In this document: positions 1 through 48,315 of the stretch, piece by piece | Position numbering within the stretch: position 1 is the first letter of the stretch | Layout of the letters: each line of letters begins with the position of its first letter | Sequence record: OR466728.1 | Source: Escherichia phage ES | Strand: one strand, 5' to 3' | DNA: 48,315 nt | The notes under the pieces: generated by a model | The model's input: the letters and a program-made list of their open reading frames with translations, nothing else | Told to the model about the DNA's origin: nothing | The model's database searches: none | Position numbers and translations under genes: made by a program

Positions 1-211
1 GATTAATGGGTCGTAGTTGCAAAAGTTGCACTCAAGAATTTATCGCGTCGGTTACTGCTAAGTCCTCAGAGGAAGCAGTAGCGAAAGTTAAGGTAATGTC
101 TGGTGCCGACCCGGATTACCACAAATTCCTAGTAGCTTACGTTCGTGAGCGAAAGTAAAAGAAGTTCTACTCTCTGTTTGTTTCATATCTCTCGTTGTTG
201 TTCGATACTTC

Positions 212-235
212 GCCCTCTTCTTGAGGGCTTTTTTT
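212..235 (+). terminator. rho-independent terminator
   Basis: 6-bp GC stem GCCCTC/GAGGGC, 5-nt loop, followed by 7 T. Confidence 0.55.
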
Positions 236-246
236 CGTTTGCTATA

Positions 247-255
247 TGATATAAT
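247..255 (+). promoter_or_regulatory. extended -10 promoter element (TGaTATAAT) upstream of packaging genes
   Basis: TG-n-TATAAT about 28 nt upstream of the small-terminase RBS; no clear -35. Confidence 0.35.
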
Positions 256-282
256 GCATCTCTAAACAAAGGAGGTAACAAA

Positions 283-807
283 ATGAAAGACGAAAACTTC
301 ACCAGTCAGGCGCAGGAAAAGGTCAGCTCTGGCAACTTTAAAGCCATGTACAATAAAAAGTACTCAGACATTACAACGCTAGCCAAAAACCGAAGCATGA
401 CACCCGAACAGCTATTTGAATTCGCCGTGAAATACTTCTCATGGGCTGAGGACCAGGCAATCAAGGCAATCGAGACAGCCAGCTTCCAGGGTGTGGTAAA
501 AGAGAGCCTGGTGCACAAACCACGAGTCTTCACGCTAACCGGATTCTGCCTTTACTGCGGCGTCACCCATAGCGCCATCGAGAAATGGAGGAAGTCGGCT
601 GGTTACGATGAGGTGATGGCATTCATTGATTCCGTGATTCGCGAGCAAAAGTACCAGTTAGCAGCGTCCGGCATCATTAACCCTGGCATGATTTCTAAAG
701 AGCTCGGTATCGACAAGCCGCAGGAGATTAACATCACCAGCACATCTTCAGCCAACGACGTCGATACGATGAAAGAGGCGCTCGAATCGGTTATTAGCAA
801 GTTGTAG
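283..807 (+). CDS. terminase small subunit (putative)
   Basis: 174-aa ORF, RBS AAAGGAGG 7 nt upstream, immediately upstream of large terminase; function inferred from position. Confidence 0.5.
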   Translation: MKDENFTSQAQEKVSSGNFKAMYNKKYSDITTLAKNRSMTPEQLFEFAVKYFSWAEDQAIKAIETASFQGVVKESLVHKPRVFTLTGFCLYCGVTHSAIEKWRKSAGYDEVMAFIDSVIREQKYQLAASGIINPGMISKELGIDKPQEINITSTSSANDVDTMKEALESVISKL

Positions 808-822
808 CACTTTTTGTTAAAA
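805..822 (+). promoter_or_regulatory. dyad box copy 1 (TAGCACTTTTTGTTAAAA)
   Basis: TAG is the stop codon of 283-807; GATAAT about 22 nt downstream; ATG of 875 is 70 nt downstream. Confidence 0.5.
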
Positions 823-874
823 ATAGCGAACCAATCAGTGGGATAATGGGTCACTAAATAAACAAGGAGAATAT

Positions 875-1351
875 ATGGATTGGGGTGATTTCTTCTATCT
901 TAGTGATGATTCCGTTTCTGGTATAAAGTGGAAGGTTAATAAGGGTCGGTCAATGGCTGGTGACGACGCTTTAACATCTGTTGGTAATGGATATTACAAA
1001 GGCAGACTCAACCAGAAGACAACGTACGCCCACAGGGTCGTTTACTTTCTTAACTATGGCGTAATCCCTGATGTTATAGATCATATGGATGGTAATGGGC
1101 TTAACAACTCAATAGAAAACCTAAGGGATGGCACCACAGCCAAGAATATGCAAAACAAGCTATGTAAGGGTTACAGCTACAATAAGAGGGATGACGTTTA
1201 TTATGCTCAGGTAACTACAAATGGGGTGACTAAACATGTAGGTTCTTTTGCAAGCAAGGAATTGGCTATTGCTGCTTACCTAAAGGAGAAGGAATTGCAG
1301 CATGATTTCTATAACAAAGAGAGGAAGATATGCTTGTTTGGGAAAGTATGA
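875..1351 (+). CDS. HNH homing endonuclease with AP2-like DNA-binding domain
   Basis: HNH signature YAHRVVY...IDHMDGNGLNN...NLR, then AP2-like C-terminal segment; RBS AAGGAG. Confidence 0.7.
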   Translation: MDWGDFFYLSDDSVSGIKWKVNKGRSMAGDDALTSVGNGYYKGRLNQKTTYAHRVVYFLNYGVIPDVIDHMDGNGLNNSIENLRDGTTAKNMQNKLCKGYSYNKRDDVYYAQVTTNGVTKHVGSFASKELAIAAYLKEKELQHDFYNKERKICLFGKV

Positions 1352-2892
1352 GCCAGCAGGAAAAGCTGGCTGTAAAACTTATATCAGAGAATAGTTTTGA
1401 GGGATTTTTAAGGTGCTGGTTTTCCATTACTCAGGGTGAGAGATACATCCCTAACTGGCACCACAAGTATCTTTGCAGAATCATCGATGAGATTATCGCA
1501 GGTGAGCGTAAGGACACAATCATCAACATAGCACCCGGGAGTGGGAAGACAGAGATAGCATCAATTCACTTCCCAGCCTACTCCATGGTTAAGTTGAAGA
1601 AGGTAAGGAACCTTAACATCTCGTTTGCCGACTCACTTGTTAAGCGTAACTCTAAGCGAGTGCGTGACCTGATTAAGTCGGTTGAGTTCCAGGAGTTGTG
1701 GCCCTGCAAGTTTGGCACATGTAAGGATGATGAGCTACAGATTCTGGATGAGTCTGGTAAGGTTCGGTTTGAGTCAATATCTAAGGCTGCTGGAGGCCAA
1801 ATAACCGGCGCAAGGGGTGGATATATAACGGATTCATATAGCGGAGCGGTTCTGTTAGATGATTTTGACAAACCAGCCGACATGCTTTCTGCTGTTTTTC
1901 GCGCTAACAATCACGTGATGCTAAAGAATACAATACGCTCTCGTAGGGCGAGCTCCGTAAAAGGAAAGGCGACGCCGATTATCTCTATCCAACAGCGCCT
2001 TCATGTGAATGATAGTACGTGGTTCATGATGAATGGCGGTATGGGTATTAGCTTCGACTTGATTAAGATACCGGCGCTCGTAACTGAGGATTACGTCGAA
2101 ACGCTTCCTGACTGGATTAAGCAGCAATTCATTGATGACGTTCTATCAAGCGAATATATTGAGCGTGATGGTGTTAGGTACTATAGCTATTTCCCTGGCA
2201 AGGAATCTGTTCACGACCTAGTTGCAATGTGGGATTCTGATAGCTATACATTCCTTAGCCAGTATCAGCAAGAACCAGTAGCACTTGGCGGCAACCTGAT
2301 TAACGTAGACTGGCTTCAACGCATTAGCGACACTCTGCGACCGCCAGCTAAGTACGATTACAGGTTTATGGTCCTTGATACTGCGATGACAACCAAAAGT
2401 TACAGCGACTTTAGTGTCATGCAGCTATGGGGTTATAAGGATGGGAAGATTTATCTGCTTGACCAGCGGCGCGGTAAATTTGAAGCTCCTGAGCTCGAGG
2501 CTGAGTTATTGAATTTCGAGAAGATGGCTAGGGCATCCAATCAGATAGATGGCATCCTTCGTAAAATCATCATCGAGAAGAAAGCCTCTGGTATTGGCCT
2601 GATTCAATCAGCCGGAAGGGTTATGCGAACGCCTATCGAGCCGTACGTTCCTGATAACGATAAGCTGACTCGCGTAATGAGTGCATTGCCGCAGATTAAA
2701 GCTGGTAACGTAATCCTTCCGGAGTCTGCTACTTGGCTTAATGGCTTGCTAACGGAGATTGCGGCATTCACGGCAGATGATTCACATGTTCACGATGACC
2801 AGATAGACTGTTTGACAATGGCTGTCAACCTGGTACTGAACATTGCAGAAGACCCTAAATCGAGGATGATGCGCCTCGCTGGCATCAAATAG
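1330..2892 (+). CDS. terL: terminase large subunit
   Basis: 520 aa; P-loop IAPGSGKT near N-terminus, acidic C-terminal nuclease-like half; start may be ATG 1348. Confidence 0.75.
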   Translation: MLVWESMSQQEKLAVKLISENSFEGFLRCWFSITQGERYIPNWHHKYLCRIIDEIIAGERKDTIINIAPGSGKTEIASIHFPAYSMVKLKKVRNLNISFADSLVKRNSKRVRDLIKSVEFQELWPCKFGTCKDDELQILDESGKVRFESISKAAGGQITGARGGYITDSYSGAVLLDDFDKPADMLSAVFRANNHVMLKNTIRSRRASSVKGKATPIISIQQRLHVNDSTWFMMNGGMGISFDLIKIPALVTEDYVETLPDWIKQQFIDDVLSSEYIERDGVRYYSYFPGKESVHDLVAMWDSDSYTFLSQYQQEPVALGGNLINVDWLQRISDTLRPPAKYDYRFMVLDTAMTTKSYSDFSVMQLWGYKDGKIYLLDQRRGKFEAPELEAELLNFEKMARASNQIDGILRKIIIEKKASGIGLIQSAGRVMRTPIEPYVPDNDKLTRVMSALPQIKAGNVILPESATWLNGLLTEIAAFTADDSHVHDDQIDCLTMAVNLVLNIAEDPKSRMMRLAGIK

Positions 2893-2907
2893 CACGTTTT
2901 GCTAAAG
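2890..2907 (+). promoter_or_regulatory. dyad box copy 2 (TAGCACGTTTTGCTAAAG)
   Basis: TAG is the terL stop; TATAGT about 22-23 nt downstream; ATG of 2962 is 72 nt downstream. Confidence 0.5.
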
Positions 2908-2961
2908 ACGCGCCGCCAAGGATGGCTTATAGTTACTTCACGCAAACGAGAGGAGTAAAAA

Positions 2962-3315
2962 ATGAAAGCAGTATTTAAAGGGTATAAAAAAGCTGGTTAT
3001 TTTGATTTTACCGTTGGTAAGATTTATGACTTATCAAGAACGCCTGGAAGTAATAATGAATACGTCAAAGTTAAGGATGATAAAGGCTATTTGGGCGTAA
3101 TTAATCTTAGTGTTTATGATTTCGAAGTTATAGAGCCTACCGATTTTGTCGTTAAAGGTGATAATTTTAAAGTTGAAAAGGCTGGGATTAAATACTTCAT
3201 CAACAAAGACATAGTAACTAAAGAGGCATTTTATGAAGTCAGAAGGGAGGTTCGCCAGTTAACACTTAATGGAGTGAAAACATCATCAATCAAGTTCGAA
3301 GTAAAATTCGAGTAA
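2962..3315 (+). CDS. hypothetical Lys-rich protein (AT-rich insertion)
   Basis: 117-aa ORF, RBS GAGAGGAG, AT-rich codon usage unlike flanking genes, own promoter box and terminator. Confidence 0.5.
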   Translation: MKAVFKGYKKAGYFDFTVGKIYDLSRTPGSNNEYVKVKDDKGYLGVINLSVYDFEVIEPTDFVVKGDNFKVEKAGIKYFINKDIVTKEAFYEVRREVRQLTLNGVKTSSIKFEVKFE

Positions 3316-3338
3316 CCATAAAAGCTATGCTAAACTAA

Positions 3339-3358
3339 GCCCCTAAATGGGGCTTTTT
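3339..3358 (+). terminator. rho-independent terminator
   Basis: GCCCC/GGGGC stem, TAAAT loop, 5 T. Confidence 0.55.
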
Positions 3359-3373
3359 ATTGGAGCAAATAAA

Positions 3374-4645
3374 ATGGTAAAAGCAGATTCATACGCCACG
3401 CAATTTCTTGGTGGCTCCAGTGATGGTAGCGAGATTTACGGGCACTTTGGCAACACGTATCTTACACCTCCTTTCGCTGATTCACTGTACGCATCAAACT
3501 CAATTGTACGCCGCATCGTCGACACCATACCGGAGACAGCAATCGCCGCAGGTTTCCATATCGATGGTATTGATAACGAAGGTGAATTCTGGTCCAGGTG
3601 GGATTACCTGAAGGTTAACGAGTCAATCTCTGACGCATGGTCATGGGCGAGGTTATTTGGCGGCTCTGCAATTGTGGCTATCGTTAAGGACAATCGTGCG
3701 CTAACTAGCCCGGTACGTGAAGGCGCGGAACTTGAATCACTTCGCGTTTATGAGCGTAGCCAGGTAAGAGTTCAGACTAAGGAGGAAAACCCTCGCAATG
3801 TGCGATTCGGTAAGCCATTAACGTATCGCATCACGCCAGAAGGTGGCGCCATGTTTTATGATGTGCACTACTCGCGAGTTCACATTATTGATGGCGAGAA
3901 GATTCCTAGTTCATTGCGTCGCGGTAATGACGGGTGGGGTGCTAGCGTTCTGGTTCCTGACCTGCTTGAATCAATCAAGGATTATCAGACGTGTGAGAAA
4001 CTGGCAACTCAGTTATTGCGCCGCAAGCAGCAGGCGGTGTGGAAGGCTAAAGGCCTTGCTGAACTGTGTGACGACGCGGAAGGTTTTGGTGCGGCGAGGT
4101 TGAGGCTTGCCCAGGTTGATGATAACTCTGGCGTTGGTCGCGCGATTGGTATCGACGCTGAAGCTGAAGAGTACAGCGTTCTTAACTCGGATATTGGTGG
4201 GATTGATGGATTCCTCGATAAGAAGTTCGACAGAATTGTTGCTCTGAGCGGTATCCATGAAATCATTCTCAAAGGTCGTAACGTTGGCGGGTTGTCATCA
4301 AGCCAGAATACAGCGCTAGAGACTTTCCACAAGCTAATCGACCGCAAGCGCAATGAGGAGTTACTTCCAGTGCTTGGTTTCTTAATCCCATTCATCACAA
4401 CCGAGCAGGAATGGTCAGTTGAGTTTAACCCTCTAGCTCAGGAATCGAAAAAGGACCGAGCTGAAATACTGAAGAATAACGTTGATTCAATAGCCGCCCT
4501 CATCACTAACGGCGTAATGGATGCTGATGAAGCACGAGATACCTTGCGCGCATTAGCCCCAGAGGTTAAGATTGGTGAGGGTTCGATTGCAAATGAGCAG
4601 CCCGCTCAGGAAGAATCACCAAAAGAGGAGCCTGCAATTGAATAA
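3374..4645 (+). CDS. portal protein (putative)
   Basis: 423 aa from ATG 3374 (RBS GGAG); large ORF directly after terL; call rests on gene order and size. Confidence 0.55.
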   Translation: MVKADSYATQFLGGSSDGSEIYGHFGNTYLTPPFADSLYASNSIVRRIVDTIPETAIAAGFHIDGIDNEGEFWSRWDYLKVNESISDAWSWARLFGGSAIVAIVKDNRALTSPVREGAELESLRVYERSQVRVQTKEENPRNVRFGKPLTYRITPEGGAMFYDVHYSRVHIIDGEKIPSSLRRGNDGWGASVLVPDLLESIKDYQTCEKLATQLLRRKQQAVWKAKGLAELCDDAEGFGAARLRLAQVDDNSGVGRAIGIDAEAEEYSVLNSDIGGIDGFLDKKFDRIVALSGIHEIILKGRNVGGLSSSQNTALETFHKLIDRKRNEELLPVLGFLIPFITTEQEWSVEFNPLAQESKKDRAEILKNNVDSIAALITNGVMDADEARDTLRALAPEVKIGEGSIANEQPAQEESPKEEPAIE

Positions 4646-4665
4646 TAAAGGTGAGGAGAATTGGG

Positions 4666-5781
4666 ATGTATAAGAATCGCTTTGATACAGCAACATTCAA
4701 AGCCACTATCGACGAGAACGGATTTCTCGTTGATACACCAGTAGTGGCAAGGTTGGGTGTTCAGGTTTATTACATGGAGGATGGCTCAGTCGTTCGCGAA
4801 TTCAGGCCAGCAGAAGAGGTGTTTAAAGAGGAGTCTCTAGCCAGCTATCAGGGTAAGCCAATGACTCTGGACCACGTATTCGTAAACTCTGATAACGCTA
4901 AAGATGTGGTTGTTGGCTCGGTAACTGGTAAAGCGGAGGCACTTGGCAGTACAGTTATTGCGCCAATTGTTGTTTACTCCCAAGAGGCAATCGACGAAGC
5001 TCGAGCTGGTAACGCCAAGGAATTATCCGTCGGTTACTCGGCAGTTCTTGATGAAACTCCAGGTTGGGGCGACCCGGCAACTGGTAAGTACATTCTTAGG
5101 ACTGACAACACGCAGGGTTTGGACATACCCGCTGACTGGCAAGAATTCGACGCAATACAGCGAGACATTAAGGTAAACCATTTAGCTATGGTGTTCAGTG
5201 GTAGGGCTGGAATTGCTAAGCTAAATATGGACGGGCAGCAAGAAAACCCGTATACTGACAACGTTGATTTAAATACTAAGGAAAACAAAATGACAGTTAA
5301 GATTAAGATTGACTCTGTTGAAGTTGAAGTGTCTAAAGAAGTTGCAGACCATATCTCCAAGATTAACTCTGCTGTTGAAGCGCAGAAAGCCAAGGTCGAC
5401 TCCATTGAAGCTGAGCGTGATGCGCTTAAGGCTAAAGTTGATGCAATGCCAGCAGAAATCGAGAAAGCAGTTGCTAAAGCGAAAGCAGACGCAGACGCGC
5501 TCGCAGCTTTGGTTGCTGTTGCTGCTGAAGCTGGTGTTAAAGCTGATGGCCTGGATGCTAAAGGCATTAAGGTAGCTTACGTTAAAGAAGTCTCTGGTCT
5601 TGATGTTTCTGAGAAGTCTGACGCATACATCGACGCAGCGTTCGACATTGCCAAAGAATCTGATAAAATGGCTGAAGTACGTAAAGCGACTACCGCTTCC
5701 GATAAATCTGACAAGTCCGACAAGGCTGATAATATCGCTGACCTTGACCCGCGTGCTTGCCTCAAGAAAATTAAAAAGTAA
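4666..5781 (+). CDS. prohead protease / scaffolding-like protein (putative)
   Basis: 372 aa from ATG 4666 (RBS GAGGAG); N-terminal globular domain plus Ala/Lys/Glu-rich coiled-coil C-terminus typical of scaffolds. Confidence 0.45.
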   Translation: MYKNRFDTATFKATIDENGFLVDTPVVARLGVQVYYMEDGSVVREFRPAEEVFKEESLASYQGKPMTLDHVFVNSDNAKDVVVGSVTGKAEALGSTVIAPIVVYSQEAIDEARAGNAKELSVGYSAVLDETPGWGDPATGKYILRTDNTQGLDIPADWQEFDAIQRDIKVNHLAMVFSGRAGIAKLNMDGQQENPYTDNVDLNTKENKMTVKIKIDSVEVEVSKEVADHISKINSAVEAQKAKVDSIEAERDALKAKVDAMPAEIEKAVAKAKADADALAALVAVAAEAGVKADGLDAKGIKVAYVKEVSGLDVSEKSDAYIDAAFDIAKESDKMAEVRKATTASDKSDKSDKADNIADLDPRACLKKIKK

Positions 5782-5792
5782 GGAGATAGATA

Positions 5793-6296
5793 ATGGCAAT
5801 TCGTTCTGTAGCACTGGCAGGTATGGTAGCTGATACTTCCCTGTATAATATCGATGGCGCTTGTGTAGTTGGCGGCAATGCTCAGGCTCGCATTCAGGTT
5901 GGCACAGCAGTCACTGTCACTCCAGACCCGCTAATCGATGGTCATAAAGTTGTTATCGCAGGTGCTTCAGCAACTCTTCCGGCTTACGGCGTTGTAGTTC
6001 GCTCTAGCTATGAAACTCCTGATGGCGCAGCTCGCGGCCAGGAAGCAGTTAACGTCATGAGTCATGGCCGCATCTGGATGCGCACCAGCCTGGCAGCAAA
6101 GCCAGCTTTCGGCTCTGAGGTTTTTGTAAATGGCTCTGGCGTTGCAGTCGCTGGCCCTGCTAGCGATTCAGTCTTCGCAACTGGCTGGACCTATGCTGGC
6201 GGCTTCGCTACAGCTTACACACCTGGTTTACTTCCGATTACCGAAGAACAATCCGTTGATGGCGCAATCGTAGAAGTTCAGGTTAAGCAAAAGTAA
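5793..6296 (+). CDS. Gly/Ala/Val-rich head accessory (decoration-like) protein
   Basis: 167 aa, RBS AAGGAG, between scaffold and capsid genes, followed by terminator. Confidence 0.35.
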   Translation: MAIRSVALAGMVADTSLYNIDGACVVGGNAQARIQVGTAVTVTPDPLIDGHKVVIAGASATLPAYGVVVRSSYETPDGAARGQEAVNVMSHGRIWMRTSLAAKPAFGSEVFVNGSGVAVAGPASDSVFATGWTYAGGFATAYTPGLLPITEEQSVDGAIVEVQVKQK

Positions 6297-6317
6297 AATA
6301 TCAAAGCTAAATTAAAG

Positions 6318-6337
6318 CCTCCTTCGGGAGGTTTTTT
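6318..6337 (+). terminator. rho-independent terminator
   Basis: CCTCC/GGAGG stem, TTCG loop, 6 T. Confidence 0.6.
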
Positions 6338-6390
6338 ATTGCCTTTTATCTGATAGAATGGTAATCACCACAAATAGTCAGGAGATTCAA

Positions 6391-7851
6391 ATGGAGTTAG
6401 TTGAAATCGCTTCAAATAGCTGCGAAGGACTTGAGGCAAAAGCGAAGGCTTTAATGCCATCATTTCAGCCTTATGACAGTATTATTCTGGTAGGTGACTT
6501 GCCAGTCAGGTGTTTAATGGCGTCTGGAACAGACCTAAGCATTACTGATATCAAGTTCCTAACTTTCGGTAGCCGAGCAAGGCTAATCACTGAAATTAAC
6601 AAGATGATTGCTGATGGTTGGGAGATTTTCGGCGAGCCAAAGGCTGACGCAAACAGATTTGGCACAATTATGACCAAAGGCTTTCAGGGCGCTAAGGGTA
6701 CGGCTGGTGTCGCTGGCCCGCAAGGTCCGCAGGGCGTTCAGGGTTTGCAGGGTCCAGAAGGCCCGCAAGGTCCAAAAGGTAATGATGGCGATGATGGTTC
6801 TCAAGGTGAGCGAGGACCACAAGGTCCGCAGGGTATCCGTGGCGAGCAAGGCGTTCAAGGTCCGCAGGGCATCCAGGGGCCAATCGGCTTAACTGGTGAT
6901 ACAGGTCAGCAGGGGCCAGCTGGTCCAACTGGTGCTACTGGTCCTCGTGGACCTCAAGGTGTGCAAGGTGAGGCTGGTCCTGCTGGCGCTACAGGTCTGG
7001 AATTTAAAGGCGCATGGGCTCCAGGTATCGAATACAAAGCAAACGACGCAGTGGCTTATAACGGTTCAACATGGTTTGCTGTGACTGGAAATACAGACGA
7101 GACACCAGGGACGGGAACATCATGGCAGGTAATGGCATCACAAGGTTCTCGCGGACCAGCCGGACCAGAAGGCCCGCAAGGTGATGTTGGCCCGCAAGGT
7201 GAGCAAGGAATTCAAGGACCAATCGGAGCAACTGGACCATCTGGACCTCAGGGCGCAAAAGGTGATACAGGAGACACTGGACCAGCAGGACCAGAAGGAC
7301 CACAAGGTTTAACTGGACCAGCCGGACCGCAAGGCATTCAAGGACCAGCTGGTGTTCGAGGTGCTACTGGTGCAACTGGTGTAAACGGAGCTAATGGCGC
7401 CACAGGACCGCAAGGGCCAGCTGGACCAAATGGTGATTCAGGTCTTAATTACACATATCAGAAATGGTCAAACGTAGCAAATGGCGTTGGGTATGTAACA
7501 ATCCCCGGGATGCCTAATACACAAATAGGAGTTAACAGGAATTCTGCCGGAGCAATTGTGTACACTCTCTATAGTACTGGTGGAACCGTTAGGTATCTTG
7601 ATTGGCGCGCTGAGATACCATCATATGATACAAATGCAATAACCACGGCTGCTGGCACGGCGACAACACCAAGCTCTGCTGGTGTAATAGCAACGATGAA
7701 TACCGTTTTATATAATGGGTTAAGATCAGTCAAATTTATAATTAAGGATTGGGGCGCATCAAGGATTGCTGTAATTGAATGTTACCAACACGGAAGGGCT
7801 AACTCAGACGCGAGGCCTGTTACTATCGAGATGCGCTCATTCTCTTACTAA
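6391..7851 (+). CDS. collagen-like (Gly-X-Y) repeat protein
   Basis: two long uninterrupted G-X-Y tracts (about 6679-6997 and 7141-7453) flanked by globular N- and C-terminal domains; RBS CAGGAG. Confidence 0.8.
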
Positions 7852-7876
7852 CTTCGACGCCTCAAGGAAGAGGCTA

Positions 7877-7904
7877 TTGCTACACCTGAAAACTCGTGTA
7901 TAAT
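7877..7904 (+). promoter_or_regulatory. sigma70-type promoter (TTGCTA -16 nt- TATAAT) for the capsid gene
   Basis: near-consensus -35 and perfect -10 with 16-nt spacer, 38 nt upstream of ATG 7942. Confidence 0.5.
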
Positions 7905-7941
7905 TAATCTCGTAATCTATTAACTAAAAGGAAGATACAGA

Positions 7942-8886
7942 ATGGCTATTAAGTTTGACGCTGAACAAGCGAAAATCACTGCTCACCTAGAGCAGATGGG
8001 CGTAGATAAAGCTGACGCCGCTGGCATCTGGACCGTCAAGCAACTGACACAGACCCTGAAGCGCAACTACGAGCGTGAATATACCGACAACTCTGTTGTT
8101 AATATCTTCCCGATCAGTAACGAAATCCCTGCTTCTGCTAAATACTTCGAGTACCCAGAATTCGATGGCGTTTCAATCGCTCAGATTATCGCAGACTACT
8201 CCGATGACCTGCCGCTTGTTGACGCGTTCATGACTGAGAAACAAGGTAAAGTGTTCCGCTTCGGTAACGCATTCCTGATCTCCATCGATGAAATCGCAGC
8301 TGGTGCAGCAACTGGTCAATCTCTGTCTGCTCGTAAACAGGCTCTGGCTTTTGAAGCTCACGACAACCTGCTTGACAAACTGGTATGGTTTGGCTCTGCT
8401 CCGCACGGTATTAACAGCGTATTTAATACCCCCAACGCAAGCCGCGTAACCCCGAACGCATGGGTTGATGCCGCTGCTGCTGTTAACGATATCACTCGAA
8501 TGATTGATGCTATCGAAACTAACACGCAGGGTATGCATACTGCTACTGATATCATTCTGCCAGCCTCCGCTCGCCGCTTGATGCAGCAACTGGTTCCTGG
8601 TACTACGATTAGCTATGCTCAGCTGTTCGCAACTAACAATACCAGCGTAAATATTCGCTATTTGCAGTTCCTGGACGATATTGATGGCGCTGGCACTAAA
8701 GCAGCTCTGGCGTTTGAAAAAGACCCGCTGAACATGAGTATTGAAATTCCTGAGGCAACCCACGTATTGCCGGGTCAGCCGAAAGATTTGCATTTCAAAT
8801 ACCCTGTTACTTCCAAGTCTACAGGTCTGGTTGTTTACCGACCTCTGACTCTTGCTATCATGTCTGGCATCGAAATTACCGCATAA
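7942..8886 (+). CDS. major capsid protein (putative)
   Basis: 314 aa, own strong promoter and terminator, RBS AAAGGAAG, position in head module. Confidence 0.6.
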   Translation: MAIKFDAEQAKITAHLEQMGVDKADAAGIWTVKQLTQTLKRNYEREYTDNSVVNIFPISNEIPASAKYFEYPEFDGVSIAQIIADYSDDLPLVDAFMTEKQGKVFRFGNAFLISIDEIAAGAATGQSLSARKQALAFEAHDNLLDKLVWFGSAPHGINSVFNTPNASRVTPNAWVDAAAAVNDITRMIDAIETNTQGMHTATDIILPASARRLMQQLVPGTTISYAQLFATNNTSVNIRYLQFLDDIDGAGTKAALAFEKDPLNMSIEIPEATHVLPGQPKDLHFKYPVTSKSTGLVVYRPLTLAIMSGIEITA

Positions 8887-8891
8887 TCACC

Positions 8892-8913
8892 GCCCTCTCC
8901 GGAGGGCTTTTTT
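8892..8913 (+). terminator. rho-independent terminator
   Basis: GCCCTC/GAGGGC stem, TCCG loop, 6 T. Confidence 0.6.
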
Positions 8914-8976
8914 ACGTCTGTACGAAGGCGTGTTTGTGCGATATAATTCACTCCTAAGATAACAAAGGAGATTAAA

Positions 8977-9222
8977 ATGGTACGTTTAGAACACATTGGC
9001 GCATGCTCAGTTAACTACAAGGATAAATATTACCTTCCTGGTGATATCATTGAGGCTGATGAAATCTGTACTGGCCTTAAAGCACTCATCGCTCAGGGTA
9101 TTCTTGAGATTGAAGGTGACGGTAAGACTTCAAAGCAGATCGCGTTAGAGGTTAAGGCGAAATCTAGGCGCAAAGAACCGAAGACCATTGACGAAGCTCA
9201 GACTGGTCAGGAATATAAATAA
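8977..9222 (+). CDS. hypothetical protein
   Basis: 81-aa ORF, RBS AAAGGAG, followed by hairpin plus T-run. Confidence 0.5.
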   Translation: MVRLEHIGACSVNYKDKYYLPGDIIEADEICTGLKALIAQGILEIEGDGKTSKQIALEVKAKSRRKEPKTIDEAQTGQEYK

Positions 9223-9228
9223 CCAAAT

Positions 9229-9250
9229 GGGCGCTTCGGCGTCCGTTTTT
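9229..9250 (+). terminator. rho-independent terminator
   Basis: GGGCGC/GCGTCC stem with one wobble pair, then GTTTTT. Confidence 0.4.
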
Positions 9251-9263
9251 GTATGGAGGTTTT

Positions 9264-9659
9264 ATGAACGAACAAGCATTGGCCTTTATGAGGTCACTAG
9301 TTCCAGCTTTGCGTAACGTGCAAGATGAAACGCTGGATGTATGGCTTGAACTTGCTAAACTTTACATCTGCACCAGTAAATTTGGTGATGATGCTTACAA
9401 GGCGCTTGCACTGTACACTATGCACATCGCCTTTCTTGATGGTGCGCTTAAGCAGAATGAGTCTTTGGATGATTATGGCAAGAAGGTGACTAGTTACTCC
9501 CTGAGTGGTGAATTTTCCATTAGCTATGAATCAACATCTCAATCGCAGTCAGCACTAACAGCAACTCCGTGGGGCCGACTGTACTGGAATCTTCTACGTA
9601 AGAAAGGTGGTGGATTTGGCTTAATTACGTCCACTGGGCGTGGGTGTGGTTGCCTATGA
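9264..9659 (+). CDS. head-tail connector/adaptor protein (putative)
   Basis: 131 aa from ATG 9264 (RBS GGAGG); position between capsid and tail genes. Confidence 0.35.
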   Translation: MNEQALAFMRSLVPALRNVQDETLDVWLELAKLYICTSKFGDDAYKALALYTMHIAFLDGALKQNESLDDYGKKVTSYSLSGEFSISYESTSQSQSALTATPWGRLYWNLLRKKGGGFGLITSTGRGCGCL

Positions 9660-10027
9660 ATTACTCACAAGTCGAATCATTGATGCGAACTGGCATCAAT
9701 ATCTTTAGTGATGGTGACGGAATCTTTACCATGGAAACTGGCAAAGGCGGTGTAGAAATTGTTGATGGCGTAGAAGTTCCTGTATCTGGTGGCACTGCAT
9801 TAATCAAGGGGCTGGTGAGGGGAATTAAAACCAGGGATATTGATGGTGAGTATATCCAGTTTGGTGATAAGCGAGGAATCTTTACTTCTGAAGTTCCAAT
9901 CTTACAGGGGTGCAGGATTATTGTGGACGATGAAACTTACACGGTAGTTGACCCGAGGCCAGTTAAACCAACAGGTACTGTAGTCGCATATAGGCCAATC
10001 CTAAGGAGGGTTGCTACTTATGGCTAA
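9656..10027 (+). CDS. head-tail joining protein (putative)
   Basis: 123 aa; ATGA overlap with upstream stop suggests translational coupling. Confidence 0.35.
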   Translation: MNYSQVESLMRTGINIFSDGDGIFTMETGKGGVEIVDGVEVPVSGGTALIKGLVRGIKTRDIDGEYIQFGDKRGIFTSEVPILQGCRIIVDDETYTVVDPRPVKPTGTVVAYRPILRRVATYG

Positions 10028-10463
10028 GTTTGGTGGAAACCTCGAGGTTCAGACTTTCTACAAAGACATTAACGGATGGATTGCGTTCGTTGAAGATTCC
10101 GTGAAGGATGTTGTTTATCTAACTGTTGAGAAGGCGTCTGAGGATATTGTAAAGCTATCCCCGGTTGACACAGGAAGATTTAAAGGCAACTGGCAGGTTA
10201 CTGCGAACGCCCCAGCACAACAGGCACTTATCGACAGGGATGTTGCTGGCTCAGATACAATAGCAAGGCTAAAGAGACAGGCGAGAGCTGTAGCTAATGC
10301 ACAATCTACCAAGGTAATTTTCATATCTAACGTCGTTGATTATAGCGTTCATCTTGAGTATGGTTCTTCATTGCAAGCGCCAAACGGGGTTCTTGGAGTG
10401 GTTGAGACAAGGTTAGGCAGGTATTTCTCTGAAGCGGTCGAGGAATCAAGGAGAAAACGATAA
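10020..10463 (+). CDS. tail completion / neck protein (putative)
   Basis: 147 aa from ATG 10020, RBS AAGGAGGG. Confidence 0.35.
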   Translation: MAKFGGNLEVQTFYKDINGWIAFVEDSVKDVVYLTVEKASEDIVKLSPVDTGRFKGNWQVTANAPAQQALIDRDVAGSDTIARLKRQARAVANAQSTKVIFISNVVDYSVHLEYGSSLQAPNGVLGVVETRLGRYFSEAVEESRRKR

Positions 10464-10861
10464 TGCAATATGAACTATCTTTAGCAGCAAGGAGGTTTGT
10501 AACTGATTTGGTTAAAACATTTCCAGTCAGGTATCCAATCTCCTACGAAAACGTAGCCTTTTCTCCACCAAGAAATGGTGGGATGTGGCTGAAATACGAC
10601 TATACTGAGGCTGATACAGTAACCTATAGCTTGAGTCGAAAGTGCAAATACTATGTAGGCATGGTTCAGTTATCTGTCTTTTTCTCCCCTGGTGATGGCG
10701 TTGATAAAGCGAGGAAACTAGCTAATCAATTGGCAGAATCAATGCTTGATGGTACAATGCTTGACACAGGCTACATTTATGAGGGCGGAGTAGTTCACCC
10801 GGTAGTGAAGTCAAAATCTGGCTGGTTTATTCCAGTTCGTTTCTATGTTCGTCTTGACTAA
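10463..10861 (+). CDS. tail terminator-like protein (putative)
   Basis: 132 aa, start overlaps upstream stop; last gene before major tail protein. Confidence 0.35.
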   Translation: MQYELSLAARRFVTDLVKTFPVRYPISYENVAFSPPRNGGMWLKYDYTEADTVTYSLSRKCKYYVGMVQLSVFFSPGDGVDKARKLANQLAESMLDGTMLDTGYIYEGGVVHPVVKSKSGWFIPVRFYVRLD

Positions 10862-10872
10862 AAGGAAAATAT

Positions 10873-11532
10873 ATGGCCCATCTCAGCAATGGCACCCAGG
10901 TGTTCGTAGAAGGCACCAGGGGTGATACTATCGACGTAACGGCAATTTCCAACGCTGTTACTCCTGTTTTAACTTTGTCCAGCGTGGCAGACATTGCACG
11001 CGGTGACTACCTGTTGTTTACCAGCTCTGCTTCAACTCTGCTTGCTGATAAGCAAGTTCGCGTTACCGCTGTAACTGGTTCCACTGTAACTGTTGAAGGT
11101 ATTGATACCTCCAGCACCACTAAGTTCCCTGCTGGTTTAACTGGTGAAGTGGTTAAGATTCTTAGCTGGTTTGAGGTTCCTTGCGTTCAAGACGTATCCA
11201 CTGACGGCGGCGAGCAGCAGTTCGTTAACTTCCAGTGTTTGTCCGATAACCGTGAGCAACAGATTCCAACTTACAAGTCCGCGGTAACCAACACCTATAC
11301 GTTCGCGCACGAATACACCAACCCGGTATATCCGATTCTGCGTAACTATGATGAGTCTGGCCAGGTTGTTGCAATTCGCCTGTTCGTACCTCGAGCCAGT
11401 GAAATGCGTCTTCAGTCAGGAACTATCGCTTTCAACGACACCCCGAGCATTGGTGTTAACGAAATCGAAACGGTATCCATCGCTGTTTCTATTCGCGGAA
11501 GGCTAAGTTCCGTAGCTTCTGAGCTAGCATAA
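10873..11532 (+). CDS. major tail protein (putative)
   Basis: 219 aa, RBS AAAAGGAA, followed by strong terminator, directly upstream of the chaperone/tape-measure genes. Confidence 0.55.
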   Translation: MAHLSNGTQVFVEGTRGDTIDVTAISNAVTPVLTLSSVADIARGDYLLFTSSASTLLADKQVRVTAVTGSTVTVEGIDTSSTTKFPAGLTGEVVKILSWFEVPCVQDVSTDGGEQQFVNFQCLSDNREQQIPTYKSAVTNTYTFAHEYTNPVYPILRNYDESGQVVAIRLFVPRASEMRLQSGTIAFNDTPSIGVNEIETVSIAVSIRGRLSSVASELA

Positions 11533-11539
11533 TAACCAA

Positions 11540-11559
11540 CCCTCTTCGGAGGGTTTTTT
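11540..11559 (+). terminator. rho-independent terminator
   Basis: CCCTC/GAGGG stem, TTCG loop, 6 T. Confidence 0.6.
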
Positions 11560-11564
11560 ATTGA

Positions 11565-11582
11565 TAGCACTTTTTGTTAAAG
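11565..11582 (+). promoter_or_regulatory. dyad box copy 3 (TAGCACTTTTTGTTAAAG)
   Basis: TATAGT 22 nt downstream, then CATCGAAAAG; ATG of 11641 is 76 nt downstream. Confidence 0.5.
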
Positions 11583-11640
11583 GCTAAGTCGCGGATTGCT
11601 GTATAGTTCATTCATCGAAAAGAAATGAGAGATTAATGAA

Positions 11641-11889
11641 ATGAACAACGTAAAAAACATCATCAAACTTGCCGCTGCTCTTGGTGCTTTCTACCTGGCA
11701 ATTCAGATTGTTAACCCAACTGGTAGCGCAACCGCAAACTCTGATGCAATAAAATATCAGACCAAATTCAATAGCGCATATTCATACTGTGAAAAAGTTG
11801 CTGGCGATAAAGTTAATCAGATTATGACGCATGGTCGCGAAGTGTGCACCGAAGTTGCTCACAACATTGTAAAAAACGAATCAAAGTAA
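11641..11889 (+). CDS. small exported/membrane protein (hypothetical)
   Basis: 82 aa, N-terminal hydrophobic segment LAAALGAFYLAIQIV, two Cys; own promoter box; inserted between major tail and chaperone genes. Confidence 0.5.
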   Translation: MNNVKNIIKLAAALGAFYLAIQIVNPTGSATANSDAIKYQTKFNSAYSYCEKVAGDKVNQIMTHGREVCTEVAHNIVKNESK

Positions 11890-11924
11890 TATAATAATTC
11901 AACATAAACAAAGGAGATAACGAG

Positions 11925-12239
11925 ATGGCAAAATTTAAACTTTCACTAAAGGCGCTGCCTGACTTTAAACTTCCAGTTAAGTTTCAGCTTGCGAATGGTG
12001 AAGATGCGGAAGTGGTACTGACGGTTAAGCACAAGAAATCATCCGAGTTGCAGGAGATTCTTAATCGTGAGAACTTCAGTACTAAAGAATTGATTAACGA
12101 AATCTGCTCTGATTGGGATTTAGAAGAGCCATTTAACGATGAGAACGTAGATGAGTTCACCAACCTTTTTCCGGGCGCTGTGCCATCGTTGATGGATAGC
12201 TACATGAAAGCTCTGGCAGGTCAGCGAGTAAAAAACTAA
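11925..12239 (+). CDS. tail assembly chaperone (G-like)
   Basis: 104 aa immediately upstream of tape measure; ends just after slippery A_AAA_AAC. Confidence 0.6.
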   Translation: MAKFKLSLKALPDFKLPVKFQLANGEDAEVVLTVKHKKSSELQEILNRENFSTKELINEICSDWDLEEPFNDENVDEFTNLFPGAVPSLMDSYMKALAGQRVKN

Positions 12240-12553
12240 AACGCGCAGTATACTTACAATACCAGTCACCGCCAACGGATGCTGAACTCGAAGCTATCGG
12301 AATGAAACGTTCCGATTATGAAGGTGATGAGCCTGAAGAGTTATACTTCGATGAAACAATGATGCAAAGCTGGGATGTGTACTGTGCCATGTCAACTCAA
12401 TGGCGAGTAGGGGCTTGCGGTGCCACAGGCCTTGATTATAATTGCCTTCCATTCTTGTTCAAAGTCTATAAAATAGATGATGACGAAATGGTACTTAACG
12501 ACATCAGAATACTTGAGGCTAAAGCCTTAGATATGATGAACGCCAAGAAATAG
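11925..12553 (+). CDS. tail assembly chaperone frameshift fusion (GT-like), -1 shift at 12230-12236
   Basis: heptamer A_AAA_AAC at 12230-12236; the -1 frame is open from 12236 to 12553 and joins ORF 12302-12553. Confidence 0.55.
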
Positions 12554-12576
12554 CCATCCTTCGGGGTGGCTTTTTT
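12553..12576 (+). terminator. rho-independent terminator
   Basis: GCCATCC/GGGTGGC stem with one wobble, TTCG loop, 6 T. Confidence 0.5.
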
Positions 12577-12590
12577 ATTATGGAGACAAC

Positions 12591-15563
12591 ATGGCAACTA
12601 ACGAAATTGCTGGTATCACGCTAGCCGTCGACGTAGCTCAGGTCGATAAGGGTACGCAATCCTTACAGAAATTCAGGCAAGCAAACGAGCAAGCTGCAAC
12701 AGGCATTAATAGCTTCGTCAACGCCGAACTTGTAGCCAAGACTCAAGCAAGGGACACTGCAAGGCAGCTTGAGGAGCAGCGCAAATCTTTCGCATCACTT
12801 CAGCAAGCCATAGACCCAACCGCTGCTAAATTCCTGAAGTTGCAGAAAGCAGCAACAGATTTGGACAAAGCATTTGAATCCGGGATAGTTCCTGATGATG
12901 AATTCTTCAGGCTTGGCTCTGTTATTGAAACTCAAATCAATAAGCTAAACAGGTCTAAAGCCGCTCTTAGCGAAGAAGGCAGGGCTGCACTACAGGCATC
13001 AATAGATAAAGAGAAAGCAACAACAGCAGCGCAAAAGTTCATTCAATCTCTTGAGAACGAGGCGAATGCAGCAAGCCTGACAAGGACTGAACTTCTTCAG
13101 CTTAAGGCTGCTCAGCTAGGAGTTAGTGACCAGGCTGCACCGATTATCGACAGGATTGGAAAGGCTGCCGAGGCATCTGCGGTACAATTGCAGAAGCAAA
13201 GCTCCGCTTTTGTTAAGTCTGGGCTTAGTGCCGGTCAATACAAGCAAGCAATACGACAGCTACCAGCTCAGATTACAGATATCGGAACATCTCTTGCTGG
13301 CGGCATCCCAATCTGGCTCATTGCAATTCAGCAGGGCGGTCAGATTAAGGATAGTTTTGGTGGCATTGGCAATACAGCAAGGTTTGCATTAGCAGCCATT
13401 AATCCATTAACGGCAGTTGTTGGGACTTTGGGATTGGCTCTTGGTGCTCTTGGTGTTGCAGCTTATCAGGCCGACAAGAATACTCGCGGACTAGCATCAA
13501 CGATAACACTGGTTGGCAACTCAACTATTACATCAACAGCGCAGATAAATCAGGTTGTTGATGGAATCGAGAGCTCAACGCTAGCCACGCGCGGACTTAT
13601 CCAGGAGATAGCTAACAGCCTGGTAGCAAACGGCAATCTAACGCTTACACAGATAGACAAAATAACTAAGGCAACCGCGCAGTGGGCAACTGTAACATCA
13701 ACTGACTCGAAAACTATTCTTGGGTACTTTGACCAGATTACAAAGGACCCAATTCAAGGTCTGATTGCACTCGATAAGCAGTTCAACTTCCTTCAGTCAG
13801 GGCAGTTAAAATACATTGAGAATATCAGGAAGACCGCTGGAGAAACGGAGGCTGTAACAGCAGCTACAGAGCTATTCGCTAACGTTATGGAAAACAGGCT
13901 CGCGGACGTTGCGCTAAGCCTTAACCCGCTTGAAAGTGCATGGAATAGCTTCAGGAAGTTTGTAAGTGAGATCTGGGATGATATAAGCAAAAGGACGCTT
14001 GGGGCGCTTAACTTAATAACTGACGTTGTTGCGGGTACGATTGAGCAGATAAGGTCGTTAATAAACTCCGGTGATATCCTATTAGGCGAGTTTGCAATAG
14101 CCGCAACCAAGACTCTTCAGTCAATCCCTGGACTTGGGGATTTAGGCAATGAGGCAATCGCTGAACAGCAAAAGATTGTTGATGCAGCCAAGAAGCAAAA
14201 TGAGGAGTTAGCAAAAAGCATAGCTGAGCGAGATGCTAGAATCAGGAAGGGTGAGCTTGGTTATGTTGAGAGTAACAATAACACCAACCCGAGCGGCAAC
14301 AAAACATCAACTGATAAGGAGTTCGGAGCAAGGAAGAAGGCGCTAGCTGATGAGCTTGATACAATAAAGAAAGCAAGGAGCGAGAGGAATAAGGCAGTAA
14401 AAGAAGAGAGGGATTTAACTTTATCTTATGAATCTGGTGTTCTTGCTCTTCAGGCTCAGTTAAAGGTTTTACAAGAGCACAAGACGATAAACGATGTAAT
14501 AAGTAACGAACGAAAGCAACTATTCCAGGAGGAAGCAAAGTTTGCAATACTTGAGCAAAGAAAGGCCGATGGCAGCTTAACTAAGTCCCAAGCTAAGCTA
14601 CTTGCTCAGAAGAATATCATTCTTGAACAGGCTAAACAGAAGGCTGAGCTTGGTGACCAGATTGTGCTTCAGGAGAGGTCAAACAAGTTACTTGATGACA
14701 ACCTCAAGAAGACTGTGCAGATTAAGAATGAGGCAAATAATGTTTCGCTTGCTGCTAATTTATCTGACAGGGAGAAGCAGAGGGCAAAAGAGCTTCAGGC
14801 TCTACAGTCCAATCAGGTAAACAAAGGTGGCTCTGTTGATGATACTGACTTTCAGGCTTTACTCGAAGCTAGGCGTAATTTCTATGCTCAAGAGGATGCG
14901 CTACGTGAAAACTGGCTCGCTGGTGTGCAGTCATCCTTCGCAAATTGGGCAGAGAGCGCGACAGATGCTTTCTCAATTGCTGGTGAATTAACAACTTCTG
15001 TCTTTACAGGAATTACGGAGCAGATTACTAGCCTTGTGACAACTGGCACGGCAGACTTCAGGAGTTTTACCGTTGAAATCCTGAAACAGATTGCGAAGAT
15101 TGCTACTCAGCTTCTGATTGTGAAGGCGATTGAGTCAAGCTTAAGTAGCTTTGGTGGCACTGGCGGCGCAATTGGTTCAATTGGTAGCGCTCTTGGCTTT
15201 GCTGGCGGCGGTTATACTGGTGATGGTGGGAAGTATCAACCTGCCGGAACTGTGCACCGCGGTGAGTTTGTATTCACAAAAGAAGCAACAAGCAGAATTG
15301 GCGTTAAGAATCTGTATAAGCTAATGCGAGGTTATGCAAATGGCGGTGCTGTTGGTGGGCCTTCTGGATATGCTAATGGTGGAGTTGTTGGCGGTACTAA
15401 TGTCAGTGTTGGTGGTGTGACGGTTAACGTAAGCTCTGGATTTAGTAGCGGTAATGATGCTAAGGCGATAGAATCTGGAGTCAAGGTTATCGTTGCTGAG
15501 GAAATCAGCAAGTCATTCCAGCAGGGCGGCAGAGCCTTTGCTTATCTGAGGGGTTACAACTAA
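12591..15563 (+). CDS. tail tape measure protein
   Basis: 990 aa, Ala/Gln/Lys-rich coiled-coil body, Gly-rich C-terminal region, follows the G/GT chaperones. Confidence 0.8.
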   Translation: MATNEIAGITLAVDVAQVDKGTQSLQKFRQANEQAATGINSFVNAELVAKTQARDTARQLEEQRKSFASLQQAIDPTAAKFLKLQKAATDLDKAFESGIVPDDEFFRLGSVIETQINKLNRSKAALSEEGRAALQASIDKEKATTAAQKFIQSLENEANAASLTRTELLQLKAAQLGVSDQAAPIIDRIGKAAEASAVQLQKQSSAFVKSGLSAGQYKQAIRQLPAQITDIGTSLAGGIPIWLIAIQQGGQIKDSFGGIGNTARFALAAINPLTAVVGTLGLALGALGVAAYQADKNTRGLASTITLVGNSTITSTAQINQVVDGIESSTLATRGLIQEIANSLVANGNLTLTQIDKITKATAQWATVTSTDSKTILGYFDQITKDPIQGLIALDKQFNFLQSGQLKYIENIRKTAGETEAVTAATELFANVMENRLADVALSLNPLESAWNSFRKFVSEIWDDISKRTLGALNLITDVVAGTIEQIRSLINSGDILLGEFAIAATKTLQSIPGLGDLGNEAIAEQQKIVDAAKKQNEELAKSIAERDARIRKGELGYVESNNNTNPSGNKTSTDKEFGARKKALADELDTIKKARSERNKAVKEERDLTLSYESGVLALQAQLKVLQEHKTINDVISNERKQLFQEEAKFAILEQRKADGSLTKSQAKLLAQKNIILEQAKQKAELGDQIVLQERSNKLLDDNLKKTVQIKNEANNVSLAANLSDREKQRAKELQALQSNQVNKGGSVDDTDFQALLEARRNFYAQEDALRENWLAGVQSSFANWAESATDAFSIAGELTTSVFTGITEQITSLVTTGTADFRSFTVEILKQIAKIATQLLIVKAIESSLSSFGGTGGAIGSIGSALGFAGGGYTGDGGKYQPAGTVHRGEFVFTKEATSRIGVKNLYKLMRGYANGGAVGGPSGYANGGVVGGTNVSVGGVTVNVSSGFSSGNDAKAIESGVKVIVAEEISKSFQQGGRAFAYLRGYN

Positions 15564-15594
15564 TTAACGGGGCTTCGGCCCCTAAGGATTTTAA

Positions 15595-15945
15595 ATGGCA
15601 TTGCAAACATTTAACTGGTGCTTGAACGTTCTCAACGGTGGATCATTATTTAGTAACAAGAACAACGTTAGAATTGTATCCTTTGGCAACGGCTTTGAAC
15701 AAAGGGGTACTGGAGGATACAGGACAAACAAAAGGACGTATACGGTTAGCTACGTTGGTCGTGAGTGGGAGGCAGTAATGAACTTCTGCTTTGATCACAT
15801 TGTAAAACCTTTCGCATGGACTACGCCACAGGGTGAATTAAAGCTGTTTGTTATTCAGCAGGATAGTATCAGCGTCACTCCTAGCACAAAAGAAGTCCAG
15901 ACTGTTAGCATGCAATTTACTGAAGTTTTTACTTCAATGAGTTAA
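15595..15945 (+). CDS. M: minor tail protein (lambda M-like)
   Basis: 116 aa, first gene after tape measure in a lambda-like M-L-K-I-J block. Confidence 0.6.
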   Translation: MALQTFNWCLNVLNGGSLFSNKNNVRIVSFGNGFEQRGTGGYRTNKRTYTVSYVGREWEAVMNFCFDHIVKPFAWTTPQGELKLFVIQQDSISVTPSTKEVQTVSMQFTEVFTSMS

Positions 15946-15950
15946 ACTAA

Positions 15951-15971
15951 GGCCCATAGAGGGCCTTTTTT
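15951..15971 (+). terminator. rho-independent terminator
   Basis: GGCCC/GGGCC stem, ATAGA loop, 6 T. Confidence 0.5.
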
Positions 15972-15983
15972 ATTGGAGAGAAT

Positions 15984-16739
15984 ATGGCAAGTTTAAAGTT
16001 TGAAAACCAGCTTCAATCACTTTTTCCTGGTGAAGTGGTTACGCTTATTGAGGTTGACGGAAGTAAATTCGGGGCAAGGGTTTACAGGTTTCATGGGGAG
16101 AACATCTCATACACGCCTGAAGAAATCATGCAAGCCCAAGCGTCCGGCCAGCCACTACCATCCAAGACAATCACTTTCCGTGGAGAAGAGTATGGAGCCA
16201 GGCCTTTCGGTATTAGCGGCATTAATCTTACTTCTGACGGCAAAGCAAACAAGCTCACGCTAATTTTATCAAACGTAGACCAGGCTGTTTCCGCGCTAAT
16301 ACGTCAGTATAATGGCATGGTTCAGGCTAAGGTGACAATTTGGGTTACTATCAGGGATAATATCAATGAGGACGGCAGCATTGCAGATGGTGATTATCGT
16401 AAGATGGTTTACTTTATTGAGCGCCCAAAGCAGGTTGACTACAAAACTGCCTCTTTTGAGTTATCTAGCCCAATTGATATGGATGGCATTTATATTCCAG
16501 CGAGGTTAGTCCAGTCAGTATGCTACTTCGCTTCTCGCGGCTGGTATCGCAGCGGTAACGGTTGTGATTATGCCGGGAATCGATACTTTGATAAAGACAA
16601 TAATCCGGTTGATGACCCTGGCCTGGATTTCTGCGCCGGAACTGTTGATGCATGTAAGTTAAGGTTTGGTGAAAACAACCAGCTATCATTTGGAGGTTGT
16701 GCCTCTGCCAGTTTACAAGCTAAGAATAACCAGAACTAA
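15984..16739 (+). CDS. L: minor tail protein (lambda L-like)
   Basis: 251 aa with Cys-containing C-terminal region; position in M-L-K-I-J block. Confidence 0.65.
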   Translation: MASLKFENQLQSLFPGEVVTLIEVDGSKFGARVYRFHGENISYTPEEIMQAQASGQPLPSKTITFRGEEYGARPFGISGINLTSDGKANKLTLILSNVDQAVSALIRQYNGMVQAKVTIWVTIRDNINEDGSIADGDYRKMVYFIERPKQVDYKTASFELSSPIDMDGIYIPARLVQSVCYFASRGWYRSGNGCDYAGNRYFDKDNNPVDDPGLDFCAGTVDACKLRFGENNQLSFGGCASASLQAKNNQN

Positions 16740-16749
16740 GGGGAGTAAA

Positions 16750-17508
16750 GTGCTTACACCAAAAGTTAAATTAGAAATCATGCGCCACGCAAAAGAGGAT
16801 TACCCAAACGAATGCTGCGGGGTTGTCACACAAAAGGGCATGGCCCAGAAGTATCACAGAATCACTAACGCATCAAAAGACCCCGAGAGTGAATTCATTC
16901 TTAATGCCAATGAGTATGCCGATATTGTCTTTAGTCTTGGCTACAGCGAATCAATTGTCTATATCGCTCACTCACACACCGGAGATGGAGCCACCACTCG
17001 ACCAAGCCCAGCAGATATATGCAGTTGCAATGAGTGTGAGATTCCTTATGTGATTGTTAGCTACCCTGAGGGGGATATGCGAATCCTTGAGCCTGAGGAT
17101 ATGCCGTTAGCAGGAAGGCCGTGGGGGCTTGGTAGCTTCGATTGTTGGGGGTTGATAATGGCGTTCCACGCAAAACACGGCGTTAAACTGGCTGATTACC
17201 GCGTTAATTATCCATGGTGGAACAAGGAGTATGGCGAAAATATCTATGACGAGAATTGGATTAAGGAAGGATTTGAGCTAGTAGAAACTGATGATATTCC
17301 AGTTGGCTCCATGATTATGATGCAGGTTCAAAGTGAGACGACAAACCACGCAGGAATCTACATTGGAGATAACAAGTTCCTGCATCACCTTTACGGAAAG
17401 ATGAGTAAAGTAGATACTTATAGCGATTACTGGCGCGAGCGCACGGTTCGCATTGTTCGCCACAAAGATTTACCAGAAGGAGTAAACTACAATGCAGAGA
17501 CTGATTAA
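16750..17508 (+). CDS. K: tail assembly protein K (MPN/JAB plus NlpC/P60 domains)
   Basis: JAB-like EDYPNECCGVV...HSH motif and NlpC/P60-like C-terminus; GTG start 16750 with RBS AAGGGGAG (ORF-track start 16666 overlaps L). Confidence 0.7.
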   Translation: MLTPKVKLEIMRHAKEDYPNECCGVVTQKGMAQKYHRITNASKDPESEFILNANEYADIVFSLGYSESIVYIAHSHTGDGATTRPSPADICSCNECEIPYVIVSYPEGDMRILEPEDMPLAGRPWGLGSFDCWGLIMAFHAKHGVKLADYRVNYPWWNKEYGENIYDENWIKEGFELVETDDIPVGSMIMMQVQSETTNHAGIYIGDNKFLHHLYGKMSKVDTYSDYWRERTVRIVRHKDLPEGVNYNAETD

Positions 17509-18067
17509 AATTAAACTTGGATTATCCCTCGGCAGGAAGTACGGAAAGATTCACGAACTTTGCGTTGAGTCAGTGCCCGAGGCGCTAAGGGCCCTATCTG
17601 TTAACATCCCAGCGTTCAAGGAATTTATGCAAAGCCATGCCGGGCAGAACACAAGGTTTGCAATCTTCGCGGATGGTAAGAACCTTAATGAACATCGCAT
17701 TAAAGACTTCAAGGCAGTTAAAGAGATTCGCATCATGCCAATCCCTCAGGGTCGAAAGAGTGGTGGGTTGTTCCAGACTGTTTTGGGGGCTGCACTAATA
17801 GGTGCCAGCTTCTTTCTTACTGGTGGTATTGCAACCGCTGTTCTTGGTGCTGGTATCTCACTAGCTGCTGGCGGTGTAGCTCAACTGCTTTCTCCACAGG
17901 CAGCTGGATTAAAGACACAGGAGTCAGCGCAAAACAGGGCTTCATATGCCTTTGGTTCTGCCGTAAATACTGTAGCGGCTGGTTATCCTGTGTGTTTGCC
18001 ATATGGGTACAGGTCTGTTGGTGGCTCAGTATTTAGCGCAGGCAGTTACTCAGAGGATATTAGTTAA
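17492..18067 (+). CDS. I: tail assembly protein I-like
   Basis: 191 aa between K and J, Gly/Ala-rich C-terminal hydrophobic segment. Confidence 0.55.
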   Translation: MQRLIKIKLGLSLGRKYGKIHELCVESVPEALRALSVNIPAFKEFMQSHAGQNTRFAIFADGKNLNEHRIKDFKAVKEIRIMPIPQGRKSGGLFQTVLGAALIGASFFLTGGIATAVLGAGISLAAGGVAQLLSPQAAGLKTQESAQNRASYAFGSAVNTVAAGYPVCLPYGYRSVGGSVFSAGSYSEDIS

Positions 18068-18075
18068 AAACAAAG

Positions 18076-18096
18076 CCCGCCTAGTGCGGGTTTTTT
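18076..18096 (+). terminator. rho-independent terminator
   Basis: CCCGC/GCGGG stem, 6 T. Confidence 0.55.
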
Positions 18097-18108
18097 ATTT
18101 AGTGTAGA

Positions 18109-21100
18109 ATGGCACAAATGGTCAAAACAAATACGGAGCTATGTGATATGGCACAAGATATTAAGATTTATGGGAGTAAGGGCGGTAGCCAGAAACAGAG
18201 ACAGCCTGTTGAGCAACCTGACAACCTGGTATCTGTAAACAAGGTTAAAGTACTTTTGGCGGTAGCGGATGGTGAGGTTGATAGTTCTTTTTCACTTCGT
18301 GATTTGTACCTGGCTGATGTTCCCGTTCAGAATGCAGATGGTACTTTAAACTACGAAGGAGTCACGGCTGAATTTAGGCCGGGAACTCAAGATCAGGATT
18401 ATATTCCTGGACTTGACGGTGCTAACTCGGAGGTTCAGGTTAGCCGAGAAATCACCAACAGCACTCCTTACATTATTGCCGTTAACAACAGTCAGCTATC
18501 GGCAATTAGGGTTAAGTTGTTTTGGCCAAGACTGATTAGCCAAGAAAGTAATGGCGACCTTAATGGCACTACGTGCGAGTACGCGATTGACTTATCTGTT
18601 GATGGCGCAACTTACACTGAATACACGCGCGGCGTAGCTAATGGCAAGACAACTAGCGGATACGACAGAAGTATCAGGGTTAACCTTCCAGCGGAGTTCT
18701 CTAGCGCACTGGTAAGGATTCGAAAGATTACGGCAGATTCAGAAAGTTCTACGCTGGTTAACGACATGCAAATTACGACCTATCAGGAAGTAATTGATGC
18801 TAAATTCCGCTACCCACTTACAGCGCTGGTTTACGTTGAGTTCAGTTCTGACCTCTTCCCTAACGGAATCCCGACGATTTCAATCAAGAAGAAGTGGAAG
18901 TTGATTCGCGTTCCAACTAACTACAACCCAGAGACAAGGACTTACAGCGGAACCTGGAACGGCACCTTTAAGATGGCGTATTCCAATAACCCGGCGTGGG
19001 TTCTTTACGACTTGGTGACGAATCAGCGTTACGGACTTGACCAGCGAGAGCTTGGCATTACTATTGATAAGTGGGGTCTGTATGAGGCGGCGCAATTCTG
19101 TGACCAGATGGTTCCAGATGGTAAGGGTGGAGTTGAGCCGCGCTACCTGTGTGATGTTGTCATTCAGCAGAAAGTTGAAGCATATCAGGTAATCCGTGAT
19201 ATTTGCTCTATCTTCCGTGGGCTGACATTCTATGACGGCGAGCAGATAGGGATTGTTGTCGATAAGCCGCGTCAACCATCGTACGTATTCACCAATGACA
19301 ACGTTGTTGATGGATTGTTCAACCGTACATTTGGTAGCGATAAGTCACTTTACACGGTTGCCAACGTTCAGTTTGATGACGTTGAAAACTCATACCAACA
19401 GGATGTTGAGCCAGTATTCGAGTTAGAGGCAACAAGGCGTTTTGGTTACAACCCGGTCGACCTTACAGCTATTGGATGTACTCGCAGGAGTGAGGCAAAC
19501 CGCCGCGGGCGCTGGTTATTAAAGACGAACATTCGCAGCGAGACTATTAGTTTCACTACTGGTCTGGAAGGTATGATTCCAATGATTGGTGAGGTTATTG
19601 CAGTTAATGACCAGGCATGGTCTAGCAACTACACCCTTAACCTTTCTGGTCGTATCGAGTCAGTAAGTGGGTTGCAAGTTTTTGTGCCATTTAAGATTGA
19701 TGCTACTGCTGGCGACAGGATTCTAATAAACAAGCCTGATGGAATGCCAGAGTACAGGACCATTGCATCTGTATCTGAAGATGGTATGACGCTGCAACTT
19801 AATACAGCGTTTAGCTTTACTCCTCAGCCTGACACAGTATTTGCGATTGATAAGGAAAATCTTGCTCTTCAGCAATATGTTGTGACCGGGATTCAAAAAG
19901 CAGACAGCGATGGAGACGATGCGTTCGGTTACAGCATTACGGCAGTCGAGTACGACCCGAATAAATACGACGAAATTGATTACGGCGTAAACATTCAGGA
20001 TAGGCCATCGTCAATCGTTGAACCTGACACGCTACTTGCCCCAGAAAATGTTCAGGTGAGCAGCTACAGCAAGGTTGTGCAGGGTTTATCAGTTGAAACA
20101 ATGGTAATCACCTGGGACAAAGTTCAGTACGCCAAGACTTACACGGTACAGTGGCGTAAGGAGAACGGAAACTGGATTAACGTACCGCGCACAGCAAACA
20201 CAGAAGTTGATATTGAAGGTATTTATGCTGGTATTTATCAGGTTCGCGTGAGGGCTGTTTCTGATACTGAAAACGTATCCGCATGGTCTGACATTGTTTC
20301 AGCAAGCCTAACTGGTAAAATTGGAACGCCGTCTGAGCCTACGGTAATCACAGCTTCAGATGATGAAATATTCGGCATTAGGGTTAAGTGGGGATTTCCT
20401 GAAAACTCAGCCGATACGTCATACACTGAATTGCAGCAAGTAGCCGACAATGGTGATGGTACTTACTCACCAGAGAACGCCAGTTTGTTAACGCTAGTTC
20501 CTTACCCGGGTTACGAGTATTGGCACACTACATTGCCGGCAGGAAAGGTTATCTGGTACAGGGCGCGACTGATTGACAAGATTGGTAACGTCTCACCATG
20601 GACTGATTTTGTAAGGGGTATGGCAAGCGATGATGTGTCGTCAATCATTGGTGATATTAAGGTTGATATAGAAAACTCAGATGGGTTCAAGTATCTCCAA
20701 CAGAATGCCATTGAGTCAAACGGAGCTATTCAGGCGCAAGCGGAATCAATAATTGAGAACGCCCTGGCTAATGATGGTGACGTGCGTAGAATGACGAAGG
20801 AAAACGGCAAGAGGAAGGCCGAATTTGTTCAGGCTGTGAATCTTATCGCCGATGAAGAAAGGGCTCGCGTAGAGGCTCTGACGCAGCTTAAAGCGCAGAT
20901 TGATGATGAGATTGTGGCTTCGTTGACAAGGATTGATACGGCGCTAGCGGAAGAAACGCAAGCAAGGACCACTGCGGACACTGCTTTATCTGCAAGGCTC
21001 GGTGAGAATGAAGCTGCTTTAAATGAGAAGCTGGATACTTACGTTACAGCTGATTCAATTGGTGCGCAGTACGGCATTAAGCTGGGTCTTACTTACAATG

Positions 21101-21534
21101 GGGTTGAGTACAATTCAGGGATGAGCATGGAACTAACCGGATCTGGTGGCAATGTTCGCAGTCAGGTCATATTTGATGCTAACAGGTTCGCAATCAGTAA
21201 TGGGGTTAGTTCTGGCTCCGGTCAGTGGTCATTGCCTTTCGTGGTTGAGAATAATCAGGTATTCATTCAAAGCGCAGTGATTCAGGATGGTTCAATCACT
21301 AACGCGAAGATTGGTAACCGGATTCAATCTAATAACTACGTGGCTGGTTCTCAGGGTTGGGCCATTGATAAGTCAGGCAGTGCGGAACTTAACAATGCAA
21401 CTGTAAGGGGTAGTCTGTACGCAAGTAACGGCAACTTTGCGTTTAACGGAACCAACAACACTGTTCAGATTAACAATAATGGAATTACAGTTAATTTACC
21501 GAATGGTGGAAGGGTTGTAGTTGGAGTGTGGTAA
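18109..21534 (+). CDS. J: host specificity protein J (central tail fibre / tip attachment)
   Basis: 1141 aa; segments such as VPTNYNPETRTYSGTWNGTFKMAYSNNPAWVLYDLVTNQRYG match recalled lambda J; start could be ATG 18148. Confidence 0.9.
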   Translation: MAQMVKTNTELCDMAQDIKIYGSKGGSQKQRQPVEQPDNLVSVNKVKVLLAVADGEVDSSFSLRDLYLADVPVQNADGTLNYEGVTAEFRPGTQDQDYIPGLDGANSEVQVSREITNSTPYIIAVNNSQLSAIRVKLFWPRLISQESNGDLNGTTCEYAIDLSVDGATYTEYTRGVANGKTTSGYDRSIRVNLPAEFSSALVRIRKITADSESSTLVNDMQITTYQEVIDAKFRYPLTALVYVEFSSDLFPNGIPTISIKKKWKLIRVPTNYNPETRTYSGTWNGTFKMAYSNNPAWVLYDLVTNQRYGLDQRELGITIDKWGLYEAAQFCDQMVPDGKGGVEPRYLCDVVIQQKVEAYQVIRDICSIFRGLTFYDGEQIGIVVDKPRQPSYVFTNDNVVDGLFNRTFGSDKSLYTVANVQFDDVENSYQQDVEPVFELEATRRFGYNPVDLTAIGCTRRSEANRRGRWLLKTNIRSETISFTTGLEGMIPMIGEVIAVNDQAWSSNYTLNLSGRIESVSGLQVFVPFKIDATAGDRILINKPDGMPEYRTIASVSEDGMTLQLNTAFSFTPQPDTVFAIDKENLALQQYVVTGIQKADSDGDDAFGYSITAVEYDPNKYDEIDYGVNIQDRPSSIVEPDTLLAPENVQVSSYSKVVQGLSVETMVITWDKVQYAKTYTVQWRKENGNWINVPRTANTEVDIEGIYAGIYQVRVRAVSDTENVSAWSDIVSASLTGKIGTPSEPTVITASDDEIFGIRVKWGFPENSADTSYTELQQVADNGDGTYSPENASLLTLVPYPGYEYWHTTLPAGKVIWYRARLIDKIGNVSPWTDFVRGMASDDVSSIIGDIKVDIENSDGFKYLQQNAIESNGAIQAQAESIIENALANDGDVRRMTKENGKRKAEFVQAVNLIADEERARVEALTQLKAQIDDEIVASLTRIDTALAEETQARTTADTALSARLGENEAALNEKLDTYVTADSIGAQYGIKLGLTYNGVEYNSGMSMELTGSGGNVRSQVIFDANRFAISNGVSSGSGQWSLPFVVENNQVFIQSAVIQDGSITNAKIGNRIQSNNYVAGSQGWAIDKSGSAELNNATVRGSLYASNGNFAFNGTNNTVQINNNGITVNLPNGGRVVVGVW

Positions 21535-21541
21535 ATGATTA

Positions 21542-21566
21542 GGCCCCTTTCGGGGCCTTTTCTTTT
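21542..21566. terminator. bidirectional terminator between convergent J and minus-strand genes
   Basis: GGCCCC/GGGGCC stem, TTTC loop, T-rich on plus strand. Confidence 0.55.
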
Positions 21567-22527
21567 AGTAGAAGTTTGGTATGAATGGTAGAGCCATTGA
21601 TATGTTTGTGTCGAATGGGAATTGGGCTCCCGTCTGCGTTGAGTAGTTCCCTATCACAGTGCCTGGAACTGCCCTTACGGCACCACCAGACATGCATATT
21701 CCCTTGTACCTTAAGTTGTTATACCCTCCAGTAACTCTTGTTGTAGCGCCGCACCTGAGCAGTGGGAAGAACCCTCCATTTATTGACTGGAAACCGTTAG
21801 TCATTTGTATAAAGCCACCAAGCACAAACGGTCGCCTAACGCTGGAAAAGACAATCTGTCCAGAACTATTAGACATTGTGAGTCCTGGGCCAGCTACTGG
21901 AGGGTCATTCCTGAATATCACTAACTGTACGTAAGTACTTGCTGCAACGTCATCTATGCCGCTGTAGTTTATGTTGCGGCACCAAATTGTATTACCGTCG
22001 CTCTCCAGAGAAACGTTTGGGTTATCCCATTTACCAAATGGAATCCCACTGACTGGTAGTGAGGCGGCGCCGTTAACCTGTATTCCACCAACCCATGCCG
22101 CAGACATTAACCGCGAATTGCTTGAAATTGCCAAAAAGTCAGTTGAGTTCTCAACCAGTATTCCTGGGCTTGATGAAGACGAGGCTGGGAGTATTTCAAA
22201 GCAATTTCCAGCAAAGTCAATTATACGACCTCTTGCGCCATTGAAGTCACTAAGCGTTATCCTGCCAGTTCCGTCATTTACCTTCTGGAACCCGTTCATA
22301 TAATAAACTTCAGGTACAACATCATAAGCGTCAACGTGCACAGCCTTTGTTGGAAGGCAGAATGCTGTTGATCCTGGGGACATGGTTAAACCAAAATCCC
22401 ATGATGATGCTGGCGTCGAAAGTCCATTGGTATTTATTGAGCCAGTCACAGCGGGCGCTCTTAATCCTGCCGTTATTTCCATAGGTGGCCTTCCGTCGTT
22501 GAGGTCTATCAATATACCCTGTGGCAT
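21565..22527 (-). CDS. hypothetical Gly/Asn/Ser-rich protein; candidate receptor-binding protein
   Basis: 320 aa from ATG 22527 (RBS AAGGAG); TAATG coupling with the upstream lipoprotein gene; function inferred. Confidence 0.35.
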   Translation of the reverse strand: MPQGILIDLNDGRPPMEITAGLRAPAVTGSINTNGLSTPASSWDFGLTMSPGSTAFCLPTKAVHVDAYDVVPEVYYMNGFQKVNDGTGRITLSDFNGARGRIIDFAGNCFEILPASSSSSPGILVENSTDFLAISSNSRLMSAAWVGGIQVNGAASLPVSGIPFGKWDNPNVSLESDGNTIWCRNINYSGIDDVAASTYVQLVIFRNDPPVAGPGLTMSNSSGQIVFSSVRRPFVLGGFIQMTNGFQSINGGFFPLLRCGATTRVTGGYNNLRYKGICMSGGAVRAVPGTVIGNYSTQTGAQFPFDTNISMALPFIPNFY

Positions 22528-22772
22528 TATTTCCACTCCTTAGACCCGTGATCTGCAACTGAACCGCCATAACCTCCACCAGCCTTGCTCTCAATACCAG
22601 CGTAGCGCACATCAACTTCACCAGCCGGTACAATCACGCCACCTTTCCATTTAGCCACGCATACACCGTTTGCTTTCGTTGCACACCATCCGTCAGGACG
22701 CGGAGCAGAAGAGCAACCCACCATTATGATTGCTGCTGCTGCGATGATTGAAAGTTTGATTAAGTTAGTCAT
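22527..22772 (-). CDS. lipoprotein, candidate superinfection-exclusion (Llp/Cor-like)
   Basis: 81 aa from ATG 22772 (RBS AAGGAA); signal peptide with lipobox IMVGC; small Cys-containing mature protein. Confidence 0.5.
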
Positions 22773-22833
22773 TTTCGTATTCCTTGTGAGGTTCGTTTCG
22801 ATGGAGTAATCATACATCATCTATAATCTTTGT

Positions 22834-22851
22834 CTTTAGCAATTCGTGCTA
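22834..22851 (-). promoter_or_regulatory. dyad box copy 4 (minus strand TAGCACGAATTGCTAAAG)
   Basis: on minus strand followed by TATGAT at about 22 nt and CATCGAAAC; 62 nt upstream of lipoprotein ATG. Confidence 0.5.
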
Positions 22852-22910
22852 TTGGTTACGCGTAACCGATGTAACTCGATGTATACCATATGCATCCGCG
22901 GGAAATCGTA

Positions 22911-23000
22911 TACACCTATTTACGCCTCGATACGCCATAGTTACATTAAAATATCTATATATATCAACCCTTTACTCTTATTATTATTATTATATATATT
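22911..23000. repeat. control-region repeat block 1 (copy A) with (TA)n/(TTA)n microsatellite
   Basis: about 80% identical to 43029-43121 by eye, including ATATCTATATATATCAACC..TTTACT..ATTATTATTATTAT. Confidence 0.6.
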
Positions 23001-23143
23001 ACTGTGTATATCATGTAACTACTATTCTGTAGTGTTCCGGTTATAATTTTTATATCATGTGATTTTATACAGTATTGCGAGGCACCCATACCTATGCACC
23101 ATCCGCCAAGATCGGTATACACGATATACGCACCATTTACATT

Positions 23144-23197
23144 GAGCTATAGCTGGGCTCAGGCAGTGAAAAACGTAACCAATAGAAATGTCTACAC
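23144..23197. repeat. control-region repeat block 2 (copy A)
   Basis: AGCTATAGCTGGGCT...AAAACGTAACCAAT matches 43256-43308. Confidence 0.6.
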
Positions 23198-23317
23198 GTA
23201 GTTACGGATTTATACGCGTATACTTGATTAATTAATCGGTGATACCAATTGGACTGTGTGTCTTGCGTGCGGCATCATTACATCATCGAAATCACGCAAC
23301 CAAAGAGAGATAAAGAA

Positions 23318-23512
23318 ATGCCATACTTCATCATCAAAGAGAAAAACAACGCACTGTTCGACGACTGCTACTTTGGTGGCCCGGCTGGATACACAATTCA
23401 TAAATCTGAAGCCGATCGATTCGAGACTAAGGAAGAAGCTAAGTCTATTCTGACCGGATATTTCACTGAGGAAGATTTGAAAGCCGTTAAGATTGTTAAA
23501 GTTAAGGATTGA
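23318..23512 (+). CDS. hypothetical protein
   Basis: 64 aa from ATG 23318, RBS AAAGAGAGA, preceded by CATCGAAAT element. Confidence 0.5.
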   Translation: MPYFIIKEKNNALFDDCYFGGPAGYTIHKSEADRFETKEEAKSILTGYFTEEDLKAVKIVKVKD

Positions 23513-23515
23513 ATC

Positions 23516-24487
23516 ATGACATTCAAAGTTTATTTAAATAACGAACTTAGCAACGAAGCCTATCACGAAGAGCAGGACCACATCTCTGGCTCTTCACTGG
23601 CTGAGATTCTTGCTACCTCACCAGCTAAATGGAAGTTTAAGCAGCGCAATAACTCTAGCGCAGCACTTAAGTTTGGCACACTAAGTCACTGCATGATGCT
23701 AGAGCGCGAGGTGTTTGACTCAACATACATGCGAGCTACTGACTTTGACGAAGTGGAAGGATTGATTACTAGCCAAACGGCTTTATCCGCAGCGCTTAAA
23801 AAAGTTGGAGTTTCAGGCACGTCAGGGAAGGGTTATAACGAGCTTGTAGAGATGATGTATAAGTGTGGTGAGGATTGGCCTGTTAAATGGTTAATTGAGC
23901 AGCAGGAGAGCGCTCATGCGCTAATTAGTGGCAAAGAGCTAGTTGCTGCGAAAGATTACGATAAAGTAATTCAAATGCGAGAGGTTCTAACTAATATTCC
24001 GGCATATGATTCGGTAATTAATTCACCATCAGCGCAGAAAGAACTATCAATATTTGGTGAGATTCTCGGTTGTGGTGTTAAGGTTCGTCTTGACCATGTG
24101 GATGTTGTTGATGGTATTGTCTACATTACTGACTATAAAACTACGTCAGACGCAAGCCCGAGGGGGTTTGGGAAGTCAGCTTATGACCATGGATACCTGT
24201 GCAAGATGGCACTTCAGCGAGATCTGTTTGTGAAAGCCTTTAATGAGAAACGTAAGGTTGTAGTTCGCCTTCTGGCGCAGGAGAAAACAGAGCCTTACTT
24301 ACCAATGAGCTACACTCTTACGGATGAACAGCTTAGAATTGGACGTTTACAATATTGTGAGGCACTGTCAATTTACAAGAATTGCAAGGAAACAAACATG
24401 TGGCCCGGATACTCAAACGGAGCAACGGAACAGGAGTTAATGATACCTGAATGGGTAATTAACAGTTATAAGGATATTATAAAGTGA
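23516..24487 (+). CDS. PD-(D/E)XK (RecB-family) exonuclease, recombination partner
   Basis: 323 aa; nuclease motif ...D...VYITDYKTT; located just upstream of Erf and SSB. Confidence 0.55.
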   Translation: MTFKVYLNNELSNEAYHEEQDHISGSSLAEILATSPAKWKFKQRNNSSAALKFGTLSHCMMLEREVFDSTYMRATDFDEVEGLITSQTALSAALKKVGVSGTSGKGYNELVEMMYKCGEDWPVKWLIEQQESAHALISGKELVAAKDYDKVIQMREVLTNIPAYDSVINSPSAQKELSIFGEILGCGVKVRLDHVDVVDGIVYITDYKTTSDASPRGFGKSAYDHGYLCKMALQRDLFVKAFNEKRKVVVRLLAQEKTEPYLPMSYTLTDEQLRIGRLQYCEALSIYKNCKETNMWPGYSNGATEQELMIPEWVINSYKDIIK

Positions 24488-24968
24488 TTGATAAATTTAA
24501 TGATATCTTTAGATATGATGGTGAAAAGCTGTACTATAAAAACTGGGTAAACGGTAGAAGTAAGTCTCTTGGACTAGAGGCTGGTAGCAAACAGAATGGT
24601 TACTTGAAAGTTACAATTGGCGGCAGAAATTATAAAGTTCATAGAATTATATGGGAAATGGTTAATGGTGAAATACCTGATGGAATGGAATAGATCACAT
24701 AAATCACGTAAAGGATGATAATAGGATTGAGAATCTAAGGCTGGTAACTCACAAGGAAAACTCAAGAAATAGGAAAAAGAGGTCAGATAACTCTTCAGCA
24801 ACACAGGGCGTTTCTCTGCATAAGATTACAAGGAAGTGGCAATCTTATTGCTCTGATAATGATGGAAAAATTATGTACCTTGGATTATTTGAGGATATTA
24901 ATGATGCTATTGATGCTAGGGTTAAGTTCGCCTCACAATGTGACTTCCATGAGAATCATGGTAAATAG
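24484..24968 (+). pseudogene. HNH endonuclease, frameshifted (1-nt deficit near 24689-24691)
   Basis: N-part VHRIIWEMVNGEIPDGME in frame 1 and C-part IDHINHVKDDNRIENLRLVTHKENSRN in frame 0; paralogue of intact 41210-41707. Confidence 0.6.
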
Positions 24969-24983
24969 CAATAATTGCTAAAG
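24966..24983 (+). promoter_or_regulatory. dyad box copy 5 (TAGCAATAATTGCTAAAG)
   Basis: TAG is the stop of the HNH C-terminal frame; TATCAT about 22 nt downstream; ATG of 25039 is 73 nt downstream. Confidence 0.45.
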
Positions 24984-25038
24984 ACAAATCTTATAGGTGG
25001 GGTATCATTACCCCATAGAAACTAAAGAGAGATAGGTA

Positions 25039-25689
25039 ATGAAAACTTCAGAACAAAACAAGCAGGTATTGAAAGCGTTATTTGAGGCTAAATCAAAGTT
25101 TGCAAAGGCTGAAAAGTCAAAGCAGAACTCGCACCTCAAGAACAAGTACGCGACCCTTGAAGACGTTTTGGCGGCTGTAGAGCCAGGACTCGCAGATAGC
25201 GGCCTTGTCATGTTTCAAGGCATGATTGATGATGAAGCCACAACTAGAATTAAGGTTGAAACAACTGTCTATCATGCAGAATCTGGAGAGTGGGTCAGCT
25301 TCCTGACAATCGTCCCAATCAGCAAGCAAGATGCTCAAGGTTATGGGTCATCACTTACATACGCTCGCCGTTACGCAATCACAGCGGCGTTAGGTTTAAG
25401 CCAGGCAGATGATGATGGTCAGTTAGCAGTTAAAGGCATCAACTCATTTAAGAAAGATTTAGCTAAGTGCAACACTCTTGATGACCTGCGAGATGTATAC
25501 AAAGAAGCTAAGCAGTCTCTTGATTCAGCTGGTTGGCTGGTGATTGAACCTCACATTATTGAGCGTAAGGCAGAGATTCAGGCTAATGCAACTAACGGCT
25601 TCAATCCTGCAAAACCTAAACAGGTTGCACAAAAGTCTGTTCAAGAAGAAAAAGTTGAAGTACAATCTCAAGAAATCGACACATTCTAA
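25039..25689 (+). CDS. erf: Erf-family single-strand annealing protein
   Basis: 216 aa; GYGSSLTYARRYAITAALGL core resembles the Erf signature; sits between exonuclease and SSB. Confidence 0.7.
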   Translation: MKTSEQNKQVLKALFEAKSKFAKAEKSKQNSHLKNKYATLEDVLAAVEPGLADSGLVMFQGMIDDEATTRIKVETTVYHAESGEWVSFLTIVPISKQDAQGYGSSLTYARRYAITAALGLSQADDDGQLAVKGINSFKKDLAKCNTLDDLRDVYKEAKQSLDSAGWLVIEPHIIERKAEIQANATNGFNPAKPKQVAQKSVQEEKVEVQSQEIDTF

Positions 25690-25729
25690 TTTAACGGGGC
25701 TGCGGCCCCAACATTAAGAGAGAAAGAAA

Positions 25730-26167
25730 ATGAGTCATGTAATTACTGGTGTTATCCGTCGCGCTCCGTTCACCAAAGAAGGTCAGAATGCTAACGGAAC
25801 CTGGAAAATGTATGCAGTTGATTTAAGCGAGCGCTACAAGGACAAGGATGGTCAGGTACATTACAGTAACTATCGAGCTGTCTTCTTCGCAAAAGAATCA
25901 ATGCTTGCATGGTACGATGAGGCTTTTCAGGAAGGAAAAATTGTTAGCGTAAGCTGCGAAACTCTTGCTGTAGATGTTCGTGATAAAGATGGTAAGACGT
26001 ATGTAACCATTAACATGAACAACCCGCGACTTGAGTTTAGTCAGCGCGGTGATGGTATTCAGCAACAACAGCGCCAGCAGCCACAGCAGCAACAAAGCCA
26101 ACAACCACAGCAGAACCATCAGCAACCTAAGCAGCAGCAGAACTTCGACGATGACATCCCATTCTGA
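25730..26167 (+). CDS. ssb: single-stranded DNA-binding protein
   Basis: 145 aa, Gln/Pro-rich linker and C-terminal acidic tail ending DDDIPF, as in bacterial SSB. Confidence 0.8.
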   Translation: MSHVITGVIRRAPFTKEGQNANGTWKMYAVDLSERYKDKDGQVHYSNYRAVFFAKESMLAWYDEAFQEGKIVSVSCETLAVDVRDKDGKTYVTINMNNPRLEFSQRGDGIQQQQRQQPQQQQSQQPQQNHQQPKQQQNFDDDIPF

Positions 26168-26176
26168 TAAAAGATA

Positions 26177-26199
26177 AAGCCCCTTTCGGGGCTTTTTTT
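26177..26199. terminator. bidirectional terminator
   Basis: AAGCCCC/GGGGCTT stem flanked by A-run upstream and T-run downstream, between convergent genes. Confidence 0.6.
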
Positions 26200-28732
26200 A
26201 TGCGAGAGAAACTCTTGAATTTGCAAATATCATGGCATCCCTTTGGTTATCAAACTGCACAACAAAGTAATCAGCAAGACTTAACACCATACCAGTTAGT
26301 CCATCAAGGTTGATATGCAGGTTTGCAGTGCCAGATACTGAAGCCTGAGCAACTCCAAATGTATGAACCCACTTACCGCCCTCAGTGAACACTTTCCCTA
26401 AAGATGCAGTACCAAAAATACTGATAGCACCATCTGCACCACCTTGAATCCTGTTTGCAGAGATACCCCAAACGTACCATTTGCCGGAAGTTATATTAAA
26501 GCCACCATTTATCAATTCGTACTGAGCCGCACCAGCCAATTCGTAGTATCCAGATGATTGCGAGTGTATACCCCTTGTATCAGAACCTTCACTTGCCGAC
26601 CCTGTTCCACCAAAGTTGTTCCCACCAGTACCAAAAGGCCTCCTGACTAAAACAGTTCCGGAATCGGGATTAAAAACTCGACCCTTAGTAACATATCCTC
26701 TAACAGATAAGTCAGATGTACCCGTTATCTTGGCTGTCTGTGATACCAGTGACTCAACTATAACGTTTGATGTTGAAGAGCCATTCAGGTATGCATCCTT
26801 AGCAAAAATAATACTGTTCGAATCAAGAGAGAAACTTTGATGCCCATCAGCGTTATCAAACCTGCAACCGTAAGTAACAAGGTTTGAGTTAGACAACTCA
26901 ATGTTATTAATGTAGGAGTGCTCAGCAAAGAAAACAGACGTATCAATAAGCTTCAAAACCCTTGGTAGCTCAGCACCCTCACCTACGTTAATTGCCCCAC
27001 CAGTCGCTATTGCTTCAAACCATACATTTGACAAACCACAAGGCGAGGTCGGGCAATCTCCAGGTTTATTCTTTAACCTTATACCACCTCCAGCAGAGGC
27101 CTCCATTATTGAATCCCTAATCCACCATCCACCAATCCCTCCAGCACCAGGGTTAGTTGCACTACTTGTGCTTGTCGCATCTAGCATTACTGAATATTGA
27201 GAGATTGTATCTGAGTGGTACCCGTATAAAGTGTCCGCTCCTATATGCATTTCGTCATGAGCTTTGGCTCGATACCCGTAATTCGCATTTCTAATACTTA
27301 CGTTTCTGTAGGTATTTCCAATGTTGCCAGCATTTTTCCTTATACCAACATCCAGGTCATTGAAGTAAAGCCTATCCAATACAACCCTTCCAGCATAAGG
27401 GTCATCCGGGAATTGAAAGCCGTTATTACCTTGTATTGCAGTACCTGTAAACTGCAAATCCGATAAATGCTTTTGCCTCCAGTGCGGAACCGATAGCGTT
27501 GAGGTGAGTCCGGTTTCAAAAGGTTTAACACTTATTACGGTATTATATCCAGAGCCTGATATGTTCCTGCCAGCAAAGGAGTAGTTATTACTCTCATAAG
27601 TTCCCGGGCTTATAACTACCGACCCGCCATCGCCAGCGGCTTCTATTGCTGAAGATATTGAGCCGCTATAGCTTGATGTGCTTTTTGAATCTGTATTTAA
27701 AATTGATGACACCTCACCCTTTGAGTAAACATCAAGGTTGGTTCTTGCCACGGACTTATCTGCAATGTCTGAAAGATTCAATGATTTTTGAAACGTCTCG
27801 GATTTTGAGTAAACATCAAGCAACCCCCTAACCCTTGACGCGCTTGATCCACCAGTTGCAGCATCACCGCCAGGCAAGCTTAGTACTTCCCTTACATAAA
27901 AAACCCTAGATCCAGTCGCACCAGAAATTGTGACATCTGCAATCCTAAAATTTGAGTTTGACCCAGTAGACGGAGATAACCTTAATACTTTAGCCGAATT
28001 AACACCCCTAGTTGCAATAACATCAATACAAATAGGAGTTGTTGAAACCGGAAACATTGAACTAATTTCTTTTGGGGTGTTTAACATATTCCCAGGTGTG
28101 CACTGATAACGACCTCCGGAATAAAATTGCATTGTTTGCCAATCTAAAGAGGTAAGTAATGGCGTTGTCGTGCTACCTATTCCGTGATTAGCAAAGTAAG
28201 CAACAGCCGCTGTATTTCCAGCCGCATTTATTGCTTCAACCGTCCTGTTATATGAATTTTGTGCGTTAGTGCTTGCACCAACTGCGGTCGCTGCACTTTC
28301 AGCAGCAGCAATCTGACTAGCTAACGCCTCCGCAGCTCCGGTAGTTGACTGAGTTGCCAGTTGTTCAAAACGAGGCCAATCAAAAGTATCTTGACCAATA
28401 AATTGCAGTAGACTTTCAATAGAAGTCTCTTTTGACTGGTAGTAACGCAATGTTTCCGCAACATCCTGTGCCAACCCCTGAACAGTAATTCCATCATGAG
28501 CAAGAATTGCGTAACCAGTACCAGCGGGAACAGTTTCAGAACTTGGATTATAAACATTAACCTGAGTATCGCTGATGATTTCAGAGATGGTGTAAATTTT
28601 CAGAGGGCTGGTTTTGAAAATGATAGTAGCACCTACACGAATCAGCGTAAGCGGCGCTTTCCATGTTGTACCGACACCAGTTACCTCTCCATTCGCGGCC
28701 AGTGACGCTGTTCCTAAGTCATAAATTGCCAT
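26198..28732 (-). CDS. tail fibre / tailspike-like protein
   Basis: 844 aa from ATG 28732 (RBS GGAGA; ORF-track start 28762 is GTG); Gly/Ser/Thr/Asn-rich repetitive beta-type composition. Confidence 0.5.
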   Translation of the reverse strand: MAIYDLGTASLAANGEVTGVGTTWKAPLTLIRVGATIIFKTSPLKIYTISEIISDTQVNVYNPSSETVPAGTGYAILAHDGITVQGLAQDVAETLRYYQSKETSIESLLQFIGQDTFDWPRFEQLATQSTTGAAEALASQIAAAESAATAVGASTNAQNSYNRTVEAINAAGNTAAVAYFANHGIGSTTTPLLTSLDWQTMQFYSGGRYQCTPGNMLNTPKEISSMFPVSTTPICIDVIATRGVNSAKVLRLSPSTGSNSNFRIADVTISGATGSRVFYVREVLSLPGGDAATGGSSASRVRGLLDVYSKSETFQKSLNLSDIADKSVARTNLDVYSKGEVSSILNTDSKSTSSYSGSISSAIEAAGDGGSVVISPGTYESNNYSFAGRNISGSGYNTVISVKPFETGLTSTLSVPHWRQKHLSDLQFTGTAIQGNNGFQFPDDPYAGRVVLDRLYFNDLDVGIRKNAGNIGNTYRNVSIRNANYGYRAKAHDEMHIGADTLYGYHSDTISQYSVMLDATSTSSATNPGAGGIGGWWIRDSIMEASAGGGIRLKNKPGDCPTSPCGLSNVWFEAIATGGAINVGEGAELPRVLKLIDTSVFFAEHSYINNIELSNSNLVTYGCRFDNADGHQSFSLDSNSIIFAKDAYLNGSSTSNVIVESLVSQTAKITGTSDLSVRGYVTKGRVFNPDSGTVLVRRPFGTGGNNFGGTGSASEGSDTRGIHSQSSGYYELAGAAQYELINGGFNITSGKWYVWGISANRIQGGADGAISIFGTASLGKVFTEGGKWVHTFGVAQASVSGTANLHINLDGLTGMVLSLADYFVVQFDNQRDAMIFANSRVSLA

Positions 28733-28756
28733 TGTGTAAAGTCTCCATTTGTAAAA

Positions 28757-28774
28757 TAGCACGAATTGCTAAAG
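28757..28774 (+). promoter_or_regulatory. dyad box copy 6, orphan (plus orientation between two minus-strand genes)
   Basis: exact TAGCACGAATTGCTAAAG; no plus-strand gene or good -10 downstream; overlaps 5' leader of the tail fibre gene. Confidence 0.4.
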
Positions 28775-28797
28775 TTGATTGTAGCATCTTTGAGTCA

Positions 28798-28819
28798 TAA
28801 AAAAACCTCCCTTAGGAGG
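28798..28819 (-). terminator. rho-independent terminator (minus strand) after primase
   Basis: CCTCC/GGAGG stem, CTTA loop, 8 A on plus strand (T-run on minus). Confidence 0.55.
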
Positions 28820-29743
28820 TTAGTCTAGCAATTCGCTTGCCTTGTATATTCGCTTTCTTATGCCTGACTTGAAAAAATTATCATCATTTGGCATTACCAC
28901 ATCAAGATCGCGATCGTCAGCAACGGCGAGTAAATCAAAAGCGTGGCGAGTGCAAGCGATGCGTAACTTGTATTTTCTAAGCGCGTAAGCAACCATTTCC
29001 ATGTTGTAGCTGGAGTAGCAAACAATCACGCAGCGGTTGCCAGTAGCAAGATGAACGCGAATACCATCAATCCAATTATCGACAAGATAAGCGTACTCAT
29101 CATCTTTAAGGGAGCCAATAACAGACACTGACTGTCGAGTATAATCTTTTGCAGCATAGCTAACATCTCCTTCCTCATTGATAAACATTACATTGCACAT
29201 TTCTTCTGATATGCCGTCACTATAAGCCATAAAGCACGGGACAGCATGGATTAATTCACCTGATTTTGTTCTACCAACATCAAATCCAAACTCGCTATAA
29301 ATACCCTCGTATGTACTGAGTGGAGTTGATTCTACTCTTTCCGTCCTTTCCATTATCTCCAGGCATCTTTCGTGGTCAATCTGTGCTCCCATTTTGTAGA
29401 GCTGGGCTCTTGATGCTTGCTTGTTTGCCTTGTTAACAACTTCAACCGGGATGAGGTTCAGCCACTCACCTAGAGTGTCAATACATTCACTGAATGACTC
29501 ACCCCGCATCTTCATGACCCAAATAATCCCATCACCTGACCCGCACTGGTTGCAGATAATCCCACCGTCACCATCCTCACTAACCTTGTTTGTCCAGCGA
29601 GCGCGGTCAACTCCTCCACAATAAATACATGGCTTATGCTTTTTTGTCTGGAAGAATTTTGGGTCTGCGCCGCAAATGTTTATAAGCGCCTTATCCCACA
29701 GTCCGCGCATTCTTGGTAAAACTTCTTTCTTGTCGTAGTGCAT
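28820..29743 (-). CDS. DNA primase (zinc-ribbon type, putative)
   Basis: 307 aa; N-terminal CIYCGG...CNQCG zinc-binding motif; adjacent to helicase region. Confidence 0.55.
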   Translation of the reverse strand: MHYDKKEVLPRMRGLWDKALINICGADPKFFQTKKHKPCIYCGGVDRARWTNKVSEDGDGGIICNQCGSGDGIIWVMKMRGESFSECIDTLGEWLNLIPVEVVNKANKQASRAQLYKMGAQIDHERCLEIMERTERVESTPLSTYEGIYSEFGFDVGRTKSGELIHAVPCFMAYSDGISEEMCNVMFINEEGDVSYAAKDYTRQSVSVIGSLKDDEYAYLVDNWIDGIRVHLATGNRCVIVCYSSYNMEMVAYALRKYKLRIACTRHAFDLLAVADDRDLDVVMPNDDNFFKSGIRKRIYKASELLD

Positions 29744-29764
29744 ATCAATCTACCTCTTAACAAA

Positions 29765-29795
29765 TAAAAAAGGATGTACCGATTATGGCACATCC
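29765..29795 (-). terminator. hairpin plus T-run (minus strand) after HTH gene
   Basis: GGATGT/ACATCC stem with 12-nt loop, 6 A on plus strand (T-run on minus). Confidence 0.35.
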
Positions 29796-29801
29796 AATCC
29801 T

Positions 29802-30275
29802 TTACTCTTTAGCTTTTCGTGCTGCTTCGTTAGCGGCCTTAATCTTGCGCCATGATCGACACTCTGGCTTGGTGGCTAGCTCTGCTTCAGTAACTACGCG
29901 AAGCATATGACGCTTCTTACATCGAAGTGTTAGCGGCTTACCGTTTCCGTCGAATTGCAGGTCTGGTCGGCAGAACGTAGCTCGAAATCCTTCCTTATTT
30001 CTCTTATACGCATTGTGAGCTTTCTGCGCTCCTCGAGCCGAAATCATCCCGCGATCAAACCATTGCTCTACAGTCTGGTGAGATACGTTTAACTGCTTTG
30101 CGATGTTCGCCTTTGTTCCATAGAAATCAAGAACCATCTCCAGGCGAGCACGTAGCCCAGCCTTTACCTCATCTTTCAATACGTAGTAGCCTGACGGTCG
30201 TTTGCGTTGCTTCTTGTCTTGTGTGCGTACCGTTCCGTTATTGCCGTTAATAGTTCGTTTGTCAATTTCACACAT
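29802..30275 (-). CDS. HTH DNA-binding protein (candidate transcription regulator)
   Basis: 157 aa, basic, HTH-like GTKANIAKQLNVSHQTVEQWFDRG; RBS GAGG; a dyad box overlaps its 5' region. Confidence 0.5.
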   Translation of the reverse strand: MCEIDKRTINGNNGTVRTQDKKQRKRPSGYYVLKDEVKAGLRARLEMVLDFYGTKANIAKQLNVSHQTVEQWFDRGMISARGAQKAHNAYKRNKEGFRATFCRPDLQFDGNGKPLTLRCKKRHMLRVVTEAELATKPECRSWRKIKAANEAARKAKE

Positions 30276-30288
30276 CTCATTACCTCAA

Positions 30289-30306
30289 TAGCACTTTTTG
30301 TTAAAC
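30289..30306 (+). promoter_or_regulatory. dyad box copy 7 (TAGCACTTTTTGTTAAAC) in divergent region
   Basis: TATTAT about 21-22 nt downstream; helicase ATG 83 nt downstream; 14 nt from the ATG of the divergent HTH gene. Confidence 0.5.
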
Positions 30307-30371
30307 AATAGGTTCGATAATTGATATTATACAGCAATGCAACGAACTAACAAACTGTCAGGATACTTAAA

Positions 30372-33300
30372 ATGCTTCCAGTAGAGCGCTTAGTGGCAAA
30401 CTTTGATCAAGAGAAAATCAAACAGATTCAGAAAGATTACCAGTTTGGAGACATAACTCCTTACGAATTCCAGTGTGTAACATTTGACGCAATTGGTAAG
30501 GCTATTGGTAAGTACGAGGCTCCATTCATCGCAGACCTGTCTGTATCTGCTGGTAAAACAATAATTCTTGCCATGATTGGGAAAAGAATGGAGCAACTTG
30601 GACTTCCTTATATGGTACTGTCTCGCCAGTCAGAGATTATCAGCCAGAACGCAGAGGAACTCCGTAACTTCGGTATCCGTAATAGCGTCTATTGCGCTGG
30701 ACTTAACGTTAAATCAGTTTACTACCCAACCATAGTGGCTAGTGAGGGTACAGCTGCCAATGGCCTGTTTAAGGGGCTTGGTGACTATGTTCCTGCTGTT
30801 ATCGCGATAGATGAGTGCTTAACTGGAGACACGATGATAACCACCGATTCAGGGATGATGAGGATTGATAGCGAAGACCTTATCAATCATAAAATAAAAT
30901 GCATAAACGAAAGCACTGGTGATTACTTCTATCATAAGCCAAAAAGAGTTTTTACTAATGGTGTAAGACATGTATCATCAATTAAATTAGAAAGCGGAGA
31001 GGAAATAAAATGCACGAGTACACACAAACTTTATTCGAACGGCTGCTGGGTAGGAGCGGGAAAACTTCGTATTGGGATGAATCTGTCGCTAGACGGCTCG
31101 CAGGACAAATTTACGAAAAAGCTCCTGCGTGCAAGTGTGGCTGTGGTGAAAAAGTTATGCCGCATTCAAGCAAGGGGTTAGGCGTACTTCTTAAGAACCC
31201 TTTCGATTTCTATTTGGATTACAGAACGGGGCATCATAATTCAACCGTCAACCCATCAATGGAGGTTGATGACTTTTTACATCAAAACATTCTTGCGGCA
31301 ATGGCTGGTGATGGTTGCTTGATTAAAAATACAGAAAAAGGAACGCATAGGCTATCTTGGAATATGGGAAATAAGGAGCACGCACTAAGCAAGGTTGAAA
31401 GGTTTGCAAAACTAAACCCTAGATACAGGGAGAAGAAAAACCCTGGATTTGGCGACAACTGGTTTTGCGTATCAACATCATGTACGAAAGTTCTGGATTC
31501 ATATGCTGATAAGTACGGAAATTCTAAGGATGGTTACGATATTGGAAAGATATGCAGAGAGCTTGATCCAGTTGGTTGGGCTGCTTACTTTGGTGATGAT
31601 GGTCATTGCACTGTAAGCTCAGGGAAGAGGGTTGTAGAAATCCACACCGAATCATTTAGCAGGCGTGAAGTTCAATCAGTAGTTGATGCGCTAATAGCAT
31701 TTATTGCTAATGACGGAGTTAATGTTAGAAGCTATATTGGCGGCAAGAAAAAGAGAGAGCTTTACTCAGTATCAATAACAACGAGGTCGGCACAAGATGA
31801 GTTTTTTAAGAGAATTAGTAAGCACATGGAAAATGGCGTGGAATACAAAATCAAGCAAAATTAAAGACATCTCACCCATTGGCAAGGAACTTGTTTGGGA
31901 TATAGAGATGCCTGAGCACCATAATTTCATTGCTGACGGGGTCGTGGCACATAATTGCCACATGGTGGACCATATGGATATCGTAGAAGCTGAAGAGAAT
32001 GAGGAAACATTCGAGCAGATGAGCACGAAGAAGGGTGAGATGGTCTTTAAGGATGGTGTGAATACCGGGCTTCTTGGCACTGGTCGCGCGCAATACACGT
32101 TAATCATTACCGAAATGAAGCGTCGATGCAAGGAGAAGTACGGTCGCGAACTTCGTATCTTTGGGTTAACTGGTAGCCCGTACCGTAACAACGACCACAT
32201 TGTAGTTAGTAACCCAAATGTCCGTGGATTCTGGCGCAAAACTGTAATGCAAGTGCCAACCAGCTACCTTGTTGACTTGGGGTTCGTTGTTCCTACTGTC
32301 TACGGTGAAGTTGGTGATTTGGGCTACGACCTTAGTGAGTTCACTCCTGATGGAAGTGATGGGGTTAAGGACTTCAGCAAGAAAGAAATGGATGCGATGG
32401 CTGCAAAGATTCACGAAAACCAAACGATGACACAAAAGATAATGGGATTTGCTGCTAGGTTTATGGAAACAAGGAATGCTGCATTGGTAACTTGCGCTGG
32501 CAAACAGCATTGCGAGGAGGCGGCAGCCGCACTTCCAGAAGGTGTTACTTGGGCGATAGTTACCAACTCCACTGGTGATAAGAAGCGTAGAGAGATACTT
32601 GAGAAGGCAGCCAGCGGAGAATATAAGTTCATATTTCAGATTGGTTGCCTCACAACTGGCGTAAACTGCCCCCCGTGGGATACAAGCATTATCCTGAGGA
32701 AGGTTGGTAGCATTACTCTACTCATTCAGTTGCTTGGTCGTGGTATGCGTATCCTTAAGAAGAAGCACAAAGAAGCTGGAATGGTAAAAGATGACCATGT
32801 TGTTCTTGATTTTGCCGGGACGCTTGACGATATGGCAGAACTCTACTTCGACCCAATTATAGAAGAGGTTCAGGACCAGAAGTTTAAGTCATCCAGGAAA
32901 GGGGGTGATGAACCAAGAATTTGCCCAGCATGTTCTTATGAGAATTCTCCTTTCGCACGGCGCTGTAATAATGTGATTGACGGTAAACGATGCGAGCATT
33001 TTTTTCAGTTCCGTCTTTGCGAAGATATTGAGGACCCGCAGACGAAAGTTATCGTTAAGAAAGGTTGCGGAGAGAAAAATGACGTTGCAGCAAAGAACTG
33101 CCGCTGCTGCGGAGAGATGCTGATAGACCCAAATGCAAAGCTATCTGGAAAAATGTATCGGAAAGGGGACTGGTTGAGAGTTTATGACTTCAAGATTGGG
33201 TTGACAAAAAACCAGTCAGGGATCGTTGCTTCATATGAGGTAATGGCTCATAGTGGAGATAAGTTCCGAGCTTATGAAACATTCTTCCCGGAGTCAGACC

Positions 33301-33506
33301 ATCGTGTTTGTTCTGTCAAATGGAAGGCGTTTTGCTCAACTCACATCGAGAACAGGACTGAGGCTTTTAGGATTGGCAGATTGCGTAATGCTAAAATGAT
33401 TATGACAAATGCACATCTTTTCCGTGCGCCGCTAAGGATTACGCACCGCAAGAATCAGAAGTCGCAAGATATTATCGCCAACAAATCATTTACGATGGAG
33501 GATTGA
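30372..33506 (+). CDS. SF2 DExH-box DNA helicase, interrupted by an intein (exteins 30372-30815 and 31956-33506)
   Basis: Walker A SVSAGKT; motif II DE|CH restored on excision; three track ORFs (30372, 31010, 31797) belong to one gene. Confidence 0.75.
30816..31955 (+). mobile_element. intein with LAGLIDADG homing-endonuclease domain (1140 nt, 380 codons)
   Basis: starts CLTGDTMI, block B TSTHKL, LAGLIDADG-like ILAAMAGDGCL and AAYFGDDGHC, ends NFIADGVVAHN before +1 Cys; endonuclease domain is in a different frame. Confidence 0.8.
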
Positions 33507-33507
33507 T

Positions 33508-33927
33508 ATGAAAATCACAGACAAAGGTGATTACCTCGAGTTCTATGGCGGACCGGTGAAGTCATGCCCAAAGGAAGACGATGAACAAATCTTCTGCTCT
33601 GATTGGGTGAAATACAACTATCCGCAGATTGTTTACTGGCACACGATTAACGAAAATAAAAAGAGCATTGGTCAAGCAATAAAAGACCAAGCCAAGGGGC
33701 TTCTCAAAGGTGTGTCAGACTGCTTATTTCTGATACCTGAGTCATTGCGTGGCGGTTATCCATTTGGCGCCATAGAGTTAAAGAGGGCTGGTAAAACGCA
33801 AGCAAGCCCAGTTAGCAATGAGCAAAAGTCATTCCTAAAAAGCGTAAGGGAATCAGGCGGTTTCGCAGCGGTGGCTTATGGAAGAGAGGGTTTTCTTGCG
33901 GCATTCGCAGAGATGATAAGAAAATAG
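33508..33927 (+). CDS. VRR-NUC-like nuclease (putative)
   Basis: 139 aa; ...D...IELKRAGK... PD-(D/E)XK-like core; RBS GGAGG. Confidence 0.45.
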   Translation: MKITDKGDYLEFYGGPVKSCPKEDDEQIFCSDWVKYNYPQIVYWHTINENKKSIGQAIKDQAKGLLKGVSDCLFLIPESLRGGYPFGAIELKRAGKTQASPVSNEQKSFLKSVRESGGFAAVAYGREGFLAAFAEMIRK

Positions 33928-33942
33928 CACGAATTGCTAAAG
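33925..33942 (+). promoter_or_regulatory. dyad box copy 8 (TAGCACGAATTGCTAAAG)
   Basis: TAG is the stop of 33508-33927; TATTAT 22 nt downstream, then CATCGAAAC; ATG of 34006 is 81 nt downstream. Confidence 0.55.
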
Positions 33943-34005
33943 ACGAATTGGTGAGTTGGTGTATTATCAACTCATCGAAACGAAACAAAGAGAGAGATAA
34001 ATAAA

Positions 34006-34194
34006 ATGAAAGACATTATTACTAAAGAATCCCAAAGCTACTACGCCTCATACTATGAGACAGTTAATGGTTTTAAATTTATTGATATAGAGCAAGGTGG
34101 AAACGCCGTTACGCTAACTAGCGAAAAAGATTTAAATGACATGATTTCGTTCTTAGAAAAAGTGAAAGAGCATTTAAATAGCACGAATTGCTAA
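34006..34194 (+). CDS. hypothetical protein (C-terminus NSTNC)
   Basis: 62 aa, RBS AAAGAGAGAGA; last five codons are encoded by the next dyad box. Confidence 0.5.
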   Translation: MKDIITKESQSYYASYYETVNGFKFIDIEQGGNAVTLTSEKDLNDMISFLEKVKEHLNSTNC

Positions 34195-34196
34195 AG
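34179..34196 (+). promoter_or_regulatory. dyad box copy 9 (TAGCACGAATTGCTAAAG)
   Basis: lies inside the 3' end of 34006-34194; TATAGT 22 nt downstream, CATCGAAAC; ATG of 34256 is 77 nt downstream. Confidence 0.55.
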
Positions 34197-34255
34197 AGAT
34201 TTCGCAGGGACGCGATATAGTTACTCCATCGAAACAAAACGCAGAGAGAAAGAAA

Positions 34256-34444
34256 ATGGCTACTATCTATACTGGTAAATTCTACGAATCACGCAAGACT
34301 GGTTACGAATATGAATTAGTAATTACAGATGACGGTTATGCTCTTGATGATGGTGAAGGATACGCATTTGAAGTTAGCCCAACTTACAAATATGATCTGG
34401 AAACTGTTAAAAACGAATTCGGCGAAAAATTTGATGAGGTATAA
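34256..34444 (+). CDS. hypothetical protein
   Basis: 62-aa ORF, RBS AGAGAGAAAG. Confidence 0.5.
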   Translation: MATIYTGKFYESRKTGYEYELVITDDGYALDDGEGYAFEVSPTYKYDLETVKNEFGEKFDEV

Positions 34445-34449
34445 GAGTA

Positions 34450-34671
34450 ATGGCAATTTTAACATTTGACAAACAATGGGAACTATTTCAGGCAATGGGG
34501 GTTCAGGAGCTACACAATGCTGGTTATAAAGGTAACTCATGGTTTTTAGCAGGATGCCTTGATTACAGCTTTGAAGAAGATTACTTGCGAACGGACATCG
34601 AAACATGGCGCGAACGCATGGTTGCAGACATTGCGGAAATGAAAAAAGATTGCCCGGAGGATTTTGAATAA
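34450..34671 (+). CDS. hypothetical protein
   Basis: 73-aa ORF, RBS GAGG. Confidence 0.5.
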   Translation: MAILTFDKQWELFQAMGVQELHNAGYKGNSWFLAGCLDYSFEEDYLRTDIETWRERMVADIAEMKKDCPEDFE

Positions 34672-34796
34672 TGAAAATCTTAGATAAGGAGATGTTCGAA
34701 ATTGCACAGACTTATGCAAATGAAGCAGTTAAAACCGGATCAGAATATTGTTGGATGTGTGCTAAAGAATATCTGAAAATGGCTTATGACTTATGA
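34671..34796 (+). CDS. hypothetical small protein
   Basis: 41-aa ORF below the track cut-off, tightly packed in the operon. Confidence 0.35.
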   Translation: MKILDKEMFEIAQTYANEAVKTGSEYCWMCAKEYLKMAYDL

Positions 34797-35041
34797 TAGT
34801 TGAAACCGGACGCGCCGCAGTTTGGGCGCATTGCGGAGAGGCGGGATTGCAGGATGACATCAAGAAAATATCTAAATACTTCGATATTCAAGAAATCAGC
34901 GTTGTCTACGGCGGTAAGTTTTCATATATACAAGATCGTCCAAGGAAATATGTAAGAGTTAAACCAGGTGCCAGGATTGATGTTAACGAGTTCCTTAAAT
35001 CTGAGGGATTCAAGTTTAAGATAACGAAGCATAAGGATTAA
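34793..35041 (+). CDS. hypothetical protein
   Basis: 82-aa ORF, ATGA overlap with upstream stop. Confidence 0.45.
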   Translation: MIVETGRAAVWAHCGEAGLQDDIKKISKYFDIQEISVVYGGKFSYIQDRPRKYVRVKPGARIDVNEFLKSEGFKFKITKHKD

Positions 35042-35043
35042 TC

Positions 35044-35190
35044 ATGAAGCCACACGAATATTCAGCATTGGTTAACGGGTTACTTGAGGTTTCTATAAAA
35101 TTCAAGGATACGCAGCAGTTAAGGGAGCAGCTATCACGAGAACTCTCAAGGCATGGTATTAGACCGAGTCATAAGATGGAAAAGGATTGA
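35044..35190 (+). CDS. hypothetical small protein
   Basis: 48-aa ORF below the track cut-off, fills the gap between flanking genes. Confidence 0.3.
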   Translation: MKPHEYSALVNGLLEVSIKFKDTQQLREQLSRELSRHGIRPSHKMEKD

Positions 35191-35192
35191 GC

Positions 35193-35444
35193 ATGTTGGG
35201 TTTAGATTTTCAGCCGGAGCATTACGATTTAGTATATGGTCAAAGTGGTGCGAAGTTTAGAGCGATACCTATTTCTGACTGGTTTCCTCCTGACTACGTG
35301 GATGTTAATGCGAAGACGAAGGATGGTAAATGGGTACAGATTTACTATTCCCCAGCGTGCGGGAATCTCTGCATGACAGACCTGGACCAGAAATTAGAAA
35401 TTAGTGCAGATTTAATTGATTACTGGTTGAAAGAGGTTGTATGA
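35193..35444 (+). CDS. hypothetical protein
   Basis: 83 aa from ATG 35193, RBS AAGGA. Confidence 0.45.
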   Translation: MLGLDFQPEHYDLVYGQSGAKFRAIPISDWFPPDYVDVNAKTKDGKWVQIYYSPACGNLCMTDLDQKLEISADLIDYWLKEVV

Positions 35445-35515
35445 AGTACACAGCCCTAGTAGCATTAGTACCACTGTTTAGCTTTACTATCTTATATTTT
35501 ATTGTGATGAACTAA
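35441..35515 (+). CDS. hydrophobic micro-peptide (24 aa, putative membrane)
   Basis: MKYTALVALVPLFSFTILYFIVMN; RBS AAGAGG 5 nt upstream; ATGA overlap with upstream stop. Confidence 0.3.
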   Translation: MKYTALVALVPLFSFTILYFIVMN

Positions 35516-35525
35516 GGACTTAAAA

Positions 35526-36659
35526 ATGGCAGCATCAAAGATTACAAATGAACAGCTTATCGAAGAGCTGAAAAGCGGCCTGACTAACAAGGCAATTGCA
35601 GAGAAGTACGGCATGAATATTCGCAACGTTGAGCTTCGTCGCAGTAAGTTGGCTAAGAGTGGTATTGGGCATGGTAATGAAGGTATCAAGAAGCTAGTTC
35701 CTGACGGTTATTTAGTCAAGGGCACCTCAACAATGATTGATGCGGAAGGGAATGAGAAGCTGCGTTGGGTTAAGACTTCGATTGATGCTGAGAAGCAAGA
35801 AGAGATGCTTCAGCAGATTGTTAAGGCTCTTACAGACGAGGTTCCTCGCGAGACTCCAAAGCCACTCAGTGAATCAAGCTATGAAGATACATTGAGTCTC
35901 TACCCTGTATTTGATATGCACATTGGCGCAATGGCTCACCATGCAGAGTGTGGGGAGAACTACAGTACAGAAATTGCAGAGCGAGTGCTTAACCAATACT
36001 TTGATTATGCAGTTGCTAAGGCCCCGAATTCATCAAAAGCCGTATTACTGATTGGTGGAGACTTCCTTCACTCGGATGGAATGGAAGCTGTAACTCCAAC
36101 CAGCAAGCACGTACTTGATCAAGATAGCCGTTATCATAAACTTGTCTACGTAGCTGTTCGTGCAACTCGCCGCGCCGTCAGTAAGATGCTTGACAAGCAT
36201 AAAGAGGTTGAGGTTCAGATTATACCAGGCAACCACGACCTTTCTGGGATGATTTGGCTTCGAGCTGCAATGGCTGCCTTCTACATGGATGAGCCTCGTG
36301 TAAATGTTGATGCCTCACCAGCCGCTCTTCACGTGACGGAGTTTGGTAAAACATTGTTGGGTTACTGCCATGGTCATGAATTGCGAAAGCCTGACACTCG
36401 TCTTTCAACTCTTGCGCGCGACCATCGCAAAGCATTTGGTAATGCTGAATACGTTTATACACATAGTGGCCATTATCATCATCAGACGGTTACTGAGGGT
36501 AATCTTGGAATTGATGAGTCACACGGTCAGTTGGGTGCTAAAGATGCGTACAGCGCAAACGGAGGGTATCGCTCTTATCGTCAGGCCTCAGTAATTATCT
36601 ATAGCTCAGAGTACGGTGAAGTTGGTCGATTCACTTGCCGACCTGAAATGTTTAAGTAA
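35526..36659 (+). CDS. calcineurin-like metallophosphoesterase with N-terminal HTH domain
   Basis: phosphoesterase motifs DMHIG, GGDFLHSD, PGNHD; N-terminal HTH-like LTNKAIAEKYGMNIRNV. Confidence 0.55.
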   Translation: MAASKITNEQLIEELKSGLTNKAIAEKYGMNIRNVELRRSKLAKSGIGHGNEGIKKLVPDGYLVKGTSTMIDAEGNEKLRWVKTSIDAEKQEEMLQQIVKALTDEVPRETPKPLSESSYEDTLSLYPVFDMHIGAMAHHAECGENYSTEIAERVLNQYFDYAVAKAPNSSKAVLLIGGDFLHSDGMEAVTPTSKHVLDQDSRYHKLVYVAVRATRRAVSKMLDKHKEVEVQIIPGNHDLSGMIWLRAAMAAFYMDEPRVNVDASPAALHVTEFGKTLLGYCHGHELRKPDTRLSTLARDHRKAFGNAEYVYTHSGHYHHQTVTEGNLGIDESHGQLGAKDAYSANGGYRSYRQASVIIYSSEYGEVGRFTCRPEMFK

Positions 36660-36677
36660 TAGCACTTTTTGTTAATA
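36660..36677 (+). promoter_or_regulatory. dyad box copy 10 (TAGCACTTTTTGTTAATA)
   Basis: immediately after the TAA stop of 35526-36659; ATG of 36733 is 73 nt downstream; -10 weak (CAAAAT). Confidence 0.4.
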
Positions 36678-36732
36678 AAGCCTCAAAGGATTGAGGCAAA
36701 ATGAATAAACGATAACGATATGAGGAGTTGTA

Positions 36733-37206
36733 ATGATTTACGTGTTTGATATTGATGGAACTGTTGCTAACAATGAACATAGAAGCCACCTCTTACCATC
36801 TAGTGACCTTCACTTGACTTCAAGTTGGAGTGATTACAATAGAGCCTGTTCTGGAGATTCACCGATAATCCCAATGATAAACATGATGAATGCGTTAGCT
36901 GAGTTATCGCCAGTTTACATCATGACTTCAAGAAGTGACGAAGTCGAATGTATGACGCTTGAATGGCTTCAGTATAATAATATTAATTATGATGGAATAT
37001 ATATGAGGAGTAGATTGGATAACAGAAATGACTATATCATTAAAGAGATGTGGCTAAATGATTTGTGTAATGGTGACAAAGCAAGTGTGATAATCTTTGA
37101 GGATAATCCTAATGTTATCAGTCACCTAAGGAATTGCGGATATACTGTAATGTCAGTTTGTGAATATAAAGAATTACCAAAAGACTGCGAATCTCACGGA
37201 GAATAA
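36733..37206 (+). CDS. HAD-superfamily phosphatase (polynucleotide 3'-phosphatase-like)
   Basis: motif I VFDIDGTV at N-terminus; 157 aa; RBS GAGGAG. Confidence 0.55.
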   Translation: MIYVFDIDGTVANNEHRSHLLPSSDLHLTSSWSDYNRACSGDSPIIPMINMMNALAELSPVYIMTSRSDEVECMTLEWLQYNNINYDGIYMRSRLDNRNDYIIKEMWLNDLCNGDKASVIIFEDNPNVISHLRNCGYTVMSVCEYKELPKDCESHGE

Positions 37207-37207
37207 A

Positions 37208-37762
37208 ATGAAAAAGTTAATCATCCTTAATGCACCCCCTGGTGCTGGAAAAGATACAGTTGCAGATATCATTGTTAATCTTGGAATTTGCAAGGATAAG
37301 GTTTCATTCAAGTCACCAATGTTTAATGTTGCAAAAGGAATACTATCAAGTGATGAGTTTGATGGATTTATTAATAATTACGATGACCGAGAGTACAAAG
37401 AATCACCACACGAATTTCTTGGTGGAATGACTGTTCGTGAATTTATGATTTGGATTAGCGAATCAGTTATGAAGCCAGTCTTTGGTGATGATGTTTTCGG
37501 CAAAAGGCTCACACAATCACTTGGTGATGGATGCTACATTTGTTCAGACGGTGGATTTGCGAGTGAAATCGAACCACTGATTGGCAACGGCGTTGAGGTT
37601 ACATTGATTAGGCTTCACAGGCCTGGTTATACTTTCGAAGGAGATAGTAGGTCATACCTTAGTTGCGTCTGCGCAAGAGAGATTGATGTTGATGTTATTG
37701 AAGGTGATATTAAAAGAACTACAGAAAAAGTAATTAGTGCAATCAATAGCACGAATTGCTAA
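37208..37762 (+). CDS. P-loop kinase (nucleotide or polynucleotide kinase-like)
   Basis: Walker A LNAPPGAGKDT at residues 6-16; 184 aa from ATG 37208 (RBS GGAG); ends NSTNC inside a dyad box. Confidence 0.55.
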   Translation: MKKLIILNAPPGAGKDTVADIIVNLGICKDKVSFKSPMFNVAKGILSSDEFDGFINNYDDREYKESPHEFLGGMTVREFMIWISESVMKPVFGDDVFGKRLTQSLGDGCYICSDGGFASEIEPLIGNGVEVTLIRLHRPGYTFEGDSRSYLSCVCAREIDVDVIEGDIKRTTEKVISAINSTNC

Positions 37763-37764
37763 AC
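37747..37764 (+). promoter_or_regulatory. dyad box copy 11 (TAGCACGAATTGCTAAAC)
   Basis: overlaps the last codons of 37208-37762; AATAAT about 23 nt downstream, CATCGAAAAC; ATG of 37821 is 74 nt downstream. Confidence 0.5.
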
Positions 37765-37820
37765 AATCACCTTAGAGATGCGGAATAATCAACACATCGA
37801 AAACAAGAGAGGATTCAAAA

Positions 37821-37994
37821 ATGACTAAATTATACTGCGTTAAAAACAACTCCAAGACACTGCCTTTTACCGAGAGCCAACCTTATAGCGGAGAGTCGCT
37901 TGGAGATGGTTACTACAAGATTTACGGAGACGATATGACTCACATCCTTGCGCCGATTGATGGCTCTTTGGTGGAATTTATTATCGCAGATTAA
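37821..37994 (+). CDS. hypothetical small protein
   Basis: 57-aa ORF, RBS AAGAGAGG, followed by strong terminator. Confidence 0.4.
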   Translation: MTKLYCVKNNSKTLPFTESQPYSGESLGDGYYKIYGDDMTHILAPIDGSLVEFIIAD

Positions 37995-38021
37995 CACATC
38001 AAAAACATAGATTTGCATGCG

Positions 38022-38047
38022 GGGGGCCTTTTGGCTCCCTTTTTTTT
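38022..38047 (+). terminator. rho-independent terminator
   Basis: 7-bp stem GGGGGCC/GGCTCCC with one wobble, TTTT loop, 8 T. Confidence 0.55.
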
Positions 38048-38121
38048 GCTTATAATTTGCCACCGCCTAATGTATGATATTTGCACTATGTATTGACAAA
38101 TTAGGATTTAAAGGTGATCAC

Positions 38122-38337
38122 ATGAGGGAAGTAATTAACGCCGCCACGGCATCAACCGGCGGAGCCGCTGTAACTGGTGCCGCAACTGGTCAAATGACTA
38201 TAGCAATAATCAGCCTTGTGGCTCTTGTTGTTTTCGGGCTGTGGGGAGCATATTGGAAGTTTAAGGACAGTCAGGCAATCAGGAAGGCTCTAGAGTCGGG
38301 TGATTTAAAGACAGCTATCAATATTAGGAGTAAGTAA
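38122..38337 (+). CDS. holin (putative)
   Basis: 71 aa from ATG 38122 (RBS AGGTGA); one hydrophobic TMD IAIISLVALVVFGLWGAYW and charged C-terminus; directly upstream of endolysin. Confidence 0.55.
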   Translation: MREVINAATASTGGAAVTGAATGQMTIAIISLVALVVFGLWGAYWKFKDSQAIRKALESGDLKTAINIRSK

Positions 38338-38822
38338 TGAAGCAGAAGCTGGTAATTAGTGCAGCGACGGCTGTGGCAATATACATCGCAGCGCCGATTA
38401 TTGAGCTAGTAGAAGGTGTGGAATACAAGCCTTACATGGACATTGCAGGCATTCCTACGGTTTGTTCAGGTATCACTGGTCCTGATGTGGTGTGGGGTAA
38501 AAAGTACAGTGCAAGGGAGTGCAGGAACTTACTGGAGAAACACATCCAGATTCATGGAAAGTATGTGCAGGATGCAGTAACTTACCCAATCTCTCCACAG
38601 ACAAGGGCGGCGTTAATCAGCTTTAGCTACAACGTTGGTGGCGCTGCAATGAGGAAGTCAACGGCAGTAAGGCTGATTAATCAGGGCAAGATTGAAGAGG
38701 GTTGTAATGCTCTCGCCTCCTGGAATAAAGCTCGAGTAAATGGCAAGCTAAAAGTTGTTAAAGGCCTCGTTAACAGGCGCAACGAGGAGATTAAATTATG
38801 CTTAAGTGGGGTGGGTAAATGA
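38337..38822 (+). CDS. SAR endolysin (T4-lysozyme-like)
   Basis: N-terminal weakly hydrophobic signal-anchor-release segment, then E-x8-D-x5-T catalytic triad (ELVEGVEYKPYMDIAGIPT). Confidence 0.75.
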   Translation: MKQKLVISAATAVAIYIAAPIIELVEGVEYKPYMDIAGIPTVCSGITGPDVVWGKKYSARECRNLLEKHIQIHGKYVQDAVTYPISPQTRAALISFSYNVGGAAMRKSTAVRLINQGKIEEGCNALASWNKARVNGKLKVVKGLVNRRNEEIKLCLSGVGK

Positions 38823-39205
38823 AGGCTGCGTTAATTGCTGCGGTAATTATACTTTCTGGTTGCTCGGCAACATCTGCGCTGACCGGGTTGATTGGTAGTA
38901 AGCCAGAGATTAGCGCTCAAGCAGGTGCGGAGAATAACAAGGTTGGAGTAGGGCTAACTAATAAGGTTGATTCAAGTTCCAGCGCAAAGGCTGAAGTGAA
39001 GAACTCTAAGGTTGACACTCTTGATAGTTCAAGCGGTAAAAAGACTTCTGATAACTCAATCAAGGCATCAACAATCACGGCTGAGAAGATTGAAATCACC
39101 AACAATGACTCGTCTGCAATCCCGTGGATTGGGAGTGGAATCATGTTTTGCGTCATCATCATTCTGCTCTTAATGATATTCAGGAAAAACAAAAAAGCCC
39201 CGTAA
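38819..39205 (+). CDS. unimolecular spanin (T1 gp11-like)
   Basis: N-terminal lipoprotein signal with lipobox ILSGC and C-terminal TMD GIMFCVIIILLLMIF in one 128-aa protein. Confidence 0.65.
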   Translation: MKAALIAAVIILSGCSATSALTGLIGSKPEISAQAGAENNKVGVGLTNKVDSSSSAKAEVKNSKVDTLDSSSGKKTSDNSIKASTITAEKIEITNNDSSAIPWIGSGIMFCVIIILLLMIFRKNKKAP

Positions 39206-39218
39206 TGGGGCTATTTTT
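39196..39218. terminator. bidirectional terminator between lysis cassette and minus-strand block
   Basis: AGCCCC/GGGGCT stem, A-run upstream and T-run downstream. Confidence 0.55.
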
Positions 39219-39552
39219 ATGCAAACAATTCGTCATCACTCATGTTGGCTATGTTCATCATCTCACTGACGTAATCACTGGACCTACCTTCAAGGCTCAT
39301 GAATTCAAACTGAAATGGTCGCTTAATTGAACCCTTACACCAGTACACTCCATTAACTCCATCAAGATAACCAGCCGTAAGCATTCTCGCCATAAACTCC
39401 TTCGAGCAACTTGAGGCAAAATACCTTTCATCAACCCCGGCAGCCTTGGCCATCCTTGCGCAATCCTTGTGCTTATAGATGAATCTTGCCAGGTGCTGGC
39501 GGTTGAAGTTCTTGTATCCTTCGCAGAAATTATACAGGTCGAGCAGGTACAT
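39217..39552 (-). CDS. hypothetical protein
   Basis: 111-aa ORF, overlaps the upstream minus-strand gene. Confidence 0.45.
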   Translation of the reverse strand: MYLLDLYNFCEGYKNFNRQHLARFIYKHKDCARMAKAAGVDERYFASSCSKEFMARMLTAGYLDGVNGVYWCKGSIKRPFQFEFMSLEGRSSDYVSEMMNIANMSDDELFA

Positions 39553-39555
39553 AAA

Positions 39556-41139
39556 TTACCCCAGCAATCGTGGATTAATGTAAATTTTATCACCAATCAG
39601 GCATGTGTAGTTTTTCTCATCAAGCATAGGAATCAAGTGGTCCTTAATGCGAGTCATAATTCCAGCCTGAGCTTCAAAAGGTTTAACCTTGCGTGCAGCC
39701 TCATACAACGAGCGAACACCAACAACACCTTTACCATTCTTGCCCTGCTTAATCAGGATATCAACCAGCTTGTTCATCTCGGCATTGTCACCAGCATGAC
39801 CAGCAGCACTAGCTGATGACAAATACGTCTTGCTTAGCTCGTTGAAAATCATAACTGCCTCCTGCATTGTCTCCAGTTCAATCTCTCTGGACTTCTGCGG
39901 GCTAGAGCCAGTTTGTGAGGACCAGTTACGAATAACGTGAAGTACGGAAGCGATGCGGATTGCTTGCTTATCAAACTTACCAAGAGCACCGCGCAACATT
40001 GTGTGAGAATACTTGCCACCATCACCAAGATGAGGCTCCATCTCCTGACGTGCTCGGTTAAGGTAACGCATTGATGATGCGCTTACTGTTAGCTTAACCT
40101 CTACTTCATTCATAATCTCATGAACAAGACGGAAGTAGTCCGCTTTCAGGCCGCCATCAATAGCCTCGTATGTTGAATCACCATTAGCATCAACAAATAC
40201 GCGGTCGCCAAGGAATGACTTTTCGCGCACCAGAAGGAAACGCTCAGATACACCAATACCACGCGCACCAGCATTCATAATGGCATTGATTGTTTCATCC
40301 TGAGCAATTACGGAGATGCATCCCATAGCCACAAAGCTCATGTTATTTTCTGCGTTCGCACGGGCAATTGACACATTACCTGCATCCCATGCTTTCAGCA
40401 CGAGCTCGCTGTTCGTTTTCTTAGAGCCATCACCATATGTCATACCCAACAATGAGTTGACGCTAGTTGCCTCATCCGAGATTACCGAGAAGTTACCCTG
40501 GCGGTTGTTGATTCGCGCAAGGCCTTCTGGTGTAGTATCGGAGACAGGGAATACGATATCGCACAGCTTCTCAAGTTTTTCCTCCAGGTCTTCTTTATCT
40601 TCAAACAATGAAGCCATTTCAGAAGGTGATTTCTCCTGCTTCATCTCTTTAGCCAGGGCGGACAGTTTAGCCATAATCTTTTTTCGATCACGTTTACGTA
40701 CTTCATTCAACCGCTCAGTCTCAGCAATCATTGGCGCGATTGCCAGTGAGTTAATGGCTGACTTACCAGTTGAAGGAGGCTGGCTCGTCACGACATAAAG
40801 AGATGTCGGCTGCTGGGTTCCGTGATACTCAACAGTGAAGCGCCCAAGCATTGCAGCGGACACGCAGCCCAGAAAGTGCATATAAGCAGATGACTCAGGG
40901 AACTGAACTGAGCGAGCGATGTTGGCTGACAGCTTGCCAACAATATCAATGTCATTACCGAGTGAGATTACTGGATATTTGTAATTCCCAGCATCAATCT
41001 CGACAGGTGCTTTCCAGAATGATTGAGACTGGCGATAACCATTTGCATTAATTGCTACGCGAAGTGGTGGAAGGTTGTCTGTAGCTGCAATTGCCATAAC
41101 TTGTTCAACAGATAGTTTATCTTCGTTGAAATCAAACAT
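39556..41139 (-). CDS. P-loop ATPase, replication-associated (putative)
   Basis: 527 aa; Walker-A-like VTSQPPSTGKSA; own promoter box upstream. Confidence 0.35.
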   Translation of the reverse strand: MFDFNEDKLSVEQVMAIAATDNLPPLRVAINANGYRQSQSFWKAPVEIDAGNYKYPVISLGNDIDIVGKLSANIARSVQFPESSAYMHFLGCVSAAMLGRFTVEYHGTQQPTSLYVVTSQPPSTGKSAINSLAIAPMIAETERLNEVRKRDRKKIMAKLSALAKEMKQEKSPSEMASLFEDKEDLEEKLEKLCDIVFPVSDTTPEGLARINNRQGNFSVISDEATSVNSLLGMTYGDGSKKTNSELVLKAWDAGNVSIARANAENNMSFVAMGCISVIAQDETINAIMNAGARGIGVSERFLLVREKSFLGDRVFVDANGDSTYEAIDGGLKADYFRLVHEIMNEVEVKLTVSASSMRYLNRARQEMEPHLGDGGKYSHTMLRGALGKFDKQAIRIASVLHVIRNWSSQTGSSPQKSREIELETMQEAVMIFNELSKTYLSSASAAGHAGDNAEMNKLVDILIKQGKNGKGVVGVRSLYEAARKVKPFEAQAGIMTRIKDHLIPMLDEKNYTCLIGDKIYINPRLLG

Positions 41140-41194
41140 TACTTCTCTCCGTATTGTTTCTGAGCGGATATTATATCAACAGCCGCTTATAATA

Positions 41195-41212
41195 CATTAT
41201 CAATTTGTGCTA
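41195..41212 (-). promoter_or_regulatory. dyad box copy 12 (minus strand TAGCACAAATTGATAATG)
   Basis: TAG is the stop of HNH gene 41210-41707; perfect TATAAT 22 nt downstream on minus strand; 56 nt upstream of ATG 41139. Confidence 0.5.
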
Positions 41213-41707
41213 TTTGCCATGATTTGGGTGATAACCCAGCCTCACCTCTGCAACAATTCTTGCCTCACATGCAGAGATAAAGTCATCAAAAAAACCAAGG
41301 TGAACAGTCTTTCCACCACTCTGTATTGAGGCCCTCCACTTACCTGTTCTTTTGTATATGGCGACTCCAGTTACACCACTTTTATTATCAAACCTTAATG
41401 ATGAGTTCATTGAATTCACTTTTTGGGTAACAAGCCTTAGATTTTCAATCCTATTGTCACGCCTATTTCCATTTATGTGGTCTATGAATAGACAATCAGG
41501 TATGTCTCCATTAGTCATCTCCCATATAATTCTGTGAGCCATTGTGTAGCCGATTCCCTTATTGCTAACCCTAACGTACCCGCTTGTTGTAACCTCCGTG
41601 TTAACTGGCTTATTTGCATATTTTGTATTCCAAGATTGAGTTCTATCTGACCTCTCCTTTCTGTACAAAACTGAATCTTTTATATAAAAAATTTCATTCC
41701 AGTTCAT
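41210..41707 (-). CDS. HNH homing endonuclease
   Basis: AHRIIWEMTNGDIPDCLFIDHINGNRRDNRIENLRLVTQKVN; ATG 41707 overlaps upstream stop (ATGA). Confidence 0.7.
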   Translation of the reverse strand: MNWNEIFYIKDSVLYRKERSDRTQSWNTKYANKPVNTEVTTSGYVRVSNKGIGYTMAHRIIWEMTNGDIPDCLFIDHINGNRRDNRIENLRLVTQKVNSMNSSLRFDNKSGVTGVAIYKRTGKWRASIQSGGKTVHLGFFDDFISACEARIVAEVRLGYHPNHGK

Positions 41708-42090
41708 GAGTATTTTGCTTCCATTTTGTATGTGCCACACAATGTTTTAAAGCCAACGTCATCCCTGTACAGCTGCCATGCAAAGCCACCCTCATCATAG
41801 ATGTACCCCGCTTGCTGGCCCAGTCCAGAGTGAAGGTTTACGATATATCTCTTGCCTTCTTTGAAGTCTTTCTTAACTCCTGACTTATGGTTAACATTAG
41901 TGCAGTAAAGCGTCTTCGTCTTAATGTATTTCCCACGCTCTTCAAGATTAATCCACTTGCCATTTTTCTTGATTTGCTCAAATTCAACTTCCTCAGCGAC
42001 ACCGTTAACCCACTGGTGAATCTTTTTAACGCGAGCTTTAAACAGTTTGTTATCGTTGCTAATCCAATTTTTGGTTATCGTAGTAGTCAT
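41704..42090 (-). CDS. hypothetical protein
   Basis: 128-aa ORF, RBS AGAGAG upstream of ATG 42090. Confidence 0.45.
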   Translation of the reverse strand: MTTTITKNWISNDNKLFKARVKKIHQWVNGVAEEVEFEQIKKNGKWINLEERGKYIKTKTLYCTNVNHKSGVKKDFKEGKRYIVNLHSGLGQQAGYIYDEGGFAWQLYRDDVGFKTLCGTYKMEAKYS

Positions 42091-42127
42091 TATTTTACTC
42101 TCTTCGTTGTTTCATTTCGATGAAATA

Positions 42128-42154
42128 ACTATACAGGAAAAGCCCCGAAGGGCT
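42128..42154 (-). terminator. minus-strand terminator hairpin embedded in a promoter spacer
   Basis: on minus strand AGCCC/GGGCT stem then TTTTCC, immediately followed by TATAGT. Confidence 0.45.
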
Positions 42155-42170
42155 TTAGCAATTCGTGCTA
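42153..42170 (-). promoter_or_regulatory. dyad box copy 13 (minus strand TAGCACGAATTGCTAAAG)
   Basis: overlaps the NSTNC C-terminus of the 53-aa minus ORF; TATAGT 22 nt downstream; ATG 42090 about 63 nt downstream. Confidence 0.5.
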
Positions 42171-42316
42171 TTTCGTGCCTTCTCAATCGCCTTCAGCATA
42201 ATCTCGTGAGACTCAAGCAAGTCCTCGTTGAACCAGTCTCCGCAAGGCCACCCCTTCCCACTGTAAGCGGCAACAACGCTCAAGTCGTAATAGTTAATGT
42301 CAGATGGTAGAAGCAT
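42155..42316 (-). CDS. hypothetical small protein (C-terminus NSTNC)
   Basis: 53-aa ORF, TAATG coupling with the upstream gene. Confidence 0.35.
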   Translation of the reverse strand: MLLPSDINYYDLSVVAAYSGKGWPCGDWFNEDLLESHEIMLKAIEKARNSTNC

Positions 42317-42519
42317 TATTCAGTCACCTTAAAAGTTGCAATTCCTGGGATGACTACGTAATCAAGGCATTTAAGCGCCTGGAACGTATCGTGGTTCTTG
42401 TGCGGACGATCTCCGGTAATAAGGCACATGTCATTTTTAAACTCAGTAGCGTTGTATTCAGAACCCTTATTGAAGGCATCGTTAAAGTCTTTAATTACGT
42501 TCGTGCAAATTAGCTTCAT
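42316..42519 (-). CDS. hypothetical protein
   Basis: 67 aa from ATG 42519 (RBS AAGGAA). Confidence 0.4.
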   Translation of the reverse strand: MKLICTNVIKDFNDAFNKGSEYNATEFKNDMCLITGDRPHKNHDTFQALKCLDYVVIPGIATFKVTE

Positions 42520-42530
42520 TATCTCATTCC

Positions 42531-42716
42531 TTACCAGGGTAAACATTCGTCGCAGCCGAGGCCATCGCAGCACAGATAATAATCTTCTGACTGGAATTGC
42601 TTAGCCAGGTCGATATCGATGCGTCCGCGTAAAACCATATCAGTATAGTCACTGTTCAATCCAATCAGCGCACATTCCTGCTTTAATTGCTCAAATGCTT
42701 CGTCTTTAAGTTTCAT
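42531..42716 (-). CDS. hypothetical Cys-rich small protein
   Basis: 61 aa with CCDGLGCDEC near C-terminus; RBS GAGGAGAGGG. Confidence 0.45.
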   Translation of the reverse strand: MKLKDEAFEQLKQECALIGLNSDYTDMVLRGRIDIDLAKQFQSEDYYLCCDGLGCDECLPW

Positions 42717-42769
42717 ATCCCTCTCCTCGTTGTTGATGGATTCATTATGGCCTCGTCGCCAGTTTTTGT

Positions 42770-42787
42770 CATTAGCAAAAAGTGCTA
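42770..42787 (-). promoter_or_regulatory. dyad box copy 14 (minus strand TAGCACTTTTTGCTAATG)
   Basis: perfect TAGCA-N5-TGCTA dyad; CATAAT about 22-23 nt downstream on minus; 54 nt upstream of ATG 42716. Confidence 0.5.
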
Positions 42788-42807
42788 TTCGTTGGATTTA
42801 TCTATTG

Positions 42808-42899
42808 TTGCAGCTATTGCAATGATTATCATGATTATTGCACATATAGCAATATTGCATGGAATGCAATGATGTTTTTGATTGTTGCAGAATTTGCAA
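42808..42899. promoter_or_regulatory. array of four TTGCA-N5-TGCAA palindromic sites (operator- or iteron-like)
   Basis: sites at 42808-42822, 42838-42852 (imperfect), 42855-42869, 42885-42899; spacings 30/17/30 nt. Confidence 0.55.
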
Positions 42900-43028
42900 T
42901 GATTGATGTGGGGTGAATGAATAGTGGATGAACTACCATACAAGTTGATTTTGATTCTTGCTGAGCCAATTTGGATATACACGTTATCGAAGTTATGGTG
43001 TGTATATGAGGTGCGCTTCCGAAGAATC

Positions 43029-43121
43029 ATACACGCCTACCACGCGAGATTACGCAATGGTTACATAATAATATCTATATATATCAACCTTTTACTATAT
43101 TATTATTATTATTATATATAT
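43029..43121. repeat. control-region repeat block 1 (copy B) with (TAT)n microsatellite
   Basis: matches 22911-23000. Confidence 0.6.
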
Positions 43122-43255
43122 GTATGTATATGGTGTAGATTGGTCGTATGGATGGGTCGATAGTTTTTCTATGAAAACTACTAATTTTATCTATATAGAT
43201 ACATATGCATACCCCCGGCGAATCCGCGTAAAATCTTACACAGGGTAATTACACC

Positions 43256-43308
43256 AGCTATAGCTGGGCTGAGAGGTCAAAAAGCGTAACCAATGCAGAT
43301 ATAAACAC
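43256..43308. repeat. control-region repeat block 2 (copy B)
   Basis: matches 23144-23197 (AGCTATAGCTGGGCT...GCGTAACCAAT). Confidence 0.6.
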
Positions 43309-43388
43309 AACATAACACTTGATAACGCGTATATTCATGATACCATGGTTTCATCTTAACGAAGAGCAACCAATCAGGAGTAACGAAT

Positions 43389-43910
43389 ATGTCAGAACAT
43401 AAAGAAGCAGTAAGTTTGGGTGAAATCATTCGATACATGGCGAGTCAGGCGCTCAAGTCAGAAGACAAAGTGTGCACAGTCCCTGTGACCATGATTGCTC
43501 GTCAATACTTCGGCATGAGTCGTGAGACGTTCGTATCGCTAAGTGGTGAGGAGGTTCTACCTGGTGGTGAATACCACATGCCAAAACTAAAAGCGTCATA
43601 CGTTTCAAACACCGTAAGCCGAATGCCTGAGATTAAGGCGGCTGACGTGCGCTCAAGGTTCTCACTTAGTTTTACCGACTTTGAGGGCGAGAGTGAGACA
43701 TACTGCGCATCACTTAGCCTGGTTCCTGGCGCTGTAAAATCCGGCTCAAGAAGCAAAGCAGAGCAAGAGAAGGAGGCGGCTACCATTGAAAGGTTCAAGG
43801 CTCGATTGTTGAAACTATCACCAAGCGTCGCTGGTCTTGAAGGTGATGAACTTAAGGGTGCAGTATCAATGATTAACGCATACCAGGAAATGATTAAGGA
43901 GACTAAATAG
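43389..43910 (+). CDS. hypothetical protein (first gene of early region)
   Basis: 173-aa ORF, RBS CAGGAG. Confidence 0.5.
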   Translation: MSEHKEAVSLGEIIRYMASQALKSEDKVCTVPVTMIARQYFGMSRETFVSLSGEEVLPGGEYHMPKLKASYVSNTVSRMPEIKAADVRSRFSLSFTDFEGESETYCASLSLVPGAVKSGSRSKAEQEKEAATIERFKARLLKLSPSVAGLEGDELKGAVSMINAYQEMIKETK

Positions 43911-44011
43911 TAGGTATCCTAGTAGACTACCATACCACTTTCGGTACGGTGAGGAGGAGGTTGAGGCGGCTATGGAGTTTTATCGGAAAGCTAAGTCACT
44001 CCTGAATGGAA

Positions 44012-44029
44012 ATAGCACTTTTTGCCTAA
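44012..44029 (+). promoter_or_regulatory. dyad box copy 15 (TAGCACTTTTTGCCTAAC)
   Basis: CATAAT 22 nt downstream, CATCGAAAC; ATG of 44093 is 81 nt downstream; spacer contains ATGCCA/TGGCAT hairpin. Confidence 0.5.
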
Positions 44030-44092
44030 CGCAATAATGCCATGGATGGCATAATTATCTCATCGAAACGAGAGGCACAAAGGAAAACGAAA

Positions 44093-44281
44093 ATGGCTAA
44101 GCGCATCACTAAAGAACTTAAAGTCCTGAATAAAGAAAACGTAATCACCATCCTGACAATGTTCGGATACAACGAAGAGTCAGCGATTGCAAAGGTTGAG
44201 GCTGGTTACGATGTTGCAGTACGTAGTATGCCGGAAGCAACCTCAAAAGGTATCGCCGACTTCCTGGCTACCTGCTACTGA
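44093..44281 (+). CDS. hypothetical protein
   Basis: 62 aa from ATG 44093, RBS AAAGGAAAA. Confidence 0.45.
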   Translation: MAKRITKELKVLNKENVITILTMFGYNEESAIAKVEAGYDVAVRSMPEATSKGIADFLATCY

Positions 44282-44336
44282 GTTATCTTACAAGGCATCT
44301 CGCGGGGTGCCTCAATAAGACAACTGGAGAAACAGC

Positions 44337-44522
44337 ATGAAAACTAAAATGGTACATAAGAGCGAAGTTAAGATTGGCGATACTGTTATCCATCGTGGCT
44401 ATCTTAGAACTGTAAATGCCAACACTTTTAGTAAGGATGAGTTTATGGGACTACTTCTTTGGGGCGACTCCTACCGGCTTGGGCAGGAGATGGTTGAAGT
44501 TATAATTGATGTTAAGTTTTGA
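44337..44522 (+). CDS. hypothetical protein
   Basis: 61-aa ORF, RBS GGAGA. Confidence 0.45.
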   Translation: MKTKMVHKSEVKIGDTVIHRGYLRTVNANTFSKDEFMGLLLWGDSYRLGQEMVEVIIDVKF

Positions 44523-44523
44523 A

Positions 44524-44541
44524 TAGCACAAATTGTTAAAC
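44524..44541 (+). promoter_or_regulatory. dyad box copy 16 (TAGCACAAATTGTTAAAC)
   Basis: starts 2 nt after the TGA of 44337-44522; TATAGT 22 nt downstream; ATG of 44599 is 75 nt downstream. Confidence 0.5.
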
Positions 44542-44598
44542 CTTCCGCAAGGCCATTTGATATAGTGGCCTTATTAAAGCAAAGCAAGAGAGGGTGGG

Positions 44599-44829
44599 AT
44601 GGATAGGAACAAATATGAAAGAGAGATTACTGGGCTTAATGGCGAGCGGGCTGTTGTTGATGTGTATCGCACGCTATCAGCGTTCAACGTTACAGACCCA
44701 GCATGTCAGCATGCAATCAAAAAGCTGCTCTGCATGGGTTTACGAGGTCACAAGGATGTTATCACAGACCTTGATGACGCAATAGACTCACTGAACAAGA
44801 TGAAAACTTACCTGGAACAAACGAAATGA
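44599..44829 (+). CDS. hypothetical protein
   Basis: 76-aa ORF, RBS AGAGAGGG. Confidence 0.45.
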   Translation: MDRNKYEREITGLNGERAVVDVYRTLSAFNVTDPACQHAIKKLLCMGLRGHKDVITDLDDAIDSLNKMKTYLEQTK

Positions 44830-45059
44830 TTACAATTAACCTGTCAGAGAAAGATGCAGCAATCCTTAAATCGATCATAATGAAGCCGATGTACTCTACG
44901 CTCACCTTTGAGCAGATGCGTGTCGTAAAAGAGACTAGCGCGCAAATCAACAATCAGCAGTTCGACGTATCAGACTTCGAGTCATCTCGCCAGTACGAGC
45001 AGCTAAGCGTGCAGAATGCTGGCTACCTCACTAACTGGGATAAGGCGACAAAGAGATGA
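44826..45059 (+). CDS. hypothetical protein
   Basis: 77-aa ORF, ATGA overlap with upstream stop. Confidence 0.45.
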   Translation: MITINLSEKDAAILKSIIMKPMYSTLTFEQMRVVKETSAQINNQQFDVSDFESSRQYEQLSVQNAGYLTNWDKATKR

Positions 45060-45202
45060 TTTACATTCACACTTACTATACAGGAAAGTTTAACAGCGTT
45101 AAGCACGTGCGTGTGCATGAAACATACGAATCGGCACATAGTCAGCTTAGAGTTCTTGGTGGAACAATTACAATGTGTGAAATTGTTGAAGAATACAGAT
45201 AG
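45056..45202 (+). CDS. hypothetical small protein
   Basis: 48-aa ORF, ATGA overlap; its TAG stop is the first triplet of a dyad box. Confidence 0.35.
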   Translation: MIYIHTYYTGKFNSVKHVRVHETYESAHSQLRVLGGTITMCEIVEEYR

Positions 45203-45217
45203 CACGAATTGCTAAAC
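45200..45217 (+). promoter_or_regulatory. dyad box copy 17 (TAGCACGAATTGCTAAAC)
   Basis: CATAAT 22 nt downstream, CATCGACAAC; spacer hairpin GCCGGAGTAATCCGGC; ATG of 45275 is 75 nt downstream. Confidence 0.55.
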
Positions 45218-45274
45218 AATCGCCGGAGTAATCCGGCATAATTACTACATCGACAACGAACGAGTAAATGAAGA

Positions 45275-45487
45275 ATGAAAATTAAAATTATCGACGTGAA
45301 CCACATACCAGAAGAAGGCGTTCTGACACTTGAAGAATGCGGGTTTAAGGTTGGTGACGTATTAGAAGTAACCGGTCGGTTCGGGTGTGGTAGCTTATCA
45401 GCTCGAGAGATTCGTGATACTGAGTTAGTATCAATAGGACAGATGGTTAGTTTTGAAGAAGGCGAGTACAAGGTGGTCGAAGAATGA
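45275..45487 (+). CDS. hypothetical protein
   Basis: 70-aa ORF. Confidence 0.45.
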   Translation: MKIKIIDVNHIPEEGVLTLEECGFKVGDVLEVTGRFGCGSLSAREIRDTELVSIGQMVSFEEGEYKVVEE

Positions 45488-45663
45488 AATTCCAGAAAAG
45501 TAACCCTAAGCTCCAGGCTAACAACTTCGATGGTTACACAACATTTATCATCGCCCAGGCTTTCGGTTTGCATGATGAACCTAAGGTTCATACTATCCAC
45601 TTAAATGAAGAGCAAGCTCGAGAACTGGCTTTCGAGATTCTTGATCAATTGAATAAAATTTAA
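45484..45663 (+). CDS. hypothetical small protein
   Basis: 59-aa ORF, ATGA overlap with upstream stop. Confidence 0.35.
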   Translation: MKFQKSNPKLQANNFDGYTTFIIAQAFGLHDEPKVHTIHLNEEQARELAFEILDQLNKI

Positions 45664-45673
45664 GGTTTATAAA

Positions 45674-46096
45674 ATGAAATTAAGCAAATCTCAAAGGGAA
45701 GAGTTGAAGGGCAAGTTCGGTGGTCGCTGCGCTTATTGTGGGTGTGAACTACCTGAGAAAGGCTGGCATGCTGACCATGTTGAACCGGTGCTACGTAAAT
45801 CTGAGGTATGCATGAAGGCAGCGGAGAAAGGAACTTTCAAGCTGAAGGCGACAGGTGAGTTTAATCGACCACAAGCTGATCGAATGGAAAACCTTTACCC
45901 TGCATGTGCTCCATGCAACCTCATGAAAACTTGCTATTCCCTTGAAATGTTCAGGGAACAGGTGTCTCTTCAAGTCGCTCGCGGGCGTAAGAGCAGCATG
46001 AATTTTCGCACGGCAGAGCGGTTCGGCCTCATCTCCATAGTGGAGGATCCAGTTGTTTTCTGGTTTGAGAAGTTTGAGCAAATTAACAAAATCTGA
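45674..46096 (+). CDS. HNH endonuclease (zinc-finger HNH type)
   Basis: CAYCGC...WHADHVEPV...NLYPACAPCN motif arrangement. Confidence 0.65.
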   Translation: MKLSKSQREELKGKFGGRCAYCGCELPEKGWHADHVEPVLRKSEVCMKAAEKGTFKLKATGEFNRPQADRMENLYPACAPCNLMKTCYSLEMFREQVSLQVARGRKSSMNFRTAERFGLISIVEDPVVFWFEKFEQINKI

Positions 46097-46106
46097 GGAT
46101 AGAGAA

Positions 46107-46241
46107 ATGCATACTGGGTTAATGATGGATGAAGTTCTGGTTGAAGCATTGCCATGGTTACTCTGGTCATTGGGCTTCATGATTATTTACATGATTTCAG
46201 CAGCCGTAGATGACGCTAAAAGCGATTCTAACGAACTATAA
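46107..46241 (+). CDS. small membrane protein (putative)
   Basis: 44 aa from ATG 46107 (RBS GAGGA), hydrophobic helix ALPWLLWSLGFMIIYMISAAV. Confidence 0.35.
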   Translation: MHTGLMMDEVLVEALPWLLWSLGFMIIYMISAAVDDAKSDSNEL

Positions 46242-46259
46242 TTTAAGTGAGGTGATTGC

Positions 46260-46420
46260 ATGATTAAGATCGTATACATTGGTCAGGATGATTATATGGC
46301 GCGCTTAAAGCATGGCGACGTATTCTATGCAGAGCCTAGCGAAGATGGCAATGGGTACTTCATTAAAAACAAGCACGATGAGGAGCTTTACATAGCAAAC
46401 CACGAGGCTCTTGTTTACTA
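46260..46420 (+). CDS. hypothetical small protein
   Basis: 53-aa ORF, RBS GTGAGGTG. Confidence 0.35.
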
Positions 46421-46561
46421 ATGGATAACTACGAAACACCAAGCCAGTGGGCTAAACGGATGATGGATGAGGCTAAGACTGGCGAGGTTGCCATGATGTA
46501 CTTCGAGCTGATGAATCTATGGAAGGAGCGTGAAGATAAAATAAACAGCACGAATAGCTAA
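46421..46561 (+). CDS. hypothetical small protein (C-terminus NSTNS)
   Basis: 46-aa ORF overlapping upstream stop; its 3' end is encoded by a dyad box. Confidence 0.35.
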   Translation: MDNYETPSQWAKRMMDEAKTGEVAMMYFELMNLWKEREDKINSTNS

Positions 46562-46563
46562 AC
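46546..46563 (+). promoter_or_regulatory. dyad box copy 18 (CAGCACGAATAGCTAAAC, degenerate)
   Basis: perfect TATAAT 22 nt downstream; spacer hairpin GGCA/TGCC; ATG of 46618 is 72 nt downstream. Confidence 0.45.
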
Positions 46564-46617
46564 ACCAAAGGCATGGATGCCATATAATTTATATATCAAA
46601 CAGCGAGAGGTTAGAAA

Positions 46618-46854
46618 ATGTTCGGATTAGAAGACGCATACTTTAACGCAGTCAAGCGACAGGCTGACAAGCTGAATGAAGAGTACGGCAAGCTGGGTGT
46701 AAAGAAGAAAGATGATAAGGTTGTGGCGGCACTGATTACCCAGGTTTGGGGGCCAGTTTCGACATTAATTGCTCGTGATAAGTTTGTGTGGATTGCTGGC
46801 TATCGAAAAGGTCGAGTGGGTCATGATGAGAATGGGAATAGCCTTTATGAGTAA
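46618..46854 (+). CDS. hypothetical protein
   Basis: 78-aa ORF, RBS GAGAGG. Confidence 0.45.
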   Translation: MFGLEDAYFNAVKRQADKLNEEYGKLGVKKKDDKVVAALITQVWGPVSTLIARDKFVWIAGYRKGRVGHDENGNSLYE

Positions 46855-47098
46855 AGATTTTCAGGAATTTTTAGAAAGCATAGCGATAGGTATCTTTATT
46901 GGTTTTGTGTTCATGGCGGTCCTGACGGTGGTATGATGAGTGTACTAATCTAGTGGTGGTCTAAGTATGAATGATATTATTATTGATTTAGTGTTAACTT
47001 TGATTGCTGTTGTTCTTGCTATTGCTACAGGTGCAGGGATGCTTTTACTTGTAATGAGACTTTCTTAATGGATGTTGATAAGAACAGGAGCCATATGT

Positions 47099-47290
47099 AT
47101 GAATGAAAACGACAATAACCACAAGCATCGCTACGTTTACGTGTTCACATCAAATATTAACGATTTTGACATTAAAGCGCTAAACGACAAGTACCATGAG
47201 TCAACAAAACAAAGTCTATTTGTTGGTGAAAGCTGTTCATTCTACGAGTGCAAAGATTGTGGCAAGATGCTTATAACTGAGGAGTTTTGA
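47099..47290 (+). CDS. hypothetical Cys-containing small protein
   Basis: 63 aa from ATG 47099 (RBS AGGAG); C-x4-C-x2-C near C-terminus. Confidence 0.4.
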   Translation: MNENDNNHKHRYVYVFTSNINDFDIKALNDKYHESTKQSLFVGESCSFYECKDCGKMLITEEF

Positions 47291-47487
47291 TGAATAAAAT
47301 TATTAAGAAAGGCGATGCTATCAAGTGCACAAAGGCAGTATCGGATGACTTCATGGATGGATGCGATTACCAGGTCGAAAAGGTATCGAAGACTGGCCAC
47401 GTATTCTGCTACAGCGATAATGGCGAATTGGTGAGCATTGACTACCCGTATGACCAGAATTATGGGAAATTCGAAAGAGTAAGTTGA
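47287..47487 (+). CDS. hypothetical protein
   Basis: 66-aa ORF, ATGA overlap with upstream stop. Confidence 0.4.
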   Translation: MMNKIIKKGDAIKCTKAVSDDFMDGCDYQVEKVSKTGHVFCYSDNGELVSIDYPYDQNYGKFERVS

Positions 47488-47675
47488 CACATCTAACCCT
47501 GACTGGTACATTAACAACTGTAGACAGACGAGGCCACCAAGTGGCAACGGCGCACGGAGCGCAACACAAAGTCCATAGCTCACTAAGCAGCGTATATGGC
47601 GAAATCGGTCGAGAAACTCGACGCTGGAAGCGTAACCAGCAATCCTTCAATAGCGCAATCGCTACTCAAGGATTT

Positions 47676-47751
47676 GTTCTGCTGGCGTAACAGGATAACG
47701 CAAAGACCTCCTAAGTCTTAGTTACTGGTTCGAGTCCAGTGCGGAACACCA
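47676..47751 (+). tRNA. tRNA-Arg (anticodon CCT)
   Basis: hand-folded cloverleaf: 7-bp acceptor GTTCTGC/GCGGAAC, D-arm GCGT/ACGC with GG loop, anticodon loop CTCCTAA, T-arm ACTGG-TTCGAGT-CCAGT, discriminator A, encoded CCA. Confidence 0.8.
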
Positions 47752-47782
47752 AATTAAGAAACCAATAATCCTGGGGGATTAA

Positions 47783-47995
47783 ATGAAAAAAGTAACAATC
47801 ATCGTAAAAGATATTGAAAGCGGCACTTCCCAAAAATTCAACGCAACACTTGACCGTGAACATAAATGCTTAAAGGGTGTGATTGGCGGGGTTTCAGTTA
47901 GCGCGGATATTAAAGGTTATCTCGAGCTTGAAAGAGAAATTCAAAACTATAGCAATCAGAGCGGGAAGATAAAAAATGCAGCTCTGGGATGTTAA
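47783..47995 (+). CDS. hypothetical protein
   Basis: 70-aa ORF, RBS GGGGGA; last gene before the junction with position 1. Confidence 0.45.
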   Translation: MKKVTIIVKDIESGTSQKFNATLDREHKCLKGVIGGVSVSADIKGYLELEREIQNYSNQSGKIKNAALGC

Positions 47996-48004
47996 GCTTT
48001 CAAT

Positions 48005-48160
48005 CTGCTTCCTCTGAGGACTTAGCAGTAACCGACGCGATAAATTCTTGAGTGCAACTTTTGCAACTACGACCCATTAATCGGATTGAAAGCTTAACAT
48101 CCCAGAGCTGCATTTTTTATCTTCCCGCTCTGATTGCTATAGTTTTGAATTTCTCTTTCA
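48005..48160. other. 156-nt fold-back: reverse complement of the end-to-start junction (probable assembly artefact)
   Basis: 48005-48082 is the exact reverse complement of 1-78; 48083-48160 is the reverse complement of 47929-48004 plus CC. Confidence 0.7.

Positions 48161-48315
<155 letters not shown>

Follow-up and report, generated by a model that had tools for sequence, protein, structure and literature searches.

A putative LptD-targeting receptor-binding protein and its predicted LptDE-binding lipoprotein partner form a known two-gene module next to the tail-tip gene J of a T1-like coliphage

We analyzed a 48,315-nucleotide stretch of DNA from Escherichia phage ES (OR466728.1; the window, hereafter) and found that two minus-strand genes beside the tail-tip gene J, whose products have 320 and 81 amino acids, are, judging by their homologs, a host-recognition module already known from T1-like coliphages. 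The pair very probably serves as the terminal-receptor module of a virulent T1-like phage (Drexlerviridae), in which a receptor-binding protein (RBP) directed at LptD would be paired with a lipoprotein that blocks LptDE. The window belongs to a T1-like coliphage whose module locus is 100% identical to that of Escherichia phage AN_ECEAS (Drexlerviridae, Braunvirinae), and the gene order is the same as in Rtp and OzMSK. The GenBank record labels the two genes as 'hypothetical protein' and 'putative lipoprotein'. The novelty of the module is low because it has already been published between 2021 and 2026, and the arrangement has been described in small siphophages as a recurrent 'RBP locus downstream of gpJ' (PMC8594841). 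What the present analysis adds is minor, namely where the cassette's recombination boundaries lie and how its promoter is laid out.

The RBP gene was located at 21565..22527 (−), an ORF of 963 bp coding for a product of 33.8 kDa, which Pfam and PDB homology assign to the DUF6453 family (Rtp44 / RBP_Oeko / OzMSK_038 type). The alignment to PF20051 (DUF6453) is full-length, with residues 4-297 on positions 1-291 of 291 (E 1.5e-137, 458.2 bits, cut-off 25), and a homolog of the protein is present in 423 phage records. These records, together with the Pfam E-values, indicate that both ORFs of the pair are real genes and not chance occurrences. Residues 2-320 matched chain C of PDB 9RPT (RBP_Oeko) over its full length with an E of 1.5e-66, although this closest solved RBP is just 43% identical to ours. 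Compared end to end, the identity is 93% to OzMSK_038, 43% to the Oekolampad RBP and 40% to Rtp44, the last of which is itself 96.5% identical to the RBP of AugustePiccard/Bas01. A sequence-only reading of this DNA had described the protein as Gly/Asn/Ser-rich, which is true but mild (G 11.9%, S 10.0%, N 7.5%).

The family of LptD-targeting RBPs has been delimited by an identity above 30%, with near-complete coverage, to the RBPs of experimentally LptD-dependent phages (bioRxiv 10.64898/2026.04.02.716166), and the window RBP lies within both limits. It also sits where such genes are expected, as an ORF of the 930-966 bp class immediately downstream of a gpJ homolog and adjoining a small lipoprotein gene, a layout common to Rtp, OzMSK, Rogue1, phiEB49, Bas01, Bas02 and Bas83. 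Mutants in lptD resist OzMSK and Bas01/02/18 (PMC13035648, PMC8594841), and OzMSK fails on two lptD loop-deletion mutants (PMC13035648). In addition, RBP_Oeko is soluble when purified, and cryo-EM shows it entering LptDE from the extracellular side, 9RPT being the SfLptDE-RBP_Oeko complex according to the data-availability statement (bioRxiv 10.1101/2025.07.07.663478). Homology thus supports the assignment of the 320-aa protein as a dedicated LptD-binding RBP, and LptD is the predicted terminal receptor of the ES phage.

It could be argued that the module is of the same kind but serves another receptor, either because the RBP has drifted or recombined toward a different outer-membrane protein or because a second receptor is contacted through J. 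The receptor-contact loops vary within the LptD-RBP family (PMC13035648), no part of our RBP is less conserved than the predicted loops, and 23 of the 320 positions distinguish the window allele from the tested allele of OzMSK. Moreover, a Braunvirinae relative, Bas01, requires NupG besides LptD by means of a special domain in J (bioRxiv 10.64898/2026.04.02.716166). Against this, the phage that carries the 93%-identical RBP, OzMSK, is precisely the one that fails on lptD mutants, the correspondence between RBP family and receptor is exceptionless according to the literature (PMC8594841; bioRxiv 10.64898/2026.04.02.716166), and the cognate lipoprotein belongs to the LptDE-binding Rtp45 type. 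As for J, the window protein lacks the ~33-aa insertion and the divergent stretch that are unique to Bas01, being 89-93% identical to Bas02 and Rtp there, which led us to reject a NupG-type second-receptor domain. We consider a different or additional receptor improbable.

The J-like tail-tip protein is encoded at 18109..21534 (+) and was recognized by its Phage_Tail_Tip, FNIII-A_GpJ and phrog_31 matches; it measures 1141 aa from the first ATG and 1128 aa in the AN_ECEAS annotation. As the sequence-only reading had stated, the pair follows J directly and is convergent with it, with a 30-nt gap between their stop codons. The last ~50 aa of J co-vary with the RBP type, and its C-terminus matches that of OzMSK (...VVVGVW) and not that of Rtp, Bas01 and Bas02 (...VVVGTF). 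J is presumed to carry the RBP. On the RBP side, 10 of the columns that are invariant in an alignment of 8 RBPs, otherwise 32-93% identical to the window RBP, fall within residues 1-20, a conservation that fits a tail-docking end.

The gene for the Rtp45-family lipoprotein lies at 22527..22772 (−). Its 81-aa precursor bears the lipobox ...AAAAIIMVG|CSS with its cysteine at position 20, in agreement with the IMVGC motif read earlier, and would yield a mature form of 62 aa and 6.3 kDa. The only hydrophobic window is the N-terminal signal peptide (residues 1-25), and the +2 residue is Ser instead of Asp, consistent with the rule for outer-membrane sorting. The Pfam family PF24052 (Phage_lipoprotein) aligned from 1-80 on 1-80 of 80 (E 4.9e-39, 132.6 bits, cut-off 27) and chain D of PDB 9RPS (Rtp45) gave an E of 1.4e-36; the identity is 78% to Rtp45 and 85% to OzMSK_039. 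In Rtp45, which sits at the periplasmic side of LptDE in 9RPS, the strand 30-35 pairs with LptD residues 318-323 and Cys30-Cys38 form a disulphide (bioRxiv 10.1101/2025.07.07.663478). Both cysteines are conserved in the window protein, and the strand reads CATKAN against CATQAS in Rtp45, a likeness that concerns sequence conservation only. A longer ORF of 97 aa starting at ATG 22820 was rejected in favor of the start MTNLIK because PF24052 aligns from its first position at the latter, because the homologs of Rtp, OzMSK, Rogue1 and phiEB49 begin with M(T/N)N(L/F)IK and because the longer start is located upstream of the −10-like hexamer.

Together, the full-length match to RBP_Oeko, the 93% identity to the OzMSK RBP and the 78% identity to Rtp45 support by homology the reading of the pair as an RBP with an exclusion lipoprotein. 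The sequence-only reading had offered the same pairing with analogy to Llp and Cor as its sole support; that basis is now superseded by homology to RBP_Oeko (9RPT) and Rtp45 (9RPS), both solved in complex with LptDE. Taken literally, the analogy does not hold, since the receptor would be LptD/LptDE and not FhuA and the lipoprotein falls outside the Llp and Cor families. The 81-aa protein is accordingly best described as a putative LptDE-binding exclusion lipoprotein of the Rtp45 family, an assignment supported by its homologs. In the preprint that reports the Rtp45-LptDE structure and the loop-displacement mechanism, we found no in vivo exclusion assay for lipoproteins of this family, exclusion being argued there from structure (bioRxiv 10.1101/2025.07.07.663478).

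That the lipoprotein is instead a FhuA inactivator of the Cor/Llp type, as in T5, phi80 or T1, is very unlikely. The size class, the lipobox and the position adjoining the RBP gene are all alike, a weak match was obtained to the PHROG family 'Cor superinfection exclusion protein' (phrog_1119, E 0.021), and the homolog in the relative vB_Ec-G8 carries that same label in GenBank. The PHROG match, however, is confined to residues 6-34, which are mostly signal peptide, so that the resemblance to Cor is functional only and membership in the family was rejected. The full-length matches are PF24052 and the LptDE-bound Rtp45, the remaining Pfam search returned nothing beyond a chance-level SGL match (E 0.11), and an FhuA-type RBP is absent at the locus. 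The T5 pair pb5 (oad)/Llp and the Cor proteins of phi80, T1, N15 and HK022 do follow the same logic, a tail-tip RBP with an adjacent lipoprotein that acts from the periplasmic side on the RBP's outer-membrane receptor, just as we propose here; they show no detectable homology to the window module and concern FhuA, a TonB-dependent transporter, in place of LptDE. The two kinds of block differ too, that of Rtp45 being a physical displacement of extracellular loops through the barrel lumen and that of Llp on FhuA a long-range allosteric effect (bioRxiv 10.1101/2025.07.07.663478).

The 320-aa product is just as hard to see as a non-virion protein that leaves host specificity to J alone: phrog_1265 is labeled 'membrane protein; moron, auxiliary metabolic gene and host takeover', several RefSeq records use 'membrane protein' and the homolog was not reported from the virions of the close relatives Rogue1 and AKS96, but those proteomics data are uninformative because the analysis was confined to major gel bands, and the label was rejected given that the protein lacks both a TM-like hydrophobic segment (maximum Kyte-Doolittle 19-residue score 0.97) and a signal peptide, that its homolog RBP_Oeko is soluble and was solved in LptDE, that the Klebsiella Webervirus homolog directly follows J on the same strand and that a distant Kuravirus homolog, annotated as structural, has tail-tip genes around it.

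We then examined the expression signals of the putative RBP-lipoprotein operon. The two genes are joined at a TAATG stop/start at 22525-22529 (−), which confirms the earlier claim of coupling to the 320-aa ORF; the lipoprotein TAA and the RBP ATG have one base in common (AAATAATGCC), and 8 nt upstream of this ATG, within the 3' end of the lipoprotein gene, lies a GGAG Shine-Dalgarno at 22536-22539. The annotations of AN_ECEAS, OzMSK, Rtp, Rogue1 and phiEB49 show this 1-nt overlap too. The Shine-Dalgarno of the lipoprotein gene itself, AAGGA at 22781..22785 (−), stands 8 nt before the ATG at 22772 and is conserved in relatives. Farther upstream, 62 nt from this ATG, we located a perfect copy of the promoter box ATAGCACGAATTGCTAAA at 22835..22852 (−), with the dyad TAGCA-N5-TGCTA. 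Allowing up to 3 mismatches, the box has 12 matches in the window where chance would give 0.05, and ~18 oriented copies share the same downstream architecture; upstream of the lipoprotein gene, the box is conserved in Rtp, OzMSK and Rogue1. A −10-like hexamer, TATGAT (22809-22814), follows 22 nt after the dyad in the arrangement AAGACA-16-TATGAT and is itself followed by the leader motif CATCGAAAC (22795-22803), the whole element occupying 22795..22814 (−); the fixed spacing and CATCGAAAC are conserved at the other copies and in other phages. We infer that transcription starts near 22802. The box copy to which the operon had been ascribed (copy 4) is thus real, and it is predicted to drive transcription. 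It is a candidate binding site for a phage HTH regulator homologous to Rtp52, whose gene lies at 29802-30275. The original Rtp genome paper by Wietzorrek et al. in 2006 reportedly proposed that Rtp45 is Cor-like and that Rtp52 regulates ~10 inverted repeats, GenBank notes being our sole backing for both proposals.

At the other end, a GC-rich hairpin (AGGCCCC-TTTC-GGGGCCT, 21541..21558) occupies the gap between the convergent J and RBP stop codons and was detected on the plus strand only. With its T-run on that strand it is clearly the terminator of J. For the minus-strand operon the T-run is poor, which makes the endpoint of that transcript uncertain; the homologous site in Rogue1 is annotated as a rho-independent terminator.

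Among known systems, the nearest is OzMSK gp038/gp039 (PQ659294; PMC13035648), with which the window shares the gene order, the lengths of 320 and 81 aa, the 1-nt overlap, the position after J and the type of J C-terminal tip. Its genes are annotated as 'putative LptD-RBP' and 'hypothetical protein', respectively. OzMSK differs in that a DNA methylase gene immediately precedes its lipoprotein gene on the upstream side, where the window has none, and the signal peptide of the window lipoprotein is Rtp-like, unlike that of gp039. Rtp has the same operon layout and promoter box, and the signal peptide and lipobox of Rtp45 (9RPS) are nearly identical to ours, with one further segment conserved; where Rtp45 has KGSSG near the C-terminus, the window protein carries a 5-residue Gly-rich insertion. 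The RBP of Oekolampad (Bas18), a Dhillonvirus and hence from another phage group, has been solved bound to open-state Shigella flexneri LptDE (9RPT / 9RPW / 9RQI; bioRxiv 10.1101/2025.07.07.663478). Its N-terminus is near-identical to that of the window RBP (GILID.NDGRP.MEITAGLRAP) and its Gln299, which forms a hydrogen bond to LptD Ser350, aligns with a Gln of the latter. Divergence is strong at residues ~25-115 and over the C-terminal ~25 residues, so the window RBP may not contact LptD in exactly the same way as that of Oekolampad. In Haito/Bas83 the RBP is 89% identical to RBP_Oeko and the lipoprotein ~35% identical to that of the window.

Beyond the locus, no copies of the module were detected in E. 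coli chromosomes or prophages at blastn sensitivity (5,426 complete genomes), no NCBIfam family was found for either protein, and the sole Rfam match in the entire window is a tRNA at 47676-47748, with none at the RBP/lipoprotein locus. Near 42.8 kb, in repeat family D13, the similarity consists of a short hydrophobic-coding stretch only; a second lipoprotein paralog there was discarded, as the ORF list shows no lipoprotein at that place.

These observations outline a mechanism modeled on the solved homologs. The RBP would be held non-covalently at the distal end of J through its strongly conserved N-terminus, and its loop-bearing end would enter the lumen of LptD, the outer-membrane LPS translocon of the LptDE complex; this insertion would make adsorption irreversible and trigger DNA ejection. 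The 81-aa product would be exported, lipidated at Cys20 and, with Ser at +2, sorted to the inner leaflet of the outer membrane, where it would bind LptDE from the periplasmic side and push extracellular loop 4 outward, leaving LptD in a shape that the RBP could not bind. With LptD held in this shape, infected cells and debris would cease to adsorb this and other LptD-targeting phages, the probable outcome being superinfection exclusion and the sparing of released progeny from loss on debris. Both proteins would be made from one operon behind one copy of the box, lipoprotein first and RBP second with translational coupling, ending at the hairpin shared with J.

We also compared the locus with Rtp at the DNA level. 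Identity falls from 82-93% to about 45% at ~22630, within the last third of the lipoprotein gene, and returns only patchily in the 3' end of J, at ~21490-21520 and then upstream of ~21370. As a result of these boundaries, an Rtp45-like lipoprotein (78%) stands beside an RBP whose identity to Rtp44 is only 40%, and the lipoprotein itself carries a Rogue1/OzMSK-type C-terminal tail on an otherwise Rtp45-like protein. We tentatively propose, as a possibility that we hold with less than even confidence, that the module is a recombinant cassette in which one lipoprotein type may block RBP lineages ~40% identical and in which protection from debris may be the main role. The translational coupling of the lipoprotein to the RBP behind an activator-type promoter box hints in the same direction, toward a lipoprotein that may mainly guard progeny from the debris of lysed cells and not toward an early barrier to superinfection.

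The practical gain is a confident, homology-based annotation of a putative LptD-binding RBP and LptDE-binding exclusion lipoprotein; it adds no new kind of biology. Because LptD is essential, conserved and surface-exposed, phages and phage proteins that bind it attract interest in connection with phage steering, designer host ranges and LptD inhibitors. If the window lipoprotein acts like Rtp45, one exclusion type would act against RBP lineages with a mutual identity of only ~40%, and if this is true the exclusion groups among LptD phages would be far broader than RBP similarity suggests.

We recovered both genes of the locus on the minus strand from the list of ORFs and the sequence of that strand, as the sequence-only reading had placed them: the 81-aa lipoprotein gene at 22527..22772, with the lipobox cysteine at residue 20 followed by SS, and the 320-aa protein gene at 21565..22527. 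The TAA of the former and the ATG of the latter overlap by one base (AAATAATGCC); a GGAG lies 8 nt upstream of this ATG and an AAGGA precedes the lipoprotein start. A 97-aa mechanical ORF opening at ATG 22820 was rejected as the lipoprotein gene in favor of the MTNLIK start, because the Pfam profile aligns its positions 1-80 to residues 1-80 from that start, because the Rtp, OzMSK, Rogue1 and phiEB49 homologues begin M(T/N)N(L/F)IK, and because the −10-like hexamer lies downstream of ATG 22820. The pair is convergent with J, the J-like tail-tip protein gene (18109..21534, plus strand), across a gap of 30 nt holding a hairpin (AGGCCCC-TTTC-GGGGCCT, 21541-21558) that scored as a terminator on the plus strand only. 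The neighborhood has the standard T1/Rtp layout of tape measure, minor tail proteins, J, the gene pair, exonuclease VIII, an Erf-type recombinase and SSB. Over bases 21300-23100 the sequence matches that of Escherichia phage AN_ECEAS (PP944860; Drexlerviridae, Braunvirinae) at 100% identity; in this record the two genes are labeled 'hypothetical protein' and 'putative lipoprotein'.

The 320-aa protein, described earlier as Gly/Asn/Ser-rich, is indeed so, though mildly (Gly 11.9%, Ser 10.0%, Asn 7.5%). It matches Pfam DUF6453 over the whole profile (E 1.5e-137), and its sole match among solved structures is 9rpt_C, 'Tail fiber protein' (E 1.5e-66, residues 2-320 on 2-321; 43% identity by BLASTP). 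The depositors of 9RPT describe it as Shigella flexneri LptDE bound to phage Oekolampad's (Bas18) receptor-binding protein (RBP), which enters the lumen of LptD deeply from the extracellular side while the translocon is open (bioRxiv 10.1101/2025.07.07.663478). We regard this match as decisive for the predicted nature of the 320-aa protein. It is also 93% identical to OzMSK_038, annotated in its record as 'putative LptD-receptor binding protein based on experimental evidence'; two lptD loop-deletion mutants are not infected by OzMSK (PMC13035648). Identity to the homologues is 87.5% for Rogue1, 63% for phiEB49 and 40% for Rtp44. In PHROGs the protein is assigned to phrog_1265, labeled 'membrane protein / moron', a description we reject because the protein is without a TM-like hydrophobic segment; its maximum 19-residue Kyte-Doolittle score is 0.97. 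Labels for the family are inconsistent and partly wrong, with DUF6453 in Pfam, 'membrane protein / moron' in PHROGs and RefSeq, and 'tail fiber' in some records. An alignment of eight sequences showed that residues 1-20 hold 10 of the invariant columns and residues ~25-115 almost none, a pattern that fits a tail-docking N-terminal end and a variable receptor-binding end, in line with the model-based argument of the OzMSK authors (PMC13035648). The N-terminal end presumably docks on J.

The lipoprotein matches the 'Phage lipoprotein family' PF24052 (Pfam; E 4.9e-39) and, in the PDB, 9rps_D (E 1.4e-36), and is 78% identical to Rtp45 and 85% to OzMSK_039. The lipobox cysteine is followed by serine at +2, the residue that the standard Lol rule ties to outer-membrane sorting, so the protein is expected in the outer membrane. 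Its mature form has 62 aa and 6.3 kDa, in agreement with the '~6 kDa' reported for Rtp45 (bioRxiv 10.1101/2025.07.07.663478). The two cysteines that form a disulphide in the Rtp45 structure, Cys30 and Cys38, are both conserved, and strand 30-35, whose Rtp45 counterpart pairs with LptD residues 318-323, has the sequence CATKAN here versus CATQAS in Rtp45. 9RPS is LptDE-LptM with Rtp45, which lies between LptE and LptM at the periplasmic face and extends a hairpin up the lumen, shifting extracellular loop 4 of LptD by as much as 20 Å, a displacement incompatible with RBP binding (bioRxiv 10.1101/2025.07.07.663478). By homology, the lipoprotein studied here would confer exclusion. An identity with Cor or Llp, the FhuA-blocking lipoproteins, was rejected, the sole Cor signal being E 0.021 over residues 6-34. 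In one record an Rtp45-type lipoprotein carries the label 'Cor superinfection exclusion protein' without being a Cor homologue.

At the level of protein class, the pair is very probably an LptD-binding RBP with its exclusion lipoprotein. The earlier proposal of an RBP plus exclusion lipoprotein was thus correct and well reasoned, and its support is now homology to 9RPT and OzMSK_038 for the RBP and to 9RPS and Rtp45 for the lipoprotein. The locus has the anatomy described here and both proteins belong to these families; LptDE binding and LptD dependence of infection, shown for homologues only, are predicted for the proteins of phage ES. The system is not new: a 2021 paper described this type of locus (PMC8594841), the orthologue in OzMSK was linked to LptD in 2025 (PMC13035648), LptDE structures with both protein types were released the same year (bioRxiv 10.1101/2025.07.07.663478; PDB 9RPT, 9RPS), and the LptD link of the DUF6453-type RBP family was reconfirmed in a 2026 preprint (bioRxiv 10.64898/2026.04.02.716166).

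Upstream of the lipoprotein gene, the promoter box proposed before as copy 4 proved real: a perfect ATAGCACGAATTGCTAAA lies at 22835-22852 on the minus strand, and the window holds 12 matches at ≤3 mismatches versus 0.05 expected by chance. Approximately 18 oriented copies (e.g., 2889-2906, 11565, 22835-22852(−), 24965, 28756, 33924, 34178, 37746, 42154(−) and 45199) share one architecture, in which the dyad TAGCA-N5-TG(C/T)TA is followed by a fixed 22 nt, a −10-like hexamer, CATCGAAAC, a Shine-Dalgarno sequence and ATG. Copies stand before structural genes, recombination genes and small genes of early type. The hexamer of the lipoprotein-gene copy is TATGAT (22809-22814, minus strand), and this box presumably serves as the promoter of the pair. 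TTGCTA was rejected as a −35 element because its distance to the hexamer is too great. A transcription start ~7 nt past the hexamer would put the dyad centre near −42, a typical position for class II activators, which suggests a phage-encoded activator of this type. Rtp, OzMSK and Rogue1 have the same architecture upstream of their lipoprotein genes. Rtp52 was reportedly connected to such inverted repeats in the 2006 Rtp paper. The window encodes a 157-aa HTH homologue of Rtp52 at 89% identity (29802-30275, minus strand); the GenBank entry for Rtp52 itself reads 'putative transcriptional regulator, strong HTH prediction'.

Beyond this promoter, a region at 22850-23260 lies between the lipoprotein operon and the exonuclease/recombinase genes. 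It is paralogous to 42960-43400; both are AT-rich, divergent intergenic regions of ~400 bp, 76% identical, carrying TATCTATATATATCAACC.TTTAC and a (TTA)n(TA)n tract, and could act as divergent early promoters or as an origin-like element. The exonuclease VIII gene is immediately followed by a 69-aa HNH endonuclease-like ORF (24484-24693; 'putative HNH endonuclease' in AN_ECEAS), probably a homing element of the kind typically seen in T1-like genomes. Elsewhere, long collagen-like (Gly-X-Y) coding repeats lie in the structural gene region (6685-7444; direct-repeat families D1, D2 and D6), and a single tRNA gene (47676-47748; RF00005, 58.9 bits) is the sole Rfam match in the window.

Finally, we compared the DNA with Rtp, OzMSK and Rogue1 by sliding window. 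Identity to Rtp is 82-93% across the promoter and the 5' two thirds of the lipoprotein gene, falls to ~45% from ~22630, in the 3' third of that gene, through the whole RBP gene, and returns only in patches within the 3' end of J; identity to OzMSK and Rogue1 is 70-90% throughout. A recombination cassette is apparent at ~21380-22630. In accordance with this pattern, the lipoprotein is a hybrid: its signal peptide is of the Rtp type, and its C-terminal tail, which bears a 5-residue Gly-rich insertion, is of the Rogue1/OzMSK type. Over its last ~50 residues, J belongs to the OzMSK type (...VVVGVW) and not to the Rtp/Bas01/Bas02 type (...VVVGTF), and RBP type and this end of J co-vary. The Bas01-specific insertion tied to NupG use is absent from the J of the window. 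The mosaic and the J tip agree with the published views that RBP loci of this kind move horizontally (PMC8594841) and that the J tip bears receptor-class-specific sequence (bioRxiv 10.64898/2026.04.02.716166). At blastn sensitivity no copy of the module was found in 5,426 complete E. coli genomes, which is consistent with a module of virulent phages. Homologues of the 320-aa protein occur in 423 phage-collection records. In Klebsiella Webervirus a DUF6453 gene (30-32% identity; 1501-2457 in phage Opt-817) comes after J in the same orientation and a lipoprotein gene is absent, and Escherichia phage LAMP (a Kuravirus podophage) has a 25%-identical 'putative structural protein' (2453-3487) among its tail-tip genes, beside the tail-tip fibre gene. 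Since DUF6453 thus occurs outside the layout of J and a convergent lipoprotein, the family represents a broader tail-tip/RBP fold.

What the first reader, a model, noticed from the sequence alone, without database searches (positions are those of the whole stretch)
22853..23317. Two homologous AT-rich control regions about 20 kb apart (22853-23317 and 42900-43388)
Each region is roughly 470-490 bp without plausible coding, each feeds a minus-strand operon on its left and plus-strand genes on its right, and they share two blocks in the same orientation: 22911-23000 with 43029-43121 (including ATATCTATATATATCAACC, TTTACT and (TTA)n/(TA)n microsatellites) and 23144-23197 with 43256-43308 (AGCTATAGCTGGGCT...GTAACCAAT). 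Together they bracket the replication, recombination and lysis block. They could be duplicated early-promoter or origin regions, and direct repeats of this size are also recombination substrates.
Basis: seen in the sequence. Interest (0 to 1): 0.6.

Follow-up and report, generated by a model that had tools for sequence, protein, structure and literature searches.

The report
Paired origin-like control modules in T1-like phage
This T1-like coliphage carries two copies, 20 kb apart, of a conserved non-coding module that looks like a replication origin fused to early promoters, in a phage family whose origin the papers read here report as not found.

Summary
The window is Escherichia phage AN_ECEAS (Drexlerviridae, Braunvirinae).

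- **Homology.** Regions 22854-23318 and about 42950-43388 are collinear homologs over about 400 nt, not only in two blocks. Both copies are present in Rtp, G8 and IME542.
- **Anatomy of each copy.** Inverted TACRC palindromes sit near both edges. There are two arrays of TACRY repeats phased at 10-11 nt. An exact IHF consensus follows, then a (TTA)5(TA)4 tract.
- **Duplex stability.** In five complete genomes from three subfamilies (AN, Rtp, G8, T1, TLS), plus orkinos, these two tracts are the two least stable duplex stretches of the whole genome.
- **Lineage-specific repeats.** The repeat word differs between subfamilies but is shared by the two copies within a genome. This points to a phage-encoded reader.
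- **Candidate reader.** The best candidate is the DUF7174 protein encoded right beside copy 2. The evidence for it is weak.
- **Packaging site.** The probable pac site is a separate palindrome cluster at 42808-42899, present only in region 2.

My best reading (0.4) is a pair of origin-type modules (iterons, IHF site, unwinding element) joined to divergent early promoters. A pure early-transcription operator region is nearly as likely (0.33). Function is inferred, not shown.

The parts
22792..22853 (-). Leftward promoter of region 1. It belongs to the genome-wide promoter family with the 21-nt AATAGCACGAATTGCTAAAG repeat, and drives the Cor lipoprotein and membrane protein genes.
   Evidence: Inverted matches of 74-82% to the plus-strand promoter family (I3-I5, D8). 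The same repeat is described in TLS (PMC11447400).
22854..22867 (.). Left edge palindrome GGTTACGCGTAACC, made of two inverted TACGC half-sites.
   Evidence: The TAC.CGT.A columns are conserved in 17 copies.
22911..22946 (+). Array 1 of region 1: four direct TACRY repeats (TACAC, TACGC, TACGC, TACAT) starting at 22911, 22921, 22931 and 22942, spaced 10, 10 and 11 nt.
   Evidence: These columns are conserved or near-invariant in the 17-copy alignment.
22931..23017 (+). Block A of region 1, the most conserved stretch. It is about 95% identical in Rtp, G8, EC3a and IME542, whereas the surrounding 801 nt are about 80% identical.
22962..22974 (+). Exact IHF consensus (WATCAANNNNTTR): TATCAACCCTTTA, preceded by an A/T tract.
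   Evidence: Only 4 matches in the whole window on both strands, and 2 of them are at this equivalent position in the two regions. The core ATCAACC is identical in all 11 region-1 copies.
22978..23000 (.). (TTA)5(TA)4 tract, a candidate DNA unwinding element and the second least stable duplex stretch of the genome.
   Evidence: Nearest-neighbour profile: -37.6 kcal/mol per 40 bp against a mean of -53.9, sd 3.9. Tract length is identical in 10 of 11 region-1 copies.
23118..23142 (+). Array 2 of region 1: TACAC, TACGC and TACAT at 23118, 23127 and 23138.
   Evidence: TATACACGATATAC is invariant in all 11 region-1 copies.
23145..23197 (+). Block B of region 1: the palindrome AGCTATAGCT followed by GGGCT, then CGTAACC at 23174.
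23211..23222 (.). Right edge palindrome TATACGCGTATA.
   Evidence: The AC.CGTA columns are conserved.
23249..23278 (+). Inferred rightward promoter of region 1: TTGGAC, 18 nt, CATCAT. Relatives have TATAGT as the -10 element, and a TTGG-N5-CCAA palindrome lies just upstream. The leader is the family-type CATCGAAA...GAGAG.
   Evidence: Read from the alignment and the sequence. The simple scan did not call it.
42744..42789 (-). Leftward promoter of region 2 with the 21-nt repeat (AATAGCACTTTTTGCTAATG on the minus strand).
   Evidence: D8, I20, I25; ATGACA, 17 nt, CATAAT, 10 of 12 matches.
42808..42899 (.). Cluster of three TTGCA-N5-TGCAA palindromes (42808, 42855, 42885). This is the probable packaging (pac) site. 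It is not part of the duplicated module and is absent from region 1.
   Evidence: T1 nt 1, the start of its annotated 2800-bp terminal repeat, falls in the homologous cluster. Several records, including Rtp, begin or end close to here, within about 100 nt.
42975..42988 (.). Left edge imperfect palindrome ATATACACGTTATC of region 2.
43030..43066 (+). Array 1 of region 2: TACAC at 43030, CACGC at 43040, TACGC at 43051 and TACAT at 43062.
43051..43137 (+). Block A of region 2.
43082..43094 (+). Exact IHF consensus TATCAACCTTTTA.
   Evidence: It is degenerate in some other region-2 copies, for example AACAACCATTTA in Rtp and G8.
43100..43121 (.). (TTA)5(TA)4 tract, the least stable duplex stretch of the whole genome.
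   Evidence: -35.1 kcal/mol per 40 bp against a mean of -53.9, sd 3.9.
43237..43254 (+). Array 2 of region 2: TACAC at 43237 and 43250.
43256..43308 (+). Block B of region 2: AGCTATAGCTGGGCT, then CGTAACC at 43285.
43319..43346 (+). Rightward promoter of region 2: TTGATA, 16 nt, TACCAT, with TG upstream of the -10 element. The palindrome TAACGCGTA (43323-43331) lies inside it, in an operator-like position.
   Evidence: TTGATA or TTGACT, about 16 nt, then TAnnAT, with an ACRYGT palindrome after the -35 element, is kept in all region-2 copies.
43389..43910 (+). First gene to the right of region 2: a DUF7174 protein of 173 aa and the candidate reader of the TACRC repeats. This assignment is inferred.
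   Evidence: Pfam PF23796, E 2e-47. It holds the same position in Rtp, G8, TLS and T1. The model shows helices plus a beta-hairpin. Invariant S70, Y71, N74, T75 and R78 lie on one helix.
29802..30275 (-). Second candidate reader: a Cro-like helix-turn-helix protein (homolog of T1 gp23 and Rtp52) encoded next to the primase gene.
   Evidence: Sub-threshold P22_Cro and HTH hits. Its recognition helix varies within one repeat class, which weakens this candidate.

Best explanation
Each region is one copy of a cis-acting module of about 370 nt that is conserved in T1-like phages (Drexlerviridae). I propose the two modules are the phage's replication origins, or an origin plus an enhancer copy, built into the two divergent early-promoter regions.

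Proposed mechanism (inferred, not shown):
1. A phage-encoded sequence-specific protein binds the phased TACRC direct repeats on both sides of the centre. It also binds, as a dimer, the inverted TACRC palindromes at the edges.
2. Host IHF bends the DNA at its consensus site next to array 1.
3. The (TTA)5(TA)4 tract, the most easily melted DNA in the genome, opens for loading of the phage helicase and primase.
4. The right-edge palindrome of copy 2 lies inside the promoter of the adjacent DUF7174 gene. If DUF7174 is the binder, that promoter would be autoregulated, as in iteron plasmids.

Shown here: the homology, the anatomy, the duplex-stability extremes, the conservation, and the lineage-specific repeats shared by both copies. 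Inferred: protein binding, melting, and any role in replication.
For: - The two regions are collinear homologs, and both copies are kept in Rtp, G8 and IME542. T1, TLS and orkinos have the same paired layout.
- TACRC occurs at 21 per kb in the regions against 3 per kb genome-wide, and these are the top windows of the genome.
- Of 7 TACRY pairs phased at 10-11 nt in the whole window, 6 lie in these regions.
- The exact IHF consensus occurs 4 times in the window, twice at the equivalent spot in block A.
- In AN, Rtp, G8, T1, TLS and orkinos the two least stable 40- and 80-bp stretches of the whole genome are these two tracts, about 4-5 sd from the mean. This holds even where the sequences no longer align.
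- Block A is about 95% conserved against about 80% for the flanks, and its tract length is fixed in region 1.
- The repeat word differs by subfamily (TACRC; GTTACA/TAACAC; GTTCAC/GGAACA) but is shared by both copies within each genome. Paralogs (z 15-44) are more alike than orthologs across subfamilies (z 2-12).
- DUF7174 is always the first gene beside copy 2. Its invariant residues lie on one helix. That helix is constant within a repeat class and differs between classes.
- In 12 of 12 testable loci, the least stable 40-mer lies 291-340 nt upstream of the DUF7174 start codon, and TACRC is enriched there.
- The tract length varies in region-2 copies, which argues against it being only a promoter spacer.
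- Two papers report that no origin has been found in T1-like phages (PMC11447400, PMC7718038).
Against: - There is no experimental evidence of replication initiation, protein binding or melting.
- Two copies at the heads of divergent operons are explained at least as simply by co-regulated early promoters.
- There is no perfect DnaA box, and near-matches are only weakly enriched.
- The modules are not next to the primase and helicase genes.
- The IHF consensus is degenerate in many region-2 copies.
- GC skew follows transcription and gives no replication signal.
- The classic T1 and Rtp genome papers could not be read.
Confidence: 0.4

Rival explanations
1. The modules are purely early-transcription control regions. 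They are operator arrays for a phage regulator, made early from the region-2 promoter, that together with IHF switches the divergent early promoters of both regions on or off. This would resemble the lambda Cro or Mu repressor/IHF arrangements. The AT-rich tract would act as an UP element or promoter DNA. Two copies exist because two early promoter regions need the same control.
For: - Promoter-like sites lie at both edges of both regions.
- A TACRC palindrome sits inside the region-2 rightward promoter in every relative examined.
- The candidate reader is the first gene of that operon.
- Block A of region 1 contains TTTACT, 18 nt, TATATT, preceded by an A/T tract, in all region-1 copies. A TATAAT lies on the other strand.
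- Other annotators placed promoters there.
Against: - An 80-bp tract that is the least stable DNA of the genome in three subfamilies is far more than a promoter needs.
- The block A promoter hexamers and spacing are not kept in region-2 copies, where the tract is 2-5 nt longer or the -10 element is lost.
- The repeat arrays lie 100-300 nt from the edge promoters rather than over them, except at the region-2 rightward promoter.
Confidence: 0.33
2. The shared module is a packaging signal: a pac site or terminase recognition region, like P1 pac with its 4 plus 3 repeats and IHF dependence.
For: - Region 2 lies where T1-like genomes begin.
- The layout of four repeats, then an IHF site and AT-rich centre, then three repeats resembles P1 pac (own knowledge).
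Against: - T1 nt 1 maps to the separate TTGCA-N5-TGCAA palindrome cluster to the left of the module.
- That cluster is absent from region 1.
- Two pac sites 20 kb apart are not suggested by the single terminal repeat annotated in T1.
Confidence: 0.05
3. The repeats are sites for a host protein, such as low-affinity DnaA arrays or an OmpR/CpxR-type regulator that binds direct repeats with a 10-bp period, rather than for a phage protein.
For: - GTATACACG matches the DnaA box at 7 of 9 positions. Boxes with one mismatch are about 3.5-fold enriched, though there are only 5.
- GTTACA and TTTAC repeats with 10-bp phasing recall OmpR and CpxR sites (own knowledge).
Against: The repeat word changes between phage subfamilies that all infect E. 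coli, while both copies within a genome keep the same word. A fixed host protein would not predict this.
Confidence: 0.07
4. The similarity is a functionless relic of a duplication, or low-complexity AT-rich DNA, or the regions encode a small protein or RNA.
For: - The microsatellites are low complexity.
- Some records annotate hypothetical proteins over region 1.
Against: - Block A is more conserved than the neighbouring genes.
- Unique blocks are shared.
- Open frames are not conserved.
- No Rfam match reaches E of 1 in region 1, and only chance-level matches outside the module appear in region 2.
Confidence: 0.03

Closest known systems
Iteron-type origins of plasmids such as pSC101, F and R6K (own knowledge; reviews PMC4980987 and PMC5043065 were listed but not read)
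   Same: Phased direct repeats lie next to an AT-rich unwinding element with an IHF site. Inverted half-repeats sit in the promoter of an adjacent small DNA-binding protein gene.
   Different: This is a lytic phage. There are two copies 20 kb apart, no DnaA box, and repeat cores of only 5-7 nt. The candidate binder has one winged-helix-like domain and no significant similarity to Rep proteins. DUF7174 was not found in 72,556 plasmids.
Satellite phage P4 ori plus crr, two separated cis regions sharing the same repeats (own knowledge)
   Same: Two distant regions carry the same short repeats. The T1-family primase is annotated as related to the P4 alpha primase.
   Different: The primase here is 307 aa and is too short to carry an added DNA-binding domain like that of P4 alpha (own knowledge). 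Each copy here also has its own AT-rich tract and promoters. Whether both are needed in cis is unknown.
Transcription-linked phage origins: the T7 primary origin and T4 oriF/oriG, each a promoter followed by an AT-rich element (own knowledge)
   Same: An AT-rich, easily melted tract lies beside promoter-like sequences in an early region. A genome can hold more than one origin.
   Different: Those origins lack phased repeat arrays and an IHF site. The block A promoter here is only a consensus match and is not kept in copy 2.
Phage Mu early operator region and lambda pL/pR control regions (own knowledge)
   Same: A divergent promoter region holds multiple sites for one phage regulator. Mu also has an IHF site between the operators.
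   Different: Those regions have no extreme AT microsatellite and occur once per genome. Here the sites are mostly direct, helically phased repeats lying away from the promoters.
The 21-nt intergenic repeat of T1-like phages, aaATAGCACnnnTTGnTAAAA (PMC11447400)
   Same: It is present at the leftward promoter of both regions.
   Different: It is a different element, found at 18 or more promoters throughout the genome. It is not the duplicated module.

Membership tests
Iteron-type replication origin | Several copies of a short repeat in one orientation, phased with the DNA helix | tested here: met
   TACRY at 22911, 22921, 22931 and 22942, and at 43030, (43040), 43051 and 43062. Six of the 7 phased pairs in the genome lie in the two regions.
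Iteron-type replication origin | Adjacent AT-rich unwinding element of unusually low duplex stability | tested here: met
   These are the two least stable stretches of the genome in AN, Rtp, G8, T1, TLS and orkinos. Actual melting was not tested.
Iteron-type replication origin | Host-factor sites (IHF, DnaA) | tested here: inconclusive
   An exact IHF consensus is present in both AN copies, and its core is kept in 11 of 11 region-1 copies. It is degenerate in many region-2 copies. There is no perfect DnaA box.
Iteron-type replication origin | A dedicated initiator binds the repeats, and its gene is often adjacent and autoregulated through inverted half-repeats | tested here: inconclusive
   The DUF7174 gene is adjacent, and a TACRC palindrome lies in its promoter. 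Fold matches to RepE and Pi are not significant. Binding was not tested.
Iteron-type replication origin | Replication starts there, and the fragment confers replication | not testable with these tools
   This needs marker-frequency sequencing, 2D gels or plasmid amplification assays.
P4-type bipartite origin (ori + crr) | Two separated cis regions share the initiator's repeats | tested here: met
P4-type bipartite origin (ori + crr) | A primase-helicase protein with its own repeat-binding domain | tested here: not met
   The primase is 307 aa, encoded separately from the helicases, and is too short for a P4 alpha-type binding domain (length; the inference is own knowledge).
Divergent early promoter/operator region | Sigma-70 promoters facing outward at both edges | tested here: met
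   This rests on consensus matches only: 22792-22853 (-), 23249-23278 (+), 42744-42789 (-) and 43319-43346 (+). Transcription starts are not mapped.
Divergent early promoter/operator region | Regulator sites overlap the promoters | tested here: inconclusive
   This is true for the region-2 rightward promoter (43323-43331). The left palindrome of region 1 abuts its promoter. The arrays lie 100-300 nt away.
pac site of headful-packaging phages | The mature genome end maps to the element | tested here: not met
   T1 nt 1 and its terminal repeat start in the TTGCA-N5-TGCAA cluster to the left of the module. Region 1 has no such cluster.
Known RNA families (Rfam 15) | A match to a covariance model | tested here: not met
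   There is no hit in region 1. In region 2 only chance-level hits appear (E 0.5-0.6), and they lie outside the module.

The most novel reading that the evidence does not exclude
T1-like phages replicate from a pair of paralogous origins, or an origin plus a distant enhancer copy. Each is recognised by a previously uncharacterised winged-helix-like initiator family, DUF7174, that co-evolves with its repeats. This would be the first identification of the replication origin and initiator of the Drexlerviridae.
Probability: 0.25. Interest if true: 0.7.

Novelty: new member of a known kind. Interest (0 to 1): 0.55.

Why it matters
T1 is one of the classic T phages, yet two recent genome papers state that no replication origin has been found in T1-like phages. 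They also list the regulation of these phages as an open question.

This analysis gives two precise, conserved candidate sites, a defined repeat code that changes between subfamilies, and a named candidate binding protein. Standard experiments could therefore test where and how these phages start replication or switch early transcription.

It also separates the probable pac site from the duplicated module. That should help in setting genome start positions and in engineering these phages.

Tried and rejected
- **Rfam.** Searches at gathering and permissive thresholds found nothing relevant.
- **tRNA scan.** Only tRNA-Arg at 47676-47751 was found.
- **DnaA boxes.** None is perfect and near-matches are only weakly enriched.
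- **GC skew.** It tracks transcription direction only.
- **Coding potential.** Open frames across block A are not conserved.
- **DUF7174 by sequence against PDB chains.** Nothing was found.
- **DUF7174 in plasmids.** No match.
- **Wider test of helix against repeat word.** The search with the closer alignment returned only loci with the same helix by construction, so it tested constancy but not covariation.
- **Literature.** The Rtp genome paper could not be retrieved, and I did not attempt to retrieve the T1 genome paper. An RNA-seq paper mentioning Drexlerviridae had no relevant data. A P4 search only confirmed that ori and crr exist.
- **Cro-like HTH protein as the repeat reader.** I ranked it lower because its recognition helix varies between phages that share the same repeats.

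Full report
**Identity of the window.** The window matches Escherichia phage AN_ECEAS (PP944860.1; Drexlerviridae, Braunvirinae) at 100% over both query regions. It is 99.99-100% identical overall, apart from an inverted stretch at the window's end. Gene order is that of T1 and Rtp. Small early genes, terminase and structural genes lie on the plus strand. A short minus-strand Cor lipoprotein operon ends at 22772. Then come the recombination, replication and lysis genes, followed by a minus-strand operon ending at 42716 and more small plus-strand genes from 43389.

**The observation.**
- Block A (22931-23017 versus 43051-43137) scores 107, against 23.0 +/- 2.8 in 500 dinucleotide shuffles.
- Block B (23145-23197 versus 43256-43308) scores 47, against 17.8 +/- 2.5.
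- Order, orientation and spacing agree (214 versus 205 nt).
- A global alignment shows the two regions are collinear over about 400 nt.
- The regions are non-coding. The open frame across block A in some relatives is interrupted in AN, TR2 and IME542 and absent from region-2 copies.

**Both copies are old and kept.** Rtp, G8 and IME542 each carry both copies at the same two genome positions. A 17-copy alignment was built from 11 region-1 and 6 region-2 copies. These come from Rtpvirus, Guelphvirus, Christensenvirus, Loudonvirus, Nouzillyvirus and unclassified Braunvirinae. It shows sharp footprints separated by variable spacers. Block A of region 1 is about 95% identical between genera, whereas the surrounding 801 nt are about 80% identical.

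**Anatomy in AN region 1; region 2 is equivalent.**
- An edge palindrome, GGTTACGCGTAACC (22854-22867).
- Four direct TACRY repeats at 22911, 22921, 22931 and 22942.
- An exact IHF consensus, TATCAACCCTTTA (22962-22974).
- A (TTA)5(TA)4 tract (22978-23000).
- A second array at 23118, 23127 and 23138.
- The palindrome AGCTATAGCT followed by GGGCT (23145), then CGTAACC (23174).
- A second edge palindrome, TATACGCGTATA (23211-23222).

**How unusual these features are.**
- TACRC occurs at 21 per kb in the regions against 3 per kb genome-wide, and these are the densest windows in the genome.
- Six of the 7 TACRY pairs phased at 10-11 nt lie in the two regions.
- The IHF consensus occurs 4 times in the window, 2 of them at the equivalent block A position.

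**Promoters and the pac site.**
- Outward-facing promoter-like sites lie at all four edges. The two leftward ones belong to the genome-wide family carrying the 21-nt AATAGCACGAATTGCTAAAG repeat. That repeat is already described for TLS, with unknown function.
- The region-2 rightward promoter is TTGATA, 16 nt, TACCAT (43319-43346). It contains the palindrome TAACGCGTA, an arrangement kept in all region-2 copies.
- Region 2 also holds three TTGCA-N5-TGCAA palindromes (42808-42899) to the left of the shared module.
- In T1, nt 1 is the start of the annotated 2800-bp terminal repeat, and it falls in the homologous cluster. Several records begin or end close to here, within about 100 nt.
- I therefore take this cluster to be the probable pac site and treat it as distinct from the duplicated module. 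Region 1 has none.

**Duplex stability.** I computed a nearest-neighbour free-energy profile over whole genomes. In AN, Rtp, G8, T1, TLS and orkinos, the two least stable 40- and 80-bp stretches are exactly the AT tracts of region 2 and region 1. They lie about 4-5 sd from the genome mean. This holds in T1 and the Tempevirinae, where the sequences no longer align with AN.

**Lineage-specific repeats.** The words enriched in both regions of a genome differ by subfamily:
- Braunvirinae: TACGCG, TACACG and TTACGC. The one Rogunavirinae region-2 copy read (AHP42) carries the same repeats.
- T1: GTTACA, TGTAAC and TAACAC.
- TLS: GTTCAC, TGGAAC and AGAACA. The two orkinos regions contain similar GAACA/GTTCAC words by eye, although its enrichment table did not rank them.

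Within a genome the two copies are significantly alike (z 15-44). Orthologs across subfamilies are barely alike (z 2-12). This argues for a phage-encoded reader that co-evolves with both copies, and against a fixed host protein.

**Candidate readers.**
- The first gene to the right of region 2 is a DUF7174 protein in AN, Rtp, G8 and TLS, and weakly in T1.
- Its homologs are confined to T1-like phages and are absent from plasmids.
- The AlphaFold model has mean pLDDT 77.5, about 90 for residues 10-113. It shows helices followed by a long beta-hairpin, then a helical hairpin.
- The invariant residues S70, Y71, N74, T75 and R78 lie on one helix.
- That helix is SY(V/I)xNTxxR wherever the repeats are TACRC. 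It is SYxRTIxNR in TLS and orkinos, and SFITPIVSR in T1.
- In 12 of 12 testable loci with the first helix type, TACRC is enriched upstream. The least stable 40-mer lies 291-340 nt before the start codon.
- The other candidate is the Cro-like protein next to the primase gene. Its recognition helix differs between phages that share the same repeats, so I rank it second.

**Interpretation.** The core has the parts list of an iteron-type origin:
- phased direct repeats;
- an IHF site;
- an extreme unwinding-prone tract;
- inverted half-repeats in the promoter of an adjacent DNA-binding protein gene.

Published work states that no origin has been found in T1-like phages. I therefore favour origin-type modules joined to the divergent early promoters, at confidence 0.4.

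The main rival, at 0.33, is a pure early-transcription operator region. Two co-regulated early promoter regions would explain the two copies simply. Block A of region 1 also contains a promoter-like TTTACT, 18 nt, TATATT. Against this, the hexamers and spacing are not kept in region-2 copies, and the stability extreme is far beyond what a promoter needs. The two readings are not exclusive, since the T7 and T4 origins combine a promoter with an AT-rich element (own knowledge).

A packaging role for the shared module is unlikely. So are a host-protein array, an RNA gene and a functionless relic.

**Limits.** All functional statements are inferred from sequence. No binding, melting, transcription or replication data exist for these sites in anything I could read. 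The covariation between helix and repeat word rests on only three classes.

**Verdict.** This is a real, strongly conserved, duplicated cis-acting module, probably not described before. Its anatomy is of a known kind (origin and/or operator). It is worth experimental follow-up because it offers concrete candidates for the missing origin and its reader in the T1 family. Interest is 0.55.

Noticed in passing
window 42808-42899: Three TTGCA-N5-TGCAA palindromes lie in region 2, left of the duplicated module. T1 nt 1, the start of its 2.8-kb terminal repeat, falls in the homologous cluster, so this is the probable pac site of AN_ECEAS.
   Followed up: partly
window, e.g. 2887-2910, 24963-24986, 28754-28777, 33922-33945, 34176-34199, 37744-37767, 45197-45220; minus-strand copies at 22834, 29807, 41195, 42153, 42770: A promoter-associated 21-nt repeat, AATAGCACGAATTGCTAAAG, occurs 18 or more times. 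It is a TAGCA-N5-TGCTA palindrome overlapping a TTGCTA -35 element, and is always oriented with transcription. It is the same as the TLS repeat whose function is listed as an open question (PMC11447400).
   Followed up: partly
window 30372-33506: The replicative helicase gene is interrupted compared with the uninterrupted 664-aa Rtp53. ORF 30372-31181 has a weak intein (Hint) match. ORF 31010-31864, in another frame, is a LAGLIDADG endonuclease. The helicase resumes at 31797-33506. This is an intein or intron-like insertion, or a frameshifted one.
   Followed up: partly
window 1-78 and 47929-48160: The end of the window is an inverted copy of nearby sequence. Positions 47992-48160 match the GenBank record in reverse, and 1-78 is complementary to 48005-48082. 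This looks like a fold-back assembly artefact rather than biology.
   Followed up: partly
window 6685-7444: Long collagen-like G-X-Y repeat arrays lie inside the 497-aa ORF 6358-7851, which is annotated as a putative tail fiber protein.
   Followed up: no
window 24639-24765 and 41410-41537: Two stretches 80-86% complementary lie in inverted orientation, inside two HNH endonuclease genes. These appear to be paralogous homing-endonuclease genes.
   Followed up: no
L003 647-1294; L006 4782-5435; L008 1-275; L010 1-320; L015 1-699: In several relatives (EC3a, G8, TR2, AugustePiccard, ESCO41), an extra minus-strand gene is inserted directly left of region 1. It is annotated as a DNA-binding, anti-repressor, KilA or Rha protein. 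AN_ECEAS lacks it.
   Followed up: no
window 23226-23254 and relatives: The rightward promoter of region 1 carries a different palindrome (ATTGGCGAAACCAAT in relatives) in place of the usual TAGCA-N5-TGCTA. From memory, it resembles the E. coli PdhR and GntR-family operator pattern. This was not tested.
   Followed up: no
window 47676-47751: A tRNA-Arg (anticodon CCT) gene lies among the small early genes, as reported for other T1-like phages.
   Followed up: yes
window 22896-22901; Rtp and G8 region 2; TLS and orkinos regions: A second conserved short element lies between the edge palindrome and array 1. It is TCCGCGGAAA (palindromic) in Braunvirinae and TCCGGCGTA in Tempevirinae, and is present in both copies. 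Its binder is unknown.
   Followed up: no

Follow-up and report, generated by a model that had tools for sequence, protein, structure and literature searches.

A probably recently inactivated, free-standing HNH homing endonuclease gene between the exonuclease and Erf genes of Escherichia phage ES

In the T1-like coliphage ES (OR466728.1), we find that positions 24484..24968 (+ strand) of the window (the whole 48,315-nt stretch of DNA that was analysed) are probably a recently inactivated, free-standing homing endonuclease gene of the HNH_3 family, inserted between the genes for an exonuclease and the Erf single-strand annealing protein. With one base restored its product would have 161 aa; the assignment draws on Pfam, PHROG and an alignment with the endonuclease I-HmuI. 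Four SNPs separate the window from a second record, AN_ECEAS (PP944860.1; Drexlerviridae, Braunvirinae), and the two also differ at their ends and in annotation; a literature search found no paper that mentions AN_ECEAS.

The gene has no uninterrupted full-length frame. Three-frame translation shows that frame 0 (24484..24693, +) begins at a GTG at 24484, runs for 69 codons (MIDKFNDIF...HRIIWEMVNGEIPDGME) and stops at a TAG at 24691-24693. The GTG overlaps the exonuclease stop (GTGA) and is preceded by AAGGA 8 nt upstream, and this 69-codon frame is the sole part of the gene annotated in PP944860.1. The remainder is read in the -1 frame (that of position 24486), which is open from 24681 (WNG-IDHINHVKDDNRIENLRLVTHKEN...FHENHGK), has no start codon of its own before 24873 and stops at a TAG at 24966-24968. 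Its C-terminal part (24690..24968, +; IDHINH...NLRLVTHKEN...FHENHGK, then the stop) carries the HNH catalytic core and a putative AP2-like DNA-binding region, and the 92 codons downstream of the lesion hold no further stop. A frame 0 that stops after 69 codons, with the remainder of the gene in the -1 frame, thus suggests either a pseudogene of the HNH_3 family or an error.

At the lesion itself (GAA/TAG, 24688..24693, +) the DNA is one base short of the GA(A/G)-ATA of aligned intact homologues, reading GGAATAG where an intact-frame version would be GGAAATAG. Alignment with the intact homologues of phages TR2 and Opt-719, and with metagenome contig L008, which reads GGGATGGAGATAGATCAT in a single frame at this position, places the missing base at GGAATGGA-ATAGATCAC, within 24689-24691. 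An earlier, sequence-only reading of this DNA had put a 1-nt deficit at about 24689-24691, splitting the gene into two frames, and both translation and alignment bear this out; its placing of the deficit in an A-run does not hold, as the tract is merely AA (AAA or AGA if intact). Because the missing base falls in an AA dinucleotide, the site is not a homopolymer tract. One base added at GAA/TAG gives the 161-aa protein with the family consensus IPDGMEIDHINH.

This repaired product matches Pfam HNH_3 with 83.3 bits (cut-off 24.8; E 9e-24) and PHROG 99 at 1e-58 over aa 3-161. The catalytic beta-beta-alpha-metal residues are encoded in IDHINHVKDDNRIENLRLVTHKEN: a His (the general base, in IDH), an Asn (in DNRIENL) and a second Asn (in KEN). 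They align with those of I-HmuI and of family members, and are confined to the downstream frame; since frame 0 stops just before the catalytic Asp-His, the 69-codon product is without a nuclease motif and, as read from its predicted translation, no nuclease is made from it. As to the AP2-like region, many HNH_3 homologues carry a precomputed PF00847 annotation and the motif GV..W.A.....LG.F is conserved in the alignment; Pfam AP2 itself has no match in this copy or in the copy at 875, and reaches E 0.022 in that at 41210.

Comparison of synteny with relatives, which the sequence-only reading had proposed as a check, defined the bounds of an insertion of about 496 nt relative to empty-site relatives (24467..24962; blastn blocks and alignment): homology to L098, L099 and phiA2-1 is lost after ~24466 and picks up again at 24963. 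Upstream lies the gene for a RecE-like exonuclease (PDDEXK/DUF3799; 23516..24487, +) and downstream that for Erf (25039..25689, +), ahead of which stands an intergenic cassette (24966..25015, +) consisting of TAGCAATAATTGCTAAA and a hairpin (24998-25015). The exo/erf site is empty in four close relatives (phiA2-1, L098, L099 and L101). In TR2 and Opt-719 other, intact HNH genes stand there, and in BEK2 the site has a small unrelated ORF. The HNH gene takes its stop codon from the TAG of the cassette, with which the exonuclease gene ends in the empty-site relatives. About 17 cassette copies occur in this phage group. We considered the cassette TAGCACGAATTGCTAAA as a homing target of the HNH family, on the basis of its fusion to the HNH stop codon in AN_ECEAS, TR2, Opt-719 and L008, and rejected the idea: the motif stands at the stop in none of 34 more distant family genes (0/34), and many genes of the group end at such cassettes, so that this fusion is not a family rule.

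The last ~8 codons and the 3′ half of the exonuclease gene diverge more from relatives than does the remainder of the gene, and identity to L098 drops from 97-100% to 70-87% over the final ~570 nt, beside the insert. This diverged flank is compatible with a co-conversion tract. The ES genome is also mosaic away from the exo/erf insert, so such divergence is not unique to it; one study (PMC10448857) reports that nuclease genes lie at boundaries of genetic exchange between phages.

We propose that an HNH_3/PHROG 99, I-HmuI-like gene entered the ES/AN_ECEAS lineage at the exonuclease/Erf junction, where the insert would have replaced the last few exonuclease codons and ends exactly at the promoter-like cassette ahead of erf. 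By analogy with characterised phage homing endonucleases, the intact nuclease would cut the empty allele of a co-infecting relative near this junction, and recombinational repair would copy the gene, together with some flanking exonuclease sequence, into the genome of that relative. One base would then have been lost just upstream of the catalytic Asp-His, so that translation ends after 69 residues. We infer that this inactivation was the ordinary decay of homing elements; that is, the decay stage of a cycle of invasion, fixation and degeneration.

The lesion itself is probably genuine, being common to two records that were deposited separately and are distinguished by 4 SNPs and by their ends. 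It is possible, but in our judgement unlikely, that it is instead a sequencing or assembly artefact and that the phage has an intact, active 161-aa HNH homing endonuclease. Such an error would account for a downstream frame that is fully open and conserved, for the restoration of the exact consensus IPDGMEIDHINH by a single base, and for the low pN/pS on either side of the lesion. Assembly flaws do exist, as the 3′ end of the window carries an inverted duplication and a long poly-G run, evident artefacts which mean that the ES assembly is not flawless; the ES and AN_ECEAS records could, furthermore, share source data, for example one read set assembled twice. Against an artefact, long poly-G runs are typical of data from two-colour Illumina instruments, which seldom make indel errors; the same 1-nt deficit is found in both GenBank records despite their 4 SNPs and their different ends and annotation, and the site is AA, not a homopolymer.

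Nor is any other gene found to be frameshifted in ES in a scan against two relatives, phiA2-1 and TR2, for which stop-to-stop ORFs of both were compared with the window by tblastn. Apparent frame switches at about 28735, 33511, 38030, 42910 and 45260 were rejected as genome-wide indel errors: on inspection, the matches at 28735 and 45260 proved to extend across conserved non-coding cassettes or intergenic DNA, without a frameshift, and those at 33511, 38030 and 42910 were discounted, on the hit table alone, as involving overlapping ORFs or small stop-to-stop ORFs that reach into non-coding DNA. The helicase gene, which lies in three frames and could seem to hold more indel errors, is a conserved natural arrangement (see below), and disrupted copies of the HNH_3 family are common in other genomes.

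This last point rests on the following survey. A search of 5.8 billion proteins yielded one close orthologue, that of metagenome contig L008 (71% identical; about 75% DNA identity), at the same locus upstream of erf; it is intact at the lesion position, yet has an independent in-frame TGA at codon ~39. An intact, near-identical HNH copy was sought in IMG/VR by exact pattern, with no match, and in IMG/VR and metagenome contigs by protein-guided scanning, which gave nothing above ~50% identity; neither the 69-aa fragment nor the exonuclease protein, looked up as exact sequences, led to further contigs. Among 75 other non-redundant family copies in the fetched loci, 5 (~7%) are broken by stops or frameshifts at scattered positions and the remaining 70 read through in one frame; in one 99%-identical pair, L101 has GAA>TAA where L098 is intact. 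Between AN_ECEAS and L008, pN/pS is about 0.21 upstream and 0.22 downstream of the lesion, with synonymous sites saturated, and hence there is no sign of preferential conservation of the N-terminal part. These values, and the lack of any further stop in the 92 downstream codons, speak for a recent loss.

A reading that we regard as very improbable is recoding, in which a low-efficiency -1 slip at GAA before TAG would yield a little full-length nuclease and so keep its toxicity low. A stop codon can promote ribosomal slippage, and here the shift window adjoins one; if the P-site tRNA slipped from GAA (24688-24690) to GGA and ATA were decoded next, the product would read exactly ...GME-IDHINH... 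However, there is no X XXY YYZ slippery heptamer at the lesion site, the fold of the 100 nt that follow is less stable than that of shuffled controls (z = +1.42), and the two-frame layout is not shared: L008 is single-frame at this site, all 70 intact family copies read through in one frame, and the other broken copies have different lesions elsewhere. Most improbable of all is that the 69-aa N-terminal product is kept because it is useful, for example as a DNA-binding shield of the exo/erf junction against related nucleases: three of the six family lesions (AN_ECEAS at aa 69, L045 at ~65 and L101 at ~62) do lie just upstream of the catalytic His, but pN/pS is equal on both sides of the lesion and in this family DNA binding is expected of the C-terminal, AP2-like region, not of the N-terminal one. 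A lesion hotspot just before this His was likewise rejected, as the clustering of the six lesions (at about aa 36, 39, 62, 65, 69 and 108) is not significant (p about 0.1-0.15 by a rough scan statistic).

Profile matches confirm that ES carries four HNH genes. Besides the disrupted copy these are an intact HNH_3 gene between the small and large terminase genes (875..1351, +; HNH_3 at 3.9e-11), an intact HNH_3 gene beside a DUF3987 gene (41210..41707, -; 7.7e-21) and an intact zinc-finger HNH gene (45674..46096, +), for which the zinc-finger assignment agrees with matches to PF01844 (23 bits; cut-off 21.4) and PHROG 2118 (7e-55) and with a CxxC...CxxC pattern. The gene at 875 had been read as HNH plus an AP2-like domain; the HNH_3 part stands, while the AP2 part, having no Pfam AP2 match, is weakly supported. 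The copy at 24484 had been called a paralogue of that at 41210: they do belong to the same family (E 1e-38) but, at 42% identity, are not recent or in-genome duplicates, and as their alignment indicates they are independent acquisitions.

The set had further been described as expanded, which we do not find, four HNH genes per genome being normal for this phage family. By tblastn, the HNH_3 family has matches at 3474 places, spread over 2413 phage records, and a single genome may have as many as 6 such places; at other loci TR2 has 5 HNH/endonuclease genes and phiA2-1 has 3. Nor are these core genes, since for each locus there is at least one close relative in which it is vacant or has other contents: there is no HNH gene at the 875 site in IMM-001 and phiA2-1 and a different one in TR2, TR3 and Rao1; the gene at 41210 is unmatched, at megablast sensitivity, in about 100 relatives that match the DUF3987 gene; and the gene at 45674 is absent from TR2 and phiA2-1, homology to TR2 breaking at 45665 and resuming at 46074. 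By this comparison the HNH genes of ES are sporadic insertions.

The count of at least five homing-type elements, reached by adding an intein, also stands, although the intein is not contiguous and its helicase host consists of three ORFs. The first (30372..31181, +) encodes a 148-aa helicase N-extein and then IntN, from Cys149 at 30816, before a stop; the second (31157..31864, +) is a free-standing LAGLIDADG homing endonuclease gene of 235 aa, in the -1 frame relative to both helicase ORFs, which it overlaps by 25 and 68 nt; and the third (31797..33506, +) encodes a 53-aa IntC (...VVAHN, to 31955) and the helicase C-extein, with its first Cys at 31956. Intein blocks A, B, F and G (CLTGDT..., KCTSTHKL, VWDIEMPEHHNF and VVAHN/C) are conserved in six divergent loci, and IntN and IntC joined in silico match Pfam Intein_splicing (HINT) with 50 bits against a cut-off of 35.8. 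The element lies inside the DEAH box (AIDE/C...N/CHMVDH in ES versus AIDEAHMVDH in phiA2-1), stops are present in the helicase frame between 31181 and 31797, and the full-length members of the 90% cluster, at least ten in number, are all 269 aa long. Of 39 homologous clusters, not one spans more than 59% of an IntN-endonuclease-IntC query.

The same 0/-1/0 frame layout is found in Abuela, L098, L099, L101, L102, L103, L104 and L105, that is, in every relative found, and this recurrence in many independent genomes shows that the three-frame helicase is not the product of sequencing errors. A programmed frameshift was also rejected: the AAAAAG at the IntN end (GTG AAA AAG, 31145-31153) is not conserved in Abuela and L105, and a second, +1 shift would also be required. 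We consider it likely that the gene of the DEAH-box replication helicase is fractured, its product being synthesised as two polypeptides that a naturally split intein joins, and that a free-standing LAGLIDADG gene lies between the two halves in the -1 frame. The element seems to belong to a split-only family, whose members come from cultivable phages of E. coli and Pectobacterium and stand on several phage backbones that are unrelated to one another. The conserved catalytic residues and the DEAH-box position suggest that the helicase would be trans-spliced to an intact protein, with ...VIAIDECHMVDHMDIVEAEE... as its predicted junction peptide. A paper on Ymer-genus phages mentions neither the intein nor the homing endonuclease.

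The HNH finding matters mainly for annotation, in that a 69-aa “putative HNH endonuclease” in GenBank can be replaced by a full-length disrupted gene with defined insertion boundaries. The locus is also a clean example of early decay, with one lesion in a gene whose remainder still looks selected, and the orthologue and paralogues that were inactivated independently put the share of broken copies in the family at roughly 7%. The split intein may matter more, as it occurs in an easily grown coliphage in which trans-splicing is directly testable. If our reading is correct it is a new natural trans-splicing pair, and a LAGLIDADG variant of a fractured-gene arrangement hitherto described with nucleases of the GIY-YIG and Vsr-like kinds; it may also reveal how a contiguous intein turns into a split one.

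The closest known system for the helicase element (30372-33506) is that of the fractured genes (Dassa et al. 2009, PMC2677866), in which a free-standing endonuclease gene separates the halves of a split intein. As there, a phage DNA-metabolism gene is broken at the endonuclease-insertion point of the intein, in the order N-extein-IntN, endonuclease gene, IntC-C-extein, and the 3′ overlap of the endonuclease gene with the downstream ORF is similar: 62-74 nt in most helicase loci (with exceptions of 26 nt in L104 and none as called in L103) versus 6-69 bp. The endonucleases of PMC2677866 are GIY-YIG or Vsr-like, with LAGLIDADG unmentioned, whereas that of the helicase element is a double-motif LAGLIDADG_2; and unlike those systems this element interrupts motif II of a DEAH-box (ResIII/Helicase_C) helicase and occurs in cultured phages (ES/AN_ECEAS and Pectobacterium Ymer-like). 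The joined IntN and IntC align at both ends with the Spl DnaX mini-intein (PDB 7CFV; E 5e-15), and share Cys1, TxxH, HN and Cys+1 with the Spl DnaX, DnaB, RecA and DnaE inteins; 7CFV is, by its PDB name, a contiguous mini-intein, whereas the ES halves are on separate ORFs.

For the disrupted HNH gene, the nearest comparisons are the HNH_3 genes of other Drexlerviridae (TR2 UXQ90365.1, Opt-719 UGO52666.1 and Tls EndY), which are of the same Pfam and PHROG family and similar length (~150-165 aa). T1-like HNH_3 genes (PHROG 99, often HNH-AP2) share with it their N-terminal M-x-W-N-D-I-F and C-terminal FHENHGK ends, and are distributed sporadically with several copies per genome, as in ES. The TR2 and Opt-719 copies occupy the same exo/erf intergenic position but are merely ~50% identical to the ES copy and are intact, the 1-nt deletion being that of ES; the TR2 copy starts after a spacer of its own, whereas the ES copy starts at the GTG that overlaps the exonuclease stop. 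The only solved structure detectable by sequence is that of I-HmuI from Bacillus phage SPO1 (PDB 1U3E; E 2.6e-4, aa 39-110), a group I intron-encoded enzyme that nicks one strand. The match spans the strand-turn-His-Asn core, including the ...DH...N...N motif that is severed by the ES frameshift; unlike I-HmuI, the ES gene is free-standing and has another C-terminal region, and any nuclease activity of its repaired product is a prediction. Free-standing homing endonucleases of the T4 type (Seg and Mob) are responsible for intronless homing and marker exclusion, and the Seg genes are GIY-YIG. The ES gene differs from the Seg genes in being HNH, not GIY-YIG, and its homing role is predicted; it resembles the T4-type genes in that it is selfish, intergenic and flanked by conserved genes, is present in some relatives and absent from others, and adjoins a diverged flank.

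On sequence comparison, 24484-24968 is a nuclease gene of a homing-endonuclease family. It is inserted between the exonuclease (23516-24487) and erf (25039-25689) genes, both conserved and concerned with recombination, and is now predicted to be truncated before its active site. Translation, and alignment with intact homologues, agree with the sequence-only reading that a 1-nt deficit splits it into two frames. Frame 0 begins with a GTG at 24484, preceded at 8 nt by AAGGA and overlapping the stop of the exonuclease gene, and ends at a TAG at 24691-24693 (MIDKFNDIF...HRIIWEMVNGEIPDGME); the -1 frame, open between 24681 and a TAG at 24966-24968, reads (WNG)IDHINHVKDDNRIENLRLVTHKEN...FHENHGK and has no start codon before 24873. 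Since the window has ATG-GA-ATA-GAT where intact genes have ATG-TTT-ATT-GAT (phage TR2), ATG-CAA-ATT-GAC (phage Opt-719) or ATG-GAG-ATA-GAT (L008, a metagenome contig), one base is missing at 24689-24691. With that base restored the product is 161 aa long and matches Pfam HNH_3 (9e-24) and, over its whole length, PHROG 99 (1e-58). Because the break lies one codon ahead of the active-site Asp-His, the 69-aa product is without a nuclease motif. In the GenBank records of the phage the pseudogene appears as a 69-aa CDS only.

Synteny with relatives sets the boundaries of the insertion. Four relatives have an empty site: the related phage phiA2-1 and three contigs from metagenomes or assemblies (L098, L099 and L101) that also have the unusual helicase of our phage. 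In all four, the exonuclease gene is followed by 70 nt and then erf. Homology of the window with these relatives ends at ~24466 and restarts at 24963, thus ~496 nt were inserted. The insert displaces ~14 nt and the final exonuclease codons (...EWVINSYKDIIK in the window versus ...EWVSKQYQELLK in relatives), and the AAATAG opening the conserved cassette 5′ of erf is recreated by the HNH stop codon. Presence of the HNH gene here is polymorphic among relatives; TR2 and Opt-719 have different, intact HNH genes at this site and phage BEK2 a small unrelated ORF. The same holds at the other HNH loci: the TerS/TerL site (875-1351) is empty in phage IMM-001 and phiA2-1 and has another occupant in TR2; the DUF3987 gene is matched by ~100 relatives but its HNH neighbour (41210-41707) is not; and homology with TR2 skips 45666-46073, at the zinc-finger HNH locus. 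All four loci being sporadically occupied, these are not core genes.

A palindromic motif, TAGCACGAATTGCTAAA, has 19 matches in the window versus 0.76 expected (for example at 22835(-), 24966, 28757, 33925, 34179, 37747, 42154(-) and 45200), located at stop codons of upstream genes; in the typical arrangement ~20 nt separate it from a TATAGT-like hexamer, after which come cATCGAAAC, an RBS and the next ATG. The cassette is a repeated promoter- or operator-like unit framing most early and middle genes. Separately, 6358-7851 in the head-gene module, a 'putative tail fiber protein' in GenBank, encodes a 497-aa protein that matches collagen triple-helix repeats (7e-33) and, weakly, CBM_5_12; the phiA2-1 gene at the position that matches by gene order (unaligned) encodes only ~190 aa.

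By megablast, the one match of 100% identity to 23516-25689 is in Escherichia phage AN_ECEAS (PP944860.1; 48,081 bp; Drexlerviridae, Braunvirinae). Relative to that genome the window is rotated and differs slightly, with four SNPs (window 9636, 27989, 40431 and 40983); phage ES (protein entry WNO47614.1) and AN_ECEAS are two separate deposits of essentially one phage. The last ~310 nt of the window (48006-48315), an inverted copy of nearby sequence and then ~140 nt of poly-G with one A, do not belong to the phage but are an artefact of assembly or of the reads. We consider it unlikely that the deficit is a sequencing or record error: it is common to both records, the site (rightly placed by the sequence-only reading, but described as an A-run) is AA only and no homopolymer, no other gene in the window is frameshifted against two relatives, and the poly-G tail points to Illumina-type data. 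Recoding is highly improbable; a -1 ribosomal slip at the GAA ahead of the TAG would give the full-length consensus protein, but a slippery heptamer is absent, the 100 nt downstream are less stably folded than shuffled sequence (z +1.42), and the L008 orthologue is without such a feature.

L008, a 787-bp ENA contig, holds the closest orthologue and only close relative found (71% protein, ~75% DNA identity), IMG/VR and the metagenome collection having nothing nearer than ~50%; its HNH gene is also upstream of erf and is intact at the window's lesion, with an in-frame TGA at codon ~39. Between the two, pN is ~0.18, synonymous sites are saturated, and pN/pS is ~0.21 for the part ahead of the lesion and ~0.22 for the part after it, which suggests that the gene was constrained during most of the divergence and that both lesions are recent. 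Among 75 non-redundant family copies in the fetched loci, five other HNH_3 copies, found in relatives and in metagenome contigs, have each been disrupted independently: L008 1-456 (stop, ~aa 39), L066 ~2428-2917 (frameshift, ~aa 36), L045 ~2495-2970 (1-nt deletion, ~aa 65), L101 7745-8276(-) (GAA>TAA, ~aa 62; its L098 counterpart, 99% identical, is intact) and L046 ~2426-2897 (frameshift, ~aa 108). Broken copies are therefore regular in this family, and the lesions do not cluster significantly at any position; there is nothing unusual in a homing-endonuclease gene that decays.

By analogy with free-standing phage homing endonucleases, the intact enzyme would have cleaved empty exo/erf alleles in relatives infecting the same cell, and repair would then have copied the HNH gene in; with empty targets gone, selection on the nuclease would lapse and decay follow, of which the 24484 copy may show the first step. 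Over the final ~570 nt of exonuclease sequence, beside the insert (23900-24466), identity with L098 is 70-87%, and it is also down against L099 and L101, these three being the closest relatives with an empty site; just before 23900 and on the erf side identity with L098 is 97-100% (erf side 97-99% within 100 nt). This diverged 3′ half may be a one-sided co-conversion tract, in a genome that is mosaic elsewhere too.

Pfam and PHROG matches bear out four homing-type nuclease genes, one frameshifted; the intact three are HNH_3/PHROG 99 genes at 875-1351 and 41210-41707(-) and a zinc-finger HNH gene (PF01844, PHROG 2118) at 45674-46096, which GenBank names 'DNA repair ATPase'. Ten more window ORFs yielded no additional nuclease genes. 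The set had been called expanded, but four is normal: by tblastn the family occupies 3474 places in 2413 phage records, with a maximum of six per genome, and phiA2-1 has three and TR2 five, at other loci. The supposed paralogues at 24484 and 41210 do share a family, but are 42% identical, and each is similarly close (~50%) to genes of other phages, which argues for separate acquisitions. An AP2-like C-terminal domain, claimed for the 875 copy, is plausible for the family, many homologues carrying PF00847, but Pfam detects none in the 875 or 24484 copies.

The intein counted alongside these genes is present in sequence, but not as a contiguous element: Pfam Intein_splicing and LAGLIDADG_2 matches are spread over three separate, overlapping ORFs. 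These encode the helicase N-part (N-extein) with the N-terminal intein half, IntN (30372-31181; CLTGDT...KCTSTHKL...KKLC, then a stop), a free-standing, double-motif LAGLIDADG protein of 235 aa in the -1 frame (31157-31864), and the C-terminal half, IntC, with the helicase C-part (C-extein) (31797-33506; M...MAWNTKSS...VWDIEMPEHHNFIADGVVAHN/CHMVDH). The insert (30816-31955) lies inside the DEAH box, where phiA2-1 reads AIDEAHMVDH. The layout is kept in every relative found, namely Pectobacterium phage Abuela, annotated with the same three ORFs, L098, L099, L101 and the loci L102-L105, and backbones unrelated to one another (L102, from a Plesiomonas assembly; L103/L104; L105) show the 0/-1/0 frame pattern and the catalytic residues again; this conservation argues against two more indel errors. 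Four related Pectobacterium phages have matching 'hypothetical protein' and 'homing endonuclease' annotation, and the ORF1 90% cluster has at least 10 full-length members, all 269 aa. A concatenated IntN+endonuclease+IntC query met 39 protein clusters (16 endonuclease only, 19 N-extein+IntN only, 4 IntC+C-extein only), none of them a contiguous version (maximum query coverage 59%), and the halves joined in silico exceed the Pfam intein threshold. From these comparisons we predict that the DEAH box of the replication helicase contains a naturally split intein, by which the two helicase halves would be trans-spliced. In AN_ECEAS the LAGLIDADG gene is without annotation (gap, record 26821-27473), and the phage ES record names the helicase N-part 'minor tail protein'.

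Both elements have counterparts in known systems. The repaired 24484 product aligns with the SPO1 homing endonuclease I-HmuI (1U3E) over the catalytic core, and joined IntN+IntC aligns with the Spl DnaX mini-intein at both ends. We found no paper on this LAGLIDADG/split-intein helicase element; its arrangement matches the 'fractured gene' described by Dassa et al. 2009 (PMC2677866), where the endonuclease gene likewise overlaps, at its 3′ end, the ORF that follows. The nucleases of those fractured genes are GIY-YIG and Vsr-like, with no mention of LAGLIDADG in that paper, whereas the ES helicase element has a LAGLIDADG nuclease.

What the first reader, a model, noticed from the sequence alone, without database searches (positions are those of the whole stretch)
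28757..28774. Orphan plus-oriented dyad box between two minus-strand genes
This exact copy sits 25 nt upstream of the tail-fibre ATG (28732) but in the opposite orientation, with no plus-strand gene and only a weak -10 downstream. Because the core dyad is symmetric, a dimeric factor could still bind. Here it would overlap the tail-fibre 5' leader, so it might repress, or drive an antisense transcript into the primase 3' end.
Basis: inference. Interest (0 to 1): 0.4.

Follow-up and report, generated by a model that had tools for sequence, protein, structure and literature searches.

The report
Reversed regulator box over tail-fibre promoter
One copy of a T1-like phage's repeated promoter box sits backwards on the predicted start of the tail-fibre transcript, where it most likely acts as an off-switch rather than a promoter; this is a small new detail in a repeat family that is already known.

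Summary
The window is Escherichia phage AN_ECEAS, an Rtp-like member of the Drexlerviridae. The box TAGCACGAATTGCTAAAG is exactly at 28757-28774 (+). It belongs to a highly non-random family: 13 copies within 3 mismatches against 0.05 expected.

The other copies are promoter parts. In 37 of 40 cases across AN_ECEAS, Rtp and T1, a -10 hexamer lies exactly 19 nt after the box. That puts the dyad centre at -42, with no -35 element, which is activator geometry.

The flagged copy is the exception. It faces away from both neighbouring genes and has GTCATA where the -10 should be.

On the minus strand it reads: primase terminator, extended -10 TGcTACAAT (28786-28778), 6 nt, dyad (28771-28757), GGAG, ATG (28732).

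In 24 related tail-fibre upstream regions from Rtp-like and T1-like phages, the promoter elements and the dyad are conserved while the spacers vary. The dyad always starts 6-7 nt after the -10, at about +1 to +15.

Best reading (confidence 0.5): it is an operator through which the phage's HTH regulator (29802-30275) represses an activator-independent tail-fibre promoter. The antisense-promoter idea is not supported.

The repeat family was already reported for T1 and Stevie (and, from memory, Rtp) with its role unknown. This site's role is inferred, not shown.

The parts
28757..28774 (+). The flagged box TAGCACGAATTGCTAAAG. It is an exact copy of the window's commonest promoter box, but oriented away from both flanking genes.
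28757..28771 (.). Dyad core TAGCA-N5-TGCTA, the presumed binding site for a dimeric protein. On the minus strand it covers about +1 to +15 of the tail-fibre promoter.
   Evidence: Half-sites are conserved in 22 of 24 related upstream regions, with single uncompensated mismatches in L018 and L032. The box tail AAAG is not conserved at this site.
28778..28786 (-). Extended -10 element TGcTACAAT of the predicted tail-fibre promoter. It is an activator-independent sigma-70 type with no -35 element.
   Evidence: TG.TACAAT is invariant in 9 distinct Rtp-like sequences while the middle base and both flanks vary. T1-like phages have TTGCAA-17-TGaTAAAAT at the same place.
28770..28771 (-). Predicted transcription start of the tail-fibre mRNA, 7-8 nt after the -10 hexamer. 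This is inferred, not mapped.
   Evidence: Geometry, plus the usual distance between -10 and start site (established knowledge).
28743..28746 (-). Shine-Dalgarno sequence GGAG of the tail-fibre gene, 10 nt before the ATG at 28732.
26198..28732 (-). Tail-fibre gene (844 aa from the ATG at 28732).
28797..28821 (-). Intrinsic terminator ending the regulator-primase transcripts: stem-loop 28821-28804 plus T-run 28803-28797. It lies directly upstream of the tail-fibre promoter.
   Evidence: It is annotated as a terminator in SU57.
28820..29743 (-). DNA primase gene.
29802..30275 (-). Candidate box-binding protein: a 157-aa HTH regulator, homologue of Rtp52 and T1 gp23, with a Cro-like core.
   Evidence: phrog_2856 at 8e-84 and a sub-threshold P22_Cro hit. 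Model pLDDT is 87.6, and TM-score normalised to target length is 0.70-0.72 to Xfaso1 Cro. Homologues are present in 824 phage records. The rtp52 RefSeq note predicts an HTH at residues 53-74.
30326..30353 (-). The regulator gene's own sigma-70 promoter, TTGTTA-16-TATAAT. It has a -35 element and no box upstream.
   Evidence: BPROM annotated a promoter at the same place in SU57.
30289..30306 (+). Variant box TAGCACTTTTTGTTAAAC of the divergent helicase promoter. The same dyad lies in the regulator mRNA leader, 2 nt before its Shine-Dalgarno sequence. It is the only other reversed-in-a-leader copy in the window.

Best explanation
The box is an operator on the tail-fibre gene's own promoter.

The tail-fibre gene sits just after the primase terminator and has an activator-independent sigma-70 promoter, the extended -10 TGcTACAAT at 28786-28778. 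The dyad TAGCA-N5-TGCTA begins 6 nt after that -10, so it covers about +1 to +15.

The protein that binds the same dyad at about 18 canonical promoters in this genome is most likely the Cro-like HTH regulator encoded two genes upstream (29802-30275). At those promoters the dyad centre is at -42 and there is no -35 element, which is activator geometry. Bound at the tail-fibre site, the protein would lie inside the RNA polymerase footprint. It would block polymerase binding or promoter escape and so lower tail-fibre transcription once regulator has accumulated.

The regulator would then be a dual activator and repressor, as lambda cI is at OR.

What the sequence shows: the architecture, its conservation, and the lack of a plus-strand promoter.

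What is inferred: the transcription start, which protein binds, the sign of the effect, and any timing role.
For: 1. Canonical boxes have a rigid promoter geometry. 37 of 40 boxes in AN_ECEAS, Rtp and T1 have a -10 hexamer (at least 4 of 6 matches, with A at position 2 and T at position 6) exactly 19 nt after the 18-mer. No conserved -35 is present, and the dyad centre falls at -42. The orphan fails this test (GTCATA).

2. Phylogenetic footprint in Rtp-like phages. In 10 upstream regions (9 distinct), TG.TACAAT and TA.CAATT.GTGCTA are invariant. The 13 columns before the TG and 5 of the 6 bases between the -10 and the dyad vary. SU57 shows the same arrangement.

3. Phylogenetic footprint in T1-like phages. 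In 14 upstream regions (13 distinct), the promoter TTGCAA-17-TGaTAAAAT is followed after 7 variable bases by the same dyad. The -35, -10 and dyad are conserved, and the spacers vary. Two different promoter types therefore carry the dyad in the same place.

4. The promoter exists without the dyad. Every Drexlerviridae lineage examined has a sigma-70-type promoter right after the primase terminator. Stevie-type, damhaus-type and Vc1 phages lack the dyad. So the promoter does not depend on the box, and the box is an add-on.

5. At the orphan only the dyad is conserved. The promoter-side tail AAAG decays to AAGT, AATT, AAGG or AGC.

6. The 101-nt intergenic stretch is at least 90% identical in 78 of 99 phage records. 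The surrounding 3 kb is mostly 80-90% identical.

7. There is a parallel site. In 7 genera the regulator gene has a full -35/-10 promoter and the same dyad reversed in its leader, 2-4 nt before its Shine-Dalgarno sequence. T1-like phages also carry a dyad filling the 16-nt spacer of a consensus major-capsid promoter, conserved in 17 contigs. The variable positions of these reversed sites fit repression, not stereospecific activation.

8. The regulator has a Cro-like HTH core.
Against: - There are no experimental data. No transcription start, footprint or expression measurement for any T1-like phage was found in the paper library.
- TGNTACAAT alone is not rare: 3 copies in the window against 2.25 expected. 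The promoter call rests on conservation.
- Repressing a structural gene with a protein made early is biologically awkward, and the timing logic is unexplained. The AN_ECEAS major-capsid promoter (7877-7904) has no dyad.
- The link between regulator and box is circumstantial. A regulator only 47% identical, with a different recognition helix (Vibrio phage Vc1), goes with the same box. No covariation supports the pairing.
- A hairpin at the very 5' end of the mRNA is an alternative reason for a dyad at +1.
Confidence: 0.5

Rival explanations
1. RNA-level role. Because the dyad starts at about +1, the tail-fibre mRNA would begin with a 5-bp stem-loop (UAGCA-AUUCG-UGCUA). That could protect the transcript from 5'-end-dependent decay or tune translation. 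On this view the DNA-binding protein is irrelevant at this site.
For: The dyad begins 6-7 nt after the -10 in all 24 sequences that carry it, which places it at the extreme 5' end where such hairpins work. The isolated dyad folds at -3.0 kcal/mol, z = -3.9 against shuffles.
Against: - The hairpin is weak and is not part of the minimum-free-energy fold of the leader.
- The leaders are no more structured than shuffles: z = +1.3 for the window and +0.1 for T1.
- The sequence is identical to the protein-box consensus, loop included, in two subfamilies.
- The only two half-site changes seen (L018 TATCA, L032 TACCA) are uncompensated.
- No Rfam family matches.
Confidence: 0.1
2. Positive control from a downstream site. 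The bound regulator helps the tail-fibre promoter, which lacks a -35 in Rtp-like phages. It might do so by recruiting polymerase, or by acting on a promoter-proximal pause at the -10-like TGcTATTTT inside the box.
For: The Rtp-like promoter has no -35 element. The same protein appears to activate about 18 other promoters. A tail-fibre gene would be expected to need late expression.
Against: - Extended -10 promoters do not need a -35 or an activator (established knowledge).
- The T1-like version has a near-consensus -35, a 17-nt spacer, a TG motif and a 5-of-6 -10, so it needs no help.
- Lineages without the dyad keep the promoter.
- The site is reversed and lies 50 bp from the position used at the activated promoters.
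- Activators bound at +8 are rare.
Confidence: 0.1
3. Antisense promoter. The box recruits polymerase in the plus direction and drives an RNA into the 3' end of primase.
For: The 18-mer is an exact copy of functional-looking boxes. TTGATT-17-TAAAAA can be read downstream.
Against: - The -10 hexamer at the obligatory 19-nt offset is GTCATA here, GGCATA in Rtp and TACCTG in T1. By contrast, 37 of 40 canonical boxes have a proper -10 there.
- Hexamers at nearby offsets lack the final T.
- The conserved leader CATCGAAAC, a ribosome-binding site and an ORF are all absent.
- The conserved bases downstream are accounted for by the minus-strand -10 and the terminator.
- The box tail that adjoins the promoter side is not conserved here.
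Confidence: 0.05
4. A bound site with a non-promoter role. It might be a roadblock that reinforces the primase terminator or stops stray polymerases. It might be a looping partner of the boxes at 29807 and 30289. It might simply be a sink that titrates the regulator.
For: The site lies 25 nt past the terminator T-run. Other boxes lie 1.0-1.5 kb away. The Stevie genome announcement compared the repeats with L5 stoperators.
Against: - The constant 6-7 nt distance to a conserved -10, in two promoter architectures, points to the promoter as the target.
- The canonical copies are tied to -10 elements and are not scattered inside transcription units like stoperators.
- No evidence of any kind supports looping.
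Confidence: 0.1
5. A functionless relic, for example of an inverted or decayed box promoter.
For: It lacks every downstream promoter feature of the family.
Against: The dyad is conserved in 24 upstream regions from two subfamilies while neighbouring bases vary. It is kept at a fixed distance from the -10.
Confidence: 0.03

Closest known systems
The 22-bp repeat of T1-like phages (consensus VWATAGCAYKWWTTGYTAAAAV). Stevie has 16 copies and T1 has 20 (PMC4319613). From memory and not verified here, Wietzorrek et al. 2006 (J Bacteriol 188:1419) reported 10 inverted repeats in Rtp and proposed them as Rtp52 sites.
   Same: It is the same sequence: the orphan matches 20 of 22 consensus positions and is identical to the window's own 18-mer. 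It is intergenic. The candidate binding protein, the Rtp52/gp23 homologue, is the same.
   Different: The published description says the repeats point with transcription and that their role is unknown. This copy points against transcription, lacks the -10 at 19 nt, and sits on the start of a separate sigma-70 promoter. I found no paper in the library describing this copy or the tail-fibre promoter. The SU57 paper even doubted that the gene is transcribed.
Lambda cI at OR, a dual activator and repressor
   Same: One dimeric HTH protein activates when its site is centred near -42 (OR2 for PRM) and represses when its site overlaps a core promoter (PR). It also controls its own gene. The fold of the regulator's core resembles Cro/cI-type HTH domains.
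   Different: These are virulent phages with no lysogeny switch. There are about 18 dispersed activation sites rather than one tripartite operator. There is no evidence of cooperativity. The regulator has extra conserved N- and C-terminal regions. Membership of the cI/Cro family is not established, because the Pfam hit is below threshold.
lac O1 and other operators placed just downstream of the start site
   Same: A dyad site lies within +1 to +20 of an otherwise competent sigma-70 promoter. The expected effect is steric interference with polymerase binding or promoter escape.
   Different: The protein is unrelated. The same site sequence is used elsewhere in the genome for activation. No inducer is known.
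Mycobacteriophage L5 stoperators (gp71), the analogy raised in PMC4319613
   Same: Many copies of one short site are spread through a phage genome, mostly intergenic, with an orientation bias.
   Different: The Drexlerviridae sites are dyads locked 19 nt from a -10 element (37 of 40). They are therefore promoter parts, not elongation blocks. The phages are virulent. The orphan overlaps a promoter rather than sitting inside a transcription unit.
Controller (C) proteins of restriction-modification systems, and phi29 p4
   Same: Small phage or mobile-element regulators switch between activating and repressing according to where their dyad lies relative to a promoter. C-proteins appear among the weak fold matches.
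   Different: The fold-search E-values are above 1 for C-proteins. The site architecture differs, with no paired OL/OR boxes.

Membership tests
Drexlerviridae promoter-associated 22-bp repeat (T1, Rtp, Stevie) | Sequence matches VWATAGCAYKWWTTGYTAAAAV | tested here: met
   28754-28775 reads AAATAGCACGAATTGCTAAAGT and matches 20 of 22 positions. The 18-mer is identical to 4 other copies in the window.
Drexlerviridae promoter-associated 22-bp repeat (T1, Rtp, Stevie) | Points in the direction of transcription of the adjacent gene | tested here: not met
   The box is on the + strand, and both flanking genes are on the - strand. The reversal is conserved in Rtp-like and T1-like relatives.
Drexlerviridae promoter-associated 22-bp repeat (T1, Rtp, Stevie) | A -10 hexamer exactly 19 nt after the 18-mer, then a leader (often CATCGAAAC), a ribosome-binding site and an ATG. 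This feature was derived here. | tested here: not met
   37 of 40 canonical copies have it. The orphan has GTCATA and no leader, ribosome-binding site or ORF.
Operator overlapping a sigma-70 promoter (negative control by occlusion) | The site lies within the polymerase footprint of a real promoter | tested here: inconclusive
   A conserved extended -10 lies 6 nt upstream. In T1-like phages a -35/-10 pair lies 7 nt upstream. The promoter is inferred from conservation, and no start site has been mapped.
Operator overlapping a sigma-70 promoter (negative control by occlusion) | A dyad suited to a dimeric DNA-binding protein encoded by the same genome | tested here: met
   TAGCA-N5-TGCTA is a perfect dyad. 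An HTH regulator with a Cro-like core is encoded at 29802-30275.
Operator overlapping a sigma-70 promoter (negative control by occlusion) | Protein binding and reduced transcription demonstrated | not testable with these tools
   Needs EMSA or footprinting, in vitro transcription or reporter assays.
Class II activator site (centre near -41.5/-42), read in the plus direction | A -10 element at the fixed distance, so that the dyad centre is at -42 | tested here: not met
   GTCATA lies at the required offset. Rtp has GGCATA and T1 has TACCTG.
L5-type stoperator | An asymmetric site inside transcription units that acts on elongation, independent of promoter elements | tested here: not met
   The sites are dyads and are locked to a -10 element in 37 of 40 cases. 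The orphan abuts a -10. Action on elongation itself is not testable here.
Cro/cI-type HTH proteins (for the candidate regulator) | Significant sequence or fold match to the family | tested here: inconclusive
   Pfam P22_Cro scores 23.2 bits against a cut-off of 30.2. The PDB profile search gives E = 0.006 to Xfaso1 Cro. Foldseek gives E = 0.04 and TM-score normalised to target length of 0.70-0.72, over about 62 of 157 residues only.

The most novel reading that the evidence does not exclude
One regulator, with about 18 activation-geometry sites and a few operator-geometry sites, works as a replication-coupled timer. The operator-geometry sites are on the tail-fibre promoter, on its own promoter, and in T1 on the major-capsid promoter.

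Early in infection the regulator switches on the -35-less box promoters and holds the consensus-type structural promoters off. As genome copies multiply, each bringing about 20 sites while the regulator limits its own synthesis, the free protein is titrated. The operator-controlled promoters, tail fibre included, are then released.

This would be a single-protein temporal programme without a sigma factor or a phage polymerase. It could explain the long-unexplained T1 repeats.
Probability: 0.12. Interest if true: 0.6.

Novelty: new member of a known kind. Interest (0 to 1): 0.33.

Why it matters
T1-like phages are common laboratory and fermentation contaminants and are candidates for phage therapy. 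Their transcription programme is nevertheless essentially uncharacterised, and the role of their roughly 20 repeats per genome is stated to be unknown (PMC4319613).

This analysis gives three testable statements:
- The repeats are the upstream half of -35-less promoters, with a fixed 19-nt spacing to the -10.
- The lateral tail-fibre gene has its own host-type promoter after the primase terminator. One published annotation doubted that the gene is transcribed at all.
- In Rtp-like and T1-like phages, a reversed copy of the repeat sits on that promoter's start site, which implies negative control by the same protein.

The tail-fibre gene is the part most often swapped when engineering host range. 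Knowing its promoter and operator therefore matters for anyone replacing it. The mechanism itself, a dual activator and repressor, is textbook.

Tried and rejected
- **Rtp genome paper.** I tried to read it by DOI and by PMC id, and it is not held. What I say about it is from memory.
- **Experimental data on T1-like phages.** I searched the library for start-site or transcriptome data and found none. The one Drexlerviridae hit reported RNA-seq for a T5-like phage only.
- **Antisense promoter.** Rejected on the -10 spacing test.
- **A plus-strand gene after the box.** Rejected. The only ORF is an antisense shadow of primase with a TTG start and no ribosome-binding site, and it is interrupted in most relatives.
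- **Known RNA element.** Rfam gave only one chance-level hit, 21.5 bits against a gathering score of 51.4.
- **Structured leader.** The folds are no better than shuffles.
- **Second half-box at 28826-28835 as a partner site or long-range stem.** It is a 10-nt perfect inverted repeat of the box. It lies in the last primase codons and is not conserved in relatives, so I treat it as coincidence.
- **TGCTA inside the extended -10 as an extra half-site.** The C varies to A in relatives, so I rejected this.
- **Covariation between regulator and box.** Vibrio phage Vc1 has a regulator only 47% identical with a different recognition helix, yet it uses the same box. The test is therefore uninformative.
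- **Host factor as the binder.** No E. coli regulator site that I know of matches TAGCA-N5-TGCTA. This is from memory and was not tested.
- **MerR-type activation from within a spacer, for the T1 capsid promoter.** The spacer is 16 nt, not overlong, so this is unlikely.

Full report
**Identity of the window.** The region 27500-30500 is 100% identical to Escherichia phage AN_ECEAS (PP944860; Drexlerviridae, Braunvirinae). It is 79-86% identical to Rtp-like phages. The flagged site lies between the tail-fibre gene (26198-28732, minus) and the primase gene (28820-29743, minus). A 157-aa HTH 'transcriptional regulator' (29802-30275, minus) lies upstream of primase. It is the homologue of Rtp52 and T1 gp23.

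**The observation.** The + strand at 28757-28774 reads TAGCACGAATTGCTAAAG. The 18-mer occurs 5 times exactly, and 13 times within 3 mismatches against 0.05 expected. The dyad core TAGCA-N5-TGCTA has 18 hits within 1 mismatch, against 2.25 expected.

**What the box family is.**
- Lining up the copies shows one fixed module: aaaTAGCAC-NNN-TTG(C/T)TAAA(G/C/A), then 19 nt, then a -10 hexamer, often CATCGAAAC, a ribosome-binding site and an ATG.
- I took 40 such copies from AN_ECEAS, Rtp and T1. In 37 of them a hexamer with at least 4 of 6 matches to TATAAT, including A2 and T6, lies exactly 19 nt after the 18-mer. Every other offset from 15 to 24 has 0-3.
- There is no conserved -35. With the -10 at -12 to -7, the dyad centre falls at -42.
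- This is the geometry of activator-dependent (class II) promoters. That reading is an inference from established knowledge. It is not a test.
- The family is already in the literature. [quoted passage not shown]
- From memory, the Rtp genome paper proposed such inverted repeats as Rtp52 sites. I could not retrieve that paper.

**Why the flagged copy is different.**
- It points away from both neighbouring genes.
- At the 19-nt offset it has GTCATA, and it has no leader motif, ribosome-binding site or ORF.
- Read on the minus strand, the intergenic region is: terminator stem-loop and T-run (28821-28797), ATGACTCAAAGA, TGcTACAAT (28786-28778), caactt, TAGCAATTCGTGCTA (28771-28757), ttttacaaat, GGAG, actttacaca, ATG (28732).
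- TGnTACAAT is an extended -10 element. The dyad begins 6 nt after it, so it covers roughly +1 to +15 of a transcript that starts there.

**Comparative test.**
- I collected the region upstream of the tail-fibre gene from 46 viral contigs, plus T1, Rtp, SU57, Stevie, damhaus and Vc1.
- Rtp-like phages (10 sequences, 9 distinct, including two with unrelated leaders): TG.TACAAT and TA.CAATT.GTGCTA are invariant. The 13 columns before the TG, the middle base of TGn, and 5 of the 6 bases between the -10 and the dyad all vary.
- T1-like phages (14 sequences, 13 distinct): the promoter is of a different type, TTGCAA-17 nt-TGaTAAAAT, followed after 7 variable bases by the same dyad. The -35, -10 and dyad are conserved while both spacers vary.
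- Other lineages (Stevie-type TTGCAT-17-CATAAT, damhaus-type TGcTATTAT, Vc1 TTGCCG-17-CATAAT) keep a sigma-70-type promoter at the same place but have no dyad.
- Three things follow. A host-type promoter directly after the primase terminator is a family-wide feature. The dyad is an add-on found in Braunvirinae and Tunavirinae. Where it is present, it is held at the start site.
- At this site only the dyad is conserved. The promoter-side tail AAAG drifts to AAGT, AATT, AAGG or AGC.
- The 101-nt intergenic stretch is at least 90% identical in 78 of 99 phage records. The flanking 3 kb is mostly 80-90% identical.

**Who binds.**
- The 157-aa protein has homologues in 824 phage records.
- Its model is confident (pLDDT 87.6). 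Residues of roughly 35-95 superpose on Cro proteins: Xfaso1 Cro with TM-score normalised to target length of 0.70-0.72, and N15 Cro with 0.70.
- Sequence matches to Cro are weak: E = 0.006 against PDB sequences, and the Pfam hit is below its cut-off.
- The protein also has an invariant basic N-terminal arm and a conserved C-terminal region.
- In seven genera its gene has a complete -35/-10 promoter, unlike the box promoters. The dyad of the divergent helicase promoter lies reversed in its leader, 2-4 nt before its Shine-Dalgarno sequence. This is the usual signature of an autoregulated DNA-binding protein.
- The link is still circumstantial. A regulator only 47% identical, with a different recognition helix (Vc1), goes with an identical box.

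**Mechanism proposed.**
- The regulator binds the dyad wherever it occurs.
- At -42 of -35-less promoters it activates.
- On the tail-fibre start site it lies inside the polymerase footprint of a promoter that needs no activator. There it should repress by occlusion or by blocking escape.
- Supporting parallels are the reversed dyad in the regulator's own leader, and a dyad in T1-like phages that fills the 16-nt spacer of a near-consensus major-capsid promoter, TTGAC(G/C)-16-TGcTATTAT, conserved in 17 contigs of two lineages.
- These reversed sites sit at different distances from their promoters. That fits repression and not stereospecific activation.
- Confidence is about 0.5. It is the product of three inferred steps: the promoter is real, the protein binds, and the effect is negative.

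**Rivals.**
- The antisense promoter fails the spacing test and has no independent conservation.
- A 5'-terminal RNA hairpin is possible but weak. It folds at -3.0 kcal/mol, is not part of the leader's best fold, and the leaders are no more structured than shuffles. The two half-site changes seen are uncompensated. No Rfam family matches.
- Activation from +8 is unlikely, because the T1-type promoter is already near consensus.
- A roadblock, looping or sink role cannot be excluded.
- A neutral relic is excluded by the conservation.

**Open problem.**
- It is unclear why a structural gene should be repressed by a protein made early.
- In AN_ECEAS the major-capsid promoter (TTGCTA-16-TATAAT, 7877-7904) has no dyad, so there is no general 'late genes are repressed' rule in this phage.
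- A titration timer, in which sites multiply with replication while the regulator limits itself, is a speculative way out. I give it 0.12.

**Novelty and verdict.**
- The repeat family and the candidate regulator are known.
- As far as the searchable literature shows, three points are new here: the rigid 19-nt promoter geometry, the tail-fibre promoter, and the reversed copy on its start site. The SU57 paper even doubted that the gene is transcribed, because of the terminator.
- The mechanism is a classic one.
- I rate this a new member of a known kind, of modest interest.

Noticed in passing
window 30289-30353, with equivalents in Rtp, T1, TSK1, Stevie, damhaus and AAS23: The regulator gene's sigma-70 promoter is TTGTTA-16-TATAAT, with its -10 at 30331-30326 on the minus strand. 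The divergent box promoter of the helicase gene has its -10 at about 30325-30330 on the plus strand. The two -10 hexamers overlap. The shared dyad lies 2-4 nt before the regulator's Shine-Dalgarno sequence in all 7 genera. This looks like a mutually exclusive switch combined with autoregulation.
   Followed up: partly
window: canonical promoters such as 24966, 33925, 44524 and 45200; also Rtp and T1: In 22 of 40 box promoters the stretch from box to leader folds much better than shuffles (z below -2, mean z -2.3). Often the -10 hexamer sits in the loop, and the arms differ between promoters (GGGGTA/TACCCC, AAGGCC/GGCCTT, GAGTTG/CAACTC). In other promoters a terminator-like hairpin fills the spacer. 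The structure is conserved and the sequence is not. Its function is unexplained.
   Followed up: partly
window 805, 11565, 30289, 36660 (+) and 42773 (-): A second sequence class of the box, TAGCACTTTTTG(T/C)TA, has the same 19-nt spacing to a -10. Four copies share an identical 15-mer.
   Followed up: partly
window 29772-29824 (-): The primase promoter uses a weak box, CAGCACGAAAAGCTAAAG, with 3 mismatches. That box also encodes the regulator's last codons. Its -10, CATAAT, lies in the loop of the terminator that follows the regulator gene. The box sequence is conserved in relatives.
   Followed up: partly
T1 (NC_005833) 15071, 18835 and 8363; loci L065-L082: T1-like phages carry further non-canonical boxes in front of late genes.
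- One fills the spacer of a near-consensus major-capsid promoter, TTGACG-16-TGcTATTAT. It is followed by a terminator-like hairpin in the leader and is conserved in 17 contigs.
- One lies before ST40.
- One abuts the ribosome-binding site of the small terminase gene.

   Followed up: partly
window 30372-33506 (+): The helicase gene is a single 1995-bp gene in Rtp. Here it is interrupted by an intein-like insert with a LAGLIDADG endonuclease, and it reads in three overlapping frames (30372-31181, 31010-31864, 31797-33506). This could be a decayed intein, a frameshifted assembly or a programmed arrangement. A box-like dyad, TAGCATTTATTGCTA, lies inside it at 31695.
   Followed up: partly
window 28762-28771 and 28826-28835: A 10-nt perfect inverted repeat (CGAATTGCTA / TAGCAATTCG) brackets the primase terminator and the tail-fibre promoter. 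The second arm is the last primase codons and is not conserved in relatives, so it is probably coincidence.
   Followed up: yes
window 7877-7904 (+): The major-capsid gene (7942-8886) is preceded by a plain sigma-70 promoter, TTGCTA-16-TATAAT, without a box. T1 instead has a dyad inside the equivalent promoter.
   Followed up: no
window: downstream of the -10 in most box promoters (e.g. 22834-, 33925+, 34179+, 42153-): The motif (t)CATCGAAAC is conserved at about +3 to +12 of the predicted transcripts, across AN_ECEAS, Rtp and T1. Its role is unknown.
   Followed up: no

What the first reader, a model, noticed from the sequence alone, without database searches (positions are those of the whole stretch)
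30276..30306. Dyad box sits on the 5' end of the HTH-protein gene: candidate autoregulated regulator
Box copy 7 serves the plus-strand helicase gene but lies only 14-31 nt upstream of the ATG (30275) of the divergent minus-strand gene 29802-30275. That gene encodes a basic 157-aa protein with an HTH-like segment. A regulator that binds its own leader is a common arrangement, which makes this the first protein to test as the box-binding factor.
Basis: inference. Interest (0 to 1): 0.55.

Follow-up and report, generated by a model that had tools for sequence, protein, structure and literature searches.

The report
Phage promoter box beside regulator gene
In this T1-like coliphage, one copy of the phage's repeated 15-bp promoter box lies directly beside the start of the only recognisable DNA-binding (Cro-like) protein gene, in a shared two-way promoter. 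That makes the protein a reasonable but unproven candidate for the factor that switches on about 18 phage promoters and shuts off its own.

Summary
The window is Escherichia phage AN_ECEAS, a T1-like phage (Drexlerviridae).

**Observation: confirmed.**
- The box TAGCACTTTTTGTTA lies at 30289-30303, 13 nt from the ATG (30275) of a basic (pI 10.2) 157-aa gene.
- The gene encodes a Cro-like helix-turn-helix (HTH) protein.

**What the box is.**
- It is the upstream element, centred near -42, of the helicase promoter.
- That promoter is one of 18 near-identical phage promoters: box, 22 nt, extended -10, CATCGAAAC start.
- The repeat itself is already published for phage TLS, with function unknown.

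**New here.**
- The helicase promoter shares a symmetric -10 (TATTATA) with a sigma70-type promoter for the HTH gene (TTGTTA-16-TATAAT). The two form a bidirectional promoter, conserved in about 37 of 41 lineages.
- A second, inverted box sits at +1 of the tail-fibre promoter, an operator-like position.

- This is the only recognisable regulator in the phage.
- It is present in 830 phage records.
- A homologue co-occurs with box promoters in an unrelated myovirus genus.

**Against.**
- The HTH helices are the most variable well-folded part of the protein, yet the box is invariant everywhere.

**Verdict.** The protein is a plausible activator and autorepressor (about 0.4). It is unproven and of moderate interest.

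The parts
30289..30303 (+). Box copy 7, TAGCACTTTTTGTTA. It is the dyad-like core (TAGCA-N5-TGTTA) of the 21-nt family repeat aaATAGCACnnnTTGnTAAAA. Predicted position is about -48 to -34 of the helicase promoter and about +16 to +32 of the regulator transcript.
   Evidence: TLS repeat consensus in PMC11447400
30322..30331 (.). Shared symmetric -10 region TGATATTATA. The + strand reads TG-a-TATTAT (30325-30330, helicase direction). The - strand reads TATAAT (30331->30326, regulator direction).
   Evidence: This is the only one of the 18 box promoters in the window with a perfect opposite-strand TATAAT.
30348..30353 (-). -35 hexamer TTGTTA of the sigma70-type promoter of the 157-aa gene. A 16-nt spacer separates it from TATAAT, giving 10 of 12 consensus matches.
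   Evidence: equivalent promoters in relatives (up to TTGTCA-16-TATAAT, 11/12, in Webervirus)
30335..30347 (+). Start-site motif CAATGCAACGAAC, a variant of the family CAtCgAAAC motif. The predicted helicase TSS is about 30336-30337.
   Evidence: the motif lies 5 nt after the -10 in 574 aligned family promoters
30283..30286 (-). RBS GAGG of the 157-aa gene, lying between the box and the ATG
29802..30275 (-). 157-aa basic protein of phrog_2856. It has a conserved basic N-arm (DKRTINGNNG...), a Cro-like HTH (helices at about 54-61 and 65-74), the conserved RGMIS loop, and a conserved C-terminal FCRPDLxFDxNGK domain of unknown fold.
29772..29795 (-). Terminator-like hairpin followed by a T run, directly after the 157-aa gene and before the primase gene
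30372..31181 (+). N-terminal half of the helicase gene served by box copy 7. An intein interrupts it at the DExH motif.
28757..28771 (-). Second operator-like box, read TAGCAATTCGTGCTA on the minus strand. It starts 6 nt downstream of the tail-fibre promoter's -10, at about +1 to +15, and lies 25 nt upstream of the tail-fibre ATG (28732). It has no -10 in its own orientation.
28778..28786 (-). Extended -10 TGcTACAAT of the tail-fibre gene promoter, just after the primase terminator (28819->28806)

Best explanation
The box at 30289-30303 is the upstream element, centred near -42, of the helicase promoter. That promoter is one of 18 stereotyped phage promoters that lack a -35 hexamer: box, 22 nt, (T)GnTATAAT-like -10, CATCGAAAC start.

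In this 96-bp region the helicase promoter shares a symmetric -10 (TATTATA) with a sigma70-type promoter (TTGTTA-16-TATAAT) that drives the 157-aa gene in the opposite direction. The predicted starts are about 15-18 bp apart. This is a bidirectional promoter.

The model runs as follows.
1. Host RNA polymerase first transcribes the 157-aa gene from its own -35/-10 promoter, with no phage factor needed.
2. The Cro-like protein then binds the dyad boxes, probably as a dimer. The half-sites lie 10 bp centre to centre.
3. From about -42 it recruits RNA polymerase to the box promoters, as a class II activator does.
4. At its own locus this turns the shared -10 toward the helicase and places the protein at about +16 to +32 of its own transcript. 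Its own synthesis falls through polymerase competition and/or a roadblock.
5. The inverted box at +1 of the tail-fibre promoter would be repressed by the same protein.

Shown by sequence: the promoter architecture, the bidirectional layout, their conservation, and the HTH fold. Inferred: that this particular protein is the box reader, its dimeric state, and both the activation and the autorepression.
For: - Motif enrichment is strong.
- The spacing is rigid. It is 21-23 nt, and exactly 22 in 14, in 18 window promoters whose genes start 56-68 nt after the box. The same architecture appears in 706 unique family promoters, 574 of them with 22-nt spacing. These carry G at -14 and no -35.
- The regulator's sigma70 promoter has a -10 ending 22-23 nt from the box in about 37 of 41 distinct lineages.
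- Published rules for bidirectional promoters say an activator of one direction represses the other through polymerase competition (PMC12825309).
- Operator-like inverted boxes lie downstream of two sigma70-type promoters, the regulator's and the tail-fibre's. The tail-fibre case is conserved in many lineages. This argues that a protein binds the box.
- The protein has a Cro-like HTH fold.
- No other regulator was recognised among about 40 ORFs.
- A homologue is present in 830 phage records.
- A homologue co-occurs with 9 box promoters in the unrelated myovirus AAM37 (Dibbivirus). There it and an 82-aa protein are the only non-enzymatic early proteins shared with this phage, and the 82-aa family is confined to close relatives.
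Against: - The HTH helices are the most variable well-folded segments. Entropy is about 1.8, against about 0.9-1.0 for the N-arm, the RGMIS loop and the C-motif. No invariant residue lies in aa 44-74.
- Even among relatives at 75% identity or more, 8 of 11 positions in helix 2 and 7 of 13 in the turn plus helix 3 vary, against 4 of 27 in the C-motif.
- The recognition helix reads HQTVEQW here, CRLTNAY in Vc1-like phages and FSGVRSW in AAM37. The box is the same in all three.
- No covariation could be found between protein and box.
- AAM37 has no box at its regulator-helicase intergenic region.
- Repression of a tail-fibre gene by a general activator is biologically awkward.
- No binding, dimer or transcript data exist. 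The TLS paper leaves the repeat's function open.
Confidence: 0.4

Rival explanations
1. Something else reads the box: an unrecognised phage protein, or a composite of RNA polymerase with a phage adaptor. The 157-aa HTH protein would then have a different, lineage-variable target, such as the replication origin or another operator, or a role in the helicase-primase replication module. The box lies next to its ATG only because the helicase promoter and the regulator promoter are packed into 96 bp.
For: - The HTH is hypervariable while the box is invariant.
- The gene always sits between helicase and primase, even in Dibbivirus.
- Lineage-specific iteron plus AT-rich regions exist. They follow the primase in Webervirus and L046, and lie at 42800-43200 in the window.
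- AAM37 has box promoters but no box at its regulator locus.
- Many small phage ORFs have no assignable fold.
Against: - No other DNA-binding candidate is shared by all box-bearing phages.
- The regulator-helicase intergenic sequence does not co-vary with the HTH. L006 carries the L007-type HTH but a window-type intergenic region.
- The DUF3987 helicase next to the iterons is the more usual kind of origin binder.
- My iteron survey was uninformative.
Confidence: 0.3
2. No dedicated factor exists. The box is a cis element read by host RNA polymerase itself, a UP-like or displaced -35-like contact that boosts extended -10 promoters. The HTH protein is irrelevant to it.
For: - The box is invariant across phages of Escherichia, Klebsiella, Pantoea, Citrobacter and Vibrio and across two phage groups, as expected for a target as conserved as RNA polymerase.
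- Its right half TTGCTA resembles a -35 hexamer. It is used as a true -35 with a 16-nt spacer at the capsid promoter, 7877-7904.
- The promoters have extended -10 features that lessen the need for a -35.
- A-tracts flank the core.
Against: - TTGCTA lies 22 nt from the -10, about 5 bp and half a helical turn too far for sigma region 4.
- The core has near-100% conserved G3, C4, A5 and G12 and is not A/T-rich like UP elements.
- Inverted boxes at +1 to +30 of two sigma70 promoters have no role in this model.
Confidence: 0.12
3. The boxes are 'stoperator'-like roadblocks, as in mycobacteriophage L5, or processing or termination signals at gene ends. They are not promoter elements.
For: - The boxes lie between genes and are oriented with transcription, often overlapping the upstream stop codon. 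The TLS authors raised this idea.
- Two copies lie inside 5' leaders.
- Some 22-nt spacers contain terminator hairpins.
Against: - The fixed 22-nt distance to a -10 and to a conserved start motif in hundreds of promoters is a promoter signature.
- The phage is virulent, with no repressor or integrase module.
- The TTGTTA variants weaken any RNA hairpin.
Confidence: 0.05

Closest known systems
21-nt direct repeats of phage TLS (aaATAGCACnnnTTGnTAAAA), also noted in T1, Rtp and Rogue1 (PMC11447400)
   Same: It is the same sequence element with the same orientation relative to transcription, about 76 nt upstream of start codons. TLS DR11 lies directly next to gp57 'transcriptional regulator' and upstream of the gp58 helicase, as here.
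   Different: The paper leaves the function open (stoperator, enhancer or UP element). In the text read (no occurrence of 'transcriptional regulator') it does not connect the repeats to gp57, and I saw no mention of the fixed spacing to an extended -10 or of the shared bidirectional -10.
Lambda cI at OR2: activates PRM from about -42 while repressing divergent PR
   Different: - Here the site is used at about 18 promoters genome-wide in a virulent phage.
- The divergent promoters share one -10 rather than lying 80 bp apart.
- The sign of autoregulation is opposite: the protein would shut off its own gene.
- There is no evidence of cooperativity or of sigma contact.
Phage Mu Mor and C; T4 MotA/AsiA; lambda CII (phage activators of -35-less promoters)
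   Same: Small phage-encoded DNA-binding proteins that replace -35 recognition at a whole class of phage promoters. Mor and C bind a dyad at about -43.5. These comparisons are from my own knowledge.
   Different: - No sequence or fold relationship to Mor/C, MotA or CII was found in the searches.
- The MotA box is centred at -30.
- CII binds direct repeats TTGC-N6-TTGC around -35.
- Here one box type precedes early, DNA-metabolism and late genes alike, so it is not an obvious temporal class.
Bacterial bidirectional promoters with symmetric -10 elements (Grainger lab; PMC12825309)
   Same: Overlapping TATTAT and TATAAT on opposite strands, predicted starts about 15-18 bp apart, and mutually exclusive polymerase binding. 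An activator for one direction represses the other.
   Different: Here it is predicted from sequence only. One arm is a phage box promoter and the other encodes the candidate activator itself.

Membership tests
Cro/cI-type (P22 Cro-like, all-alpha) HTH DNA-binding domain | Sequence match to the family profile above the curated threshold | tested here: inconclusive
   Pfam P22_Cro scores 23.2 bits against a cut-off of 30.2. YdaS scores 20.4 against 30. The profile against PDB finds Xfaso-1 Cro at E 0.014.
Cro/cI-type (P22 Cro-like, all-alpha) HTH DNA-binding domain | Four- to five-helix fold with helix-turn-helix | tested here: met
Cro/cI-type (P22 Cro-like, all-alpha) HTH DNA-binding domain | Homodimer binding a dyad operator | not testable with these tools
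   Only single-chain prediction was available. The box half-sites TAGCA and TGCTA are 10 bp centre to centre, which is compatible with a dimer.
Class II-type transcription activator site | Site centred near -41.5 and overlapping the -35 region of a promoter lacking a -35 hexamer | tested here: met
   Box, then 22 nt, then the -10, puts the box centre at about -42. There is no conserved sequence at -35 to -30 other than AAA. G is conserved at -14. Positions are relative to predicted, not mapped, starts.
Class II-type transcription activator site | Activator-dependent transcription and contact with sigma region 4 or alpha | not testable with these tools
   This needs in vitro transcription and genetics.
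Autoregulated regulator (binds its own promoter or leader) | Cognate site overlapping its own promoter or early transcribed region | tested here: met
   The box lies about +16 to +32 from the predicted regulator start and the -10 is shared with the activated promoter. This holds in about 37 of 41 lineages.
Autoregulated regulator (binds its own promoter or leader) | The protein binds that site; reading-head residues conserved with the site | tested here: not met
   Binding itself is untestable here. The proxy fails: the recognition helix is hypervariable while the box is invariant.
Bidirectional promoter (symmetric -10) | -10 hexamers on both strands overlapping, offset by 1 nt, with divergent starts about 18 bp apart | tested here: met
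   TATTAT at 30325-30330 (+) and TATAAT at 30331-30326 (-). The starts are predicted only.
Stoperator (mycobacteriophage L5 type) | Asymmetric sites inside transcription units bound by the prophage repressor of a temperate phage | tested here: not met
   The phage has a virulent T1-like genome with no repressor or integrase module annotated or found. The sites have fixed promoter geometry.
UP element | A/T-rich -40 to -60 sequence read by the alpha-CTD in the minor groove | tested here: not met
   The core is TAGCAC..TTGC with nearly invariant G and C positions. Only the flanks are A-tracts.
Sigma54 promoter (TGGCAC-N5-TTGCW) | GG and GC dinucleotides exactly 10 bp apart, with the start about 12 nt downstream | tested here: not met
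   The box is TAGCAC-N3-TTGC, 2 bp shorter and with AG instead of GG. The conserved -10 and start motif lie 22-35 nt downstream.

The most novel reading that the evidence does not exclude
The invariant box is not read by the HTH recognition helix at all. Instead, the strongly conserved parts of the protein (the basic N-arm, the RGMIS loop and the FCRPDLxFDxNGK domain of unknown fold) would dock on host RNA polymerase and create a composite reader for a '-42 element'. That would be a T1-family form of promoter re-specification, functionally like T4 AsiA/MotA sigma appropriation but built on a Cro-like scaffold. The fast-evolving HTH surface would be free to diverge or would serve another purpose.
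Probability: 0.12. Interest if true: 0.75.

Novelty: new member of a known kind. Interest (0 to 1): 0.45.

Why it matters
T1 is a classic coliphage, and its relatives appear in hundreds of phage genome records, many from phage-therapy isolates. Yet how they direct host RNA polymerase is unknown, and a 2024 reannotation of TLS left the function of the 21-nt repeats open.

This analysis gives a testable circuit: about 18 promoters with a -42 box, and one sigma70-driven Cro-like protein sitting in a bidirectional switch with the helicase promoter. If confirmed, it would explain genome-wide transcription in Drexlerviridae. It would also supply a compact activator-promoter pair for synthetic biology.

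The mismatch between a hypervariable HTH and an invariant box is a caution. It could point to a less conventional mechanism.

Tried and rejected
1. **TTGCTA as an ordinary -35.** Rejected. The spacer to the -10 is 21-23 nt, and 22 nt in 14 of the 18 window promoters and 574 of the 706 family promoters. No alternative -10 lies at 16-18 nt.
2. **Sigma54 promoter or T4 MotA box resemblance.** Rejected on spacing and position.
3. **Protein-box covariation.** I looked in Webervirus, the Tlsvirus Stevie, the Vibrio Vc1 group and Dibbivirus for lineages with a different box. The box is the same everywhere, so no positive covariation can be shown. The test turned into evidence against the HTH reading the box.
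4. **Lineage-specific operator in the regulator-helicase spacer.** There is no covariation with the HTH.
5. **HTH protein as origin or iteron binder.** Iteron-like regions exist, but a k-mer cluster survey across loci was uninformative. I did not pursue this further.
6. **Alternative box-binder candidates.**
   - Pfam and PHROG scans of about 40 ORFs found none.
   - The 82-aa protein shared with AAM37 is confined to close relatives, with 24 clusters.
7. **RNA-level role for the box hairpin.** This is disfavoured by the fixed DNA spacing and by the TTGTTA variants.
8. **Literature.** No transcript mapping or binding study for T1-like phages turned up.
9. **Tool limits.** The AFDB fold library was unavailable. 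The C-terminal domain found no structural match in PDB.

Full report
**Identity of the window.** The window is 100% identical to Escherichia phage AN_ECEAS (PP944860.1; Drexlerviridae, Braunvirinae), a T1-like siphovirus. In that record the 157-aa ORF is annotated as a hypothetical protein. In related records it is called a (putative) transcriptional regulator.

**The observation.**
- TAGCACTTTTTGTTA lies at 30289-30303 (+).
- The minus-strand ORF 29802-30275 starts 13 nt away, with its RBS GAGG (30286-30283) in between.
- The motif TAGCAC-N3-TTGCTA gives 32 matches with at most 2 mismatches, counting both strands. That corresponds to about 19 real sites. The expectation is 4.9, and no shuffle in 100 reaches 32.
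- The protein is basic, with pI 10.2.
- It matches phrog_2856 'transcriptional regulator' at 8e-84 and gives sub-threshold Pfam HTH hits on aa 42-81.

**What the box is.**
- In 18 of 21 window copies, a -10-like hexamer follows 21-23 nt after the box (22 nt in 14).
- In most of these a gene on the same strand starts 56-68 nt after the box.
- I collected 706 unique promoters of this type from 80+ related loci, and aligned the 574 with 22-nt spacing.
- The conserved pattern is AAATAGCAC-(G/T)(A/T)(A/T)-TTG(C/T)TAAAA, then 17 unconstrained nt, then G-n-TATAAT, then 5 nt, then CAtCgAAAC.
- The unconstrained spacer often holds the terminator hairpin of the upstream gene.
- The box therefore spans about -49 to -35 and is centred near -42.
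- Nothing resembling a -35 hexamer sits at the correct distance, and the -10 has an extended-type G at -14.
- The core is a dyad, TAGCA-N5-TGCTA, with half-sites one helical turn apart. The element as a whole is directional: C6 and T10 break the symmetry, position 13 varies, and A-tracts lie on the same strand on both sides.
- This geometry fits a dimeric activator bound in a class II-like position. It does not fit a -35 hexamer, a UP element, a sigma54 promoter or a T4 MotA box.

**Prior knowledge.** The repeat is already published. Phage TLS has 21 copies of aaATAGCACnnnTTGnTAAAA, and the repeat was also noted in T1, Rtp and Rogue1. Its function is stated as unknown, with stoperator, enhancer site or UP element offered as options (PMC11447400). 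In TLS, DR11 (35841-35861) lies next to gp57 'transcriptional regulator' (35224-35832) and upstream of the gp58 helicase. The term 'transcriptional regulator' does not occur in that paper's main text, so it does not appear to connect gp57 with the repeats. I found no transcript mapping or binding study for this phage family.

**The local control region (new here).**
- On the minus strand there is a sigma70-type promoter, TTGTTA (30353-30348), 16 nt, TATAAT (30331-30326), matching 10 of 12 consensus positions.
- It is one of only eight promoters of that quality in intergenic DNA in the whole window.
- Its -10 overlaps the helicase promoter's TATTAT (30325-30330). The sequence TATTATA therefore serves both strands.
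- The predicted starts are about 30336 (+) and about 30320 (-), which is 15-18 bp apart.
- No other box promoter in the window has a perfect opposite-strand TATAAT.
- The layout is conserved. In about 37 of 41 distinct lineages, the best sigma70-like promoter on the regulator strand has its -10 ending 22-23 nt from the box. These lineages include Rogunavirus, Tlsvirus, tuna-like phages and Webervirus. Webervirus reaches TTGTCA-16-TATAAT, 11 of 12.
- This is the 'bidirectional promoter' architecture described in E. coli. There, polymerase binding in one orientation excludes the other, and an activator of one direction represses the divergent RNA (PMC12825309).
- The box lies at about +16 to +32 of the regulator transcript.
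- A terminator-like hairpin (29795-29772) follows the gene.

**A second operator-like box.**
- The tail-fibre gene (ATG at 28732, minus strand) has an extended -10, TGcTACAAT (28786-28778), just after the primase terminator.
- An inverted box (28771-28757) begins 6 nt after that -10, at about +1 to +15.
- In its own orientation this box has no -10.
- The same arrangement recurs in many lineages: terminator, TGnTATAAT, 6-12 nt, inverted box, RBS, ATG. It is not present in all.
- Two consequences follow. First, the box behaves as a protein-binding site that can sit in repressor positions, which speaks against a purely polymerase-read element. Second, 'a box on the 5' end of a gene' is not unique to the HTH gene, so adjacency alone does not single out that gene's product as the binder.

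**The protein.**
- A profile-based AF2 model is confident, with mean pLDDT 90.
- Its layout is: a poorly ordered basic N-terminus; a short strand at 30-32; helices at 34-51, 54-61, 65-74 and 79-92; and a well-predicted C-terminal domain at 95-156.
- The C-terminal domain has no PDB counterpart.
- Homologues occur in 830 phage records, essentially all T1-like.
- Homologues also occur in the myovirus genus Dibbivirus (AAM37, PSKM, DIBBI), as a roughly 100-aa form lacking the N-arm.
- AAM37 carries 9 box promoters of the T1 type in its early region.
- Apart from replication, recombination and head proteins, AAM37 shares only this regulator and an 82-aa protein with the window phage.
- The 82-aa family is restricted to close relatives.
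- No other regulator-like domain was found in about 40 ORFs of the window.
- By elimination and co-occurrence, the 157-aa protein is the best available candidate.

**The main objection.**
- The box is invariant in every lineage examined, including the most divergent Vibrio Vc1 group and Dibbivirus.
- Yet the HTH helices are the least conserved well-folded part of the protein. Mean column entropy is about 1.8, against about 0.9-1.0 for the N-arm, the RGMIS loop and the FCRPDLxFDxNGK motif. No invariant residue lies between aa 44 and 74.
- The recognition helix reads HQTVEQW here, (P/R)QAVEEW in close relatives, CRLTNAY in Vc1-like phages and FSGVRSW in AAM37.
- Even among homologues at 75% identity or more, 8 of 11 positions in helix 2 and 7 of 13 in the turn plus helix 3 vary, against 4 of 27 in the C-motif.
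- A master regulator reading an invariant site would normally keep its base-contacting residues.
- Three explanations remain:
  - contacts come from conserved elements outside helix 3;
  - the protein has another, variable target;
  - the protein acts mainly through protein-protein contacts.
- I found no lineage-specific operator co-varying with the HTH in the regulator-helicase spacer.

**Verdict.** The box is the -42 element of the helicase promoter within a conserved bidirectional switch that also drives the HTH gene. I put it at about 0.4. The main rivals are that another factor reads the box (about 0.3) and that host polymerase reads it alone (about 0.12). The kind of system, a phage HTH activator and autorepressor, is known. 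The family is uncharacterised, and the link to the published repeats seems to be new. Interest is moderate.

Noticed in passing
window 30372-33506: An intein 'fractures' the helicase gene inside its DExH motif.
- ORF 30372-31181 ends ...AIDE followed by CLTGDT..., which is the intein N-part, then a stop codon.
- A LAGLIDADG endonuclease ORF (31010-31864) lies in another reading frame.
- ORF 31797-33506 begins with the intein C-part ...VVAHN followed by CHMVD, which is the extein.
- The uninterrupted Rogue1 helicase reads AIDECHHID.
This is either a split intein with a free-standing homing endonuclease or two frameshift errors in the assembly.
   Followed up: partly
window 31695-31738: A box-like promoter lies inside the endonuclease ORF: TAGCATTTATTGCTA with TATATT 23 nt later. 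It is about 90 nt upstream of the ATG (31797) of the C-terminal helicase half. It could express that half separately.
   Followed up: no
window 28757-28786: The tail-fibre gene has an extended -10 promoter (TGcTACAAT) with an inverted box starting 6 nt downstream, at about +1. The arrangement is conserved in many T1-like lineages. It implies repression, or some other control, of a structural gene by the box-binding factor.
   Followed up: partly
window 42800-43200: This is a probable replication origin. A cluster of TTGCA/ATTGCAAT repeats lies at 42808-42900, followed by a strongly AT-rich stretch at 43060-43130, at the divergence point of leftward and rightward transcription units. Webervirus and one other lineage have analogous iteron plus AT-rich regions, with different repeats, just after the primase gene.
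   Followed up: partly
window 47676-47751: A tRNA-Arg (anticodon CCU) gene lies here. A sigma70-like promoter (TTGACA-17-TACATT, 47484-47512) sits about 165 nt upstream of it.
   Followed up: no
window 7877-7904: The major capsid gene has an ordinary sigma70-type promoter, TTGCTA-16-TATAAT. Its -35 is identical to the right half of the box, but no left half is present. This is one of the few box-independent promoters in the genome.
   Followed up: no
window 6685-7416: Collagen-like GXY triplet repeats lie within ORF 6358-7851, which is annotated as a putative tail fibre protein.
   Followed up: no
L209 (Pantoea phage AAM37) 32331-46360 and 30735-30887: A myovirus of another group (Dibbivirus) carries 9 T1-type box promoters in its early region, plus a short homologue of the regulator between helicase and primase. 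Its regulator-helicase intergenic region has no box. Instead it has a palindrome, CTATCCAGATAG.
   Followed up: partly
window 1-309 and 48007-48315: The two ends of the window repeat the same roughly 309 nt of the phage genome, so the window is a permuted copy. The GenBank record itself repeats about 75 nt at its two ends.
   Followed up: no
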